Assembly: GCF_055900595.2 (NCBI RefSeq)
Contig: NZ_CM148325.1
Strand: one strand, 5' to 3'
DNA length: 64,000 nucleotides
In this document: one piece after another, positions 1-64,000 of the stretch
Position numbering within the stretch: the first letter of the stretch is position 1
Layout: each line of letters begins with the position of its first letter
Position numbers and translations under genes: made by a program
Notes under the pieces: model-generated
What the model saw: only the letters and a program-made list of their open reading frames with translations
Told to the model about the DNA's origin: nothing
Databases searched by the model: none

Positions 1-1203
1 GAATTTAACCGCCAGCTGTCGCTGACGGGGCATTATGCCGGAGTCACTGCCGGGCAGCTGTGGACGCTCAGTCGTGCTATTTCCGGGAATGGTATCACGC
101 AACATGCTGCAGCCGGTGCGCTGGCTCAGGTGGTGGGGAGTGGTGCATTTCGTGGAAACGATATCGGTATGGTGGCGAGAGCTGCCGCACAGATGGAGCG
201 ATCGGTTGGCCAGTCGGTCAGCGATACCATAAATCAGTTTAAGCGGCTGAAGGATGATCCTGTAAATGCCGCGAAGTCTCTGGACAATGAGCTGCATTTT
301 CTTACTGCCACTCAGCTTGAGCAGATACGCGTCCTTGGAGAGCAGGGGCGGTCCAGTGATGCGGCACGGATAGCCATGTCTGCACTGGCAGAGGAAACCG
401 GTCGGCGTACTGCGGATATTGATAATAACCTCAATGCGCTGGGCAGTACGCTGCAAACTTTGTCTGACTGGTGGAAGCAGTTCTGGGATGCGGCCATGAA
501 TATTGGTCGTGAAGATTCGCTGGATGCGCAGATTGCCACTTTGCAGGAGAAAGTGTCGCGGGCGAAAAGACTCCCCTGGACGGCATCATCTTCTCAGGTT
601 GAATACGATCAGCAGCGTCTTAACGATCTTCAGGAGAAAAAACGCCAGAAGGATTTGCAGGATGCAAAAGAGCAGGCAGAGCGGAATTATCAGGAGCAAC
701 AGAAACGCCGTAATGCTGAAAATGCTGCACTGAACCGGATGAATGAAACGGAAGCTGCACGACATCAGCGTGAAATTGCGCGTATTAATGCCATGCAGTA
801 CGCCGATCAGGCTGTCAGGGATGCGGCGATACAACGTGAAAATGAACGTTACGAGAAAGCCCTGGCATCCGGTAAGAAAAAAACACGCGAAACCCGTAAT
901 GATGAGGCCACCCGGTTATTGCTGCAGTACAGTCAGCAACAGGCACAGGTGGAAGGACAGATTGCTGCTGCCAGACAGTCAGCAGGCATTGCCACGGAAA
1001 GGATGACAGAAGCGCATAAACAGCTCCTGGCTCTGCAGCAGCGCATCAGCGACCTGGACGGGAAAAAACTGACGGCAGATGAAAAGAGTGTGCTGGCCCG
1101 TAAAGATGAACTGATTCAGGCACTGACGCTGCTGGATGTAAAACAGCAGGAGCTTCAGAAACAGACGGCACTCAACGAGCTGAAGAAAAAACAATTCAGC
1201 TGA
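1..1203 (+). CDS. phage tail tape measure protein (lambda gpH-like), 5' end outside window; reading frame ends at 1201-1203
   Basis: Frame 1 is open from base 1; translation is coiled-coil and Gln/Ala-rich like lambda H; gene order H-M-L-K-I-J follows. Confidence 0.8.
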   Translation, partial: EFNRQLSLTGHYAGVTAGQLWTLSRAISGNGITQHAAAGALAQVVGSGAFRGNDIGMVARAAAQMERSVGQSVSDTINQFKRLKDDPVNAAKSLDNELHFLTATQLEQIRVLGEQGRSSDAARIAMSALAEETGRRTADIDNNLNALGSTLQTLSDWWKQFWDAAMNIGREDSLDAQIATLQEKVSRAKRLPWTASSSQVEYDQQRLNDLQEKKRQKDLQDAKEQAERNYQEQQKRRNAENAALNRMNETEAARHQREIARINAMQYADQAVRDAAIQRENERYEKALASGKKKTRETRNDEATRLLLQYSQQQAQVEGQIAAARQSAGIATERMTEAHKQLLALQQRISDLDGKKLTADEKSVLARKDELIQALTLLDVKQQELQKQTALNELKKKQFS

Positions 1204-1265
1204 CCAGTCAACTGGCTGAAGAAGAGCGCGCTCAGCGTCAGCAACATGACCTGGATATCGCCACG

Positions 1266-2117
1266 GTGGGTATGGGTGATCAGCAGCGACAGCGATATCA
1301 GGTACAACTGAGTCTTCGCCAGAAATACCAGCAACAGCTGGAGCAGTTGAGGCGGGATAGTGAGCAGAAAGGGACATATAACACGGATGACTACAGAAAG
1401 GCCGAGCAGGCGCTGACGGAGAGCCTGAACCGACAACTGAATGAGAATCGCCGTTACTGGCAACAGCTTGAAGTTGTGCAGGGTAACTGGAAAAACGGAG
1501 TCCTGCGTGCATTTCAGGATTTTACCGTGGATGCAGATAATACGGCAGAAACAGCAGAACAGGTGTTCTCGTCAGCCTTCAGCAACATGGGAAATGGCCT
1601 GGCAACTTTTGTCACTACCGGCAAACTCAATTTCAAATCCTTCACCTCTTCTGTGCTGTCAGATATGGCGAAAATCCTGGCGCAGGCAACCATGATGAAA
1701 TCGATAAAAGGGATTGGCAGTGTACTGGGATTTGATCTCAGCAGCCTTTCCCTGAATGCCAATGGGGGGATTTATCAGTCTGCTGATTTGAGTCGTTACA
1801 GTGGCACGGTGGTTAACCGTCCGACGTTTTTTGCTTTTGCAAAAGGCGCGGGTGTGATGGGGGAAGCGGGACCTGAAGCCATTCTGCCATTGCGTCGTGG
1901 TGCTGACGGTAAGCTGGGGGTTGTGGCGGATATTGGGGGTTCAGGTATGGCGATGTTTTCCCCGCAGTACAACATCGAGATCAATAACGATGGCACGAAC
2001 GGGCAGATAGGTCCGGCTGCCCTGAAGGCGGTTTATGACCTCGGGAAAAAAGCGGCAGCGGACTTTATGCAACAGCAGGCCCGTGATGGTGGTCGGTTAA
2101 GTGGAGCATATCGGTAA
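1266..2117 (+). CDS. tape measure protein C-terminal portion (continuation of gpH in another frame)
   Basis: C-terminus INNDGTNGQIGPAALKAVYD...RDGG matches the lambda H C-terminus; frame is open from ~1110, overlapping the upstream segment, so one gene is split by a frameshift. Confidence 0.8.
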   Translation: MGMGDQQRQRYQVQLSLRQKYQQQLEQLRRDSEQKGTYNTDDYRKAEQALTESLNRQLNENRRYWQQLEVVQGNWKNGVLRAFQDFTVDADNTAETAEQVFSSAFSNMGNGLATFVTTGKLNFKSFTSSVLSDMAKILAQATMMKSIKGIGSVLGFDLSSLSLNANGGIYQSADLSRYSGTVVNRPTFFAFAKGAGVMGEAGPEAILPLRRGADGKLGVVADIGGSGMAMFSPQYNIEINNDGTNGQIGPAALKAVYDLGKKAAADFMQQQARDGGRLSGAYR

Positions 2118-2446
2118 TGGAGACGTTTCACTGGAAAGTGCGCCCGGATATGAATGTGGTATCAGAGCCGAAAGTGGTGACAGTGAAGCTGGGCGATGGT
2201 TATGAACAGCGTCGTGCGGCGGGACTGAATAACCAGTTGTCGACTTACAGCGTGACGATACGTGTTCGTAAATGTGAACACCCATCTTTAAAAGCCTTTC
2301 TGGAACGGCACGGTGGCGTCCGTGCATTTCAGTGGACGCCACCTTATGACTGGAAACCGATCAGGGTGGTTTGTCGTAAATGGTCGGCAAGCGTGGGGGC
2401 GCTGTGGGTAACCATAACGGCAGATTTTGAACAGGTCGTGGCATAG
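2117..2446 (+). CDS. M: phage minor tail protein M
   Basis: 109 aa, METFHWKVRPDMNVVSEP..., same length and sequence pattern as lambda gpM; start overlaps H stop. Confidence 0.9.
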   Translation: METFHWKVRPDMNVVSEPKVVTVKLGDGYEQRRAAGLNNQLSTYSVTIRVRKCEHPSLKAFLERHGGVRAFQWTPPYDWKPIRVVCRKWSASVGALWVTITADFEQVVA

Positions 2447-2455
2447 GAGGCTCTG

Positions 2456-3154
2456 ATGCAGGATATTCCACAGGAAACACATCATGAGACGACACGCCTC
2501 ACTCAGTCAGCCCAGGTGGTGCTCTGGGAAATCGATCTGACAGAGGTCGGTGGTGAACGTTATTTTTTCTGTAATGAGCAGAACGAAAAAGGTGAGCCGG
2601 TTACCTGGCAGGGGCGGCAGTATCAGGCATACCCCATTCAGGGGACGGGATTTGAACTGAACGGCAAGGGCAGTGCTGCCCGTCCGACACTGACGGTTTC
2701 TAACCTGCACGGAATGGTCACCGGGATGGCGGAAGACCTGCAGAGTCTGGTCGGCGGAACGGTGGTCAGGCGTAAGGTTTACGCCCGTTTTCTGGATGCG
2801 GTGAACTTCGTCAACGGAAACAGTGACGCCGATCCGGAGCAGGAGGTGATCAGCCGCTGGCGCATCGAGCAGTGCAGCGAACTGAGCGCGGTCAGTGCCT
2901 CTTTTGTACTGTCCACGCCGACGGAAACGGACGGTGCTGTTTTTCCGGGACGTATTATGCTGGCCAACACCTGCACCTGGACCTATCGCGGCGATGAGTG
3001 CGGTTATAGCGGTCCGGCGGTCGCGGATGAATATGATCAGCCGACGTCCGATATCACGAAGGATAAATGCAGCAAATGCCTGAGCGGCTGTAAGTTCCGC
3101 AATAACGTCGGCAACTTTGGCGGTTTTCTTTCCATTCACAAACTTTCGCAGTAA
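2456..3154 (+). CDS. L: phage minor tail protein L
   Basis: 232 aa, MQDIPQETHHETTRLTQS..., lambda gpL-like with C-terminal Cys cluster. Confidence 0.9.
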   Translation: MQDIPQETHHETTRLTQSAQVVLWEIDLTEVGGERYFFCNEQNEKGEPVTWQGRQYQAYPIQGTGFELNGKGSAARPTLTVSNLHGMVTGMAEDLQSLVGGTVVRRKVYARFLDAVNFVNGNSDADPEQEVISRWRIEQCSELSAVSASFVLSTPTETDGAVFPGRIMLANTCTWTYRGDECGYSGPAVADEYDQPTSDITKDKCSKCLSGCKFRNNVGNFGGFLSIHKLSQ

Positions 3155-3158
3155 TTCC

Positions 3159-3902
3159 ATGACAGAGACAGAATCAGCGATTCTGGCGCACGCCCGGCGA
3201 TGTGCGCCAGCGGAGTCGTGCGGCTTCGTGGTGAGAGCGCCGGAGGGGGAAAGATATTTCCCCTGCGTGAATATCTCCGGTGAGCCGGAGGCGTATTTCC
3301 GGATGTCGCCGGAGGACTGGCTGCAGGCAGAGATGCAGGGTGAGATTGTGGCACTGGTCCACAGTCACCCCGGTGGTCTGCCCTGGCTGAGTGAGGCCGA
3401 CCGGCGGCTGCAGGTGCAGAGTGATTTGCCGTGGTGGCTGGTTTGCCGGGGAGCGATTCACAAGTTCCGCTGTGTGCCACATCTTTCCGGGCGGCGCTTT
3501 GAGCACGGGGTGACGGACTGTTACACGCTGTTCCGGGATGCTTACCATCTGGCGGGGATTGAGATGCCGGATTTTCATCGCGAGGATGACTGGTGGCGTA
3601 ACGGTCAGAATCTCTATCTGGATAATCTGGAGGCCACAGGGCTGTATCAGGTGCCGTTGTCAGCGGCGCAGCCGGGCGATGTGCTGCTGTGCTGTTTTGG
3701 TTCATCGGTGCCGAATCATGCCGCCATTTACTGTGGTGACAGCGAGCTGCTGCACCATATTCCTGAACAACTGAGCAAACGAGAGAGGTACACCGACAAA
3801 TGGCAGCGACGCACACACTCCCTCTGGCGTCACCGGGCATGGCACGCATCTGCCTTTACGGGGATTTACAACGATTTGGCCGCCGCATCGACCTTCGAGT
3901 GA
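3159..3902 (+). CDS. K: phage tail tip assembly protein K (MPN/JAMM plus NlpC/P60 domains)
   Basis: HSHPGG JAMM motif and DCYTLF catalytic Cys region; lambda gpK-like. Lambda K is annotated from the internal Met (here 3303); 3' end overlaps I as in lambda. Confidence 0.85.
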   Translation: MTETESAILAHARRCAPAESCGFVVRAPEGERYFPCVNISGEPEAYFRMSPEDWLQAEMQGEIVALVHSHPGGLPWLSEADRRLQVQSDLPWWLVCRGAIHKFRCVPHLSGRRFEHGVTDCYTLFRDAYHLAGIEMPDFHREDDWWRNGQNLYLDNLEATGLYQVPLSAAQPGDVLLCCFGSSVPNHAAIYCGDSELLHHIPEQLSKRERYTDKWQRRTHSLWRHRAWHASAFTGIYNDLAAASTFE

Positions 3903-4447
3903 AAACGGGGTCCGAAGCCATCCGGGCGCTGGCCATGCAGATCCCGGCGTTTCGTCAGAAACTGAGCGACGGCTGGTACCAGGTACGCATTGCCGGGCGT
4001 GATGCCGGTGAAACCGAATTGTCTGCCCGTCTTAATGAGCCGCTGGCAAATGGTGCCGTGATCCACATCGTGCCGCGTCTGGCGGGAGCTAAAAGTGGCG
4101 GTGTGTTTCAGGTGGTGCTGGGGGCGGCGCTGATTGCGGTGGCATGGTGGAACCCTGTGGGCTGGCTGGGAGCCGCGGCTGTATCGGGTATGTATGCGGC
4201 AGGGGCCAGTATGATCCTGGGCGGAGTGGCGCAGATGCTGGCACCGAAAGCCAGGACGCCCACGGCAGCAAGTACAGATAACGGCAAACAGAACACCTAT
4301 TTCTCCTCACTGGATAACATGGTTGCCCAGGGCAATGTTCTGCCCGTTCTGTACGGTGAAATGCGCGTGGGGTCGCGGGTGGTCTCTCAGGAGATCAGCA
4401 CGGCAGACGAAGGGGATGGTGGTCAGGTTGTGGTGATTGGTCGCTGA
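3800..4447 (+). CDS. I: phage tail assembly protein I
   Basis: MAATHTLPLASPGMARICLYGDLQRFGRRIDLRV... near-identical to the lambda gpI N- and C-termini. Confidence 0.9.
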   Translation: MAATHTLPLASPGMARICLYGDLQRFGRRIDLRVKTGSEAIRALAMQIPAFRQKLSDGWYQVRIAGRDAGETELSARLNEPLANGAVIHIVPRLAGAKSGGVFQVVLGAALIAVAWWNPVGWLGAAAVSGMYAAGASMILGGVAQMLAPKARTPTAASTDNGKQNTYFSSLDNMVAQGNVLPVLYGEMRVGSRVVSQEISTADEGDGGQVVVIGR

Positions 4448-4507
4448 TGAAAAACGTTTTATGTGAAACCGCCTCCGGGCGGTTTTGTCGTTTATGGAGC
4501 GTTAGGA

Positions 4508-7500
4508 ATGGGTAAAGGCAGCAGTAAGGGGCATACTCCGCGCGAAGCGAAGGACAACCTGAAGTCCACGCAGTTGCTGAGTGTGATCGATGCCATCAGC
4601 GAAGGGCCGGTTGAAGGTCCGGTAGATGGATTAAAAAGCGTGCTGCTGAACAGTACGCCAGTGCTGGACATTGAGGGGAATACCAACATCTCCGGCGTCA
4701 CGGTGGTGTTCCGGGCCGGTGAGCAGGAGCAAACACCGCCGGAGGGATTTGAATCCTCCGGCTCCGAGACGGTGCTGGGTACGGAAGTGAAATACGACAC
4801 GCCGATCACCCGGACCATCACGTCGGCAAACATTGACCGACTGCGTTTTACCTTCGGCGTGCAGGCACTGGTGGAAACCACCTCAAAGGGGGACAGGAAT
4901 CCGTCGGAAGTCCGCCTGCTGGTTCAGATACAACGTAACGGTGGCTGGGTGACGGAAAAAGACATCACCATTAAAGGCAAAACCACCTCACAGTATCTGG
5001 CCTCGGTGGTGGTGGGTAACCTGCCGCCGCGCCCGTTCAATATCCGGATGCGCAGGATGACGCCGGACAGCACCACAGACCAACTGCAGAACAAAACGCT
5101 CTGGTCGTCATACACCGAAATCATCGATGTGAAACAGTGCTACCCGAACACGGCACTGGTTGGCGTGCAGGTGGACTCGGAGCAGTTCGGCAGCCAGCAG
5201 GTGAGCCGTAATTATCATCTTCGCGGGCGCATTCTGCAGGTGCCGTCGAACTATAACCCGCAGACGCGGCAATACAGCGGTATCTGGGACGGAACGTTAA
5301 AACCGGCATACAGCAACAACATGGCCTGGTGTCTGTGGGATATGCTGACCCACCCGCGCTACGGCATGGGGAAACGTCTTGGTGCGGCAGATGTGGATAA
5401 ATGGGCGCTGTATGTCATCGGCCAGAATTGCGACCAGTCGGTGCCGGACGGCTTTGGCGGTACGGAGCCGCGCATCACCTGTAACGCTTACCTGACCACA
5501 CAACGTAAGGCGTGGGATGTGCTCAGTGATTTCTGCTCGGCGATGCGCTGTATGCCGGTATGGAGCGGGCAGACGCTGACGTTCGTGCAGGACCGACCGT
5601 CGGATAAGGTGTGGACCTATAACCGCAGTAATGTGGTGATGCCGGATGATGGCGCGCCGTTCCGCTACAGCTTCAGCGCCCTGAAAGACCGCCATAATGC
5701 CGTTGAGGTGAACTGGATTGACCCGGATAACGGCTGGGAGACGGCAACAGAGCTTGTGGAGGACTCGCAGGCCATTGCCCGTTACGGTCGTAACGTCACG
5801 AAGATGGATGCCTTTGGCTGTACCAGCCGGGGGCAGGCACACCGCGCCGGGCTGTGGCTGATTAAAACGGAGCTGCTGGAAACGCAGACGGTGGACTTCA
5901 GCGTGGGTGCCGAAGGGCTTCGCCATGTGCCGGGCGATGTTATTGAAATCTGCGATGATGACTATGCCGGTATCAGCATCGGTGGTCGCGTGCTGGCGGT
6001 GAACAGCCAGACCCGGACGCTGACGCTCGACCGTGAAATCACGCTGCCATCCTCCGGCACCACGCTGATAAGCCTGGTTGACGGTGAGGGTAATCCGGTC
6101 AGCGTGGAGGTCCAGTCCGTCACCGACGGCGTGAAGGTGAAAGTGAGCCGTGTTCCTGACGGCGTTGCTGAATACAGCGTGTGGGGGCTGAAGTTGCCGA
6201 CGTTGCGCCAGCGCCTGTTCCGCTGCGTGAGTATCCGTGAGAACGACGACGGCACGTATGCCATCACTGCCGTGCAGCATGTACCGGAGAAAGAGGCCAT
6301 CGTGGATAACGGGGCGCACTTTGACGGTGACCAGAGCGGCACGGTGAATGGTGTCACGCCGCCAGCAGTGCAGCACCTGACCGCAGAAGTCACTGCAGAC
6401 AGCGGGGAATATCAGGTGCTGGCGCGATGGGACACACCGAAGGTGGTGAAGGGCGTGAGCTTCCTGCTTCGCCTGACCGTGGCAGCGGATGACGGCAGTG
6501 AGCGGCTGGTCAGCACGGCCCGGACGACGGAAACCACTTACCGCTTCACACAACTGGCTCTGGGGAACTACAGGCTGACAGTCCGGGCAGTAAATGCGTG
6601 GGGGCAGCAGGGCGATCCGGCGTCGGTATCGTTCCGGATTGCCGCACCGGCAGCGCCGTCGCGGATTGAGCTGACGCCGGGCTATTTTCAGATAACCGCC
6701 ACGCCGCATCTTGCGGTTTATGATCCGACGGTACAGTTTGAGGTCTGGTTCTCGGAAAAACGGATTGCTGATATCAGGCAGGTTGAAACCAGCGCGCGTT
6801 ATCTTGGTACGGCGCTGTACTGGATAGCCGCCAGTATCAATATCAAACCGGGTCGTGATTATTACTTTTATATCCGCAGTGTGAACACCGTCGGCAAATC
6901 GGCATTCGTGGAGGCTGTTGGTCGGGCGAGCGATGATGCGGAAGGTTACCTGGATTTTTTCAAAGGCCAGATAACCGAATCCCATCTCGGCAAGGAGCTG
7001 CTGGAAAAAGTCGAGCTGACGGAGGATAACGCCAGCAGACTGGAGGAGTTTTCGAAAGAGTGGAAGGACGCCAGTGATAAGTGGAATGCCATGTGGGGCG
7101 TCAAAATTGAGCAGACCAAAGACGGCAAACATTATGTCGCGGGTATTGGCCTCAGTATGGAGGATACAGAGGAAGGCAAACTGAGTCAGTTTCTGGTTGC
7201 CGCCAATCGTATCGCGTTTATTGACCCGGCAAACGGGAATGAAACGCCGATGTTTGTGGCGCAGGGCAACCAGATATTCATGAACGACGTGTTCCTGAAA
7301 CGCCTGACGGCCCCCACCATTACCAGCGGCGGTAATCCTCCGGCATTTTCCCTGACACCGGATGGGCGGCTGACGGCGAAAAATGCCGATATCAGCGGTA
7401 ACGTGAATGCGAACTCCGGGACGCTCAACAACGTCACGATTAACGAGAACTGTCGGGTTCTGGGAAAACTGTCCGCGAACCAGATTGAAGGCGATCTCGT

Positions 7501-7903
7501 TAAAACAGTGGGCAAAGCTTTCCCCCGGGACTCCCGTGCACCGGAGCGGTGGCCATCAGGGACCATTACCGTCAGGGTTTATGACGATCAGCCGTTTGAC
7601 CGGCAGATTGTTATTCCGGCGGTGGCATTCAGCGGCGCTAAACATGAGAGAGAGCATACTGATATTTACTCCTCATGCCGTCTGATAGTGCGGAAAAACG
7701 GTGCTGAAATTTATAACCGTACCGCGCTGGATAATACGCTGATTTACAGTGGCGTTATTGATATGCCTGCCGGTCACGGTCACATGACGCTGGAGTTTTC
7801 GGTGTCAGCATGGCTGGTAAATGACTGGTATCCCACAGCAAGTATCAGCGATTTGCTGGTTGTGGTGATGAAGAAAGCCACCGCAGGCATCAGTATCAGC
7901 TGA
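4508..7903 (+). CDS. J: phage tail tip host-specificity protein J
   Basis: 1131 aa starting [24 protein letters not shown], collinear with lambda gpJ throughout; the ORF track start at 4463 is an upstream extension. Confidence 0.95.
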
Positions 7904-7921
7904 ATTTTATAACCCATATAC

Positions 7922-7946
7922 GGGCGCCAGAAATGGCGCCTTTTTT
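7922..7946 (+). terminator. rho-independent terminator after J
   Basis: GGCGCC-agaaat-GGCGCC stem followed by TTTTTT. Confidence 0.7.
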
Positions 7947-7970
7947 ATTGCAGAAAAGCGAGAGGTAATT

Positions 7971-8570
7971 ATGCGTAAAGTTTGTGCAGCCATTTTGTCC
8001 GCAGCCATCTGTCTGTCCGTATCCGGTGCGCCTGCATGGGCATCTGAACATCAGTCCACGCTGAGCGCGGGGTATCTTCATGCCTCGACGAACGTTCCCG
8101 GCAGCGATGATCTTAACGGGATTAACATGAAATACCGTTATGAGTTTACGGACACACTGGGGCTGGTGACGTCATTCAGCTATGCAGGAGACAAGAATCG
8201 CCAGCTTACCCGTTACAGCAATACCCGCTGGCATGAAGATTCCGTGCGTAACCGCTGGTTCAGCGTGATGGTGGGGCCGTCTGTGCGCGTGAATGAATGG
8301 TTCAGCGCGTATGCGATGGCGGGTATGGCTTACAGCCGTGTGTCGACTTTTTCCGGGGATTATCTCCGCGTAACTGACAATAAGGGGAAAACGCACGATG
8401 TGCTGACCGGAAGTGATGACGGTCGCCACAGCAACACGTCTCTGGCGTGGGGAGCTGGCGTGCAGTTTAACCCGACCGAATCCGTGGCCATTGATATTGC
8501 TTATGAAGGCTCCGGCAGTGGTGACTGGCGCACTGACGGTTTCATCGTGGGTGTCGGTTATAAATTCTGA
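7971..8570 (+). CDS. lom: outer membrane protein Lom (Ail/Lom family, prophage-encoded)
   Basis: 199 aa with signal peptide [24 protein letters not shown] and beta-barrel pattern ending ...GVGYKF, as in lambda Lom. Confidence 0.9.
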
Positions 8571-8597
8571 TTAGCCAGGTAACACAGTGTTATGACA

Positions 8598-8622
8598 GCC
8601 CGCCGGTTCAGGCGGGCTTTTT
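8598..8622 (+). terminator. rho-independent terminator after lom
   Basis: GCCCGCC-ggttca-GGCGGGC stem followed by TTTTT. Confidence 0.75.
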
Positions 8623-9330
8623 GTGCACAGAAAACCCCCAGCTAGGCTGGGGGTTCCGGAAAGCTTTCAGCTTTGAGCCAGTTATTAAAACCCCTTTTGA
8701 TTTGTTAAAACACCTTGCGGTCTGGCAACTGCAAGTGTCAAACAAGAAATCAAAAGGGGGTCCCAATGGGGGACGAAAAGAGCTTAGCGCACACCCGCTG
8801 GAACTGTAAATATCACATAGTTTTTGCGCCGAAATACCGAAGACTGGCGTTTTACGGAGAGAAGCGTAGGGCGATAGGCAGTATTTTGAGAAAGCTGTGT
8901 GAGTGGAAAAGCGTACGGATTCTGGAAGCAGAGTGCTGCGCAGATCATATCCATATGCTTGTGGAAATCCCACCCAAAATGAGCGTATCCGGCTTTATGG
9001 GATATCTGAAAGGGAAAAGCAGTCTGATGCTTTACGAGCAGTTTGGGGATTTGAAATTCAAATACAGAAACAGGGAGTTCTGGTGCCGAGGGTACTATGT
9101 CGATACGGTGGGTAAGAACACGGCGAAGATACAGGACTACATAAAGCACCAGCTTGAAGAGGATAAAATGGGGGAGCAGTTATCGATTCCATATCCGGGC
9201 AGCCCGTTTACGGGCCGTAAGTAACGAAGTTGAATGCAAATGTCAGATCGTATGCGCCTGTTAGGGCGCGGCTGGTAACAGAGCCTTACAGGCGCATTTG
9301 AAAAACCTCCGGCTATGCCGGAGGATATTT
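8623..9330 (+). mobile_element. IS200 insertion sequence (IS200/IS605 family); ends approximate
   Basis: Contains a tnpA matching IS200 Y1 transposase; left-end hairpin CCCCCAGC-tagg-CTGGGGG upstream of tnpA; ~0.7 kb, the expected IS200 size. Confidence 0.8.
8766..9224 (+). CDS. tnpA: IS200 transposase TnpA (HUH/Y1)
   Basis: 152 aa MGDEKSLAHTRWNCKYHIVFAPKYRR...HIHMLVEIPPK, the HUH motif and IS200 TnpA signature. Confidence 0.95.
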   Translation: MGDEKSLAHTRWNCKYHIVFAPKYRRLAFYGEKRRAIGSILRKLCEWKSVRILEAECCADHIHMLVEIPPKMSVSGFMGYLKGKSSLMLYEQFGDLKFKYRNREFWCRGYYVDTVGKNTAKIQDYIKHQLEEDKMGEQLSIPYPGSPFTGRK

Positions 9331-9345
9331 ATTTGTGGAGTGGAT

Positions 9346-11751
9346 ATGGCAGCAGTAAAAATCTCAGGTGTGCTGAAAGATGGTGCGGGAAAACCAATAC
9401 AGAACTGCACTATTCAACTGAAGGCAAAGCGTAACAGCACCACGGTACTGGTGAACACGGTGGCTTCTGAAAATCCGGATGAAGCCGGACGTTACAGCAT
9501 GGATGTTGAGTATGGCCAGTACAGCGTCACCCTGCTGGTTGAAGGTTTTCCGCCTTCACATGCCGGGACCATTACCGTCTATGAAGGCTCCAGACCAGGT
9601 ACGCTGAATGATTTTCTCGGTGCCATGACGGAAGATGATGTCATGCCGGAGGCATTGCGTCGTTTTGAGGCAATGGTGGAAGAAGTGGCACGCAACGCCG
9701 AAGCCGCCTCTCAGAGCGCAGCGGCGGCAAAGAAATCCGAAACTGCAGCGGCATCATCAAAGAACGCGGCGAAAACCTCAGAAACGAATGCAGCTAATAG
9801 TGCACAGGCGGCAGCGACCTCAAAGACTGCATCGGCAAACTCCGCGACAGCAGCCAAAAAATCAGAAACCAACGCGAAAAATAGCGAGACAGCCGCAAAG
9901 ACGAGCGAAACCAACGCAAAGTCCAGCCAGACGGCAGCGAAAACCAGCGAAACGAATGCCAAAGCCAGTGAAACTGCGGCAAAAAACAGCCAGGTTGCAG
10001 CAGCCCAAAGCGAGAGCGCGGCAGCCGGTTCTGCGACTTCAGCAGCTGGATCAGCAACTGCTGCGGCTAACAGCCAGAAAGCTGCGAAGACGAGTGAAAC
10101 TAACGCAAAGTCCAGCCAGACGGCAGCGAAGACCAGCGAAACGAATGCCAAAACCAGCGAAACTGCGGCGAAAAACAGTCAGGATGCAGCAGCCCAAAGC
10201 GAGAGTGCTGCAGCTGGTTCTGCAAGCGCGGCGGCTGCTTCTGCCACTGCATCAGCTAACAGTCAAAAAGCAGCAAAAACCAGTGAAACCAACGCAAAGG
10301 CGAGCGAGACTGCGGCGGCGAACTCGGCGCAAGCATCGGCAGCAAGCCAGACAGCAGCTAAAGCAAGTGAAGACGCAGCCAGAGAGTATGCAAGCCAGGC
10401 AGCGGAGCCGTATAAACAAGTTTTGCAGCCGTTGCCCGATGTGTGGATACCGTTTAATGATTCACTGGATATGATTACGGGCTTTTCGCCATCATATAAA
10501 AAAATTGTTATTGGCGACGATGAAATAACAATGCCTGGCGACAAGATTGTAAAGTTTAAACGCGCATCGAAAGCAACTTACATTAATAAATCTGGTGTGC
10601 TGACAGAGGCTGCCATTGACGAGCCACGATTTGAACGTGATGGCCTGCTTATTGAGGGGCAAAGAACTAACCTGCTAATCAATTCAACAAATCCGACTAA
10701 ATGGAACAAGTCGTCAAATATGATCTTAAGTGCATCAGGTGTAGATGATTTCGGATTCCAGTACGCAAAATTTACATTAAAACCAGAAATGGTAGGGCAA
10801 ATTTCAGCGATTAACATAGTAACCGTTTCCGGCAGTAAAGGTTTTGATGTAACAGGCGGAGAAAAGTATGTAACCATATCATGCAGGGTGCAAAGTGGCA
10901 CTCCAAATTTAAGATGCCGATTACGATTTGAAAACTATGATGGTTCTACCTACACATTCTTAGGTGACGCTTACTTAAATACGACAGATTTATCTATTGA
11001 TAAGACGGGTGGTGCCGCTAATCGCATTACTGCAAGGGCTGTTAAAGATGAAGCAAGCAAATGGATCTTTTTTGAGGCGACAATTAAGGCACTTGATACA
11101 GAAAATATGATAGGTGGAATGGTTCAGTATGCCCCGGCAAAAGGAGTGGGCACTGGCGCGGATGATTATATTTATATTGCGACCCCTCAAGTTGAAGGTG
11201 GGGCGTGCGCTTCATCGTTTATTATAACAGGCGCATCCCCTGTAACACGCGCCAGCGATATTGTGACGGTCCCCATTTCTCTAAATTGGTGCAATCCCGC
11301 TATTAGTTCATTAGCAGAAGTTAATACCAATTGGGATGAATCGCCAAACAAAGAAGGTAGCGCACGTATTCTTAATATTTCCACTACGGGAGATACAACT
11401 GAAATTGCAGATGAAAGTTATATGTATTTGGGGTATACATCTTTGGGAGCACGCGCAATCATTACAAATGGTAAAGGCACTAAAATAGAATATAAAAGCG
11501 TTATAGAACGACCAGAGAGAAAAAGCATTATCGGCTTTAGATTCACAGAAAGTCGAGAATTGTGTGTTGTGGTTAACGGTAATATTGGTGCTAAGGTAGT
11601 TTCTCCTTATAAAAAACACAAATATACAGGAGGCTTCATTAATATTGGTGGTCAATCATCATCCGGCAACCGTCACCTATTTGGACACGTTCGAAATCTG
11701 CGTATTTGGCACAAGGCATTGACTGATGCTCAGATGGGGGAGTCAATCTAA
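9346..11751 (+). CDS. stf: side tail fiber protein (lambda Stf-like N-terminus, Ala/Ser/Thr-rich repeat shaft, divergent AT-rich C-terminal domain)
   Basis: N-terminus MAAVKISGVLKDGAGKPIQNCTIQLKA... matches lambda Stf; shaft has repeated KTSETNAK units; C-terminus ends GHVRNLRIWHKALTDAQM, resembling a LamG/concanavalin-like fold. Confidence 0.85.
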   Translation: MAAVKISGVLKDGAGKPIQNCTIQLKAKRNSTTVLVNTVASENPDEAGRYSMDVEYGQYSVTLLVEGFPPSHAGTITVYEGSRPGTLNDFLGAMTEDDVMPEALRRFEAMVEEVARNAEAASQSAAAAKKSETAAASSKNAAKTSETNAANSAQAAATSKTASANSATAAKKSETNAKNSETAAKTSETNAKSSQTAAKTSETNAKASETAAKNSQVAAAQSESAAAGSATSAAGSATAAANSQKAAKTSETNAKSSQTAAKTSETNAKTSETAAKNSQDAAAQSESAAAGSASAAAASATASANSQKAAKTSETNAKASETAAANSAQASAASQTAAKASEDAAREYASQAAEPYKQVLQPLPDVWIPFNDSLDMITGFSPSYKKIVIGDDEITMPGDKIVKFKRASKATYINKSGVLTEAAIDEPRFERDGLLIEGQRTNLLINSTNPTKWNKSSNMILSASGVDDFGFQYAKFTLKPEMVGQISAINIVTVSGSKGFDVTGGEKYVTISCRVQSGTPNLRCRLRFENYDGSTYTFLGDAYLNTTDLSIDKTGGAANRITARAVKDEASKWIFFEATIKALDTENMIGGMVQYAPAKGVGTGADDYIYIATPQVEGGACASSFIITGASPVTRASDIVTVPISLNWCNPAISSLAEVNTNWDESPNKEGSARILNISTTGDTTEIADESYMYLGYTSLGARAIITNGKGTKIEYKSVIERPERKSIIGFRFTESRELCVVVNGNIGAKVVSPYKKHKYTGGFINIGGQSSSGNRHLFGHVRNLRIWHKALTDAQMGESI
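9860..10330 (+). repeat. tandem imperfect coding repeats (~186-bp units) in the tail fiber shaft
   Basis: Protein repeats SQKAAKTSETNAKSSQTAAKTSETNAK(A/T)SETAAKNSQ...AAAQSESAAAGSA occur at least twice, nearly identical. Confidence 0.7.
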
Positions 11752-12032
11752 TGAAAGATTTAACACTCAAATTTGCCGACAGGGCCGACTTTTCGGCTTT
11801 TATGGGAAGTATTGGCTATTATAATGACGAGTCGATGCAGGATGATATTCTGATTGATGTGATAGGTAACGTGTACAAAGAAACCGGAGAGCTGACTGAA
11901 GATGGCGAACCGGTATGTGTTAAGGAAGATGGATATTTTGTAAACGTGCGCATCATTAAGGATACGCAAATATCGTCATTATTCGATGAATACGCGGTTG
12001 CTGTTGAGCATCAACTTCGTGGCTGGATGTGA
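11751..12032 (+). CDS. hypothetical protein (93 aa) immediately downstream of tail fiber; possible fiber assembly/accessory protein
   Basis: ATG overlaps the stf stop (TAATG); acidic 93-aa product; same low-GC block as the fiber C-terminus. Confidence 0.5.
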   Translation: MKDLTLKFADRADFSAFMGSIGYYNDESMQDDILIDVIGNVYKETGELTEDGEPVCVKEDGYFVNVRIIKDTQISSLFDEYAVAVEHQLRGWM

Positions 12033-12041
12033 GGTAGAGAA

Positions 12042-12746
12042 ATGGCTACATCAACAGTAATTCCGGGAGACATCACCACGCTGAAGGGAGATGTTAGTAA
12101 AGCAAAGGAAGATATTTCCTCTATTAACGGAAAAGTATCAACGCTTCAGACTGATATGGCCAGTGCAAAGCAGGATATCAGCACCAGATACACAAAAACT
12201 GAAGTTGATAATAAGCTGAAAAACAAAGTGGAAGTGAACGATCTGGAAAGTGGTCGTTATGGCGGAGATTTTTACCCGCTGACTGGCCGTGAAGCGTTTT
12301 ATTTATGGGGATTGGGCACAACTACAGCGGCGGCAAATCTTTATCTTAATCCTGACCCTGCAATTTCGTCTGTGCTGCGGTCAACATCGTCTATCCGCTA
12401 TAAACATTCAGTAGAGACGATAGATTCAGAGCACGCCGATCTCATTTTCAGGATGCGCCCTGTGTGGTACAGGTCGCAATGCGAAAATGACAGGCGTGAC
12501 TGGGGATTCTATGGATTGATTGCCGAGGAAGTTGGAGAAATTGCCCCTCAGTTTGTTCACTGGCGACCAGCCAACGAAGATGATGCACCGGAAACCATTT
12601 CCAGCAATGGCCTTGTTGCCGAAGGTGTAATGTACGAACGTCTGGTTGTTCCACTGATTCACCATATCCAGAAGCTGACTGAAAGAGTTGATGAACTTGA
12701 GTCAGAATTAAAGTTGTTATCCGTTTCCCGAAGCGATATCGGATAA
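12042..12746 (+). CDS. coiled-coil protein with C-terminal intramolecular-chaperone (peptidase S74-like) domain; tail-fiber-related
   Basis: N-terminal heptad-like coiled coil; C-terminal SSIRYKHSVETID...LIFRMRPVWYR...GFYGLIAEEV resembles the self-cleaving chaperone domain of endosialidase-type fibers. Confidence 0.6.
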   Translation: MATSTVIPGDITTLKGDVSKAKEDISSINGKVSTLQTDMASAKQDISTRYTKTEVDNKLKNKVEVNDLESGRYGGDFYPLTGREAFYLWGLGTTTAAANLYLNPDPAISSVLRSTSSIRYKHSVETIDSEHADLIFRMRPVWYRSQCENDRRDWGFYGLIAEEVGEIAPQFVHWRPANEDDAPETISSNGLVAEGVMYERLVVPLIHHIQKLTERVDELESELKLLSVSRSDIG

Positions 12747-12756
12747 AGGAGGCGTA

Positions 12757-13050
12757 ATGGATATAACACCTTTCCTTCATGCACTTTGTGCTGTGGCTGC
12801 GCAGGTACTGGTTGGTCTTTTTACCGGAAACTGGGCTTACGGGGCGATAGCTGGTTGTACGTTCTTCATTGCGCGTGAACATACCCAGGCAGAATATCGC
12901 TGGATTGAAATGTTCGGGCATGGCAAGCGTATGAATATGCCGTGGTGGGGCGGTTTTGATCCGCGTGCGTGGGATGTGGCAAGCCTGATGGATTTTGCTG
13001 TGCCGGTGGTGGCGTGTCTGCTGGTCTGGCTGTTGGTTAATCGTGGGTGA
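12757..13050 (+). CDS. small membrane protein (97 aa, two predicted TM segments), function unknown
   Basis: Hydrophobic N- and C-terminal segments; RBS AAGGAGG upstream; tightly packed after the preceding ORF. Confidence 0.5.
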   Translation: MDITPFLHALCAVAAQVLVGLFTGNWAYGAIAGCTFFIAREHTQAEYRWIEMFGHGKRMNMPWWGGFDPRAWDVASLMDFAVPVVACLLVWLLVNRG

Positions 13051-13060
13051 AAAAAGGTGA

Positions 13061-13180
13061 GCTGTATATGCAACGGAGGAAGAAACCTCGTTGCGGGAAG
13101 CCTTGAAGAAGTATCGGGTGTTGCTGAACCGTGTTGATACGTCAACTGCACAGGATATTGAATGGCCAGCACTGCCGTAG
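13061..13180 (+). pseudogene. tfa: tail fiber assembly protein (Tfa) 3' remnant
   Basis: Translates to [36 protein letters not shown], the conserved Tfa C-terminus (as in K-12 TfaQ/TfaR), with no upstream coding part. Confidence 0.75.
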
Positions 13181-13277
13181 GGTAAAACATATAAATTCTA
13201 TAATTAGATGTATCTTTCCATTTACGGCAAGGAAGGGGGCTTGGAAGACGTAAGGCATCTCACACCGAGATTATTTT

Positions 13278-13868
13278 TTATATGTCAGGTGTCTGAAGTT
13301 TTGCTTTGGCTCTTAAAATGGTTTGCCGCGAGGTTTTGAATTCCCGGGCAATGGCACTTATACTTACACCTGACTTAATCCGTTCGAATACCACCTGTTT
13401 CTGTTCTTCATTTAACACAGGTGGTCGACCAAAACGTTTCCCTGCGCCCCGGGCTCTTACTATCCCGGAATGAGTGCGTTCAAGTAAAAGGTCTCGTTCA
13501 AATTCAGCGACTGCTGAAATTACTTGCATCATCATTTTTCCTGTTGGACTGGTCAGGTCAATGCCCCCCAATGCTAAGCAATGCACTCTGATACCTGTTT
13601 CGGTCAGTTGTTCCACTGTTTTCCTGATATCCATTGCATTACAACCAAGGCGATCCAGTTTTGTCACAATCAATTGATCACCACATTTCAGGCGAGCAAG
13701 CAACCGGTTAAAACCAGGACGCTCACTGGTTGCTGCTGAGCCGCTAATGTGTTCTTCGATTATTTGCTGAGGTTTGATTTTAAAACCTGCACTTTCGATT
13801 TCCCGGCGTTGATTTTCGGTGGTCTGATCCAGCGTTGATATCCGACAGTAAGCAAAAATTCGAGACAT
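13278..13868 (-). CDS. pin: serine recombinase / DNA invertase (PinQ/PinR-like)
   Basis: 196 aa [29 protein letters not shown]... resolvase/invertase fold with catalytic Ser and C-terminal HTH; position next to tfa and ydfK matches K-12 pinQ. Confidence 0.9.
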
Positions 13869-14184
13869 AGTGAGACTCTATACGAAATTGGTGTTCATAT
13901 CATAATGCATCTCAGAAAATAATTTTGATTATTTTTGTGCATGTTTGTATGTACACGTTCGAAAATAAACGAATGCGTATGCAACCCCGTAATTTTGGTG
14001 AGACCCAAAATCGATTTTGTGAAAAATGGCTTTAACTCGGTTTGTTTTTCGAGTTCCGGGCGGACTCAAGGAAGAAGAATAGTGTTGCGTGTTATTTTAA
14101 CCAGATTTCAAGTTGTTTGGTCGTGGAAAAGTGGAGCAAAATGTTGTTAAAGTGGAAAAATGATAAAAAAGTAAGTTTATTATA

Positions 14185-14418
14185 TTACATTTTACCATTT
14201 AAATTTTGGTTGTCTTTAAGAACTGATATCGCTGTTTGTAATAATTCTTTGTTATCCAGCCATGATTTTTTCTTTATGTTTCCTTCAATGTAATCAAGCA
14301 ATGTTCTGGTATTGATAGGTCTTCCCTGTTTTGCTACTTCCACTACAGCATCCCCTAGGATAATTCTGACTTCAGGAAGCTGCGCAGGGAACCACTTTAG
14401 GGTGTCTTTTGATTTCAT
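14185..14418 (-). CDS. ydfK: YdfK/YnaE family prophage protein (cold-shock-induced, DUF1737-like)
   Basis: MKSKDTLKWFPAQLPEVRIILGDAVVEVAKQGRPINTRTLLDYIEGNIKKKSWLDNKELL... matches K-12 YdfK; RBS AAGGA upstream of this start, so the longer ORF-track start at 14451 is rejected. Confidence 0.8.
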   Translation of the reverse strand: MKSKDTLKWFPAQLPEVRIILGDAVVEVAKQGRPINTRTLLDYIEGNIKKKSWLDNKELLQTAISVLKDNQNLNGKM

Positions 14419-15203
14419 GAATATATTCCTTAAAATATTATTGATTTTCATTGCGATATTGTATGTCTGATTCAGGATATGTTGACTTATACATCGGTTT
14501 TGTCTGGGTTATTGGATATGCCAATCCCTAATTTTATTAGAGCATGACTAAAAATGCTGAATATGATAAGGAGCGAAGTGATTATCAGTATGCTGTTCAT
14601 ATAGCCTCGAATTATTAATGTGTTATATATGATATAGTTGACAATTTTTATCCTGGGTGTTCTTAAAGTTCGTAGATAAACATTGTCGTTTCAGGTATAC
14701 AGGAATGCTAACAGATGGCGGCAAAAATCAGGCGGTTTATGGCGCAAGCTGAAGTGGCAACTGCAAACTATCTTATGCAGAGACTCTACACGGATTGGGT
14801 TTAAAAGTATACATAGATAACAGTTTTTATCTGAAGAAGAAAAATATCAAGGTGATATAGCCTATATGCCTTTGATGCGGAGGAATGAATGTGATGGGAG
14901 TGATGTATCTGAATAGTTGAAAAACCGCAGACACGCCTTATGCAAGAACGTGCTGCGGTTGGCTGGTAAATTTTTCGATAGTGCGAGTATTGAATGATTT
15001 CCAGCCGTTATTGATTTTACGCGTAACTCCATGAAAAAACTACTTATCTGTTGAGGAGTTTTTTTGGGGCATATATGGGACAGAAATAGGCCCCAGATAG
15101 ACACTGAGATCGAACTTAGGATGCTTTTTAAAAAATGCAACTATCTGAAAAAACCTAGAAAACGCCAAGGAAACCACAGGATGGGAAAAAACACCTGTGA
15201 ATC

Positions 15204-16487
15204 ATGGATTTCCAGTTATATTCGCTCGGCGCAGCGTTAGTGTTTCATGAAATATTTTTTCCTGAATCATCAACGGCAATGGCGTTAATTCTGGCAATGG
15301 GAACCTACGGTGCAGGTTATGTGGCGCGTATTGTCGGAGCATTTATTTTCGGCAAAATGGGCGACAGAATCGGGCGTAAAAAAGTGCTCTTTATTACCAT
15401 CACTATGATGGGGATCTGTACCACCTTAATTGGTGTGCTGCCGACCTATGCACAAATTGGTGTGTTTGCGCCAATTTTGCTGGTGACGCTGCGTATTATT
15501 CAGGGGCTGGGGGCAGGCGCGGAAATTTCCGGTGCCGGTACGATGCTGGCGGAATATGCGCCAAAAGGTAAGCGCGGAATTATCTCCTCATTTGTTGCTA
15601 TGGGGACTAACTGCGGAACCTTGAGCGCAACGGCAATCTGGGCCTTTATGTTCTTCATTCTCAGTAAAGAGGAACTGTTGGCGTGGGGATGGCGTATACC
15701 GTTCCTGGCGAGCGTTGTCGTGATGGTCTTTGCTATCTGGTTGCGTATGAATCTGAAAGAAAGCCCGGTCTTTGAGAAGGTTAACGACAGCAACCAACCG
15801 ACAGCAAAACCTGCACCTGCTGGTAGCATGTTCCAGAGCAAATCCTTCTGGCTGGCAACAGGGCTGCGTTTTGGTCAGGCTGGTAACTCAGGTTTAATTC
15901 AGACTTTCCTTGCAGGCTATTTAGTGCAGACGTTATTGTTTAACAAAGCAATTCCAACAGATGCATTGATGATCAGTTCGATTCTCGGCTTTATGACCAT
16001 TCCGTTCCTTGGTTGGTTATCCGATAAAATTGGTCGCCGGATCCCGTATATTATTATGAATACCTCTGCGATTGTGCTGGCGTGGCCAATGCTTTCTATC
16101 ATCGTAGATAAAAGCTATGCCCCGAGCACCATTATGGTTGCACTGATTGTGATTCATAACTGTGCGGTGCTGGGATTATTTGCTCTGGAAAACATTACCA
16201 TGGCAGAAATGTTCGGCTGTAAAAACCGCTTTACCCGGATGGCCATTTCTAAAGAAATTGGTGGTCTTATCGCTTCCGGTTTTGGTCCTATCCTGGCGGG
16301 TATTTTCTGCACCATGACGGAATCCTGGTATCCGATCGCCATTATGATCATGGCATATTCAGTGATTGGTTTAATCTCTGCGCTGAAAATGCCAGAAGTG
16401 AAAGACCGTGATTTAAGTGCACTGGAAGATGCCGCGGAAGATCAACCGCGTGTTGTAACAGCTGCGCAACCTTCAAGAAGTCTGTAA
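15204..16487 (+). CDS. ydfJ: MFS metabolite:H+ symporter YdfJ, N-terminally truncated at the prophage junction
   Basis: 427-aa ORF matching K-12 YdfJ (MDFQLYSLGAALVFHEIFF...); begins within TM2 of an MHS-family transporter, so the 5' part is missing. Confidence 0.85.
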   Translation: MDFQLYSLGAALVFHEIFFPESSTAMALILAMGTYGAGYVARIVGAFIFGKMGDRIGRKKVLFITITMMGICTTLIGVLPTYAQIGVFAPILLVTLRIIQGLGAGAEISGAGTMLAEYAPKGKRGIISSFVAMGTNCGTLSATAIWAFMFFILSKEELLAWGWRIPFLASVVVMVFAIWLRMNLKESPVFEKVNDSNQPTAKPAPAGSMFQSKSFWLATGLRFGQAGNSGLIQTFLAGYLVQTLLFNKAIPTDALMISSILGFMTIPFLGWLSDKIGRRIPYIIMNTSAIVLAWPMLSIIVDKSYAPSTIMVALIVIHNCAVLGLFALENITMAEMFGCKNRFTRMAISKEIGGLIASGFGPILAGIFCTMTESWYPIAIMIMAYSVIGLISALKMPEVKDRDLSALEDAAEDQPRVVTAAQPSRSL

Positions 16488-16494
16488 ATCCTCC

Positions 16495-16526
16495 ATCCCT
16501 TCTCTTACCGGAGAGGGGATTTTTTA
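16495..16526 (+). terminator. rho-independent terminator after ydfJ
   Basis: ATCCCTTCTC-ttaccg-GAGAGGGGAT stem followed by TTTTT. Confidence 0.6.
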
Positions 16527-16576
16527 TTCATATAACAAAACATGCAGCTTGCCATATTTAAATTTAAGGAATTGTT

Positions 16577-18037
16577 ATGGGAAATAATTTGTTATCAGCA
16601 AAAGCGACGCTCCCTGTTTATGATCGTAATAACCTGGCCCCAAGAATTGTTCATTTAGGCTTTGGTGCATTTCACCGTGCGCATCAGGGCGTGTATGCCG
16701 ATATTCTTGCTACGGAACATTTCAGTGACTGGGGATATTATGAGGTCAATTTAATCGGCGGCGAACAGCAAATTGCCGATTTACAACAGCAAGATAATCT
16801 TTATACCGTTGCGGAAATGTCGGCCGATGCGTGGACGGCTCGCGTCGTTGGCGTCGTTAAAAAAGCCTTGCACATACAAATAGATGGCTTAGAAACCGTG
16901 CTGGCTGCGATGTGTGAACCGCAAATCGCGATTGTCTCTCTGACAATCACCGAAAAAGGGTATTTCCACTCTCCGGCGACCGGACAGTTAATGCTCGATC
17001 ACCCGATGGTCGTTGCCGACGTGCAAAATCCCCACCAGCCGAAAACTGCAACAGGGGTGATTGTTGAGGCGCTGGCTCGCCGTAAAGCGGCAGGACTTCC
17101 CGCATTTACCGTCATGTCATGTGACAACATGCCAGAAAACGGTCATGTTATGCGTGACGTTGTCACTTCCTACGCGCAAGCTGTTGATGTAAAACTGGCA
17201 CAATGGATCGAAGAAAACGTGACTTTCCCATCAACAATGGTGGACCGTATTGTGCCCGCAGTGACGGAGGATACGCTGGCGAAAATCGAACAACTTACCG
17301 GTGTGCGCGATCCTGCTGGCGTTGCCTGTGAACCTTTCCGCCAGTGGGTAATAGAAGATAACTTTGTTGCCGGACGTCCGGAATGGGAAAAAGCGGGAGC
17401 CGAACTGGTTAGTGATGTGCTGCCTTATGAAGAGATGAAGTTGCGCATGCTCAACGGCAGTCATTCATTCCTGGCGTATCTGGGGTATCTTGCCGGATAT
17501 CAGCACATTAATGACTGCATGGAAGATGAACATTATCATCATGCAGCGTATGCCTTGATGTTGCAGGAACAAGCGCCCACGCTGAAAGTGCAGGGCGTTG
17601 ATTTGCAAGATTACGCTAACCGATTAATTGAACGCTATAGCAACCCGGCGCTACGTCATCGAACCTGGCAGATTGCGATGGATGGCAGCCAGAAATTGCC
17701 ACAGCGGATGTTGGATTCTGTTCGCTGGCATCTGGCGCATGACAGCAAGTTCGATCTGCTGGCGCTGGGCGTCGCGGGTTGGATGCGTTATGTCGGTGGT
17801 GTTGATGAACAGGGAAATCAGATAGAAATCAGTGACCCACTGTTACCTGTTATTCAGAAGGCAGTACAAAGTAGTGCTGAAGGGAAAGCGCGCGTCCAGT
17901 CATTGCTGGCGATTAAGGCGATCTTTGGTGATGATTTACCGGGCAATAGCTTGTTTACTGCAAAAGTGACGGAAGCGTACTTGTCTTTATTAGCGCATGG
18001 CGCAAAAGCGACCGTGGCGAAATATTCCGTGAAGTAA
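16577..18037 (+). CDS. ydfI: mannitol dehydrogenase family oxidoreductase YdfI
   Basis: 486 aa; N-terminal [10 protein letters not shown] Rossmann motif of the mannitol dehydrogenase family; K-12 synteny. Confidence 0.9.
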
Positions 18038-18044
18038 AAAAAGC

Positions 18045-18065
18045 AATGCCGCCATCGGCGGCATT
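18045..18065 (-). terminator. stem-loop terminator downstream of ydfZ (between convergent ydfI and ydfZ)
   Basis: AATGCCGCC-atc-GGCGGCATT perfect hairpin flanked by an A-run on plus, i.e. a U-run on the minus transcript. Confidence 0.6.
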
Positions 18066-18072
18066 CACACGC

Positions 18073-18276
18073 TTAGTTCATGCCGAGACGAATCAGGTCC
18101 AGAGGTGCCAGTTTCTCTTCACAACCTTCAACAACTACGGTTTTTCCGCGGCGGATTTGCTCAGCGGTCAGACCTTCAGTATCAATCGACAGGATCTTGC
18201 CAGTGTGACCGGTGCCGCTAACCATAACACGGCTGCCAGTGGTGATTGCGTTACGGTTACGATCGTAGGTCGTCAT
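18073..18276 (-). CDS. ydfZ: selenium-binding protein YdfZ
   Basis: 67 aa [67 protein letters not shown], identical in pattern to K-12 YdfZ. Confidence 0.9.
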
Positions 18277-18452
18277 AGGTGTTTTCTCCTTTCTGATTTA
18301 CAGTCGAAGCCCACGTAACGGGCGCAATATAAATACTCCTGTCGAGTGAAATATTTTTTGTTTTTGATCAAGCTCACATCTTTTTTGATGCATGCATGAG
18401 CCATATGACGGAGGGAAAAACTCTCACCCCGGATGGGATGAGAGGAAATGAA

Positions 18453-19139
18453 TTACTCTTCGCTAAACCAGTCGCTGTTTTCCTGGCGGATCTGGCGCAC
18501 GGATTCGCTGATTTCCTGCAAATGTTGCGTCATTGCACGTTCTACCGCATCGCCATCACGTTTTTGCAGGGCAGAGAAAATATCAAGATGCTGGCGTAAC
18601 AGCATTTCTGGTGGAGAAACGTGGTCGAAACTCATATAGCGCACGCGATCAACGGTCGCTTTCAGGTTCTCAATGGTATCCCACGCCAGTTGACAGTCGG
18701 CAATCTGCGTCAGGAGTTGATGGAAGTTGTCATCAAGTTCAAAAAAATCATCCAGTTGCTTGCGCTCAATGGCAATGCGTTGCTGGTGAAGATTTTGTTC
18801 CAGTTGGTAGCACTGGCTTTCGGTAATCATGCTCGCCGCCCGACGCGCCACCGCGCACTCAATGGCCTGACGGATAAAACTGCAGTTGCGCACCTGGGCC
18901 ATGGAAATTTTGTTGACGTAGCTGCCACGCTGCGGACGAATTTGAATCAGGCCGTTTTCCGCCAGTTTAATAAAGGCTTCACGAACCGGCTGGCGTGACA
19001 CATTGAAACGAACAGAAACTTCTTTTTCCGACAACGGTGTGCCTGGTGCAATCAGGCAATGGACAATGTCGCGGCGAAGAATACGATAAATCTGCTGATT
19101 GACAGGCTGTGTGGGATTAAGTTGCGTTTCGACGGTCAT
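18453..19139 (-). CDS. ydfH: GntR/FadR-family transcriptional regulator YdfH
   Basis: 228 aa with N-terminal winged-HTH (GntR) and FCD domain; K-12 synteny. Confidence 0.9.
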
Positions 19140-19227
19140 TCGTTCTTGCTTGTGAGTGAGTTAACTGCATGAGTCTACCACTTTTTTGTGACAAGCAATA
19201 ACCCGGCAGTTACGCCGGGTATAAAAA

Positions 19228-19974
19228 TTACTGACGGTGGACATTCAGTCCGGCATAGCTTTGGGTAACCGGCATCATTTCCAGGGTATTGATATTGACG
19301 TGAGCAGGCAGCGTTGACACCCACCAGACGGCTTCGCTGACATCTTCTGGCGTCAATGCAACTGTGTTTTGATAGGTTTTTTCCGCTTTACCGTCATCAC
19401 CTTTAAAGCGGACATTGGAAAACTCGGTGCCACCCACCAGTCCCGGTTCGATGTCTGTGACACGTACTGCCGTACCGTGCAGATCTGTGCGTAGATTAAG
19501 GCTGAACTGACGAACAAACGCTTTCGTCGCACCATAAACGTTACCACCAGCATACGGCCAGCTGCCTGCCGTGGAGCCAATGTTAATGATATGACCATGA
19601 TTACGTTCAACCATACCCGGTAAGACGGCCCGCGTCATATATACCAGGCCTTTGTTGTTGGTATCAATCATCGTTTCCCAGTCTTCAACGCTGGCTTTAT
19701 GCGCAGGCTCCATGCCCAGCGCCAGACCGGCATTGTTTACCAGGATATCAATATTGCACCACTCGGCAGGAAGCGATGCCAGCATCTCTTCAATAGCGGC
19801 GCGATTACGAACGTCCAGTTGGGCGATATACAGATTATCACCCAGTTCGTCTTTTAACTCCTGCAACCGCTCCTGGCGACGGCCAGTGGCGATAACTTTA
19901 TGCCCTTGTTGAATAAAACGACGAGTAATGCATTCACCAAAACCTGCCGTTGCTCCAGTTACTAAAACGATCAT
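19228..19974 (-). CDS. ydfG: NADP-dependent 3-hydroxy acid dehydrogenase YdfG (SDR family)
   Basis: Starts MIVLVTGATAGFG (SDR glycine motif); 248 aa; the ORF-track start at 19989 is an extension. Confidence 0.9.
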   Translation of the reverse strand: MIVLVTGATAGFGECITRRFIQQGHKVIATGRRQERLQELKDELGDNLYIAQLDVRNRAAIEEMLASLPAEWCNIDILVNNAGLALGMEPAHKASVEDWETMIDTNNKGLVYMTRAVLPGMVERNHGHIINIGSTAGSWPYAGGNVYGATKAFVRQFSLNLRTDLHGTAVRVTDIEPGLVGGTEFSNVRFKGDDGKAEKTYQNTVALTPEDVSEAVWWVSTLPAHVNINTLEMMPVTQSYAGLNVHRQ

Positions 19975-20110
19975 CTCACTGTTCCTCAACGCTTTTGTGT
20001 GTCAATAACATAGCACGTGATGCTTAAGAGCGGGTAATACTGGTTTGCAAGATTGCACTCCGTTATCAGTAAGCCTACGCTATGGAACACCTCGCGTTCA
20101 GGAGAAGAAA

Positions 20111-22156
20111 ATGACAACAATGAATCCTTTCCTTGTGCAAAGCACACTGCCGTATCTGGCTCCCCATTTTGATCAAATTGCCAATCATCACTATCGACCG
20201 GCATTTGATGAGGGAATGCAGCAAAAGCGGGCCGAAATTGCCGCCATTGAGCTCAACCCGCAAACACCTGATTTCAACAATACTATTCTGGCACTGGAGC
20301 AGAGTGGGGAACTGCTGACCCGCGTCACCAGCGTTTTTTTTGCGATGACTGCGGCGCATACCAATGATGAATTACAGCGTCTTGATGAGCAGTTTTCCGC
20401 TGAACTGGCAGAACTGGCTAATGATATCTATCTGAACGGTGAATTATTCGCGCGAGTAGATGCTGTCTGGCAGCGCCGTGAATCCGAGGGGCTTGATAGT
20501 GAATCCATTCGCCTGGTGGAGGTTATTCATCAACGTTTTGTCCTTGCCGGAGCCAAACTTGCACAAGCTGATAAAGCAAAATTAAAAGTTCTTAATACAG
20601 AAGCTGCGACCCTGACCAGCCAGTTTAACCAGCGGTTACTTGCGGCAAATAAATCCGGCGGTCTGGTTCTGGACGATATTGCGCAACTGGCTGGGATGAG
20701 CGAGCAGGAGATTGCGCTGGCGGCAGAGGCGGCTCGCGAGAAAGGTCTGGATAACAAATGGCTTATTCCGCTGCTGAATACCACCCAGCAACCGGCGCTT
20801 GCTGAACTGCGCGATCGCGCGACGCGTGAAAAACTATTCACTGCGGGCTGGACTCGGGCAGAAAAAAATGACGCTAACGATACCCGTGCCATTATTCAAC
20901 GGCTGGTGGAGATCCGCGCGCAGCAGGCAAAACTGCTTGGTTTCCCTCATTATGCTGCATGGAAAATCGCCGATCAGATGGCAAAAACGCCTGAAGCAGC
21001 ACTCAACTTTATGCGGGAAATTGTCCCGGCCGCGCGTAAGCGAGCAGACGATGAACTTGCGTCTATTCAGACGGTTATTGAAAAGCAGCAAGGCGGATTT
21101 ATCGCCCAGCCTTGGGACTGGGCATTTTATGCCGAACAGGTACGGCGAGAGAAATTTGATCTTGATGAGGCGCAGCTCAAGCCATATTTTGAATTAAACA
21201 CGGTATTGAATGAAGGTGTATTCTGGACCGCGAATCAGCTCTTCGGTATTAAGTTTGTCGAACGTTTTGATATTCCTGTCTACCATCCTGACGTTCGTGT
21301 GTGGGAAATTTTTGATCATAATGGCGTGGGGCTGGCGTTATTTTACGGTGATTTCTTCGCCCGTGATTCAAAAAGCGGCGGTGCATGGATGGGCAATTTT
21401 GTTGAGCAATCAACGCTGAATGAAACGCATCCGGTAATTTATAACGTCTGCAATTATCAGAAACCCGCTGCCGGTGAACCTGCGTTGTTACTCTGGGATG
21501 ATGTGATAACCTTATTCCATGAATTTGGTCATACGCTGCACGGCCTTTTTGCCCGCCAGCGTTATACCACGCTTTCCGGTACCAACACGCCGCGTGATTT
21601 TGTCGAATTTCCATCGCAAATCAACGAACACTGGGCAACGTATCCGCAGGTATTCGCTCGCTACGCCCGGCATTATCAGAGCGGGGCAGCAATGCCTGAC
21701 GAACTGCAACAGAAAATGCGTAAAGCCAGCCTGTTCAACAAAGGGTATGAGATGAGCGAACTGCTTAGCGCCGCACTTCTCGATATGCGCTGGCATTGCC
21801 TGGAAGAAAACGAAGCAATACAGGATGTCGATGATTTCGAATTGCGGGCGCTGGTGGCGGAAAATATGGATCTTCCTGCTATACCGCCACGCTATCGCAG
21901 CAGTTATTTCGCCCATATTTTTGGTGGCGGATATGCCGCAGGTTATTACGCTTATCTGTGGACGCAAATGTTGGCCGATGATGGTTACCAGTGGTTTGTT
22001 GAGCAGGGCGGATTAACGCGTGAAAATGGGAGGCGTTTTCGCGAGGCGATCCTTTCCAGAGGTAACAGCGAAGATCTGGAACGCCTGTATCGACAATGGC
22101 GCGGTAAGGCTCCTCAGATTATGCCGATGCTGCAACATCGTGGCTTGAACGTATAA
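20111..22156 (+). CDS. dcp: dipeptidyl carboxypeptidase II (peptidase M3)
   Basis: 681 aa MTTMNPFLVQSTLPYLAPHF... with HEFGH zinc-binding motif; RBS GGAGAAG upstream of 20111. Confidence 0.95.
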   Translation: MTTMNPFLVQSTLPYLAPHFDQIANHHYRPAFDEGMQQKRAEIAAIELNPQTPDFNNTILALEQSGELLTRVTSVFFAMTAAHTNDELQRLDEQFSAELAELANDIYLNGELFARVDAVWQRRESEGLDSESIRLVEVIHQRFVLAGAKLAQADKAKLKVLNTEAATLTSQFNQRLLAANKSGGLVLDDIAQLAGMSEQEIALAAEAAREKGLDNKWLIPLLNTTQQPALAELRDRATREKLFTAGWTRAEKNDANDTRAIIQRLVEIRAQQAKLLGFPHYAAWKIADQMAKTPEAALNFMREIVPAARKRADDELASIQTVIEKQQGGFIAQPWDWAFYAEQVRREKFDLDEAQLKPYFELNTVLNEGVFWTANQLFGIKFVERFDIPVYHPDVRVWEIFDHNGVGLALFYGDFFARDSKSGGAWMGNFVEQSTLNETHPVIYNVCNYQKPAAGEPALLLWDDVITLFHEFGHTLHGLFARQRYTTLSGTNTPRDFVEFPSQINEHWATYPQVFARYARHYQSGAAMPDELQQKMRKASLFNKGYEMSELLSAALLDMRWHCLEENEAIQDVDDFELRALVAENMDLPAIPPRYRSSYFAHIFGGGYAAGYYAYLWTQMLADDGYQWFVEQGGLTRENGRRFREAILSRGNSEDLERLYRQWRGKAPQIMPMLQHRGLNV

Positions 22157-22200
22157 ACACAACCAATGGCTGTCCTGGAGATATCGCCAGGCCAGCCTGG

Positions 22201-22719
22201 TTATAGCAGTAATTGCAGCAGCTGGGCGAGGGCAAACCTCACCGCTAAAGCTAATACCGTTTCGCAGTCGCCAGCAAAATGCATAACCGCAGTGTAGTTC
22301 TGGCCTTTAATATGCCACGCGAACCAGACGGTACCCGCTGGCGTACCATCTTCACCGCCCTCCGGTCCGCCGTAGCCGGTAATGGCAATACTGACATCAG
22401 CATCCGCACGCTCTATGGCACCGGTTGCCATTTCTGCTGCCACTTTCTCACTCACCGCAGAATATCGTTCAAGAGATTGCTGGCTTACGCTGAGGATTTT
22501 CATCTTTGCCTGATCGGTGAAAGTAACAAAGCCTGCACCGTAAAATTTGGGTGTATCTTCAGCTGCACACAGGGCGCTAGCCAACTTACCGCCGGTGCAT
22601 GATTCGGCGGTAGTTAAGCGTAATTGATCCGCGATAAGTCTTTGACTCAACGCGGATGTCAGGTTTTCAATAGTGTCGGTATCTGCGAGTTGTACAATTT
22701 TATCTTTATTAATGTTCAC
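22201..22719 (-). CDS. ydeJ: CinA C-terminal domain family protein YdeJ
   Basis: 172 aa; matches K-12 YdeJ; synteny. Confidence 0.85.
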   Translation of the reverse strand: MNINKDKIVQLADTDTIENLTSALSQRLIADQLRLTTAESCTGGKLASALCAAEDTPKFYGAGFVTFTDQAKMKILSVSQQSLERYSAVSEKVAAEMATGAIERADADVSIAITGYGGPEGGEDGTPAGTVWFAWHIKGQNYTAVMHFAGDCETVLALAVRFALAQLLQLLL

Positions 22720-22994
22720 TGTTTTTTGTCCACGCTATTATATGTAAAGGTGATTTGCTTTTTCTGTATGCTCGTCCAATATAATAATTTTCAAACATAT
22801 AAATCCGATTATTCTGAAAATATGTTTAAGACTCTTCAATCTTCTTAACTTTAGTGAGTTAAATTCTCTGAATATTTGACAGCTAGTTGGCTGATTTTAA
22901 ATGCCTTATAACAATTGGCAGTATTCTTATTTGGCAATTATAAAAATAGCAACCAGACTTAATAAGTCAAACCAAACGCAATTAAGGAGTTAGT

Positions 22995-23387
22995 ATGAAA
23001 TTTCAGGCCATTGTATTAGCAAGTTTTCTTGTCATGCCTTATGCGTTGGCAGATGACCAGGGCGGTTTAAAACAGGATGCAGCGCCACCACCGCCTCATG
23101 CAATAGAAGATGGCTATCGCGGAACCGATGATGCAAAAAAAATGACCGTTGATTTCGCAAAAACCATGCACGATGGCGCTTCGGTTTCACTACGCGGTAA
23201 TTTGATTTCTCACAAAGGAGAGGACCGTTACGTTTTTCGCGATAAGAGCGGTGAAATTAATGTTGTTATTCCTGCGGCAGTCTTTGATGGACGAGAAGTT
23301 CAGCCGGACCAGATGATCAACATTAGCGGCAGTCTGGATAAGAAAAGCGCGCCGGCCGTCGTTCGGGTCACTCATTTGCAGAAATAA
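22995..23387 (+). CDS. ydeI: BOF/YgiW-family periplasmic OB-fold stress protein YdeI
   Basis: 130 aa with signal peptide [19 protein letters not shown]; K-12 synteny. Confidence 0.85.
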
Positions 23388-23641
23388 AAATAAATTAGCC
23401 TGATGGCCTGAACTACTGGGCCATTAGGGTATTGGGTTATGCTATTTGTCATCCTTTTAATTGCGATAATGCAGAGTTAATTTATAGAATTAAACACTTT
23501 TTTATCTGCTGATTTTGTTTTAAATCACAATGTTATCTCAGAGATGGCTCATAACTTCGGATTTCTATGAAAATATTGACGTAATTTTGCTTTTCTCTCG
23601 TTAGAATAGCGCGCACAAGGAACTGTGAAAAAGGAGTGGCA

Positions 23642-24532
23642 ATGATCAAGAAGACAACGGAAATTGATGCCATCTTGTTAAATCTCAATAAGGCTATCGA
23701 TGCCCACTACCAGTGGCTGGTAAGTATGTTTCACAGCGTGGTCGCGAGAGATGCCAGTAAGCCAGAAATAACGGATAACCATTCTTATGGACTGTGCCAG
23801 TTTGGTCGGTGGATTGATCATCTGGGGCCACTCGATAACGATGAATTACCTTACGTTCGGCTAATGGATTCTGCCCATCAACATATGCATAACTGTGGTC
23901 GGGAATTAATGCTGGCTATTGTTGAAAATCACTGGCAGGACGCGCATTTCGACGCCTTTCAGGAAGGGTTGCTTTCTTTTACTGCGGCATTAACCGATTA
24001 CAAAATTTATTTGCTGACGATCCGTAGCAATATGGATGTTTTGACGGGTTTGCCGGGTCGTCGGGTTCTTGATGAATCCTTTGATCATCAGTTACGCAAC
24101 GCTGAACCTCTGAATCTTTATTTAATGTTGTTGGATATTGACCGATTTAAATTGGTTAATGATACCTACGGGCATTTAATCGGCGATGTAGTATTACGCA
24201 CCCTGGCAACTTACTTAGCCAGTTGGACGCGCGATTACGAAACGGTTTATCGCTACGGTGGCGAAGAATTTATCATTATTGTGAAAGCGGCTAATGATGA
24301 AGAAGCATGTCGTGCAGGTGTCAGAATTTGCCAGTTAGTCGATAACCATGCCATCACACATTCTGAAGGGCATATCAACATTACCGTGACTGCTGGTGTG
24401 AGTCGTGCATTTCCTGAAGAGCCTCTGGATGTGGTCATTGGAAAAGCGGACCGGGCAATGTATGAGGGTAAGCAAACCGGAAGAAATCGCTGTATGTTTA
24501 TTGACGAACAAAACGTGATTAACCGAGTTTAA
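23642..24532 (+). CDS. dgcZ: zinc-sensing diguanylate cyclase DgcZ (YdeH)
   Basis: 296 aa MIKKTTEIDAILLNL... with GGEEF motif (RYGGEEF); CZB domain N-terminal. Confidence 0.95.
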   Translation: MIKKTTEIDAILLNLNKAIDAHYQWLVSMFHSVVARDASKPEITDNHSYGLCQFGRWIDHLGPLDNDELPYVRLMDSAHQHMHNCGRELMLAIVENHWQDAHFDAFQEGLLSFTAALTDYKIYLLTIRSNMDVLTGLPGRRVLDESFDHQLRNAEPLNLYLMLLDIDRFKLVNDTYGHLIGDVVLRTLATYLASWTRDYETVYRYGGEEFIIIVKAANDEEACRAGVRICQLVDNHAITHSEGHINITVTAGVSRAFPEEPLDVVIGKADRAMYEGKQTGRNRCMFIDEQNVINRV

Positions 24533-24574
24533 GCTCCGTTTAACATTCATTGAGAAAACTGATGCTACTGTGTC

Positions 24575-24675
24575 AACGATCCGTTATCAGTGCAGGAAAA
24601 TGCCTGTTAGCGTAAAAGCAAAACACAAATCTATCCATGCAAGCATTCACCGCCGGTTTACTGGCGGTTTTTTTT
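24575..24675 (+). ncRNA. mgrR: candidate MgrR small RNA (PhoP-regulated); start and strand are inferred
   Basis: Intergenic dgcZ-mgtS position matches the K-12 mgrR locus; strong plus-strand terminator (ACCGCCGG-uuua-CUGGCGGU plus U7) at 24649-24675; PhoP-box-like GTTTAA-n5-CATTGA near 24538-24554. Confidence 0.4.
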
Positions 24676-24683
24676 CGCCGTCA

Positions 24684-24722
24684 TAAAAATCAGGCCCCTT
24701 GTACACAGTTGTAACAAGGGGC
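24684..24722 (-). terminator. rho-independent terminator downstream of mgtS
   Basis: GGCCCCTTG...CAAGGGGCC hairpin with a U-run on the minus transcript. Confidence 0.6.
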
Positions 24723-24750
24723 CGGTTAGGTGAGGGATTATCTCCGTTCA

Positions 24751-24846
24751 TTAGTCATCCCATTTGTGGCTGAAATACGCGGCCAGAAAACCAGAAAATA
24801 AAATTATTCCCAGTACGGCCATAAAAACATTCATATTACCCAGCAT
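24751..24846 (-). CDS. mgtS: small membrane protein MgtS (YneM), 31 aa
   Basis: Minus strand translates exactly to MLGNMNVFMAVLGIILFSGFLAAYFSHKWDD*; RBS GGAGG upstream; too short for the ORF track. Confidence 0.85.
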   Translation of the reverse strand: MLGNMNVFMAVLGIILFSGFLAAYFSHKWDD

Positions 24847-24972
24847 TATTTGCCTCCGTTTATGGTGTGGTGTGTTTCCTCGCTTACCTTAATTTTCATC
24901 TCAATGAGAAAGATATTAGCAGAGGTAACCTAAACGAAGGCTGAATTAAATTTTTATTGTGTTCGACTTAAA

Positions 24973-26160
24973 TCAACAAAGCGCGGGCTGCCCCCACGGT
25001 CTTGCACGAATCCCTTTTAACATCAGCACCCACGCAGCAATGATCACCAACGCTAAGATGATAAACAGCGAGGAAGGCGGCAGGCTGGTTAGCACTACGC
25101 CACTCACTAATGGGTTAATCGCCGCACCAAGCCAGCCTAAAGACTGAGCGGAAAAATAGCTGGCTTTCATTCCTGCCGGCGCAATATGGTCAATCAACAT
25201 ATACTCGCCCGGCGCATAAATGATTTCACCGACAGTAAATACCGCAGCTGACATACCCCACAATAGCAGGCTGTTGCCGGAAAAAATAAAACCGACCAGC
25301 CCAATGACGAAACAGAGGGTGCCTGCTGTCATCAGCGCGCGGATGTTAGCCGGGTTAAGGCGGCGGCCCACGGAATATTGCAACGTAACCACCATGGCAG
25401 CATTCACCGGAAGAACAACCGCGACCACCTTTTCGGCAAAATCCCCATCAGCAATCACCATCACATATTGTGAAATGCATGAAGCAAATGCGCCGCTAAC
25501 AAAAGAAGCCAGAAAACCAGAGCAGGTAAACCACAACAGTGCTTTATCTTGTAATAAAACTTTCGGCGACCAGACACTGCCTGTTTCCGTGGCGATGATT
25601 TTCTCGCTGCGCTTTACCCAAATTTGAATGAAAAGCATGGGAAACGCGGAACAGATAGCTGCCAGCCAAAAGGGCAGATTGATGCTCTGCATCACCAACA
25701 GCGTGCCGAGCGGCGGACCGATGGTCCAGCCAATGTTGAGCATGGTGTAGTTGATTGAGAAGATTTTCGTTTTGCTGGTGGACGAAAGATTGTCGGCAAA
25801 CCAGGCTTTCAACACGGTAGCAAAAACGGAATAGGCGCAGTTAATAAGGGCAAAAAAGAGCACCACCAGCGTCACGTTATTCACTAAAGGAATGGCAATA
25901 AAACCGCTAGCGAAGGCGGTAATTGCCAGTAACATATAGCGTTTCTTGTCGAACTTATCCGCCAGGATACCAAAACCGAGGCTAAAAACGACGCCAATAG
26001 TGAGCGCAATTGTCATCGCATAACCGATTAGATCGACACTCAGGCTGTACTGGCGACTCAAGTAAATGGTCATAAATGGCAGCGTAGCGCCGCGTCCGAT
26101 GGTTAATAACAACGACGAGGCAAGAAGGGCGCTGGTAGAGCGTCGTAGGGATAAGTTCAT
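24973..26160 (-). CDS. ydeE: MFS efflux transporter YdeE (dipeptide exporter)
   Basis: 395 aa, 12-TM MFS pattern; K-12 synteny between mgtS and eamA. Confidence 0.9.
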   Translation of the reverse strand: MNLSLRRSTSALLASSLLLTIGRGATLPFMTIYLSRQYSLSVDLIGYAMTIALTIGVVFSLGFGILADKFDKKRYMLLAITAFASGFIAIPLVNNVTLVVLFFALINCAYSVFATVLKAWFADNLSSTSKTKIFSINYTMLNIGWTIGPPLGTLLVMQSINLPFWLAAICSAFPMLFIQIWVKRSEKIIATETGSVWSPKVLLQDKALLWFTCSGFLASFVSGAFASCISQYVMVIADGDFAEKVVAVVLPVNAAMVVTLQYSVGRRLNPANIRALMTAGTLCFVIGLVGFIFSGNSLLLWGMSAAVFTVGEIIYAPGEYMLIDHIAPAGMKASYFSAQSLGWLGAAINPLVSGVVLTSLPPSSLFIILALVIIAAWVLMLKGIRARPWGQPALC

Positions 26161-26354
26161 TTGTCTGTCCGGCAGTGCGTTTCGTTATGTTTTGTTTTAG
26201 AGATGTAAAGAAATAGCATGGCAAAAATCCGAAGTATAGCGACTTATTTGCGCATTAATGCCGTCGTAACCGGCGACTAACGAATCAACTGTTAAAGAAA
26301 AGTAAATTCAGCTAAGTTGATTGCTTACAAAAGATGAAATTCAGAGGCGGTAGA

Positions 26355-27254
26355 ATGTCGCGAAAAGATGGGGTGTTGGCGCTACTGGTAGTGGTCGTAT
26401 GGGGGCTAAATTTTGTGGTCATCAAAGTGGGGCTTCATAACATGCCACCGCTGATGCTGGCCGGTTTGCGCTTTATGCTAGTCGCTTTTCCGGCCATCTT
26501 TTTTGTCGCACGACCGAAAGTACCACTGAATTTGCTGCTGGGGTATGGATTAACCATCAGTTTTGCGCAGTTTGCCTTTCTGTTCTGTGCCATAAATTTT
26601 GGTATGCCTGCTGGGCTGGCCTCACTGGTATTACAGGCTCAGGCGTTTTTTACTATTGTGCTCGGTGCGTTTACTTTTGGCGAACGGCTGCACGGTAAGC
26701 AACTGGCGGGGATCGCGTTAGCGATTTTTGGCGTACTGGTGTTAATCGAAGATAGTTTTAACGGTCAGCATGTGGCGATGCTCGGCTTTATGTTGACCCT
26801 GGCGGCAGCATTTAGTTGGGCGTGCGGCAATATCTTCAATAAAAAAATAATGTCACACTCAACGCGTCCGGCAGTGATGTCGCTGGTCATCTGGAGCGCA
26901 TTAATCCCGATCATTCCTTTCTTTGTTGCCTCGCTGATTCTCGATGGTTCCGCAACCATGATTCACAGCCTGGTCACTATCGATATGACCACCATCTTGT
27001 CTCTGATGTATCTGGCGTTTGTGGCGACAATTGTTGGTTATGGGATCTGGGGGACGTTACTGGGACGCTATGAAACCTGGCGGGTTGCACCGTTATCGTT
27101 ACTGGTGCCCGTAGTAGGACTGGCAAGTGCAGCACTATTATTGGATGAACGCTTAACGGGTCTGCAATTCTTTGGTGCGGTGCTCATTATGACCGGGCTA
27201 TATATCAATGTGTTTGGTATGCGGTGGCGTAAAACCGTGAAAGTGAGAGGCTAA
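26355..27254 (+). CDS. eamA: cysteine/O-acetylserine exporter EamA (YdeD), DMT superfamily
   Basis: 299 aa MSRKDGVLALLVVVVWGLNFVVIKVG...; the ORF-track start at 26334 is an extension. Confidence 0.9.
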   Translation: MSRKDGVLALLVVVVWGLNFVVIKVGLHNMPPLMLAGLRFMLVAFPAIFFVARPKVPLNLLLGYGLTISFAQFAFLFCAINFGMPAGLASLVLQAQAFFTIVLGAFTFGERLHGKQLAGIALAIFGVLVLIEDSFNGQHVAMLGFMLTLAAAFSWACGNIFNKKIMSHSTRPAVMSLVIWSALIPIIPFFVASLILDGSATMIHSLVTIDMTTILSLMYLAFVATIVGYGIWGTLLGRYETWRVAPLSLLVPVVGLASAALLLDERLTGLQFFGAVLIMTGLYINVFGMRWRKTVKVRG

Positions 27255-27256
27255 AA

Positions 27257-27276
27257 GGCCCCGAGATGTCGGGGCC
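27257..27276. terminator. bidirectional stem-loop between eamA and marB
   Basis: GGCCCCG-agatgt-CGGGGCC hairpin right after the eamA stop. Confidence 0.5.
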
Positions 27277-27284
27277 AGAATAAA

Positions 27285-27503
27285 TTACATAGCGTGTTGA
27301 TTATAATAGGGCACGCCGAGCGCATCCGACTTATCACTGCCAGTACCCATGTGATTTAAATCAAACGGTGGTTGTTCCTGCGATGGGGGAACAACCACCA
27401 CATTGCCACAGGAAGTAACAACCGGCTGCGTGGTTTGTTCCGCAAAGCTCTGCGCAGAGAAGAGAATAAGCGCAGTTACCATTGCGGATAAAAGTGGTTT
27501 CAT
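27285..27503 (-). CDS. marB: multiple antibiotic resistance protein MarB
   Basis: 72 aa with signal peptide MKPLLSAMVTALILFSAQSFA; position downstream of marA. Confidence 0.9.
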   Translation of the reverse strand: MKPLLSAMVTALILFSAQSFAEQTTQPVVTSCGNVVVVPPSQEQPPFDLNHMGTGSDKSDALGVPYYNQHAM

Positions 27504-27534
27504 GATTGCCTCAGTGACGTTGTCACGTTATCAA

Positions 27535-27918
27535 CTAGCTGTTGTAATGATTTAATGGATGTAAAAAGCGCGATTCGCCCTGCATATTGGTCATCCGGTA
27601 TTTATGTGGCGGAACATCAAAGTAATTTTTGAAGGTTCGGGTCAGAGTTTGTTGCGACTCGAAGCCATATCGTTCTGCCAGATAGAGTATCGGCTCGTTA
27701 CTTTCCTTCAGCTTTTGCGCGATTTCCGTCATCTTACGGCTGCGGATGTATTGGCCTAATGAATGACCGGTTTCTTTTTTAAACATCCGTTGCAGGTGCC
27801 ATTTGGAGTAACCCGAACGCTCTGACACTTTCTCCAGTGACAGTGGCGATTCCAGGTTATCCTCGATCCAGTCCAAAATGCTATGAATGGTAATAGCGTC
27901 AGTATTGCGTCTGGACAT
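27535..27918 (-). CDS. marA: AraC/XylS-family transcriptional activator MarA
   Basis: 127 aa [62 protein letters not shown]...; the longer ORF-track start is rejected. Confidence 0.95.
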
Positions 27919-27937
27919 CGTCATACCTCTTTTTTGT

Positions 27938-28372
27938 TTACGGCAGGACTTTCTTAAGCAAATGCTCAAGTGTTGCCACTTCGTCCGCCGTCAGGTTTTT
28001 TGTTAATTCTTGATGCAGGTCCTGGCCAACTAATTGATGGCATTGTTCACATATTGCCGCGCCGCTGGTGGTAAGTTTTACCAGTACGCCGCGCTTATCA
28101 TTCGGGTTCGGCAACCTTTCCACCCAGCCTTTACAAACCAGGCGATCCAGCATACGGGTCAGCGCTCCCAGGTCGACCGACAACACTTTTTTCAGTTCAA
28201 CCGGAGTAATACACGACGCGCAGCGGATAGAGCAGAGCACCTTAAACTGTGCCGCGGTAATATCCAGCGGAGACAGATACTCGTTAAGCAGGCGATCTTT
28301 CTTCTGATTAACCATATGGATTAAGCGACCCAATGGAATAATTTCATTGAACAGATCGCTGGTACTTTTCAC
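27938..28372 (-). CDS. marR: transcriptional repressor MarR (GTG start)
   Basis: 144 aa (V/M)[51 protein letters not shown]... winged helix. Confidence 0.95.
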
Positions 28373-28583
28373 ATTAGTTGCCCTGGCAAGTAATTAGTTG
28401 CAGGGGATAATATTGCCCAGGCAAGTATAAGTCAAATGAATGAATTGACCGATGCCACGTTTTGCTAAATCGGTTCAAGTTTTGGTCAATGCGATTCAAG
28501 GCTAGCTAAAGAGTGACACTTTATCGTTGTTTACCCCTTATACTTTTCGCTGATAACCCAGATACACAGGATAACAACCACTA
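28373..28583. promoter_or_regulatory. marO operator/promoter region with two MarR-binding palindromes
   Basis: TTGCCctGGCAA at 28378-28389 and TTGCCcaGGCAA at 28413-28424, directly upstream of marR; divergent marC promoter. Confidence 0.8.
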
Positions 28584-29249
28584 ATGTTAGATTTGTTTAA
28601 AGCAATAGGCCTGGGGCTGGTGGTGTTACTGCCGTTAGCTAACCCATTAACAACTGTCGCGTTATTTCTTGGTCTGGCAGGCAACATGAACAGTGCCGAA
28701 CGTAATCGTCAGTCGTTGATGGCCTCGGTGTACGTCTTTGCCATCATGATGGTGGCGTATTACGCCGGGCAACTGGTGATGGATACATTTGGCATTTCGA
28801 TTCCCGGTCTGCGAATTGCAGGCGGCTTAATCGTCGCGTTTATCGGTTTTCGGATGCTCTTTCCGCAACAGAAAGCGATTGATTCACCGGAAGCGAAAAG
28901 CAAGTCGGAAGAGCTGGAAGATGAACCCAGCGCCAATATTGCCTTTGTACCTCTGGCAATGCCTAGTACCGCCGGTCCGGGAACCATTGCGATGATTATT
29001 AGCTCGGCGTCCACTGTGCGTCAGAGTTCAACCTTCGCTGATTGGGTACTGATGGCTGCGCCGCCGCTGATCTTTTTCCTGGTGGCGGTTATTTTGTGGG
29101 GAAGCCTACGCAGCTCTGGCGCAATTATGCGGCTGGTGGGCAAGGGGGGAATTGAAGCGATCTCCCGTCTGATGGGATTCCTGCTGGTATGTATGGGTGT
29201 GCAGTTTATTATTAACGGCATCCTGGAAATCATTAAAACGTATCATTAA
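28584..29249 (+). CDS. marC: inner membrane protein MarC (UPF0056/MarC family)
   Basis: 221 aa multi-TM protein [31 protein letters not shown]...; divergent from marRAB. Confidence 0.9.
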
Positions 29250-29273
29250 AAAAGGCCCGAATGGGCCTTTCAA

Positions 29274-30464
29274 CTATTGCGTCTGTTCTTCGAGTGTCAC
29301 TGGCCAGCGGCGAAAAATGATGATTGACCATATTAACGCGGCAAAAGCAGGCACCGCGCCCACATAACCAATCATCGACATTGACCAGTGCAGACTGACC
29401 TGATTACCTACCAACGCGCCAGCGCCGATTCCAATATTAAATATTCCCGAGAATAGCGCCATCGCGACGTCGGTGGCATCTGGTGCCAGCGCCAGCACTT
29501 TAACCTGCATACCAAGCCCGATGATCATCATCGCGATCCCCCAGAAAATACTCAGCACCCCGAGGTGTATTTCACTGTTCGCCGCAGGTAGCAGCAGTGC
29601 GAGGCACACCAGCAACAACGCAATCGCCGTACTCACCAACGCAGACGCATACTGATTACCCAGTTTACCGAAAATCACGCTGCCAATAATGCCCGCACCA
29701 CCGAGTAATAACAGTAATGCCGTGGCAAAGTTGGCGCTGAATCCCGCAATGTTTTGCACAAAAGGCTCGATATAGCTGTATGCCGTGTAATGGGCGGTGA
29801 CAACCACCACAGTTAACAAATAAATGCTCATCAATGCCGGGCGGCGGAACAATAGCGGAAGGCTTTTCAACGACCCTGAATGCTCGCTGGGGAGTAAGGG
29901 AAGTAACTTAATCAGGCACAGAAGGGTGATAAATGCCCCGATACCGATCGCGAAGAAGGTCATACGCCAACCGAAATACTGCCCCACAATGCGCCCGAGA
30001 GGTAAACCTAATACCATCGCCAGAGCTGTACCGGTGGCAATTAAACTCAATGCCTGTGCTCGCTTTCCGGCCGGAGCCATACGGATCGCCAGAGACGCCG
30101 TAATCGACCAGAAAATCGCATGTGCAAAAGCTACACCAATGCGACTGATCACCAGAACGGTAAAGCTCCACGACAAAAAAGACAGTACATGGCTGGCAAT
30201 AAACACCACAAACAGGCAGATCAGTAATTTGCGGCGTTCAACCTGGCTTGTCATTAGCATAAAAGGCAATGACATTAGCGCCACTACCCATGCATAAATG
30301 GTTAACATGATACCGACTTGAGCGGTTTGCATATGGAAACTTTGTGCGATGTCAGAAAGCAGGCCAACAGGGACAAATTCGGTAGTATTGAAGATGAAAG
30401 CGGCGACTGCCAGCGTAACGACCCGTAGCCACGCCACTTTGCGGGAAACAGTGTTTGTTGTCAT
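29274..30464 (-). CDS. sotB: MFS sugar efflux transporter YdeA (SotB)
   Basis: 396 aa 12-TM MFS; K-12 synteny. Confidence 0.9.
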
Positions 30465-30611
30465 AACAGATTATCGGGTGAGTTGCGAAAAGTAATGAAA
30501 TGATCTTAAAACGGTTAATGATGTGAATACAATGCATTTGTGATCTGGATCGCATTTCCATCTCTCTGACGGTTGTTCTGTCACGCGTCAGAGAGTTGTT
30601 AACATCACATT

Positions 30612-31727
30612 TTAATGACGATCAGGAAGGTCTGGCGTTTTGGTGGCTGATGGTAAAGGTGGCCTCACAGGGGAACGAGGCCTGTTGTCCAGTAGTTCTT
30701 CGTTACTAATTTTGGGCGGAATTTCATTTTTTACAAAAAGTTTTAAAATCTTGCGTGCCATACGATGGATACTTTTATCTTCACTTAATAATGCCGGTAT
30801 CAACACATCATTCAGGTCATTTTCATTAGGTTTCATAAAAATTTGAAAGTGCAATAACATATTTGTAAAAAATAAGAATAGACTCTGAAAGTGAGGTATT
30901 TCTTTGTTTGATAAAAGCGATAAAAAGCAGATACAAACTTCAGGTAGTACTTGTTTGTTAGAACCTAATGAATCCATGAGGTTTTGTAATAACTCCTCTT
31001 TTAATGGGTTATCCTTTATGTCGTAGATGGCGGTGATTAAGTTTGGGTTTTTATTCGCGAACCACCTGTGGACCTGCGGCTTATTCCATAGTCGTGGGAG
31101 TATGACAAAATTACCACGAGAGATAAAGTTCAGTACGAATAAATCAAACTGACGTAAGTAATCTGCAGCGGTATGATGCTCAGGAGGAAGAGGTTCAATA
31201 TGTGGAGTATGAGACCTTTTGATGGGGACGCCGGGGCTGATCATTGGAAATTGTTCAATAAAGTCATTAAGAAACAGAAAGAGCACACGCTCGACGCCGG
31301 TCTGAAAGGCCCGACCCATAGTGACAGGCTTTGGGTCGGGAGCACAATAAATATTAATTTCCCCATCGTGGCGAAAATTATCTAAATAAATAGGGCTTAA
31401 ATTTATTACTACCTGAAATTCAATGTTTTCTTTATGTCTTCCATTCTTAACAGGATAAGTGAGTTTAAATTGAACCTTTTCATTGTATAGCGTGTCGTTA
31501 TCTCGGAAAGTTGTCCTCTGTATATAAGATAGGTTATCAAGATTATTGAATATCTTTTTGGTGTTTGAATTGATGTTTAAAGACGTACGCCACTCCTCAT
31601 CACATATTATAATGCTGAGCGCATCAATAAAATCCTTCAAAACTTCTTTTACCTGAGGTGCAATATTGCGAACGGGAAAATCATCAGGAAGTGAGATGAA
31701 ATTGCTGATGCTTACTGGCGTAACCAT
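30612..31727 (-). CDS. yneK: uncharacterized protein YneK
   Basis: 371 aa, AT-rich; position between ydeA and yneJ matches K-12 yneK. Confidence 0.75.
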   Translation of the reverse strand: MVTPVSISNFISLPDDFPVRNIAPQVKEVLKDFIDALSIIICDEEWRTSLNINSNTKKIFNNLDNLSYIQRTTFRDNDTLYNEKVQFKLTYPVKNGRHKENIEFQVVINLSPIYLDNFRHDGEINIYCAPDPKPVTMGRAFQTGVERVLFLFLNDFIEQFPMISPGVPIKRSHTPHIEPLPPEHHTAADYLRQFDLFVLNFISRGNFVILPRLWNKPQVHRWFANKNPNLITAIYDIKDNPLKEELLQNLMDSLGSNKQVLPEVCICFLSLLSNKEIPHFQSLFLFFTNMLLHFQIFMKPNENDLNDVLIPALLSEDKSIHRMARKILKLFVKNEIPPKISNEELLDNRPRSPVRPPLPSATKTPDLPDRH

Positions 31728-31804
31728 ATTTGCCCCATATAGTCATAAGTCATCGGAACATCACTATATAGAGCATATGAGCTGCAAGAACTATCAAAAA
31801 TAGC

Positions 31805-32686
31805 TCATTGGGAAGACTGTTTTGCTGAGTCAGGCACATCGAGCAGTTGAATAAACGCTTCAAGAGGACGCGTTTTCGCACCGCGACGCCAGACCAGCCA
31901 GGTTGTTAACCAACGCCATTGCTCAGCCAACGGCCACGCTTCAACCTGGTGATGCCCCGGCATACTTTCCAGCATTGAGCGTGGGATAAGTGCAATGCCC
32001 GCACCTGCAACCACACAGGCTAACATACCGTGATACGACTCCATCTCATGGATGGTCCCCGGCGCTGCACCGTCGGCATGAAACCAGCTTTCAAAGTGGC
32101 GACGATATGAACAATTGGCACGGAATGCATAAATGTTACAGCCATTAACCTGACTGGCGCGGGTTACTGGTGCATGTCCTTGCGGCGTGACAATCATCAA
32201 CTCCTCGCGGTAGACCGGTATTCCATCAATAGCAGTATGGTTAATGGGCCCATCAATAAATGCCGCATTCAGTTTTCCCTCCAGCACACCTTCCAGCATG
32301 GTGCCGGAAGGACCGGTGGAAAGTGAAAACTGAATTTTGGGATAACGACGGTTATATTCCGCCAGCGTGGCCGGAATGCGCACTGCAGCGGTGCTTTCCA
32401 GCGAACCAAGAGAAAATAAACCTTGCGGCTCATCGCCAGCGACAACACTCCGCGCTTCATCCACTAACGCGAGAATTTGTTGGCTATAGCGTAAAAAGTT
32501 ATGCCCGGCAGGCGAGAGACGTAAACGCTGATTCTCGCGAATAAACAGATCAACCCCCAGTTCTGTTTCCAGCTGGCGTAGACGGGTAGTGAGATTCGAC
32601 GGGACGCGATGCACTTTTGCTGCAGCCTGGGTAATGCTGCCAGCTTCGGCAACCGCGTTGAACATCTCCAGTTGGGTCAGATCCAT
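31805..32686 (-). CDS. yneJ: LysR-family transcriptional regulator YneJ
   Basis: 293 aa with N-terminal LysR HTH ([40 protein letters not shown]); divergent from sad. Confidence 0.9.
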
Positions 32687-32786
32687 GGCATTCTCAATTC
32701 GTGAATAAGTGGCTTAATATTATTCATTTTCAAGCAAGAGTAAATCTGCGTATCTTTTTACCATAACCCATAAAGGAGATACCCCG

Positions 32787-34175
32787 ATGACCATTACTCC
32801 GGCAACCCATGCAATTTCGATAAATCCTGCCACTGGTGAACAACTTTCTGTGCTGCCGTGGGCTGGCGCTGACGATATAGAAAACGCACTTCAGCTGGCG
32901 GCAGCAGGCTTTCGCGACTGGCGCGAGACAAATATAGATTATCGTGCTGAAAAACTGCGTGATATCGGTAAGGCTCTGCGCGCCCGTAGCGAAGAAATGG
33001 CTCAAATGATCACCCGTGAAATGGGCAAACCGATCAACCAGGCGCGTGCTGAAGTGGCGAAATCGGCGAATTTGTGTGACTGGTATGCAGAACATGGTCC
33101 AGCAATGCTGAAAGCAGAATCTACGCTGGTGGAAAATCAGCAGGCGGTTATTGAGTATCGACCGTTGGGGACGATTCTGGCGATTATGCCGTGGAATTTT
33201 CCGTTATGGCAGGTGATGCGTGGCGCTGTTCCCATCATTCTTGCAGGTAACGGCTACTTACTTAAACATGCGCCGAATGTGATGGGCTGTGCACAGCTCA
33301 TTGCCCAGGTGTTTAAAGATGCGGGGATCCCGCAAGGCGTATATGGCTGGCTGAATGCTGACAACGACGGTGTCAGTCAGATGATTAAAGACTCGCGCAT
33401 TGCTGCTGTCACAGTGACCGGAAGTGTTCGTGCGGGAGCAGCTATTGGCGCACAGGCTGGAGCGGCACTGAAAAAATGTGTACTGGAACTGGGCGGTTCG
33501 GATCCGTTTATTGTGCTTAACGATGCCGATCTGGAACTTGCGGTGAAAGCGGCAGTAGCCGGACGTTATCAGAATACCGGACAGGTTTGTGCAGCGGCAA
33601 AACGCTTTATTATCGAAGAGGGAATTGCTTCGGCATTTACCGAACGTTTTGTGGCAGCTGCGGCAGCCTTGAAAATGGGCGATCCCCGTGACGAAGAGAA
33701 CGCTCTCGGACCAATGGCTCGTTTTGATTTACGTGATGAGCTGCATCATCAGGTGGAGAAAACCCTGGCGCAGGGTGCGCGTTTGTTACTGGGCGGGGAA
33801 AAAATGGCTGGGGCAGGTAACTACTATCCGCCGACGATTCTGGCGAATGTTACCCCAGAAATGACTGCATTTCGGGAAGAGATGTTTGGCCCCGTTGCGG
33901 CAATCACTATTGCAAAGGATGCAGAACATGCGTTGGAACTGGCTAATGATAGCGAGTTCGGCCTTTCAGCGACCATTTTCACCACCGACGAAACACGGGC
34001 CAGACAGATGGCGGCACGTCTGGAATGCGGTGGCGTGTTTATCAATGGTTATTGTGCCAGTGATGCGCGAGTCGCCTTTGGTGGCGTGAAGAAGAGTGGC
34101 TTTGGTCGTGAACTTTCCCATTTCGGTTTACATGAGTTCTGTAATATCCAGACGGTGTGGAAAGACCGGATCTGA
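32787..34175 (+). CDS. sad: NAD+-dependent succinate-semialdehyde dehydrogenase Sad (YneI)
   Basis: 462 aa aldehyde dehydrogenase with catalytic Cys (VCAAAKR) and ELGG motif. Confidence 0.95.
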
Positions 34176-34238
34176 CGCTACATATTCAGCTCTGATATAC
34201 TCGCAGGTCTTTTCAGACCTGCGGTCCAGGAGTAGAAA

Positions 34239-35165
34239 GTGGCAGTCGCCATGGATAATGCAATTTTAGAAAACATCTTGCGGCAAGTGCAGCCGCTCAT
34301 TGGTCAGGGTAAAGTCGCGGATTATATTCCGGCGCTGGCGACGGTTGATGGTTCCCGACTGGGCATAGCTATCTGTACCGTTGACGGACAGCTTTTTCAG
34401 GCCGGAGACGCACAAGAACGTTTTTCCATTCAGTCTATTTCCAAAGTGCTGAGTCTCGTTGTCGCCATGCGTCATTACTCCGAAGAGGAAATCTGGCAAC
34501 GCGTCGGCAAAGATCCGTCTGGATCACCGTTTAATTCCCTGGTGCAACTCGAAATGGAGCAGGGTATTCCGCGTAATCCGTTTATAAATGCCGGTGCGCT
34601 GGTGGTCTGCGATATGTTGCAAGGGCGCTTAAGCGCGCCACGGCAACGTATGCTGGAAGTTGTCCGCGGCTTAAGCGGAGTGTCTGATATTTCCTACGAT
34701 ACGGTGGTAGCGCGTTCCGAATTTGAACACTCCGCGCGAAATGCGGCTATCGCCTGGCTGATGAAGTCGTTTGGCAATTTCCATCATGACGTGACAACCG
34801 TTCTGCAAAACTACTTTCATTACTGCGCTCTGAAAATGAGCTGTGTAGAGCTGGCCCGGACGTTTGTCTTTCTGGCTAATCAGGGGAAAGCTATTCATAT
34901 TGATGAACCTGTGGTGACGCCAATGCAGGCGCGGCAAATTAACGCACTGATGGCGACCAGTGGTATGTACCAGAACGCGGGGGAGTTTGCCTGGCGGGTG
35001 GGACTACCAGCGAAATCTGGCGTCGGCGGCGGTATTGTGGCGATTGTTCCGCATGAAATGGCCATCGCTGTCTGGAGTCCGGAACTGGATGATGCAGGTA
35101 ACTCGCTTGCGGGCATTGCTGTCCTTGAACAATTGACGAAACAATTAGGGCGTTCGGTTTATTAA
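34239..35165 (+). CDS. glsB: glutaminase 2 GlsB (YneH)
   Basis: 308 aa glutaminase/serine-beta-lactamase-like fold; K-12 synteny. Confidence 0.9.
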
Positions 35166-35524
35166 TGCAGTCTCTCGATCCACTCTTCGCGCGTTTATCC
35201 CGTTCAAAATTTCGCTCTCGCTTTCGTTTGGGTGTGAAAGAGCGTCAGTATTGTCTGGAGAAAGGCGCGCCAGTCATCGAACAACATGCGGCGGATTTTG
35301 TCTCTAAACGTCTTGCTCCGGCATTACCGGCTAACGACGGTAAGCAAACCCCCATGCGCGGGCATCCGGTGTTTATCGCTCAGCACGCCACTGCAACCTG
35401 TTGTCGCGGTTGTCTGGCTAAGTGGCATAACATTCCGCAGGGTGTTTCGTTAAGCGAGGAACAACAACGTTATATCGTGTCGGTAATCTATCACTGGTTG
35501 GTTATACAGATGAATCAGCCATGA
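35165..35524 (+). CDS. yneG: DUF4186 family protein YneG
   Basis: 119 aa; start overlaps glsB stop; K-12 synteny. Confidence 0.8.
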   Translation: MQSLDPLFARLSRSKFRSRFRLGVKERQYCLEKGAPVIEQHAADFVSKRLAPALPANDGKQTPMRGHPVFIAQHATATCCRGCLAKWHNIPQGVSLSEEQQRYIVSVIYHWLVIQMNQP

Positions 35525-35662
35525 TAATTGCGGAAAACGATAAAATAGCATTCCCAGGATATCTTTATTTGCCGCCGCTGTCAGCGAACATGCTATCCTT
35601 TATGAGAATTTACTTATTACGTTGAGATAATTGCCACCCGCAATTGTATGGACAGATAATTA

Positions 35663-37081
35663 ATGCATGTACAGCCCATTTCAACTTTCCGTTTGTTCCA
35701 GGAAGGTCATCTGCTACGTAATAGCATCGCTATTTTTGTGCTAACCACGCTGTTCTATTTTATTGGTGCAGAGTTACGGCTGGTTCACGAACTTTCTCTT
35801 TTCTGGCCGCTGAATGGCGTAATGGCGGGGGTGTTTGCCCGCTATGTCTGGCTTAATCGACTGCATTACTATGCGATCAGTTATGTGGCAATGCTGGTTT
35901 ATGATGCCATAACCACCGAATGGGGGCTGGTTTCACTGGCTATCAATTTCTCCAATATGATGTTTATTGTTACCGTCGCCTTACTGGTCGCGCGGGATAA
36001 GCGTCTGGGGAAAAATAAGTACGAGCCAGTAAGTGCCTTACGGCTATTTAATTACTGTCTGATTGCCGCATTATTATGCGCTATTGTCGGGGCGATTGGT
36101 TCGGTCAGTATTGATAGTTTGGATTTCTGGCCTTTGCTTGCCGACTGGTTCAGTGAGCAATTCTCAACGGGCGTGTTGATCGTGCCTTGTATGCTGACGT
36201 TGGCAATTCCTGGAGTGCTGCCGCGCTTTAAAGCAGAACAGATGATGCCCGCTATCGCGCTTATTGTGTCGGTTGTTGCCTCGGTAGTCATTGGCGGAGC
36301 GGGGAGTCTGGCGTTCCCGCTGCCTGCATTAATCTGGTGTGCAGTGCGCTATACGCCGCAGGTAACATGTCTGTTGACCTTTGTCACCGGTGCGGTGGAA
36401 ATCGTACTGGTGGCAAATTCGGTGATTGATATCTCGGTCGGTTCGCCGTTCTCCATTCCGCAAATGTTCTCCGCACGTCTCGGTATTGCCACGATGGCGA
36501 TATGCCCAATTATGGTTTCTTTTAGCGTGGCAGCGATCAATTCGCTAATGAAGCAAGTTGCGCTGCGAGCCGACTTTGATTTTCTGACTCAGGTTTACTC
36601 ACGGTCCGGTCTTTATGAGGCGCTGAAAAGGCCATCGCTGAAACAGACACAACATCTGACTGTCATGCTGCTTGATATCGACTATTTCAAAAGCATTAAC
36701 GATAACTATGGACATGAATGTGGCGATAAAGTGTTAAGCGTGTTTGCCCAGCATATTCAAAAGATTGTCGGTGATAAGGGGCTGGTGGCGCGAATGGGCG
36801 GCGAAGAATTTGCTGTTGCAGTGCCATCGGTGAATCCTGTCGATGGTCTGCTAATGGCGGAAAAAATCCGTAAAGGCGTTGAACTGCAACCGTTCACCTG
36901 GCAACAAAAAACGCTTTATCTCACGGTAAGTATTGGCGTCGGTAGTGGTTGCGCATCGTACCGAACGCTGACCGATGACTTTAATAAATTGATGGTCGAA
37001 GCCGATACATGTCTGTATCGCTCGAAGAAAGATGGGCGCAACCGTACCAGCACTATGCGTTACGGTGAGGAAGTTGTCTGA
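35663..37081 (+). CDS. dgcF: diguanylate cyclase DgcF (YneF), membrane sensor domain plus GGEEF
   Basis: 472 aa with N-terminal multi-TM region and C-terminal GGDEF domain (RMGGEEF); exact start uncertain. Confidence 0.85.
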   Translation: MHVQPISTFRLFQEGHLLRNSIAIFVLTTLFYFIGAELRLVHELSLFWPLNGVMAGVFARYVWLNRLHYYAISYVAMLVYDAITTEWGLVSLAINFSNMMFIVTVALLVARDKRLGKNKYEPVSALRLFNYCLIAALLCAIVGAIGSVSIDSLDFWPLLADWFSEQFSTGVLIVPCMLTLAIPGVLPRFKAEQMMPAIALIVSVVASVVIGGAGSLAFPLPALIWCAVRYTPQVTCLLTFVTGAVEIVLVANSVIDISVGSPFSIPQMFSARLGIATMAICPIMVSFSVAAINSLMKQVALRADFDFLTQVYSRSGLYEALKRPSLKQTQHLTVMLLDIDYFKSINDNYGHECGDKVLSVFAQHIQKIVGDKGLVARMGGEEFAVAVPSVNPVDGLLMAEKIRKGVELQPFTWQQKTLYLTVSIGVGSGCASYRTLTDDFNKLMVEADTCLYRSKKDGRNRTSTMRYGEEVV

Positions 37082-37307
37082 CATCTTTATTCATTCAGAG
37101 CGTTTTAAATACAATGTGTTCTACCACTTTATGTTCCAAGAAAAGGCGTATTTCCTCGATTAAACCATGATCCGCGCCACACTTTTCTCATAAAACTGCT
37201 CATTAATCATCAGGAGTTGATCAAAACAGGGGTTCGGCGTATTAAAGTTTGCTAACCTGTCGTACCAATTCAAACAGGTTGTATGACTAATCAGAAGGGA
37301 ACCCATT

Positions 37308-38759
37308 GTGAAAACACTAAATCGTCGCGATTTTCCCGGTGCACAGTATCCAGAACGTATCATTCAGTTTGGTGAAGGTAACTTCCTGCGCGCCTTTGTT
37401 GACTGGCAAATCGATCTCCTGAATGAGCACACCGATCTGAATTCTGGCGTGGTCGTTGTTCGTCCGATTGAAACTTCATTCCCGCCGTCATTGAGCACGC
37501 AGGATGGTCTGTACACCACCATTATCCGTGGTTTGAATGAGAAGGGGGAGGCGGTCAGCGACGCGCGTCTGATTCGCTCGGTTAATCGTGAAATCAGCGT
37601 CTACAGTGAATACGATGAATTCCTGAAACTGGCGCACAACCCGGAAATGCGCTTTGTTTTCTCTAACACCACCGAAGCGGGTATCAGCTACCATGCGGGC
37701 GATAAATTCGATGACGCGCCAGCGGTAAGTTATCCGGCAAAACTGACCCGTCTGCTGTTCGAACGTTTTAGCCATTTCAACGGAGCGCAGGATAAAGGTT
37801 GGATCATCATCCCATGTGAACTGATCGACTATAACGGCGATGCACTGCGTGAACTGGTGCTGCGCTACGCGCAAGAGTGGGCACTACCAGAAGCATTTAT
37901 TCAATGGCTGGATCAGGCTAACAGCTTCTGTTCTACGCTGGTGGACCGTATCGTTACCGGTTATCCGCGTGATGAAGTGGCTAAACTGGAAGAAGAACTG
38001 GGTTATCACGATGGTTTCCTCGACACCGCTGAACACTTTTACCTGTTTGTGATTCAGGGGCCGAAATCCTTAGCGACTGAGCTGCGTCTGGACAAATATC
38101 CGCTCAACGTGCTGATTGTTGACGATATTAAACCGTATAAAGAGCGCAAAGTGGCAATCCTCAACGGTGCACACACGGCGCTGGTGCCGGTGGCGTTCCA
38201 GGCCGGGCTGGATACTGTAGGTGAAGCGATGAACGATGCTGAAATTTGTGCATTCGTTGAAAAAGCCATCTACGAAGAGATTATTCCGGTACTGGATTTG
38301 CCTCGTGATGAACTGGAATCTTTCGCCAGTGCAGTCACCGGACGTTTCCGTAATCCGTACATCAAGCATCAGCTGCTGTCTATCGCGCTTAACGGTATGA
38401 CCAAGTTCCGCACCCGTATCCTGCCGCAACTGCTGGCAGGGCAGAAGGCAAACGGCACCCTTCCGGCGCGCCTTACTTTCGCATTAGCGGCATTGATTGC
38501 GTTTTATCGCGGTGAGCGTAACGGAGAAACATATCCGGTACAGGACGATGCCCACTGGCTGGAACGTTATCAGCAACTCTGGAGCCAGCATCGTGACCGT
38601 GTTATCGGCACCCAGGAACTGGTTGCTATTGTGTTGGCTGAAAAAGACCACTGGGAGCTGGACCTGACGCAAGTGCCTGGTCTGGTCCAGCTGGTTGCTA
38701 ATGACCTGGATGCAATTCTCGAAAAAGGAATGCGCGAAGCTGTACGTCCGTTGTGCTAA
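37308..38759 (+). CDS. uxaB: altronate (tagaturonate) oxidoreductase UxaB
   Basis: 483 aa mannitol dehydrogenase family [30 protein letters not shown]... Confidence 0.95.
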
Positions 38760-38766
38760 TACTCTG

Positions 38767-38794
38767 AACCCGGTTTCGACCGGGTTTCTTATTT
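38767..38794 (+). terminator. rho-independent terminator after uxaB
   Basis: AACCCGGT-ttcg-ACCGGGTT stem followed by a T-rich tract. Confidence 0.7.
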
Positions 38795-38955
38795 CACTAT
38801 ATTAGTTACAACATCCTATGTGCCTTTATCATTAACAGGTGCCACATGCAGCACCTGTTAATGTTGTAAGCTTATAGGTAATTTGTAAGTAGTGTCTTGA
38901 GAATGTGATCGTAATCACGTTTAATAGGGCGACTTTTACACGCCTGAAGATAACC

Positions 38956-39870
38956 ATGATCGTTCGTCCACAACAACACTGGCTGCGCCGTATTTTTGTC
39001 TGGCACGGTTCAGTATTATCCAAGATATCCTCACGCTTACTACTTAATTTTCTCTTTTCTACTGCCGTTATTTTCATGCTGCCCTGGTACACGCATCTGG
39101 GTATTAAATTTACCCTCGCACCATTCAGCATTCTCGGTGTCGCCATCGCCATTTTTCTTGGTTTTCGTAATAATGCCGGGTACGCCCGTTACGTTGAAGC
39201 GCGAAAACTTTGGGGGCAGTTGATGATTGCCTCACGGTCGTTACTGCGCGAGGTAAAAACGACATTGCCGGATTCGGCAAGTGTAAGGGAGTTTGCACGG
39301 CTGCAAATCGCCTTCGCCCACTGTTTACGCATGACATTACGCAAACAACCACAGGCGGAAGTGCTGGCACATTATCTCAAGACTGAAGATCTTCAGCGTG
39401 TACTGGCTTCAAACACTCCAGCTAACCGTATTTTGTTGATAATGGGGGAGTGGTTGGCGGTTCAGCGACGCAATGGACAGCTTTCAGATATCCTGTTTAT
39501 TAGCCTCAACGATCGGCTTAACGATATTTCAGCGGTTCTGGCAGGCTGCGAGCGCATTGCCTACACGCCAATTCCCTTTGCCTACACCCTGATTTTGCAT
39601 CGTACCGTTTATCTGTTTTGTATCATGCTGCCGTTCGCGCTGGTCGTGGACCTGCATTACATGACGCCATTTATCTCTGTGCTGATTTCCTACACTTTTA
39701 TTTCGCTGGATTGTCTGGCGGAAGAGCTGGAAGATCCGTTCGGTACTGAAAACAATGATTTACCGCTGGATGCCATCTGCAACGCTATTGAAATTGACCT
39801 GTTACAGATGAACGATGAAACAGAAATTCCAGCAAAAATTCTTCCCGATCGTCATTACCAGCTGACGTAA
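38956..39870 (+). CDS. yneE: bestrophin-family inner membrane protein YneE
   Basis: 304 aa from MIVRPQQHWLRRIFVW...; the ORF-track start at 38905 is an extension. Confidence 0.85.
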   Translation: MIVRPQQHWLRRIFVWHGSVLSKISSRLLLNFLFSTAVIFMLPWYTHLGIKFTLAPFSILGVAIAIFLGFRNNAGYARYVEARKLWGQLMIASRSLLREVKTTLPDSASVREFARLQIAFAHCLRMTLRKQPQAEVLAHYLKTEDLQRVLASNTPANRILLIMGEWLAVQRRNGQLSDILFISLNDRLNDISAVLAGCERIAYTPIPFAYTLILHRTVYLFCIMLPFALVVDLHYMTPFISVLISYTFISLDCLAEELEDPFGTENNDLPLDAICNAIEIDLLQMNDETEIPAKILPDRHYQLT

Positions 39871-39873
39871 TAT

Positions 39874-40632
39874 TTACTCCGTACGCCGGGCAACAATAAA
39901 CAGACGCGGAAATGCCAGCAGTATCTGTCCGTTCTCTTGCAGTGGATACTGCTCTTCCAGCATCTGATGGTAGCGCGTAACAAAATGCTGCTGTTCGCTC
40001 TCGGTCAGATCCTGTAACCACGGACGTAATCCAGTGGCGGTCACCCAGTCAATAATCGCCTGGTGCGACGGCATCTGGTGATAGTAAGTGGTTCGCCAGA
40101 TATCGACCTCGCATCCGGCTTCACTCAAAATATCGTAGTAAGCATGAACGCCAGCCAGCGGCTCACGCCCGCGATCCGGGTAGTTTTGTTTCCAGGCGAC
40201 TTCGCGCATGAGCACATGGGTAGGCTCCAGCCAGTTATCCGGCATTTGTACCGCCAGCACGCCCTGCGGACTGAGTAACGAAACCAGATGAGGGAACAGT
40301 TCGTAATGGTCGGGCAGCCATTGCAGCGAGGCATTAGCAAAAATCAGATCGAGTGCCTGTTCCGGTTGCCAGTTGCGGATGTCTGCTTCCACGAACTGGC
40401 AGTCTGGCAAAGCACTGCGCGCTTCAGCAATCATCGCCGGAGACGAGTCGATGCCTGTTATCCTGGCCGCAGGCCAACGTTGATGCAGCAGGGCGGTGCT
40501 GTTACCTGGGCCACAGCCAAGATCGGCAACGTATTCGATATTCTCCAGCGGCACTCTGGCAAGCAGCTCCACCGCCGGACGCGATCGTTCAGCGGCAAAG
40601 TGCAGATATAAAGAGGGGTTCCAGTCAGACAT
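39874..40632 (-). CDS. tam: trans-aconitate 2-methyltransferase Tam
   Basis: 252 aa SAM-dependent methyltransferase with [10 protein letters not shown] motif. Confidence 0.95.
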
Positions 40633-40688
40633 TTATTTACTCCCGTCAGTGCGTTACCCCAATTGTAGATAAAACTGATAAATTCGCC

Positions 40689-40979
40689 TCACGGCATCAC
40701 CCCATTGAACACACGTTTTTTACGCGGCCCGGTCATTAAAGATTCCAGTTTCTTGACACAGGTTTTGTAGTGGGGCGTGGTTTTATGGAACGCCACTGCG
40801 TCTTCATCTTTATAGGCTTCGTAGATATAAAAGCGCGAATTAACTTCCGGGTCCTGTAAGACATCGAAGCGCAAATTGCCTTCTTCCTGGACCGAGCCCA
40901 GATGATTCTGGCGAAAAACCTCGATAAACTCGTCAACCTTGTCTTCATGAACGTTAATTTCAACCAGTGTGACGTGCAT
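40689..40979 (-). CDS. lsrG: autoinducer-2 degrading protein LsrG
   Basis: 96 aa [29 protein letters not shown]... (ABM monooxygenase-like); last gene of the lsr operon. Confidence 0.95.
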
Positions 40980-41002
40980 GATTCTTCTCCTTAAATCCGC
41001 AG

Positions 41003-41878
41003 TTACTGTTTTTCACTCAGATAGAGTTCATATGCCCGATCAGCCGTTTCGTTATGGTGTACCACCGCCTGTACGGCTTTCATCATCGCCACCGGATGGT
41101 CAGACTGGAAAATATTACGCCCCATATCCACACCAGAAGCGCCCTGATCGATAGCCTGCCAGCACATTTCCAGCGCCTCGCGCTCCGGTAATTTTTTACC
41201 GCCAGCAATAACAATGGGTACCGGACATCCGGCAACAATCCGTTCAAAACCTTTATCGACATAATAAGTTTTGATAATCTGCGCCCCCATTTCAGCGGCG
41301 ATTCGGGTAGCCAGCGAGAAATAACGTTGGTCGCGCACCATATCTTTGCCCACGCCAGTCACGGCCATGGTCGGCATTCCTACTTTCATTCCGGCATCGA
41401 CCAGCTGAATAATATTTTTAATCGACTGATGTTCATATTCGCTGCCGATATAAACCTGCGCCGCCACCGCGCAACTGTTCAGGCGCACGGCGTCATCCAT
41501 CGATAACGCCACGGCTTCATTACTTAATTCCGCCAGAATAGAGTTCGCACCAGACGCCCGCAGTACCACCGGCTTATTGGTCGCCGGGGGAACTACGCTG
41601 CGCAAAATGCCGCGCGTACACATTAATACATCGGCATGTTCAAACAGCGGGGCGATATTTATATCGATGCGTTCTAGTCCGGTAGTCGGCCCCTGAAAAT
41701 AACCATGGTCAAAGGCCAGCATCACGGTTTTACCCGTTTTCGGATTAAAAATCCGCGATAAGCGTGACTGCATTCCCCAATCCAGCGCACCGCAACCTTT
41801 CAGGGTAAAAGGGATATTTTGTTGCGGTTGATCGGTGCGAAAATCTTTACCATCTTTAATATCGTCTAAATCTGCCAT
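41003..41878 (-). CDS. lsrF: aldolase-like AI-2 processing protein LsrF
   Basis: 291 aa class I aldolase family; lsr operon synteny. Confidence 0.95.
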
Positions 41879-41904
41879 AACGTACTCCGGTTAAGTAATG
41901 CACA

Positions 41905-42927
41905 TCAGAAATCGTATTTGCCGATATTCTCTTTGTTGAATATCACGCGCTCCGGTAACAGTACGATGCCATTACCATCCGCTTCGTAGTCATAGCCCTG
42001 AACGCTGTTTGGCGAGACTTCAACCTGACCTACGCCCTGAATATTCAGCTTGTCGCCCGTTTTCATTGATCCTTTTTTCAATAATGCATCCGCGACATAA
42101 ACTGAAATTTTGCCTTGCTGAACCACATCCCACAGGCCAAATTCTTTCACCGTGCTGCGCTCTACATACGGACGCATCACGTTTGGCGTACTGAATCCGA
42201 CAATCGCAACTTTGTCATTTTTCAGGTTTTCTGCGGCTTGTGCGGCAGCGGGCAGGGCGTTGGCGTCCGGGGCGATAATGGCGTCGAGATCGCTATAGGC
42301 TTTTAATATTCCTTCTGCGGTTTGTAACGATTTAGTGGCATCGTTATAGCCAAACTGCGTAGTGACAATTTCCCAGCCTGGATGGTCTTTGGCGATTTTC
42401 GCTTTCGCCTCTTTCACCCACTGGTTTTGGTCCGTAACGGTGGGGCTTGAGTAGAAAAACGCGACTTTGGCTTTGTCTTTATTCACCTGACGCGCCGCCA
42501 TATCCACCAACATACCTCCCAACTGGGCGGGCGTTCCCTGATTAATGTAGTAAGAGCGGCACTCCGGTTTGGTATCAGAGTCCCAGGTCAGCACTCTCAC
42601 GCCACGTTGCATGGCGCGTTTCAGTGCCGGACACAAGCCATCAGGCGAAACCGCAGAAACGATAATGGCGTTATACCCCTGATTGACGAAGTTATTAATC
42701 AACTGTACCTGACCAGAAACACTGGGTTCTGTCGGCCCGTCGTAGGTCACATCAACGCCCAGCTCTTTACCCGCTTGTTGTGCGCCGTTGCCACCGCTGG
42801 TAAAAAATCCCACGCCAACCAGTTTGGGAATAAAAGCAATACGCTCTGCGGCCTGCACATTCATAGAGATTGCGGCAATGCCAAGAGCGCTAAGTAAGGC
42901 GATTTTCTTAAAGCGATAAAGTGTCAT
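41905..42927 (-). CDS. lsrB: AI-2 ABC transporter periplasmic binding protein LsrB
   Basis: 340 aa with signal peptide [26 protein letters not shown]; sugar-binding protein fold. Confidence 0.95.
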
Positions 42928-42938
42928 GAAGATATCCT

Positions 42939-43931
42939 TTATGGCAATGGGTTATTGGCCCGACGCGCCAGCCACTCTTTAATTTGCTGGCGATGCAGGC
43001 TAACGGAACGACCTACGACAACGACGATAAGCAGCGCACCGGAAAGGGCGCTGGACACCTGATTTGGCACTCCTGCCATTTGCAAACCTTGTTGCAAATA
43101 TCCCACTAGTAAAACCGCAATGGCGGTGCCGATAATGGAACCGGAACCACCATAAATATTGGCACCGCCAAGCACCACGGCGGTGATGGCGGGCATCAGA
43201 AACGACGCACCGAGATCGGAACGTGCTGAACCAAAATACGATGCCAGCAGCACAGCGGCGACCGCAGACGCCAGCCCCGTCATGGCATAGAGCGCACATA
43301 AGGTGCGGTTAACTTTAATCGCGCTATAAAGCGCCACGCGCGGGCTTTGCCCAATCAAAAACACATTACGTCCGGCATGGGTTTTATGCAGCCAGAGCCA
43401 GAAAACGAGGAGACATATCAGAAAGATAATCAGCGGAACGGGTAGTCCCAGCACATCCAGGTTAGCGAAATCTGTAAACGCCATCGGGAATCCACCAATA
43501 CCTTCGTACCCCGTCGCTCCGGCCATCCCGGAAAGCAGCAGAGCGCTTCCGGCAAACAGATACAGCGTGCCAAGCGTAATCACCAGCGGGTTAACTTTGG
43601 TATAGATAATTAATCCGGCGTTAATCAGCCCGCACAATGCGCCGAGCAGAAAGGTCAGAAGAATCGCCAGCGGCATCGGCACGCCGCTTTGAAACAGTAC
43701 GCCTAATGCAATGGCGCACAAGCCGATGGTCGAGCCAAACGAAATATCGATCCCGCCACTGACAATCACCATCGTCAGCGGTAGGGCGACAATGCCAATG
43801 CAGATAAAGTCACTGGTGCTGAACAGCAACATATTGAGATCTAACATCCGCGGGTTAATTGCACCAAATGCGACAATCTCAATCACGAGCAGTGCGGCAA
43901 GAGCTAGTTCCCAACCGTAGCGAATACGCAT
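42939..43931 (-). CDS. lsrD: AI-2 ABC transporter permease LsrD
   Basis: 330 aa multi-TM ABC permease; lsr synteny. Confidence 0.95.
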
Positions 43932-44959
43932 TACGCGGCCTCCCGTTTTTTACCTGACGAAGCGGGTTTAACGGATGGCGGTGGCGTCATAAAGCGGGCA
44001 TATTTTTGCCGCCGCAGATTACGTTCCAGCGCACAACGCAGGCGTCCATCAAACACCAGCACCGCCAGCAGAACCAGGCCCGCGATAAAATCATTCCACC
44101 ATGCCGGAATGCGCAACAGCACCAGTACACTATCGATCTGCGTCAGGAACCATGCGCCGAGTACCGCACCGATGATCGCACCGGAACCGCCGAGCAAACT
44201 AATACCGCCCAGCACGCAGGCTGCAATCGCTTTCATCTCCAGCCCGGTACCGGTCTGGTTGGGAATAAAACCGATCTGCGAAGCAAACACAATCCCCGCC
44301 AGTGCCGCCATGCAGCCGTTCAACGAAAATGCCACAATTCGAATGGCTTCCGTACGAACGCCCAGTTGACGAGCGCCCTGCAAATTATCGCCCGTGGCAT
44401 AAAAACTGCGTCCAAACGCCGTCTTCGCCAGCAGCCAGGCCATAAATGCCACCAGAATTATCGTCAACCAACCAATTGCTGAAACGCCAAACAGCAGCGG
44501 GGCGGAGAGTTGTTTCAGTTCGGCGGGTAACCCCTCAATCCATTTACCGCCAGTCCACAGCAACATGATGCCCCTGTACAATCCTAATGTACCGAGCGTG
44601 GCAACAATGGCAGGGATCTTTAGCCACGCGACCAGGACACCGTTGAAAAATCCCGCGAGCAAACCAAGCAGTAAAGTCGCGACACAAGCAACAGGTAGTG
44701 AATACCCCGCGTTCAGTAACATTCCCAACAGCACTGCGCACATTCCGGTAATCGAACCTACCGAAACATCGATATTGCGCGTGAGCATCACCAGCGTCGC
44801 GCCCATTGCCAGCAGGATCAGGATTTGCGCGCTGCTATAAACCATGGTCAGCGTTTGCATACTTAAATACTGGCGGTCGAGAAAACCGGGTAATACAAAC
44901 AGCAACACCACCGCCAGCAGTGCCGTGATTTCACGGTTGTTCTGGATAAACTTCAGCAT
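43931..44959 (-). CDS. lsrC: AI-2 ABC transporter permease LsrC
   Basis: 342 aa multi-TM ABC permease; stop overlaps lsrD start. Confidence 0.95.
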
Positions 44960-46488
44960 GATGCCTCCTGACGCTGACTATCGCCGAAGGCAACGCGCAT
45001 AATGGTCTCGACATTAATATCGCGTCCGGTCAGTGCAGAGTGGGCAATTTCGCCCTGATGCATCACATATACGCGATCTGCCATCAGTTCGATCTCTTCC
45101 AGATCAGAGGAGATAAGCAGCACAGCCACATTTTGTGCGGCGATGCTGCGCAACAGCTGGTAGATATCATTACGGGCCGAGACATCCACGCCGCGCGTCG
45201 GCTCATCGACAATCAAAACTTGCGGCGAAGCTTCCAGACATTTGGCAATCAGGATTTTTTGCTGGTTGCCGCCGGATAAGGTCCGCGCAGCTTGTTCCGG
45301 TTGGTTAAATTTAATATTCAGCGCCCGACGATAACGTTCCAGTGTGGCGTTATCTTTCGCGGTTTTCGCCCAGAATCCACGAAGGTTATGAGTAAGGGCG
45401 CAGACATTCCAGGCCAGCGAAGCATCGAGATTCAGTCCGGATGACTGGCGATCTTCCGGCAGATAAACCAGACCGCGCAGTAAACGTTCTCCAGTGGATA
45501 ATCTATTGATCTCTTTACCATTCAGCATAATGCGTCCGCCACGCAAAGTACGCAGACCATAGAGCGTCTCGGCCAGTTCTGTGCGTCCGGCCCCCACCAG
45601 CCCAGCCAGACCCAGAATTTCTCCGGCATTAAGCGTCAAGCTGACATTCATAAAACCTTCGCCGGTCAGGTTTTCCAGTGTCAGCACCGGCGTTCCGGCG
45701 GCATGTTGTGGGCGGTTGCCAGGTAACTCCAGCCATAATTTTTGGCTGGCAGAGAGCGATTTTTCCCGTAGCGCTGGCGTGATGGCCTGAATAATGTCGT
45801 CGGTAGACAGTTCGCTGGTTTTGCCGCTTAAGGCGATGGTTCCGTCGCGCATCACGCTAATTCGATCGGCAATCTGGCGAATTTCCGGCAGCTTATGCGA
45901 GATAAAAACAATACCCACGCCAGTAGCAAGCAACTCTTGCAAGCGACTAAACAAACGTTCGGTTTCGGCGGGGGTAAGCGAGGCGGTAGGTTCATCGAGG
46001 ATCAGAATCCGCGAGTCGCGCATCAGCCCGCGGAGGATTTCCACCATTTGGCGATCGGCGACATCCAGCGATCCTGCCAGACTATGCAGATCAAACTGGC
46101 AGCCCAGCGCCGCCAGCAAGTTCTTCAGTTTCTGCATGGAGAGCTGTTTTTTTGCCAGCCCAAACAGAATGTTTTCTTTTATCGACAGGCTTGGGAAAAG
46201 CAGCGGTTCCTGGGGAACGAGATAAATACCCAACTGATGAGCATGAACTGGCGTTAATCTGGTGTAGTTGTTGCCCCCAATCTCCAGCGTACCGCTATCA
46301 GCAGGGGTAATACCGGCAATGATCTTCATTAACGTCGATTTACCGGCACCATTGCCGCCAAGCAGGGCGTGGACTTCCCCCTGATGCAACGTAAAATCGA
46401 TGCCTTTCAGGACATTAACCCCTGAATACTGTTTATAAACCGAGCGGGCGCAAAGTAGCGGTAACGCGCGGGTATCACTCGTTAGCAT
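44953..46488 (-). CDS. lsrA: AI-2 ABC transporter ATP-binding protein LsrA
   Basis: 511 aa from [23 protein letters not shown]...; two Walker A motifs (GGNGAGKST and GLVGAGRTE); the ORF-track start at 46575 is an extension. Confidence 0.95.
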
Positions 46489-46737
46489 GTTTCCCCCGTT
46501 CAGTTTTGCAGGTGAGTTTTGAACAAATGTATTTCTGCTTTCAATTTGTTCATAAACCTTAGGTGGACATTGCACATATTTCCGACGAATAGATCACAAT
46601 TTATGCTATTTTGATTTTCACGGTTGCGTTTGTTCATGCTCGTAGAGTCAAACTGTGGTTGCTATCACAGATATAAATGCGCAAGAACTGAACAATTGCA
46701 TTAAAGATTTAAATATGTTCAAAGTGAAGAATGAATT
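46489..46737. promoter_or_regulatory. divergent lsrA/lsrR promoter region (LsrR and CRP control region)
   Basis: AT-rich intergenic region between divergent lsrACDBFG and lsrRK, as in K-12. Confidence 0.6.
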
Positions 46738-47691
46738 ATGACAATCAACGATTCGGCAATTTCAGAACAGGGAATGTGTGAAGAAGAACAGGTCGCGCGG
46801 ATCGCGTGGTTTTACTATCACGACGGGCTGACCCAGAGCGAGATCAGCGAGCGTCTCGGGCTGACTCGCTTGAAAGTGTCGCGATTACTGGAAAAAGGGC
46901 ATCAGTCCGGCATTATTCGCGTGCAGATTAATTCTCGCTTTGAAGGCTGTCTGGAATATGAAACTCAATTACGTTGTCAGTTTTCGCTGCAACATGTCCG
47001 GGTGATCCCTGGGCTTGCGGATGCTGATGTCGGCGGGCGACTAGGGATAGGCGCGGCGCATATGTTGATGAGTTTACTTCAACCACAACAGATGCTGGCG
47101 ATTGGTTTTGGCGAGGCAACCATGAATACGCTGCAACGCTTAAGTGGTTTTATTTCGTCGCAGCAAATTCGCCTGGTCACGCTCTCCGGTGGCGTCGGTT
47201 CTTATATGACGGGTATCGGGCAGCTTAATGCGGCGTGCAGTGTGAATATTATTCCGGCTCCGCTGCGGGCATCCTCCGCTGACATTGCCCATACGCTAAA
47301 AAATGAAAATTGCGTCAAAGATGTTCTGTTAGCCGCACAAGCTGCGGATGTGGCGATTGTCGGCATTGGGGCCGTGAGTCAACAAGACGACGCGACGATC
47401 ATTCGCTCCGGTTATATCAGCCAGGGCGAACAGTTAATGATTGGTCGAAAAGGGGCGGTTGGCAACATCTTAGGCTACTTTTTTGATGCAAAAGGTGACG
47501 TTGTCACGGATATCAAAATACATAACGAACTGATTGGCTTACCTTTAAGCGCGCTGAAGACCATTCCCGTCCGGGTTGGCGTGGCAGGGGGAGAAAATAA
47601 AGCCGAAGCCATTGCCGCTGCAATTAAAGGCGGCTATATCAACGCACTGGTTACCGATCAGGACACAGCAGCGGCGATTTTACGTAGTTAA
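46738..47691 (+). CDS. lsrR: lsr operon repressor LsrR (SorC family)
   Basis: 317 aa with N-terminal HTH ([21 protein letters not shown]). Confidence 0.95.
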
Positions 47692-47769
47692 ATTTGCATG
47701 ACCTTATTACCGGGAATGATGGAGAACGTATAGAGGAACAGACAGAACGCATAAGCCGAGGATAATCTA

Positions 47770-49362
47770 ATGGCTCGACTCTTTACCCCTTCAGAATCAA
47801 AGTACTACCTGATGGCGCTGGATGCAGGCACCGGAAGTATTCGGGCTGTGATATTCGACCTGGAAGGCAATCAAATAGCAGTGGGACAGGCGGAGTGGCG
47901 GCATCTGGCAGTACCGGACGTTCCTGGTTCTATGGAATTTGATCTCAACAAAAACTGGCAACTGGCATGTGAGTGTATGCGCCAGGCGCTGCACAACGCC
48001 GGCATAGCCCCGGAGTATATCGCTGCCGTTTCGGCATGTTCGATGCGCGAAGGCATTGTTTTATATAACAATGAAGGAACACCGATCTGGGCCTGCGCCA
48101 ATGTGGATGCCAGAGCGGCGCGCGAAGTTAGCGAACTTAAAGAACTGCACAACAATACCTTTGAAAACGAAGTTTATCGCGCCACCGGACAAACGCTGGC
48201 TTTAAGCGCTATTCCCAGATTACTTTGGCTGGCGCACCATCGTTCTGATATCTACCGACAGGCGTCGACCATCACCATGATCAGCGACTGGCTGGCCTAT
48301 ATGCTCAGCGGTGAACTGGCGGTGGATCCCTCTAACGCTGGCACCACGGGACTTCTTGATCTAACCACCCGTGACTGGAAACCTGCATTGCTGGATATGG
48401 CCGGACTGCGGGCCGATATTCTTTCTCCTGTCAAAGAAACCGGCACATTGCTGGGCGTGGTAAGTTCACAAGCGGCGGAACTCTGCGGTCTGAAGGCGGG
48501 CACTCCGGTGGTCGTTGGAGGAGGCGACGTGCAACTTGGTTGCCTGGGGTTAGGCGTTGTCCGTCCGGCACAAACCGCTGTTCTTGGCGGTACATTCTGG
48601 CAGCAAGTTGTAAACTTAGCCGCGCCGGTGACAGACCCAGAAATGAACGTGCGCGTTAATCCTCATGTTATTCCTGGCATGGTACAAGCTGAATCTATAA
48701 GCTTTTTTACCGGACTCACCATGCGCTGGTTCCGCGATGCTTTCTGTGCCGAAGAAAAACTGATTGCCGAACGTTTAGGCATCGACACCTATACGTTGCT
48801 GGAAGAGATGGCAAGTCGTGTGCCGCCTGGGTCGTGGGGCGTAATGCCGATATTCTCCGACAGAATGCGCTTTAAAACCTGGTATCACGCTGCGCCTTCC
48901 TTTATTAATTTGTCTATTGATCCGGATAAATGTAACAAAGCGACATTGTTCCGTGCGCTGGAAGAAAATGCGGCGATTGTATCAGCGTGTAACTTGCAGC
49001 AAATCGCTGATTTCTCGAATATTCATCCTTCATCGTTAGTCTTTGCAGGCGGAGGTTCAAAAGGGAAATTATGGAGTCAAATTCTCGCTGATGTCTCGGG
49101 ATTACCCGTCAATATTCCGGTGGTCAAAGAAGCCACCGCATTAGGATGTGCCATTGCAGCTGGCGTCGGTGCCGGAATTTTTTCATCAATGGCAGAAACC
49201 GGAGAACGCCTGGTTCGCTGGGAACGGACGCACACACCAGACCCGGAAAAGCATGAACTTTATCAGGATTCACGCGATAAGTGGCAGGCTGTTTATCAGG
49301 ATCAGCTGGGGCTGGTTGATCATGGACTGACGACGTCGTTATGGAAAGCGCCTGGGTTATAG
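47770..49362 (+). CDS. lsrK: autoinducer-2 kinase LsrK (FGGY carbohydrate kinase)
   Basis: 530 aa [30 protein letters not shown]... FGGY kinase family. Confidence 0.95.
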
Positions 49363-49370
49363 TTTCATTG

Positions 49371-49406
49371 ACAGCCACATCATGATGACTGTGGCTGTTA
49401 GTTTTT
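49371..49406 (+). terminator. rho-independent terminator after lsrK
   Basis: ACAGCCACA-tcatgatgac-TGTGGCTGT stem followed by TAGTTTTT. Confidence 0.7.
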
Positions 49407-49891
49407 GAGTATTGGTATTCTTATTTCCCTTCTTTAGAGCTGGCTTGTTAAATGCCAGCTTGCAGATTCATCGTTCCATCACCAGTACTATATTCAAGGG
49501 AAAATTGCTATTTTTCTTAAAGCATTAAGCATAACCCTTATTTTATAGCGAATATTCCTAAAGGCATTAATGGATGAAAAAGGGTTTTAATAAACTTCTG
49601 TTTTTAGCAATTAGTGCTATTCTTTGTTAAATATGATGATGATAATCTTCTTATTGAAAGAAACAGTTTTCTTATTAAGCAACAATAACTCATGGTTCAT
49701 TTTTAAATAAAATAAGAACTATGCAATTTTTAATCTATCGATTCGAAAGTATTAGCAAATTAGCCAAATTGACACCTTCCCACCTCCAACCAACACTCAA
49801 TACAGACCTCTGACAACTTAATAAGTTTCATTTTTAACGTCTGATGACTCATCTCTTTCGTGGCTGTATTGTTTGTATATGGAGCGTTTAT

Positions 49892-52800
49892 ATGAATAGA
49901 ATCTATCGCGTGATATGGAATTGCACCCTACAGGTATTTCAGGCCTGCTCGGAATTAACTCGCAGGGTAGGTAAAACATCAACGGTTAATTTGCGTAAAT
50001 CCTCTGGATTGACAACGAAATTCAGTAGATTGACGCTGGGTGTTTTGCTGGCACTAAGCGGTTCAGCGTCTGGTGCGAGTCTGGAAGTTGATAATGGTCA
50101 GATTACCAATATTAATACTGATGTTGCTTACGATGCCTACCTGGTTGGGTGGTATGGCACTGGAGTGCTTAATATTTTGGCTGGCGGTAATGCCTCCTTA
50201 ACCACTATTACTACCAGCGTCATTGGTGGTAATGAGGACTCAGAGGGCACCGTTAACGTTTTGGGTGGCACCTGGCGATTGTATGATAGCGGAAATAATG
50301 CAAGGCCTTTAAATGTGGGTCAATCCGGAACGGGGACGCTGAATATTAAACAGAAGGGTCACGTTGACGGAGGATATTTAAGGATAGGTTCTTCGACAGG
50401 AGGCGTCGGGACGGTCAATGTTGAAGGAGAGGACTCGGTTCTGACGACCGAATTATTCGAAATAGGGAGTTACGGTACAGGCTCATTAAATATTACGGAT
50501 AAGGGTTACGTCACGAGTTCAATAGTCGCCATTGTAGGATATCAGGCGAACAGTAATGGTAAGGTTGTCGTTGAAAAGGGTGGCGAGTGGCTAATAAAAA
50601 ATAATGATTCCTCAATTGAATTTCAAATTGGTAATCAAGGGACGGGCGAAGCAACTATTCGCGATGGGGGGCTAATTACGGCTGAAAATACGATTATCGG
50701 TGGCAACCTCACCGGTATCGGAACCCTGAATGTGCAGGATCAAGACTCTGTCATCACGGTACGCAGACTCTATAATGGATATTTCGGTAATGGCACAGTC
50801 AATATTTCCAATAATGGACTGATTAATAATAAAGAATATTCATTGGTGGGCGTTCAGGACGGGTCCCACGGTGTCGTCAACGTGACCGATAAAGGGCATT
50901 GGAATTTCCTCGGAACGGGCGAAGCTTTCCGCTATATCTATATCGGTGATGCTGGCGACGGTGAACTTAATGTCTCGAGTGAAGGCAAAGTAGATTCGGG
51001 AATTATCACTGCGGGGATGAAAGAAACAGGCACAGGCAACATTACTGTTAAGGATAAGAACTCCGTTATCACTAATCTCGGAACTAATCTTGGTTATGAC
51101 GGCCACGGCGAAATGAATATCAGTAATGAGGGGGTTGTTGTCAGCAACGGAGGAAGCTCACTCGGTTATGGAGAAACCGGCGTCGGGAAGGTTAGCATCA
51201 CCACGGGGGGGATGTGGGAGGTCAATAAGAATGTCTATACCACTATTGGTGTTGCGGGCGTCGGAAACCTCAATATCAGCGATGGCGGTAAGTTCGTATC
51301 GCAAAATATTACTTTTTTGGGCGATAAAGCAAGCGGTATCGGCACACTGAACCTGATGGATGCGACATCATCGTTCGATACTGTAGGTATCAATATCGGT
51401 AATTTTGGTAGCGGCATCGTAAATGTCAGTAATGGTGCCACCCTTAATTCAACGGGCTATGGATTTATCGGAGGAAATGCCTCCGGTAAGGGGATAGTTA
51501 ATATTTCAACGGATAGTCTCTGGAATTTAAAAACGTCATCTACTAACGCCCAATTGCTACAGGTCGGTGTATTAGGCACGGGTGAACTGAATATTACCAC
51601 CGGAGGTATAGTTAAAGCGCGTGATACACAGATAGCTCTCAATGACAAAAGTAAGGGCGACGTGCGGGTGGATGGGCAGAACTCTCTTCTTGAAACATTC
51701 AATATGAACGTAGGGACGACTGGCACAGGTACGTTAACCCTGACGAATAACGGCACGCTGAATGTCGAAGGTGGAGAAGTTTACTTAGGTGTTTTTGAGC
51801 CTGCTGTAGGAACGCTAAACATTGGTGCTGCCCACGGTGAGGCTGCGGCAGATGCCGGGTTTATCACCAATGCGACGAAGGTGGAGTTCGGTCTTGGCGA
51901 AGGCGTTTTTGTCTTTAATCACACCAATAACAGCGATGCCGGTTACCAGGTCGACATGCTGATTACAGGTGACGATAAAGACGGAAGAGTGATGCATGAT
52001 GCAGGCCATACTGTGTTCAATGCAGGGAATACTTATAGCGGTAAAACGCTGGTCAATGACGGCCTCCTGACTATTGCGTCACATACGGCAGATGGGGTAA
52101 CAGGCATGGGTTCGAGTGAAGTAACCATTGCAAGCCCCGGTACGCTCGACATTCTCGCATCAACGAACAGCGCAGGAGATTACACGCTGACCAATGCGCT
52201 CAAAGGCGATGGCTTGATGCGAGTGCAGCTGTCATCCTCCGACAAAATGTTTGGCTTTACCCATGCAACAGGAACTGAATTCGCCGGTGTTGCCCAACTG
52301 AAAGACAGTACCTTCACACTGGAACGCGACAACACCGCTGCGCTTACTCACGCGATGCTTCAGTCTGACAGTGAAAATACCACATCGGTAAAAGTGGGAG
52401 AGCAATCCATTGGTGGACTAGCCATGAATGGCGGTACGCTCACTTTCGATACGGATATACCTGCTGCGACGCTTGCGGAGGGATATATCAGCGTCGATAC
52501 ACTGGTTGTCGGCGCGGGTGACTACACCTGGAAAGGCCGTAACTATCAGGTAAACGGGACGGGCGACGTGCTTATCGACGTGCCTAAACCGTGGAATGAT
52601 CCCATGGCGAATAACCCTCTGACTACGCTCAATTTGCTGGAACACGATGATAGCCATGTCGGCGTTCAACTGGTGAAGGCGCAAACGGTTATTGGGTCGG
52701 GTGGCTCATTAACGTTACGTGATTTACAGGGTGACGAGGTGGAAGCGGACAAAACGTTACACATTGCACAAAACGGAACAGTGGTCGCCGAGGGTGATTA

Positions 52801-64000: not shown

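Follow-up and report, generated by a model that had tools for sequence, protein, structure and literature searches.

Lambdoid prophages are frequently found in the E. coli gene ydfJ, and the right-hand junction between ydfJ and such a prophage is already known and belongs to textbook knowledge. In E. coli K-12 MG1655 the site is occupied by Qin (1632277..1652745), a 20.5-kb remnant with a broken intQ, which carries pinQ (b1545), ydfK (b1544) and ynfT (b4748) next to ydfJ (b1543). The truncation of ydfJ by 28 codons has already been published (PMC6379469). Another K-12 prophage, Rac, integrates in ttcA, and its right end has the order pinR-ynaE-ynaM-ttcC, in which ynaE and ynaM are paralogues of ydfK and ynfT.

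We analysed a window of 64 kb (64,000 nucleotides, contig NZ_CM148325.1), and followed up the segment between its pin gene and ydfJ. The window has the same insertion site and core as Qin and the same gene order (pin-ydfK-ynfT-attR-ydfJ'-ydfI), and the identity to K-12 over 13869-15300 is 98.4%. We regard 13869-15212 as very probably the attR end (the right, tail-fibre/b-region end) of a lambdoid prophage in ydfJ, at the Qin site of K-12. The two elements also differ. In contrast to the Qin remnant, the window element retains tail genes of the lambda type upstream, and among complete relatives it is closest to prophages of ~45 kb and isolated phages (Tritos, HannyBb). K-12 has neither the T->C change found at 15203 in the window nor an intact copy of the 29-codon ORF of the window. 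The right end of Rac is 99% identical to the window from pin through a terminator stem (13869-14962), with the terminator about 200 bp from the att site. Beyond 14962 Rac is unrelated; it has another att arm, and the conserved 5' part is missing from its copy of the cassette described below.

The att core (15202-15212) was located by aligning attB, attL and attR from four genomes, and attP is contiguous in phage Tritos. In K-12, strain Lstone01 and most strains, the core reads TTATGGATTTC. The sequence (TT)ATGGATTTC is common to attB (strain 18KM2445) and to attL and attR of both K-12 and Lstone01, and the attR of the window has the 9-bp ATGGATTTC exactly, at 15204-15212, as the first 9 nt of the ydfJ ORF. 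Consistently, the feature 'cryptic prophage Qin' of K-12 starts at 1632277, which corresponds to window position 15212, 9 nt within the ydfJ ORF. The preliminary description had expected the core around 15150-15203, and the alignment moves it into the ORF. In Tritos the core reads ATGCATTTC, and given this variant and the change at 15203 the crossover can be placed only somewhere within the core.

The unoccupied site was also found. When the host flank from the attL side was joined to the ydfJ of the window, this query gave an unbroken match through left flank, core and right flank in 2010 of 5426 complete E. coli genomes (99.6-99.7% identity), where an annotated 455-aa ydfJ is present. Overall, ~37% of complete E. 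coli genomes have an empty ydfJ site. As the window does not extend to attL and int, we infer these from near-identical genomes and phages. The closest complete genome (NZ_CM139235) contains a ~45-kb prophage at the ydfJ site with int and xis beside attL. In the isolated phages Tritos, HannyBb and mEp460_ev081, the sequence 13869-15212 is contiguous with attP, int and xis, and the Tritos order pin-ydfK-attP-int-xis is uninterrupted. In the proposed mechanism, a tyrosine integrase would insert the prophage at codons 28-31 of ydfJ by recombining attP with attB across (TT)ATGGATTTC, and precise excision would restore ydfJ. From the core inward, along the minus strand, the phage end would consist of the P arm (~180 bp), a cassette of ~100 nt, the ynfT-ydfK promoter and leader, ynfT and ydfK, and the pin invertase gene. 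The junction is useful as a clean example that is resolved in full, from core and arms to attP, attB and the small proteins of both ends.

The truncated gene ydfJ' (15204-16487, plus strand) comprises the 3' 427 codons of a 455-codon gene for an MHS-family MFS transporter, as identified by BLASTP, PGAP and Pfam MFS_1. Residues 1-427 of the ORF equal residues 29-455 of the intact 455-aa YdfJ (426/427 identical by BLASTP); its ATG at 15204 is Met29 of the native gene, within the core, and 28 codons are missing. The preliminary description had proposed that prophage insertion displaced the 5' part of ydfJ at the site that Qin occupies in K-12. The alignment with full-length YdfJ bears this out, since no intact N-terminus is present at 15204, and the K-12 boundary matches. 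It had also placed the start of the ORF inside TM2. Position 2 of Pfam MFS_1 falls on residue 21 of intact YdfJ, and the alignment of the truncated ORF to this profile begins no earlier than position 33. Motif A of the MFS family (GDRIGRK), which follows TM2, is at residues 81-87 of the intact protein. The MFS_1 coordinates, the position of motif A and hydropathy together put the break within TM1, and the ORF has neither the complete N-terminus nor the intact TM1 of a full-length transporter of this family. Two details are corrected here, TM1 instead of TM2 and a core inside the ORF.

After integration, the ydfJ promoter, the RBS and the first 28 codons would remain at the far (attL) end, and the attR end would keep a promoterless ORF of 427 codons with the first half of TM1 gone. 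At the attL end of K-12, the 5' codons of ydfJ read into phage DNA as the 36-aa YnfP. Because the first half of TM1 is missing, the product of ydfJ' is most likely inactive, judging from its sequence. That ydfJ' is no pseudogene but encodes a working transporter with a shortened N-terminus, expressed from a promoter at the phage end, seems improbable to us. The K-12 reference does retain ydfJ as a 427-aa CDS ('putative transporter YdfJ'), so residual function is possible, and the ORF is intact, with an identity of 99.8% to the full-length allele, but such a value is expected anyway for a recent or reversible insertion. The ORF is without its N-terminus and some 8-10 residues of TM1, no Shine-Dalgarno sequence precedes its ATG, the native promoter is at the opposite prophage end, and PGAP labels the gene 'incomplete; missing N-terminus' in every close relative.

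Next to the core lies the P arm of attP (15021-15201), which is specific to ydfJ-integrating phages and was delimited by homology and by TGGGRCM repeats. The homology to Rac reaches 14962, and that to dinI-carrying phages reaches 15044. An inverted repeat, CACAGG-N13-CCTGTG, is within the arm at 15175-15199. Three copies of TGGGRCM, candidate arm-type Int sites recognised by their recurrence, are at 15065-15071 and 15076-15082 on the plus strand and at 15089-15095 on the minus strand. The same heptamer occurs twice in the P' arm beside int, at 3691-3708 in locus L004 (a ~45-kb prophage with host flanks) and at 3904-3921 in Tritos. The 49.9 kb of L004 have only 9 matches against 26 expected, and 5 of the 9 are in the two arms; with three copies in the P arm and two in the P' arm, the motif is strongly clustered. 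Among Stx2 phage arms, TGGGGCATATATGGGACA is invariant against an identity of about 78% elsewhere, and there is a mismatch in the third (inverted) copy. The cluster at 15060-15110 probably consists of arm-type Int sites, and TGGGRCM can be proposed as a candidate arm-type site of the ydfJ-specific integrase.

The preliminary description had read 15060-15110 as a hairpin. TGGGGC and GCCCCA are able to pair there, and a scan gave a weak terminator-like site on the minus strand (15109-15091), yet terminator-like sites were found at the frequency of chance (2 found, 2.4 expected). The fold reached a z of only -1.8 on either strand, and 9-10 of 200 shuffles were as stable. In addition, the heptamer forms direct repeats and is found in the other att arm too, and in the diverged arms the direct copies are invariant while the inverted copy, which a hairpin would require, is mismatched. 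An RNA hairpin or terminator in place of protein-binding DNA sites is highly improbable at this position, and a DNA role of TGGGRCM, as candidate Int sites, is the preferred reading.

The other hairpin of the preliminary description, at about 14925-14965, was confirmed. It lies at the end of a conserved lambdoid cassette of ~100 nt (14919-15020, minus strand), which has an invariant 5' part (GUAAAAUC...GGCUGGAAAUCAUUCAAUACUCGCACUAUCG...CCAGCC) and a stem (14960-14923) followed by UUUUUC down to 14919. The whole cassette folds with a dG of -34.3 kcal/mol (z -5.1). For the hairpin 14923-14960 the dG was -20.7 kcal/mol (z -4.3), and none of 200 shuffles was equally stable. On the minus strand the stem AACCGCAGCACG...CGUGUCUGCGGUU is followed by UUUC, as in intrinsic terminators. 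T-rich tails were present in 45 of 61 variants on the minus strand versus 2 of 61 on the other strand, and they persist on non-homologous downstream sequence.

The stem is also maintained by covariation. RNAalifold on an alignment of 79 sequences returned only 6 pairs, with indels in the loop, and a hand-written structure was used for the covariation test. Both sides have changed in 6 of 12 pairs, and 49 compensatory cells were counted, compared with 13.7 in shuffles (0 of 500 reached the observed value). In the stem 94% of cells were paired, compared with 26-55% in slid controls. The one-sided changes (53 cells) are G-U wobbles on the minus strand. The first helix of the cassette showed no compensatory change in the same test, and we do not claim it as a structure. 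Published Term-seq data of K-12 give RNA 3' ends at 1632571 and 1632574 (+), which correspond to 14919 and 14916 (-) of the window, directly after GCGGUUUUUC; these ends were mapped on the K-12 copy of the cassette, in a strain other than that of the window. No 3' end for the Rac copy of the terminator is in the K-12 Term-seq list. These results indicate that the hairpin 14923-14960 is an intrinsic terminator of the minus strand.

The only Rfam match in the region points to the opposite strand. The Shigella chromosome-encoded sRNA CssrB (RF02799) matched 14820-14957 on the plus strand, and the consensus of its 3' hairpin is nearly identical to the cassette hairpin, which could then be the 3' end of a CssrB-type sRNA and no minus-strand terminator. 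We consider this very unlikely and rejected the assignment. The match scores 28.7 bits (gathering threshold 76), only the hairpin aligns well, and the remaining model is unaligned. In plus-strand orientation, GGCTGG and no T-run comes after the stem; an A-run ahead of it, the counterpart of a T-tail for that strand, is seen in 2 of 61 variants only, against 45 of 61 for the minus strand. The 53 one-sided wobble cells would become A-C mismatches if the plus strand were the RNA. The K-12 3' ends fall on the equivalent of the minus strand of the window. A literature search on CssrB returned unrelated papers only.

A total of 212 phage records contain the cassette, among them those of lambda, HK97, phi80, phiP27 and Stx phages, and more than 120 IMG/VR contigs have it as well. 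Its loci were gathered with an 18-nt exact anchor inside the cassette, a choice that makes conservation look higher than it is. Termination is not universal for the cassette, because the copy of lambda (24162-24256) is without the U-tract. In dinI-carrying lambdoid phages (2H10, PhiR63_1, Stx2_499 and many IMG/VR contigs), the cassette starts about 10 nt past the dinI stop and supplies the dinI terminator. The window, in contrast, has no dinI, and only about 24 nt (15021-15044) show weak similarity to the last dinI codons; this remnant suggests that dinI was deleted. The cassette marks a recurrent module junction, and the K-12 3' end that Term-seq left without a gene is part of this terminator cassette, which lambda and more than 200 phages have in common.

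The position of the cassette resembles that of tI/sib in lambda. In both cases int and xis are transcribed toward attP, a stable hairpin with a U-run is 150-290 nt past the core on the b-region side, and integration moves the hairpin to attR, away from int. In the circular phage, the cassette terminator is the first one downstream of int and xis past attP, which makes it the equivalent of tI by position. In the prophage it is parted from int, like sib in lambda. The likeness is positional only. The cassette has no sequence similarity to lambda 27480-27600, and HK97 has both elements, with the annotated sib (21042-21091) adjoining the cassette (20943-21041) as a distinct element. The hairpin was rejected as a homologue of lambda sib.

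A further question is whether the cassette acts only as a terminator. It may be a functional phage RNA, either an sRNA (3'-UTR-derived or stand-alone) or a sib-like retroregulator of the upstream gene, in which an invariant 30-nt stretch (AAAUCAUUCAAUACUCGCACUAUCG) would serve base pairing or protein binding; we regard this as a tentative possibility, less likely than not. Its 5' part is near-invariant across phages with unrelated flanks on both sides, although the anchor used for collection contributes to this impression. Outside the anchor, the cassette retains 78-88% identity in pairs with only 64% identity at dinI third positions, but repeated recombination at the module junction could account for such conservation without selection on the RNA. 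The K-12 3' end was classed as 'orphan' by Term-seq (no gene attached) and was found in 3 of 3 growth conditions. Hfq-bound RNAs are known from the regions of ttcC-ynaE and the ydfK leader (PMC4152368), but these may be the ydfK leader instead of the cassette. The cassette occupies the tI/sib position relative to int in the ydfJ-site phage; against a sib-like role, true sib is a separate neighbour in HK97. No promoter was identified for a cassette RNA, and its first helix is without compensatory change.

The broader proposal, an unrecognised lambdoid regulatory RNA shared by lambda, HK97, phi80, phiP27, Stx phages and hundreds of prophages, is in our view rather unlikely. The same low likelihood attaches to its specific form, in which a near-invariant 30-nt single-stranded or loop segment would combine with the covarying terminator, and the RNA would be a retroregulator of int here and of dinI elsewhere, or a 3'-UTR-derived or stand-alone RNA. 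If the cassette is a functional RNA, a conserved phage-encoded regulator would have been overlooked even in lambda. The cassette sequence strings gave no hit in the literature searched, and the text on the prophage Pas sRNAs of EPEC (bioRxiv 10.64898/2026.05.13.724894) has no matching sequence or context. For the hairpin itself, termination on the minus strand remains the preferred function.

The segment 13869-15203 (1335 bp) has a GC content of 0.36, the lowest among all 1335-bp windows of the 64 kb (median 0.49; a fraction of 0.0008 is as low), in agreement with the earlier view of a very AT-rich prophage end of ~1.3 kb. The gene at its left border (13278-13868, minus strand) encodes a pinQ-type serine DNA invertase of 196 aa (an ORF annotated by RefSeq as pinQ, recombinase family protein). 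Near the tail-fibre genes (9200-13900), a search for Pin-type inverted repeats gave one weak pair only. Between pin and ydfK is an AT-rich spacer (13869-14184; GC 0.29-0.38 in 200-bp windows), which is 99% identical to the Rac copy of K-12 and has no annotated feature in RefSeq relatives. The gene ydfK, which the preliminary description had placed in this segment, is indeed there (14185-14418, minus strand). RefSeq gives it as a 77-aa 'cold shock protein YdfK', the product lies within an 88-aa ORF, and a profile search of Pfam and NCBIfam found no model match for it.

The preliminary description overlooked ynfT (14487-14600, minus strand), a hydrophobic small protein of 37 aa that is already in RefSeq, in EcoCyc-derived annotation (K-12 b4748) and in Pfam, and is among the listed E. 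coli small proteins (PMC6001520). It belongs to the YnaM/YnfT family, with 96.2 bits against Pfam PF23676 (cut-off 27) and 63.9 bits against NCBIfam NF041477 (cut-off 35), and GAGG is 5-6 nt upstream of its ATG. The 29-codon ORF singled out earlier does exist (14715-14804, plus strand, antisense to the ynfT leader), but it does not hold as a small gene. Both K-12 copies, in Qin and in Rac, start with GTG, the Qin copy also contains a TAG at codon 22, and in 2H10, PhiR63_1 and EC2641 the ATG is changed to ATA with a TAA at codon 19. With start and frame lost in the diverged (86%-identical) copies and no Pfam match, we rejected it as a conserved gene. The ORFs at 14862-15140 (-), 15064-15240 (+) and 14042-14293 (+) have no meaningful Pfam match.

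Upstream of ynfT is the ynfT-ydfK leader with a predicted sigma-70 promoter (14601-14835, minus strand), for which a promoter scan gave -35 TTCAGA (14835-14830) and -10 TATACT (14811-14806). Both hexamers are unchanged in seven copies whose overall identity is 86-99%. Binding of Hfq has been reported for a '5' UTR-ydfK' RNA, which was suggested to be a riboswitch-like element (PMC4152368). Another orphan 3' end of the K-12 Term-seq data, 1632744 (+), corresponds to about 14746 (-) of the window and lies inside this leader.

The AT-rich stretch of 1.3 kb lies between a serine invertase gene (pinQ, 13278-13868, minus strand) and an MFS transporter ORF of 427 codons (ydfJ', 15204-16487, plus strand), and a mannitol-dehydrogenase-family gene lies to the right of the latter in 13000-16800. 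The GC content of 13869-15203 was 0.36, which was the lowest among all 1335-bp windows of the 64 kb (median 0.49). RefSeq genomes with 99.4-99.6% identity over 13200-16600 have the annotated order pinQ, ydfK, ynfT, ydfJ, ydfI, with ydfJ labelled 'incomplete; missing N-terminus'. The same order is found in K-12 MG1655, where it forms the end of the cryptic prophage Qin. The GC minimum and the matching annotation and order showed that the basic observation of the preliminary description, an AT-rich prophage end next to a truncated ydfJ, holds.

The closest complete genome carries a lambdoid prophage of ~45 kb at the ydfJ site; its integrase and excisionase genes adjoin attL, and its tail genes lead up to pin. 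In the isolated phages Tritos, HannyBb and mEp460_ev081, 13869-15212 is present with 98-99.6% identity and continues through attP into int and xis (minus strand). The segment is the end of a real phage element, and this prophage together with the contiguous isolated phages indicated that the final 15 kb of such a prophage lie in the window. Similarity along the segment forms a mosaic: K-12 Rac matches at 99% identity over 13869-14962, the dinI-carrying phages 2H10, PhiR63_1 and EC2641 are ~86% identical as far as 15044, and 15045-15212 was found specific to ydfJ-integrating elements.

To define the junction, the attL sides of K-12 and Lstone01, their attR sides, the window and the unoccupied allele (intact ydfJ without prophage) were compared. 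ATGGATTTC was common to all compared att sequences and was lengthened to TTATGGATTTC in all but the window, which differs by T->C at 15203. When the K-12 attL-side host flank was joined to the window ydfJ as an empty-site query, it matched in one piece in 2010 of 5426 complete E. coli genomes (99.6-99.7% identity), all with an annotated 455-aa ydfJ adjoining rspB. The window ORF corresponds to residues 29-455 of this intact YdfJ (426 of 427 identical), and the alignment gave no intact N-terminus at 15204. These results indicated that 28 ydfJ codons are missing, that the ATG at 15204 corresponds to Met29 of the native gene and falls within the core, and that the att core lies at 15204-15212, inside the ORF, not at 15150-15203 as first proposed. 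Displacement of the ydfJ 5' part by a prophage at the Qin site was confirmed. The annotated boundary of Qin is 9 nt inside the ydfJ ORF, and loss of 28 ydfJ codons and the promoter has been published for Qin (PMC6379469). The junction is a Qin-type attR, already annotated and published.

The attP core of Tritos (3826-3836 in its locus) is TTATGCATTTC versus TTATGGATTTC, and the window attR has TC, not TT, at 15202-15203; given these differences, either the core tolerates single changes or mutations arose after integration. At the far end, the displaced ydfJ 5' part runs into phage DNA to give the annotated 36-aa YnfP (MTIEKHERSTKDLVKAAVSGWLGTALEFMDF followed by KSHAC), which is a chimera of YdfJ residues 1-31 and 5 phage-arm residues (22728-22838 of L002, the K-12 attL region, outside the window). 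YnfP has an entry among E. coli small proteins (PMC6001520). Among the 5426 complete genomes, ~37% have intact ydfJ and ~36% have the same pin-ydfK-ydfJ' junction; others have different prophage ends at ydfJ, for example those of Stx2 phages that carry dinI and nleC.

The break had been placed inside TM2 of the transporter. Pfam MFS_1 aligned to intact YdfJ with profile position 2 at residue 21, and to the truncated ORF only from profile position 33. Hydropathy gave a first hydrophobic segment at ~residues 15-47 and a second at ~52-78, followed by GDRIGRK, which is MFS motif A, located in the TM2-TM3 loop. Taken together, the profile coordinates, the hydropathy and the motif position map the break at residue 29 to the middle of TM1.

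The hairpin flagged near 14925-14965 does exist: 14923-14960 folds stably on either strand. It closes a cassette of ~100 nt on the minus strand (15020 to 14919), which was collected from more than 120 IMG/VR contigs and phage records, and 79 distinct copies were aligned. Several lines of evidence place the function of the hairpin on the minus strand, where UUUUUC directly follows the stem. Stem pairing is kept through differing sequences (CCGCAG/CUGCGG, CCGUGG/CUACGG, CCGCGG, CCGCCG/CGGCGG and others), with both sides changed in 6 of 12 stem pairs. We counted 49 compensatory cells versus 13.7 ± 6.7 in shuffles (0 of 500), and 94% of the stem cells were paired versus 26-55% in slid controls. 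One-sided changes are G-U wobbles on the minus strand and would be A-C mismatches on the plus strand. Homology among many phages stops exactly at the stem base; the unrelated sequence downstream is T-rich in 45 of 61 variants, and the upstream A-run that a plus-strand terminator would need was present in 2 of 61. For each of three growth conditions, published Term-seq data (PMC7815308 supplementary file 1) give orphan RNA 3' ends at K-12 1632571 and 1632574 (+). They correspond to 14919 and 14916 (minus strand), directly after GCGGUUUUUC. The hairpin is a working intrinsic terminator. Our modest addition is that the flagged hairpin and the orphan K-12 end belong to a terminator cassette common to lambdoid phages.

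The whole cassette folds with a dG of -34.3 kcal/mol (z -5.1), and its 5' part (GUAAAAUC...GGCUGGAAAUCAUUCAAUACUCGCACUAUCG...CCAGCC) is nearly invariant. There is a single copy in the window, and copies are present in 212 phage records, including lambda (24162-24256, between ea31 and ea47; 1763-1857 in locus L013), HK97 (20943-21041, directly past the annotated sib site), HK633 (inside the region annotated attP), phi80, phiP27, cdtI and many Stx phages. The lambda copy shows compensatory stem changes (AGCC...GGCU) and has no U-run after the stem. Most commonly the cassette starts ~10 nt past the dinI stop codon; the window copy comes after the att arm. At 15021-15044, ~24 nt weakly resemble (~65-70%) the 3' end of dinI of related phages, its last codons and stop codon. 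This similarity suggests that a dinI gene formerly separated the att arm from the cassette and was deleted in this lineage.

In the circular phage, the cassette terminator is the first that follows int and xis downstream and lies 250-290 nt beyond the core, compared with 150-190 nt for lambda tI/sib. As the first terminator after int/xis it can be regarded as the tI equivalent, in position only. Integration parts it from int, as with lambda sib, but the two are not homologous. In diverged pairs, cassette conservation exceeded that of dinI coding positions, with loci picked by an anchor inside the element, so a regulatory-RNA role of the cassette is possible but unproven. Such a functional RNA would be the sole mildly novel reading left. 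No compensatory changes were seen in the first helix of the 79-copy alignment, and no Rfam family matched the cassette on the minus strand. CssrB was rejected as its identity: that model aligned to the stem alone, and on the plus strand (28.7 bits versus a threshold of 76).

The second proposed hairpin, 15060-15110, was not significant as an RNA fold (z ~-1.8 on both strands). Its repeat arms are formed by copies of TGGGRCM at 15065-15071 (+), 15076-15082 (+) and 15089-15095 (-). Several findings suggest a role at the DNA level. Two further copies stand in tandem next to int, in the second att arm (3691-3708 in L004, the 49.9-kb locus with the whole prophage; 3904-3921 in Tritos). L004 contains 9 copies versus 26 expected, 5 of them within the two att arms; the window contains 16 versus 30.7 expected, 3 of them within 31 bp at 15065-15095. 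In ydfJ-integrated Stx2 phages, whose arms are only ~78% identical, TGGGGCATATATGGGACA is invariant and homology is lost to the left of it. With recurrence in both arms, clustering and conservation, the TGGGRCM copies are good candidates for arm-type integrase sites, and this candidate motif is a second modest addition. Outside the att arms, TGGGRCM is rarer than expected in both the window and L004. An inverted repeat, CACAGG-N13-CCTGTG (15175-15199), adjoins the core and is mostly retained in the same Stx2 phages.

ynfT (37 aa, 14487-14600, minus strand) matched Pfam PF23676 and NCBIfam NF041477 well over the cut-offs. It is annotated in K-12 and GAGG precedes its ATG. The ynfT/ydfK leader is strongly conserved, with a predicted promoter (-35 at 14835-14830, -10 at 14811-14806, minus strand). 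Another orphan K-12 Term-seq end, 1632744 (+), corresponds to ~14746 (-) within this leader, ~50 nt past the predicted promoter. Hfq binding was reported for the '5' UTR-ydfK' and 'ttcC-ynaE' RNAs, which were proposed as riboswitch-like elements (PMC4152368). The 29-codon ORF offered as an example of small genes (14715-14804, plus strand) is antisense to this leader and stays open in only some homologous copies: the K-12 Qin copy starts with GTG and is interrupted by TAG at codon 22, and in the 86%-identical copies ATA replaces ATG and TAA occurs at codon 19. We rejected it as a gene on these grounds. In its main lines the preliminary description was correct. Four points needed mending: the position of the break (in TM1), that of the core (within the ORF), this unsupported ORF and the overlooked ynfT.

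On the other side of the segment, the pin invertase is intact, and the adjoining tail-fibre assembly gene (in the region 12042-13180) is a C-terminal fragment only, a pseudogene in the annotation of relatives. No long inverted repeats were found flanking the tail-fibre region, with one weak 23-nt pair at 9241/11225. Given the gene fragment and this result, the pin invertible segment looks degenerate. A partial match to Rfam IS009 (RF02111) lies just before pin at 13048-13146 (+), between a 97-aa hypothetical ORF and the tail-fibre-assembly fragment (63.7 bits, E 3e-13; gathering score 117).

Follow-up and report, generated by a model that had tools for sequence, protein, structure and literature searches.

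The spacer of 440 bp (24533-24972) that separates dgcZ (23636-24532, plus strand) from ydeE (24973-26160, minus strand) in a 64,000-nucleotide stretch of DNA, hereafter the window, raises the question of what it encodes, and both the length-thresholded ORF track and the RefSeq pipeline leave gaps here. A sequence-only reading had placed in it the small protein MgtS and, next to convergent terminators, the PhoP-regulated sRNA MgrR. Low Mg2+ activates PhoQ/PhoP, whereupon mgrR and mgtS, two genes that are transcribed convergently, are induced. Our analysis puts at roughly 97% the probability that the spacer is the Escherichia coli mgrR/mgtS-mgtT locus, consisting of two convergent PhoP-activated transcription units for coping with low magnesium. 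This locus is already known in full, and it is arranged here exactly as in K-12.

The spacer and its flanks were matched in 5,416 of 5,426 complete E. coli genomes at 95 to 100% identity, and the window is thus from E. coli. Over the spacer itself, identity reaches 99 to 100% in about 5,400 E. coli genomes. The locus corresponds to the reverse complement of K-12 1622646-1622914. Since positions 24480-25010 align with the reverse complement of K-12 without a gap over 531 columns (99% identical), K-12 coordinates can be transferred exactly, the window position being 1647492 minus the K-12 coordinate. The RefSeq records under the matched block annotate dgcZ, mgtT, mgtS, and ydeE, with the same placement of mgtS and mgtT in thousands of genomes; mgrR carries no annotation in the RefSeq PGAP records at this locus and is listed as an ncRNA in the curated K-12 record. 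The interval given by the sequence-only reading, 24533-24850, takes in mgrR with its promoter, the two terminators, and the coding sequence of mgtS. It ends 4 nt upstream of the mgtS ATG and therefore misses the ribosome-binding site, 5' UTR, and promoter of mgtS (24847-24947). That reading also left out the mgtT ORF, the mgtS promoter, and explicit coordinates for mgrR, which are omissions rather than errors. The features are collected in Table 1.

Table 1. Features of the dgcZ-ydeE spacer in window coordinates, with the basis of each assignment where one is given.
Feature	Position	Strand	Description	Basis
Putative PhoP box of mgrR	24537-24553	+	CGTTTA-ACATT-CATTGA	Conservation in 76-sequence alignment
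Extended -10 of mgrR	24563-24571	+	TGcTACTGT; TG 24563-24564, hexamer TACTGT 24566-24571	
mgrR (b4698)	24578-24675	+	98 nt, same strand as dgcZ	Ungapped K-12 alignment, 97/98 identical
MgrR 5' stem-loop	24582-24612	+		Fold
MgrR A-rich (ARN)5 stretch	24614-24629	+	Unpaired	Fold
MgrR seed, U55-A68	24632-24645	+	UAUCCAUGCAAGCA	
MgrR terminator hairpin	24649-24668	+		Terminator scan
MgrR U8 tail	24668-24675	+		
Spacer, annotated MgrR 3' end to mapped mgtS mRNA 3' end	24676-24687		12 bp	K-12 annotation and Term-seq
mgtS intrinsic terminator	24685-24723	-	Hairpin GGCCCCUUGUUAC...ACAAGGGGCC (24723-24693), then UGAUUUUUAU; U tract 24689-24685	Fold
mgtT (b4775)	24647-24751	-	34-aa ORF, MNGDNPSPNRPLVTTVYKGPDFYDGEKKPPVNRR	K-12 and RefSeq annotation
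mgtS (formerly yneM, b4599)	24751-24846	-	31-aa inner-membrane protein, MLGNMNVFMAVLGIILFSGFLAAYFSHKWDD; then tandem in-frame stop TAA TGA	
mgtS Shine-Dalgarno	24853-24857	-	GGAGG, 6 nt upstream of ATG; GGAG conserved across mgtS upstream regions	
mgtS promoter	24913-24947	-	Putative PhoP box AATTCA-GCCTT-CGTTTA (24947-24931), 12 bp, -10 TAATAT (24918-24913)	

Alignment with K-12 b4698 confirmed the predicted presence of MgrR, and the full Rfam model RF01407 (STnc560) was matched on the plus strand with 280.2 bits (gathering score 55, E = 4.9e-64). Position, strand, length, seed, A-rich stretch, terminator, and U8 tail are shared with the K-12 gene, and the putative PhoP box and the extended -10 are identical to it. 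The single difference is a substitution at nt 4 (24581; C in the window, T in K-12), which lies outside stem and seed and where C is commoner than T in other genera. In K-12, MgrR is a 98-nt Hfq-dependent class II sRNA that represses eptB and ygdQ via nt 55 to 68 (PMC6239178), and nuclease probing in the same work showed a stem-loop at either end of the RNA, an (ARN)5 stretch that is single stranded, and U55-A68 as the region that pairs. The fold of the window's sequence (z = -2.9), with a 5' stem-loop, an unpaired center, and a terminator, agrees with this probing. The seed is identical to that of K-12 and invariant in 76 homologs, and the alignment of these 76 sequences shows little or no variation in the terminator stem and U tail. 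RNAalifold recovered the terminator alone when applied to all 76 homologs, because the 5' stem-loop, whose sequence differs between clades, is misaligned between them. In a subalignment of 22 sequences from Escherichia, Salmonella, and Citrobacter, the 5' stem-loop was recovered, and 3 of its 11 pairs showed compensatory changes; a further compensated pair in the terminator stem brings the total to four. Judged by sequence and predicted structure, the architecture of a class II Hfq-binding RNA, an unpaired ARN-rich stretch and a terminator with poly(U), is present.

The minus strand encodes MgtS at the place where it had been read, and its 96-nt gene and the translated protein are both identical to K-12 b4599. 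The protein matches NCBIfam equivalog NF033842 with 80.6 bits (cutoff, 35) and Pfam PF22865 with 88.2 bits (cutoff, 27), in each case over residues 1 to 31 of 31. Together with the occurrence of the block in all but 10 of the complete genomes, these scores and that of Rfam argue that finding MgrR and MgtS here is not a matter of chance. Relative to K-12, the coding sequence, protein, Shine-Dalgarno sequence, 5' UTR, and -10 are the same, so that there is no difference in the gene; one substitution lies upstream of the putative PhoP box (24952). Outside a divergent Kluyvera-type group, synonymous changes in mgtS exceed nonsynonymous ones (for example, 13:2, 12:2, and 7:0), a substitution pattern indicating purifying selection on mgtS. 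Its 5' UTR lacks structure, folding no better than shuffled sequence (z = +1.6). It holds a purine-rich element (24872-24890, minus strand; AAGGTAAGCGAGGAAACAC), the core of which, AGGTAAGnGAGG, is conserved in most of the genera that carry mgtS and which could act to enhance translation, serve as a standby site, or bind a regulator.

The convergent terminators described by the sequence-only reading are likewise found, one on the plus strand with T8 and one on the minus strand with UGAUUUUUAU. The terminator scan missed the latter because of a bulge in its stem, and the hairpin was found by folding the minus strand. Transcript ends were taken from K-12 Term-seq data (PMC7815308, supplementary file 1), where the 3' nucleotide is position 51 of the printed 61-nt strings, as confirmed with the thrL entry. 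Two ends are reported there: 1622824 (minus strand of K-12; about 2.4 million reads) within mgrR and 1622804 (plus strand of K-12; about 2,600 reads) for the mgtS mRNA. They convert to 24668 (plus strand), the first U of the MgrR U8 tail, and to 24688 (minus strand), the second U of the mgtS U tract, and are thus 20 nt apart. From these converted ends, it follows that the MgrR and mgtS transcripts, if properly terminated, face each other without overlap. The dominant MgrR end lies at the first U past the terminator stem, 7 nt before the annotated end at 24675, a difference that could stem from trimming of the U tail or from peak calling.

At PhoP-activated promoters, such as those of mgtA and mgrB, a PhoP box replaces the -35 element. 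A scan with the sigma-70 consensus returned no full promoter for either mgrR or mgtS and no -35 consensus for mgrR, as expected of activator-dependent promoters that lack a -35 element. A scan of the whole window with the pattern KGTTTA-N5-KGTTTA, allowing up to three mismatches, gave 206 hits where 151 were expected and is not informative alone, so the boxes proposed here are supported by their position and conservation and not by the match itself. Upstream of mgrR, the conserved direct repeat GTTTA-N6-(A/G)TT(G/T)A, with GTTTA (24538-24542) and TT (24550-24551) at least 90% conserved in the 76-sequence Enterobacteriaceae alignment and variable flanks, defines a putative box that begins 5 nt past the stop codon of dgcZ, with 12 bp between its end and the -10 hexamer. 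The extended -10 has the consensus TGnTAnnnT (G43, T45, A46, and T50 invariant and T42 at least 90% conserved in the same alignment), and its hexamer ends 7 nt ahead of the annotated mgrR 5' end. The best local match of the scan, AGTTTA-AGCTC-CGTTTA (24526-24542), was rejected as the main mgrR box, since its upstream half is not conserved and it lies one helical turn too far from the -10. In E. coli, there are three hexamers in 11-bp phase in this region (24526-24553, plus strand), AGTTTA, CGTTTA, and CATTGA. Of these, AGTTTA overlaps the stop codon of dgcZ, and conservation in other genera extends to the remaining two only.

The putative mgtS box, which has four mismatches and was therefore missed by the pattern scan, was found through conservation. 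A conserved block, composed of (G/A)(G/A)TTCA-N5-TGTTTA, a 12-bp interval, and TAnTAT, is shared by 44 mgtS loci of several genera and by O157:H7. Like promoters of the mgtA and mgrB type, those of mgrR and mgtS have a (T/G)GTTTA-like direct repeat with an 11-bp period that ends 12 bp upstream of the -10; unlike in those promoters, each E. coli box here has one weak half-site (CATTGA in mgrR and AATTCA in mgtS). These half-sites fit the PhoP consensus at only three of six positions, so that the E. coli boxes are degenerate. From the spacing, we infer an mgtS start site near 24905. PhoQ-dependent reporter activity of the mgtS upstream region has been published; in PMC11429745, we found neither a mapped mgtS start site nor a statement on a PhoP box.

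The surroundings of the mgtS promoter vary between strains. In O157:H7, homology ends at window position 24946, the outer edge of the putative mgtS box, and an ftrA gene and a rhodanese-like gene, both absent from the window and from K-12, stand between mgtS and ydeE. The first base of the upstream half-site, across this junction (24946-24947), is A in the window and G in O157:H7. In E. whittamii, ydeE lies about 1.5 kb farther from mgtS than in the window. Within its last codons, ydeE holds a terminator-like hairpin, CGTGGGGGCAGCCCGCG and then CTTTGTTGAT (24982-24998, minus strand), which, from its sequence, could stop ydeE transcription just ahead of the mgtS promoter. Elsewhere in the window, a plus-strand match to Rfam RF01405 (STnc490; 8633-8756, 146 bits) is an IS200 end unrelated to the mgrR/mgtS locus: the 600 bp around it match an IS200/IS605-family transposase gene adjoining a gene for an Ail/Lom family outer-membrane protein and have a median of three copies per E. 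coli genome.

For a comparative view, genomes, one per species, were scanned for a 19-nt word that contains the seed. Of the 84 stretches returned, five were dropped as chance matches (Atopobium, two Moraxella, a Mycoplasmataceae genome, and a Gammaproteobacteria MAG), and the remaining 79 loci come from Enterobacteriaceae or Enterobacteriaceae-like contigs, 76 sequences of which form the alignment. In 44 of the 79 loci, mgrR has a convergent mgtS no more than about 260 nt away; these include the loci of Escherichia, Citrobacter, Salmonella, Kluyvera, Phytobacter, Kosakonia, Pluralibacter, and Yokenella. As dgcZ and ydeE are absent from most of these 44 loci, mgrR and mgtS behave as a linked module. 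The clade of Enterobacter, Lelliottia, and Leclercia has mgrR without mgtS. In Enterobacteriaceae bacterium RIT691, mgrR occurs twice, at 1402-1561 and 2996-3155 of the extracted locus (both on the minus strand), with a distance of about 1.6 kb; one copy has the conserved putative PhoP box and -10, and the other has a diverged upstream region. A contig labeled as a Caldithrix sp. MAG (SMXE01000224.1) carries mgrR together with MgtS (100% identical), MgtT in its K-12 form, and YdeE (99% identical); this contig is almost certainly a contaminant of the bin that comes from E. coli.

Against this background, other readings of the spacer can be weighed. The Rfam model has 214 positions and is matched from end to end (24544-24757, plus strand), so that the functional RNA might be taken to be this longer unit, with both hairpins and ending inside the mgtS stop, instead of the 98-nt MgrR. 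We regard this as very improbable. The model span overshoots the RNA on both sides: it begins 34 nt upstream of the annotated 5' end, including the conserved -10 and part of the putative PhoP box, and it runs on through the mgtS terminator, the second hairpin, whose U tract is on the minus strand and serves mgtS. A strong plus-strand terminator with U8 sits in the middle of the model, the dominant Term-seq end lies there as well, and MgrR is described as 98 nt in both the K-12 annotation and the literature. The 214-nt span should not stand as the MgrR transcript. That mgrR might instead lie on the minus strand or at other coordinates has next to nothing in its favor, as the curated K-12 annotation, the Rfam match, and Term-seq all indicate the plus strand, which alone has the U8 tail and the conserved upstream promoter; the plus strand is also the one that the sequence-only reading had inferred for MgrR, convergent with mgtS. 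Equally remote is the idea that the region holds just the terminators of dgcZ and ydeE plus a chance ORF of 31 codons. There are hairpins downstream of dgcZ, and chance ORFs of 20 to 40 codons are common (3.5 kb contained 57 ORFs of 20 aa or more), but ydeE ends at 24973 and has the terminator-like hairpin of its own described above, and mgtS has its own conserved promoter and Shine-Dalgarno sequence. MgtS is moreover conserved across genera with mostly synonymous change, accompanies mgrR where dgcZ and ydeE are absent, and scores far above the HMM cutoffs. The reading of the spacer as the mgrR/mgtS-mgtT locus is the one that we retain.

The standing of mgtT within this locus is a separate matter. 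The mgtT ATG and the mgtS TAA stop have an A in common (a TAATG junction at 24751), and the mgtT ORF traverses the terminator of mgtS and stops at the foot of that of mgrR, so that 29 bp (24647-24675) are antisense to mgrR. The overlap with mgtS, the 34-aa length, and the antisense overlap are the same in K-12, whereas the protein differs by V15T, owing to a pair of neighboring substitutions (24708-24709) within the hairpin loop of the mgtS terminator. In K-12, mgtT is translated and was found by ribosome profiling with tagging; it is PhoQP induced within an mgtS-mgtT operon, its protein is not membrane associated, and neither deletion nor overexpression gave a phenotype.

Could MgtT be a third functional product, a small protein kept by selection and not a by-product ORF? 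It has been detected by ribosome profiling, SPA tagging, and PIRT-seq, its induction in low Mg2+ depends on PhoQ, it has its own Pfam family (PF23498; 93.3 bits against a cutoff of 27), and an overlapping T(A/G)ATG start with an N-terminal MNGDNP..RPL is widespread. However, MgtT does not prove to be conserved as a protein, whether compared across genera or within Escherichia: the ORF ranges from 8 to 83 aa across genera, with an unrelated C terminus outside Escherichia, and within Escherichia nonsynonymous changes outnumber synonymous ones (5:1 and 6:1), where mgtS has zero to two nonsynonymous changes. The widespread features have other explanations, since the ATG falls in a tandem in-frame stop, TAA-TGA or TGA-TGA, which accounts for its conservation, and the RPLV residues are conserved as part of the terminator stem CGGCCCCTTGT. 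Furthermore, the final 41 nt of the ORF lie beyond the mapped 3' end of the mgtS mRNA (24688, with the stop at 24647), which means that full-length MgtT needs read-through of the mgtS terminator. Together with the lack of a phenotype and of membrane association, this makes a selected function for MgtT unlikely. The comparison of sequences points to mgtT being most likely a young by-product of ribosomes that reinitiate at the TAATG junction on read-through transcripts.

A 17-codon ORF upstream of mgtS (24846-24899, minus strand; ATG AAA ... AAA TAA, MKIKVSEETHHTINGGK) has a stop that overlaps the mgtS ATG, again as TAATG, so that three consecutive ORFs are joined in this way. It is probably the PIRT-seq entry CDS58, whose western signal was the weakest. 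O157:H7 and E. whittamii have ATA in place of its ATG, and E. albertii and Citrobacter lack this ATG; the upstream ORF is therefore not conserved even within Escherichia. The sequence comparisons suggest that mgtT and this E. coli-specific upstream ORF are evolutionarily unconstrained.

These observations fit a scheme that assumes for this strain, by analogy with K-12, the same expression, PhoP binding, Hfq binding, and target pairing. MgtS is needed for the accumulation of MgtA, an Mg2+ importer. Wang et al. are said to have found in 2017 that MgtS protects MgtA from FtsH. According to the title of Yin et al. as cited, MgtS and MgrR both modulate PitA. In this scheme, the PhoQ sensor would phosphorylate PhoP in low Mg2+, and both promoters would be activated, PhoP presumably acting via the conserved direct-repeat boxes that, 12 bp ahead of each -10, take over from a -35 element. 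MgrR would bind Hfq through its (ARN)5 stretch and U8 tail, and its nt 55 to 68 would pair with the 5' regions of eptB and ygdQ and lower their expression, and it would repress pitA as well. MgtS, which has a single membrane helix, would support MgtA accumulation and modulate the PitA phosphate symporter, and each transcript would stop at its own intrinsic terminator. Taken together, the roles of MgrR and MgtS imply that both products act to raise intracellular Mg2+.

The convergent layout opens the way for another hypothesis, to which we assign a low probability, namely, that the mgtS and mgrR transcripts are coupled in cis through antisense read-through. Over 24647-24675, read-through mgtS-mgtT transcripts would be perfectly antisense to the terminator and U tail of MgrR, and such read-through could titrate MgrR, destabilize it, or collide with the transcription of mgrR. 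On mgtS mRNA that ends at its usual terminator, ribosomes would reach a nonstop end within mgtT. If such coupling in cis were true, the convergent layout kept in the 44 loci could be regulatory and not an accident of position.

In conclusion, the value of these results is one of annotation hygiene only: a spacer of less than half a kilobase, in which gene tracks leave gaps, carries three characterized gene products of the PhoQ/PhoP magnesium response. To these, the comparative data add likely PhoP boxes, an extended -10, and the linkage of mgrR and mgtS as a module, with the current understanding of the system in E. coli being unchanged.
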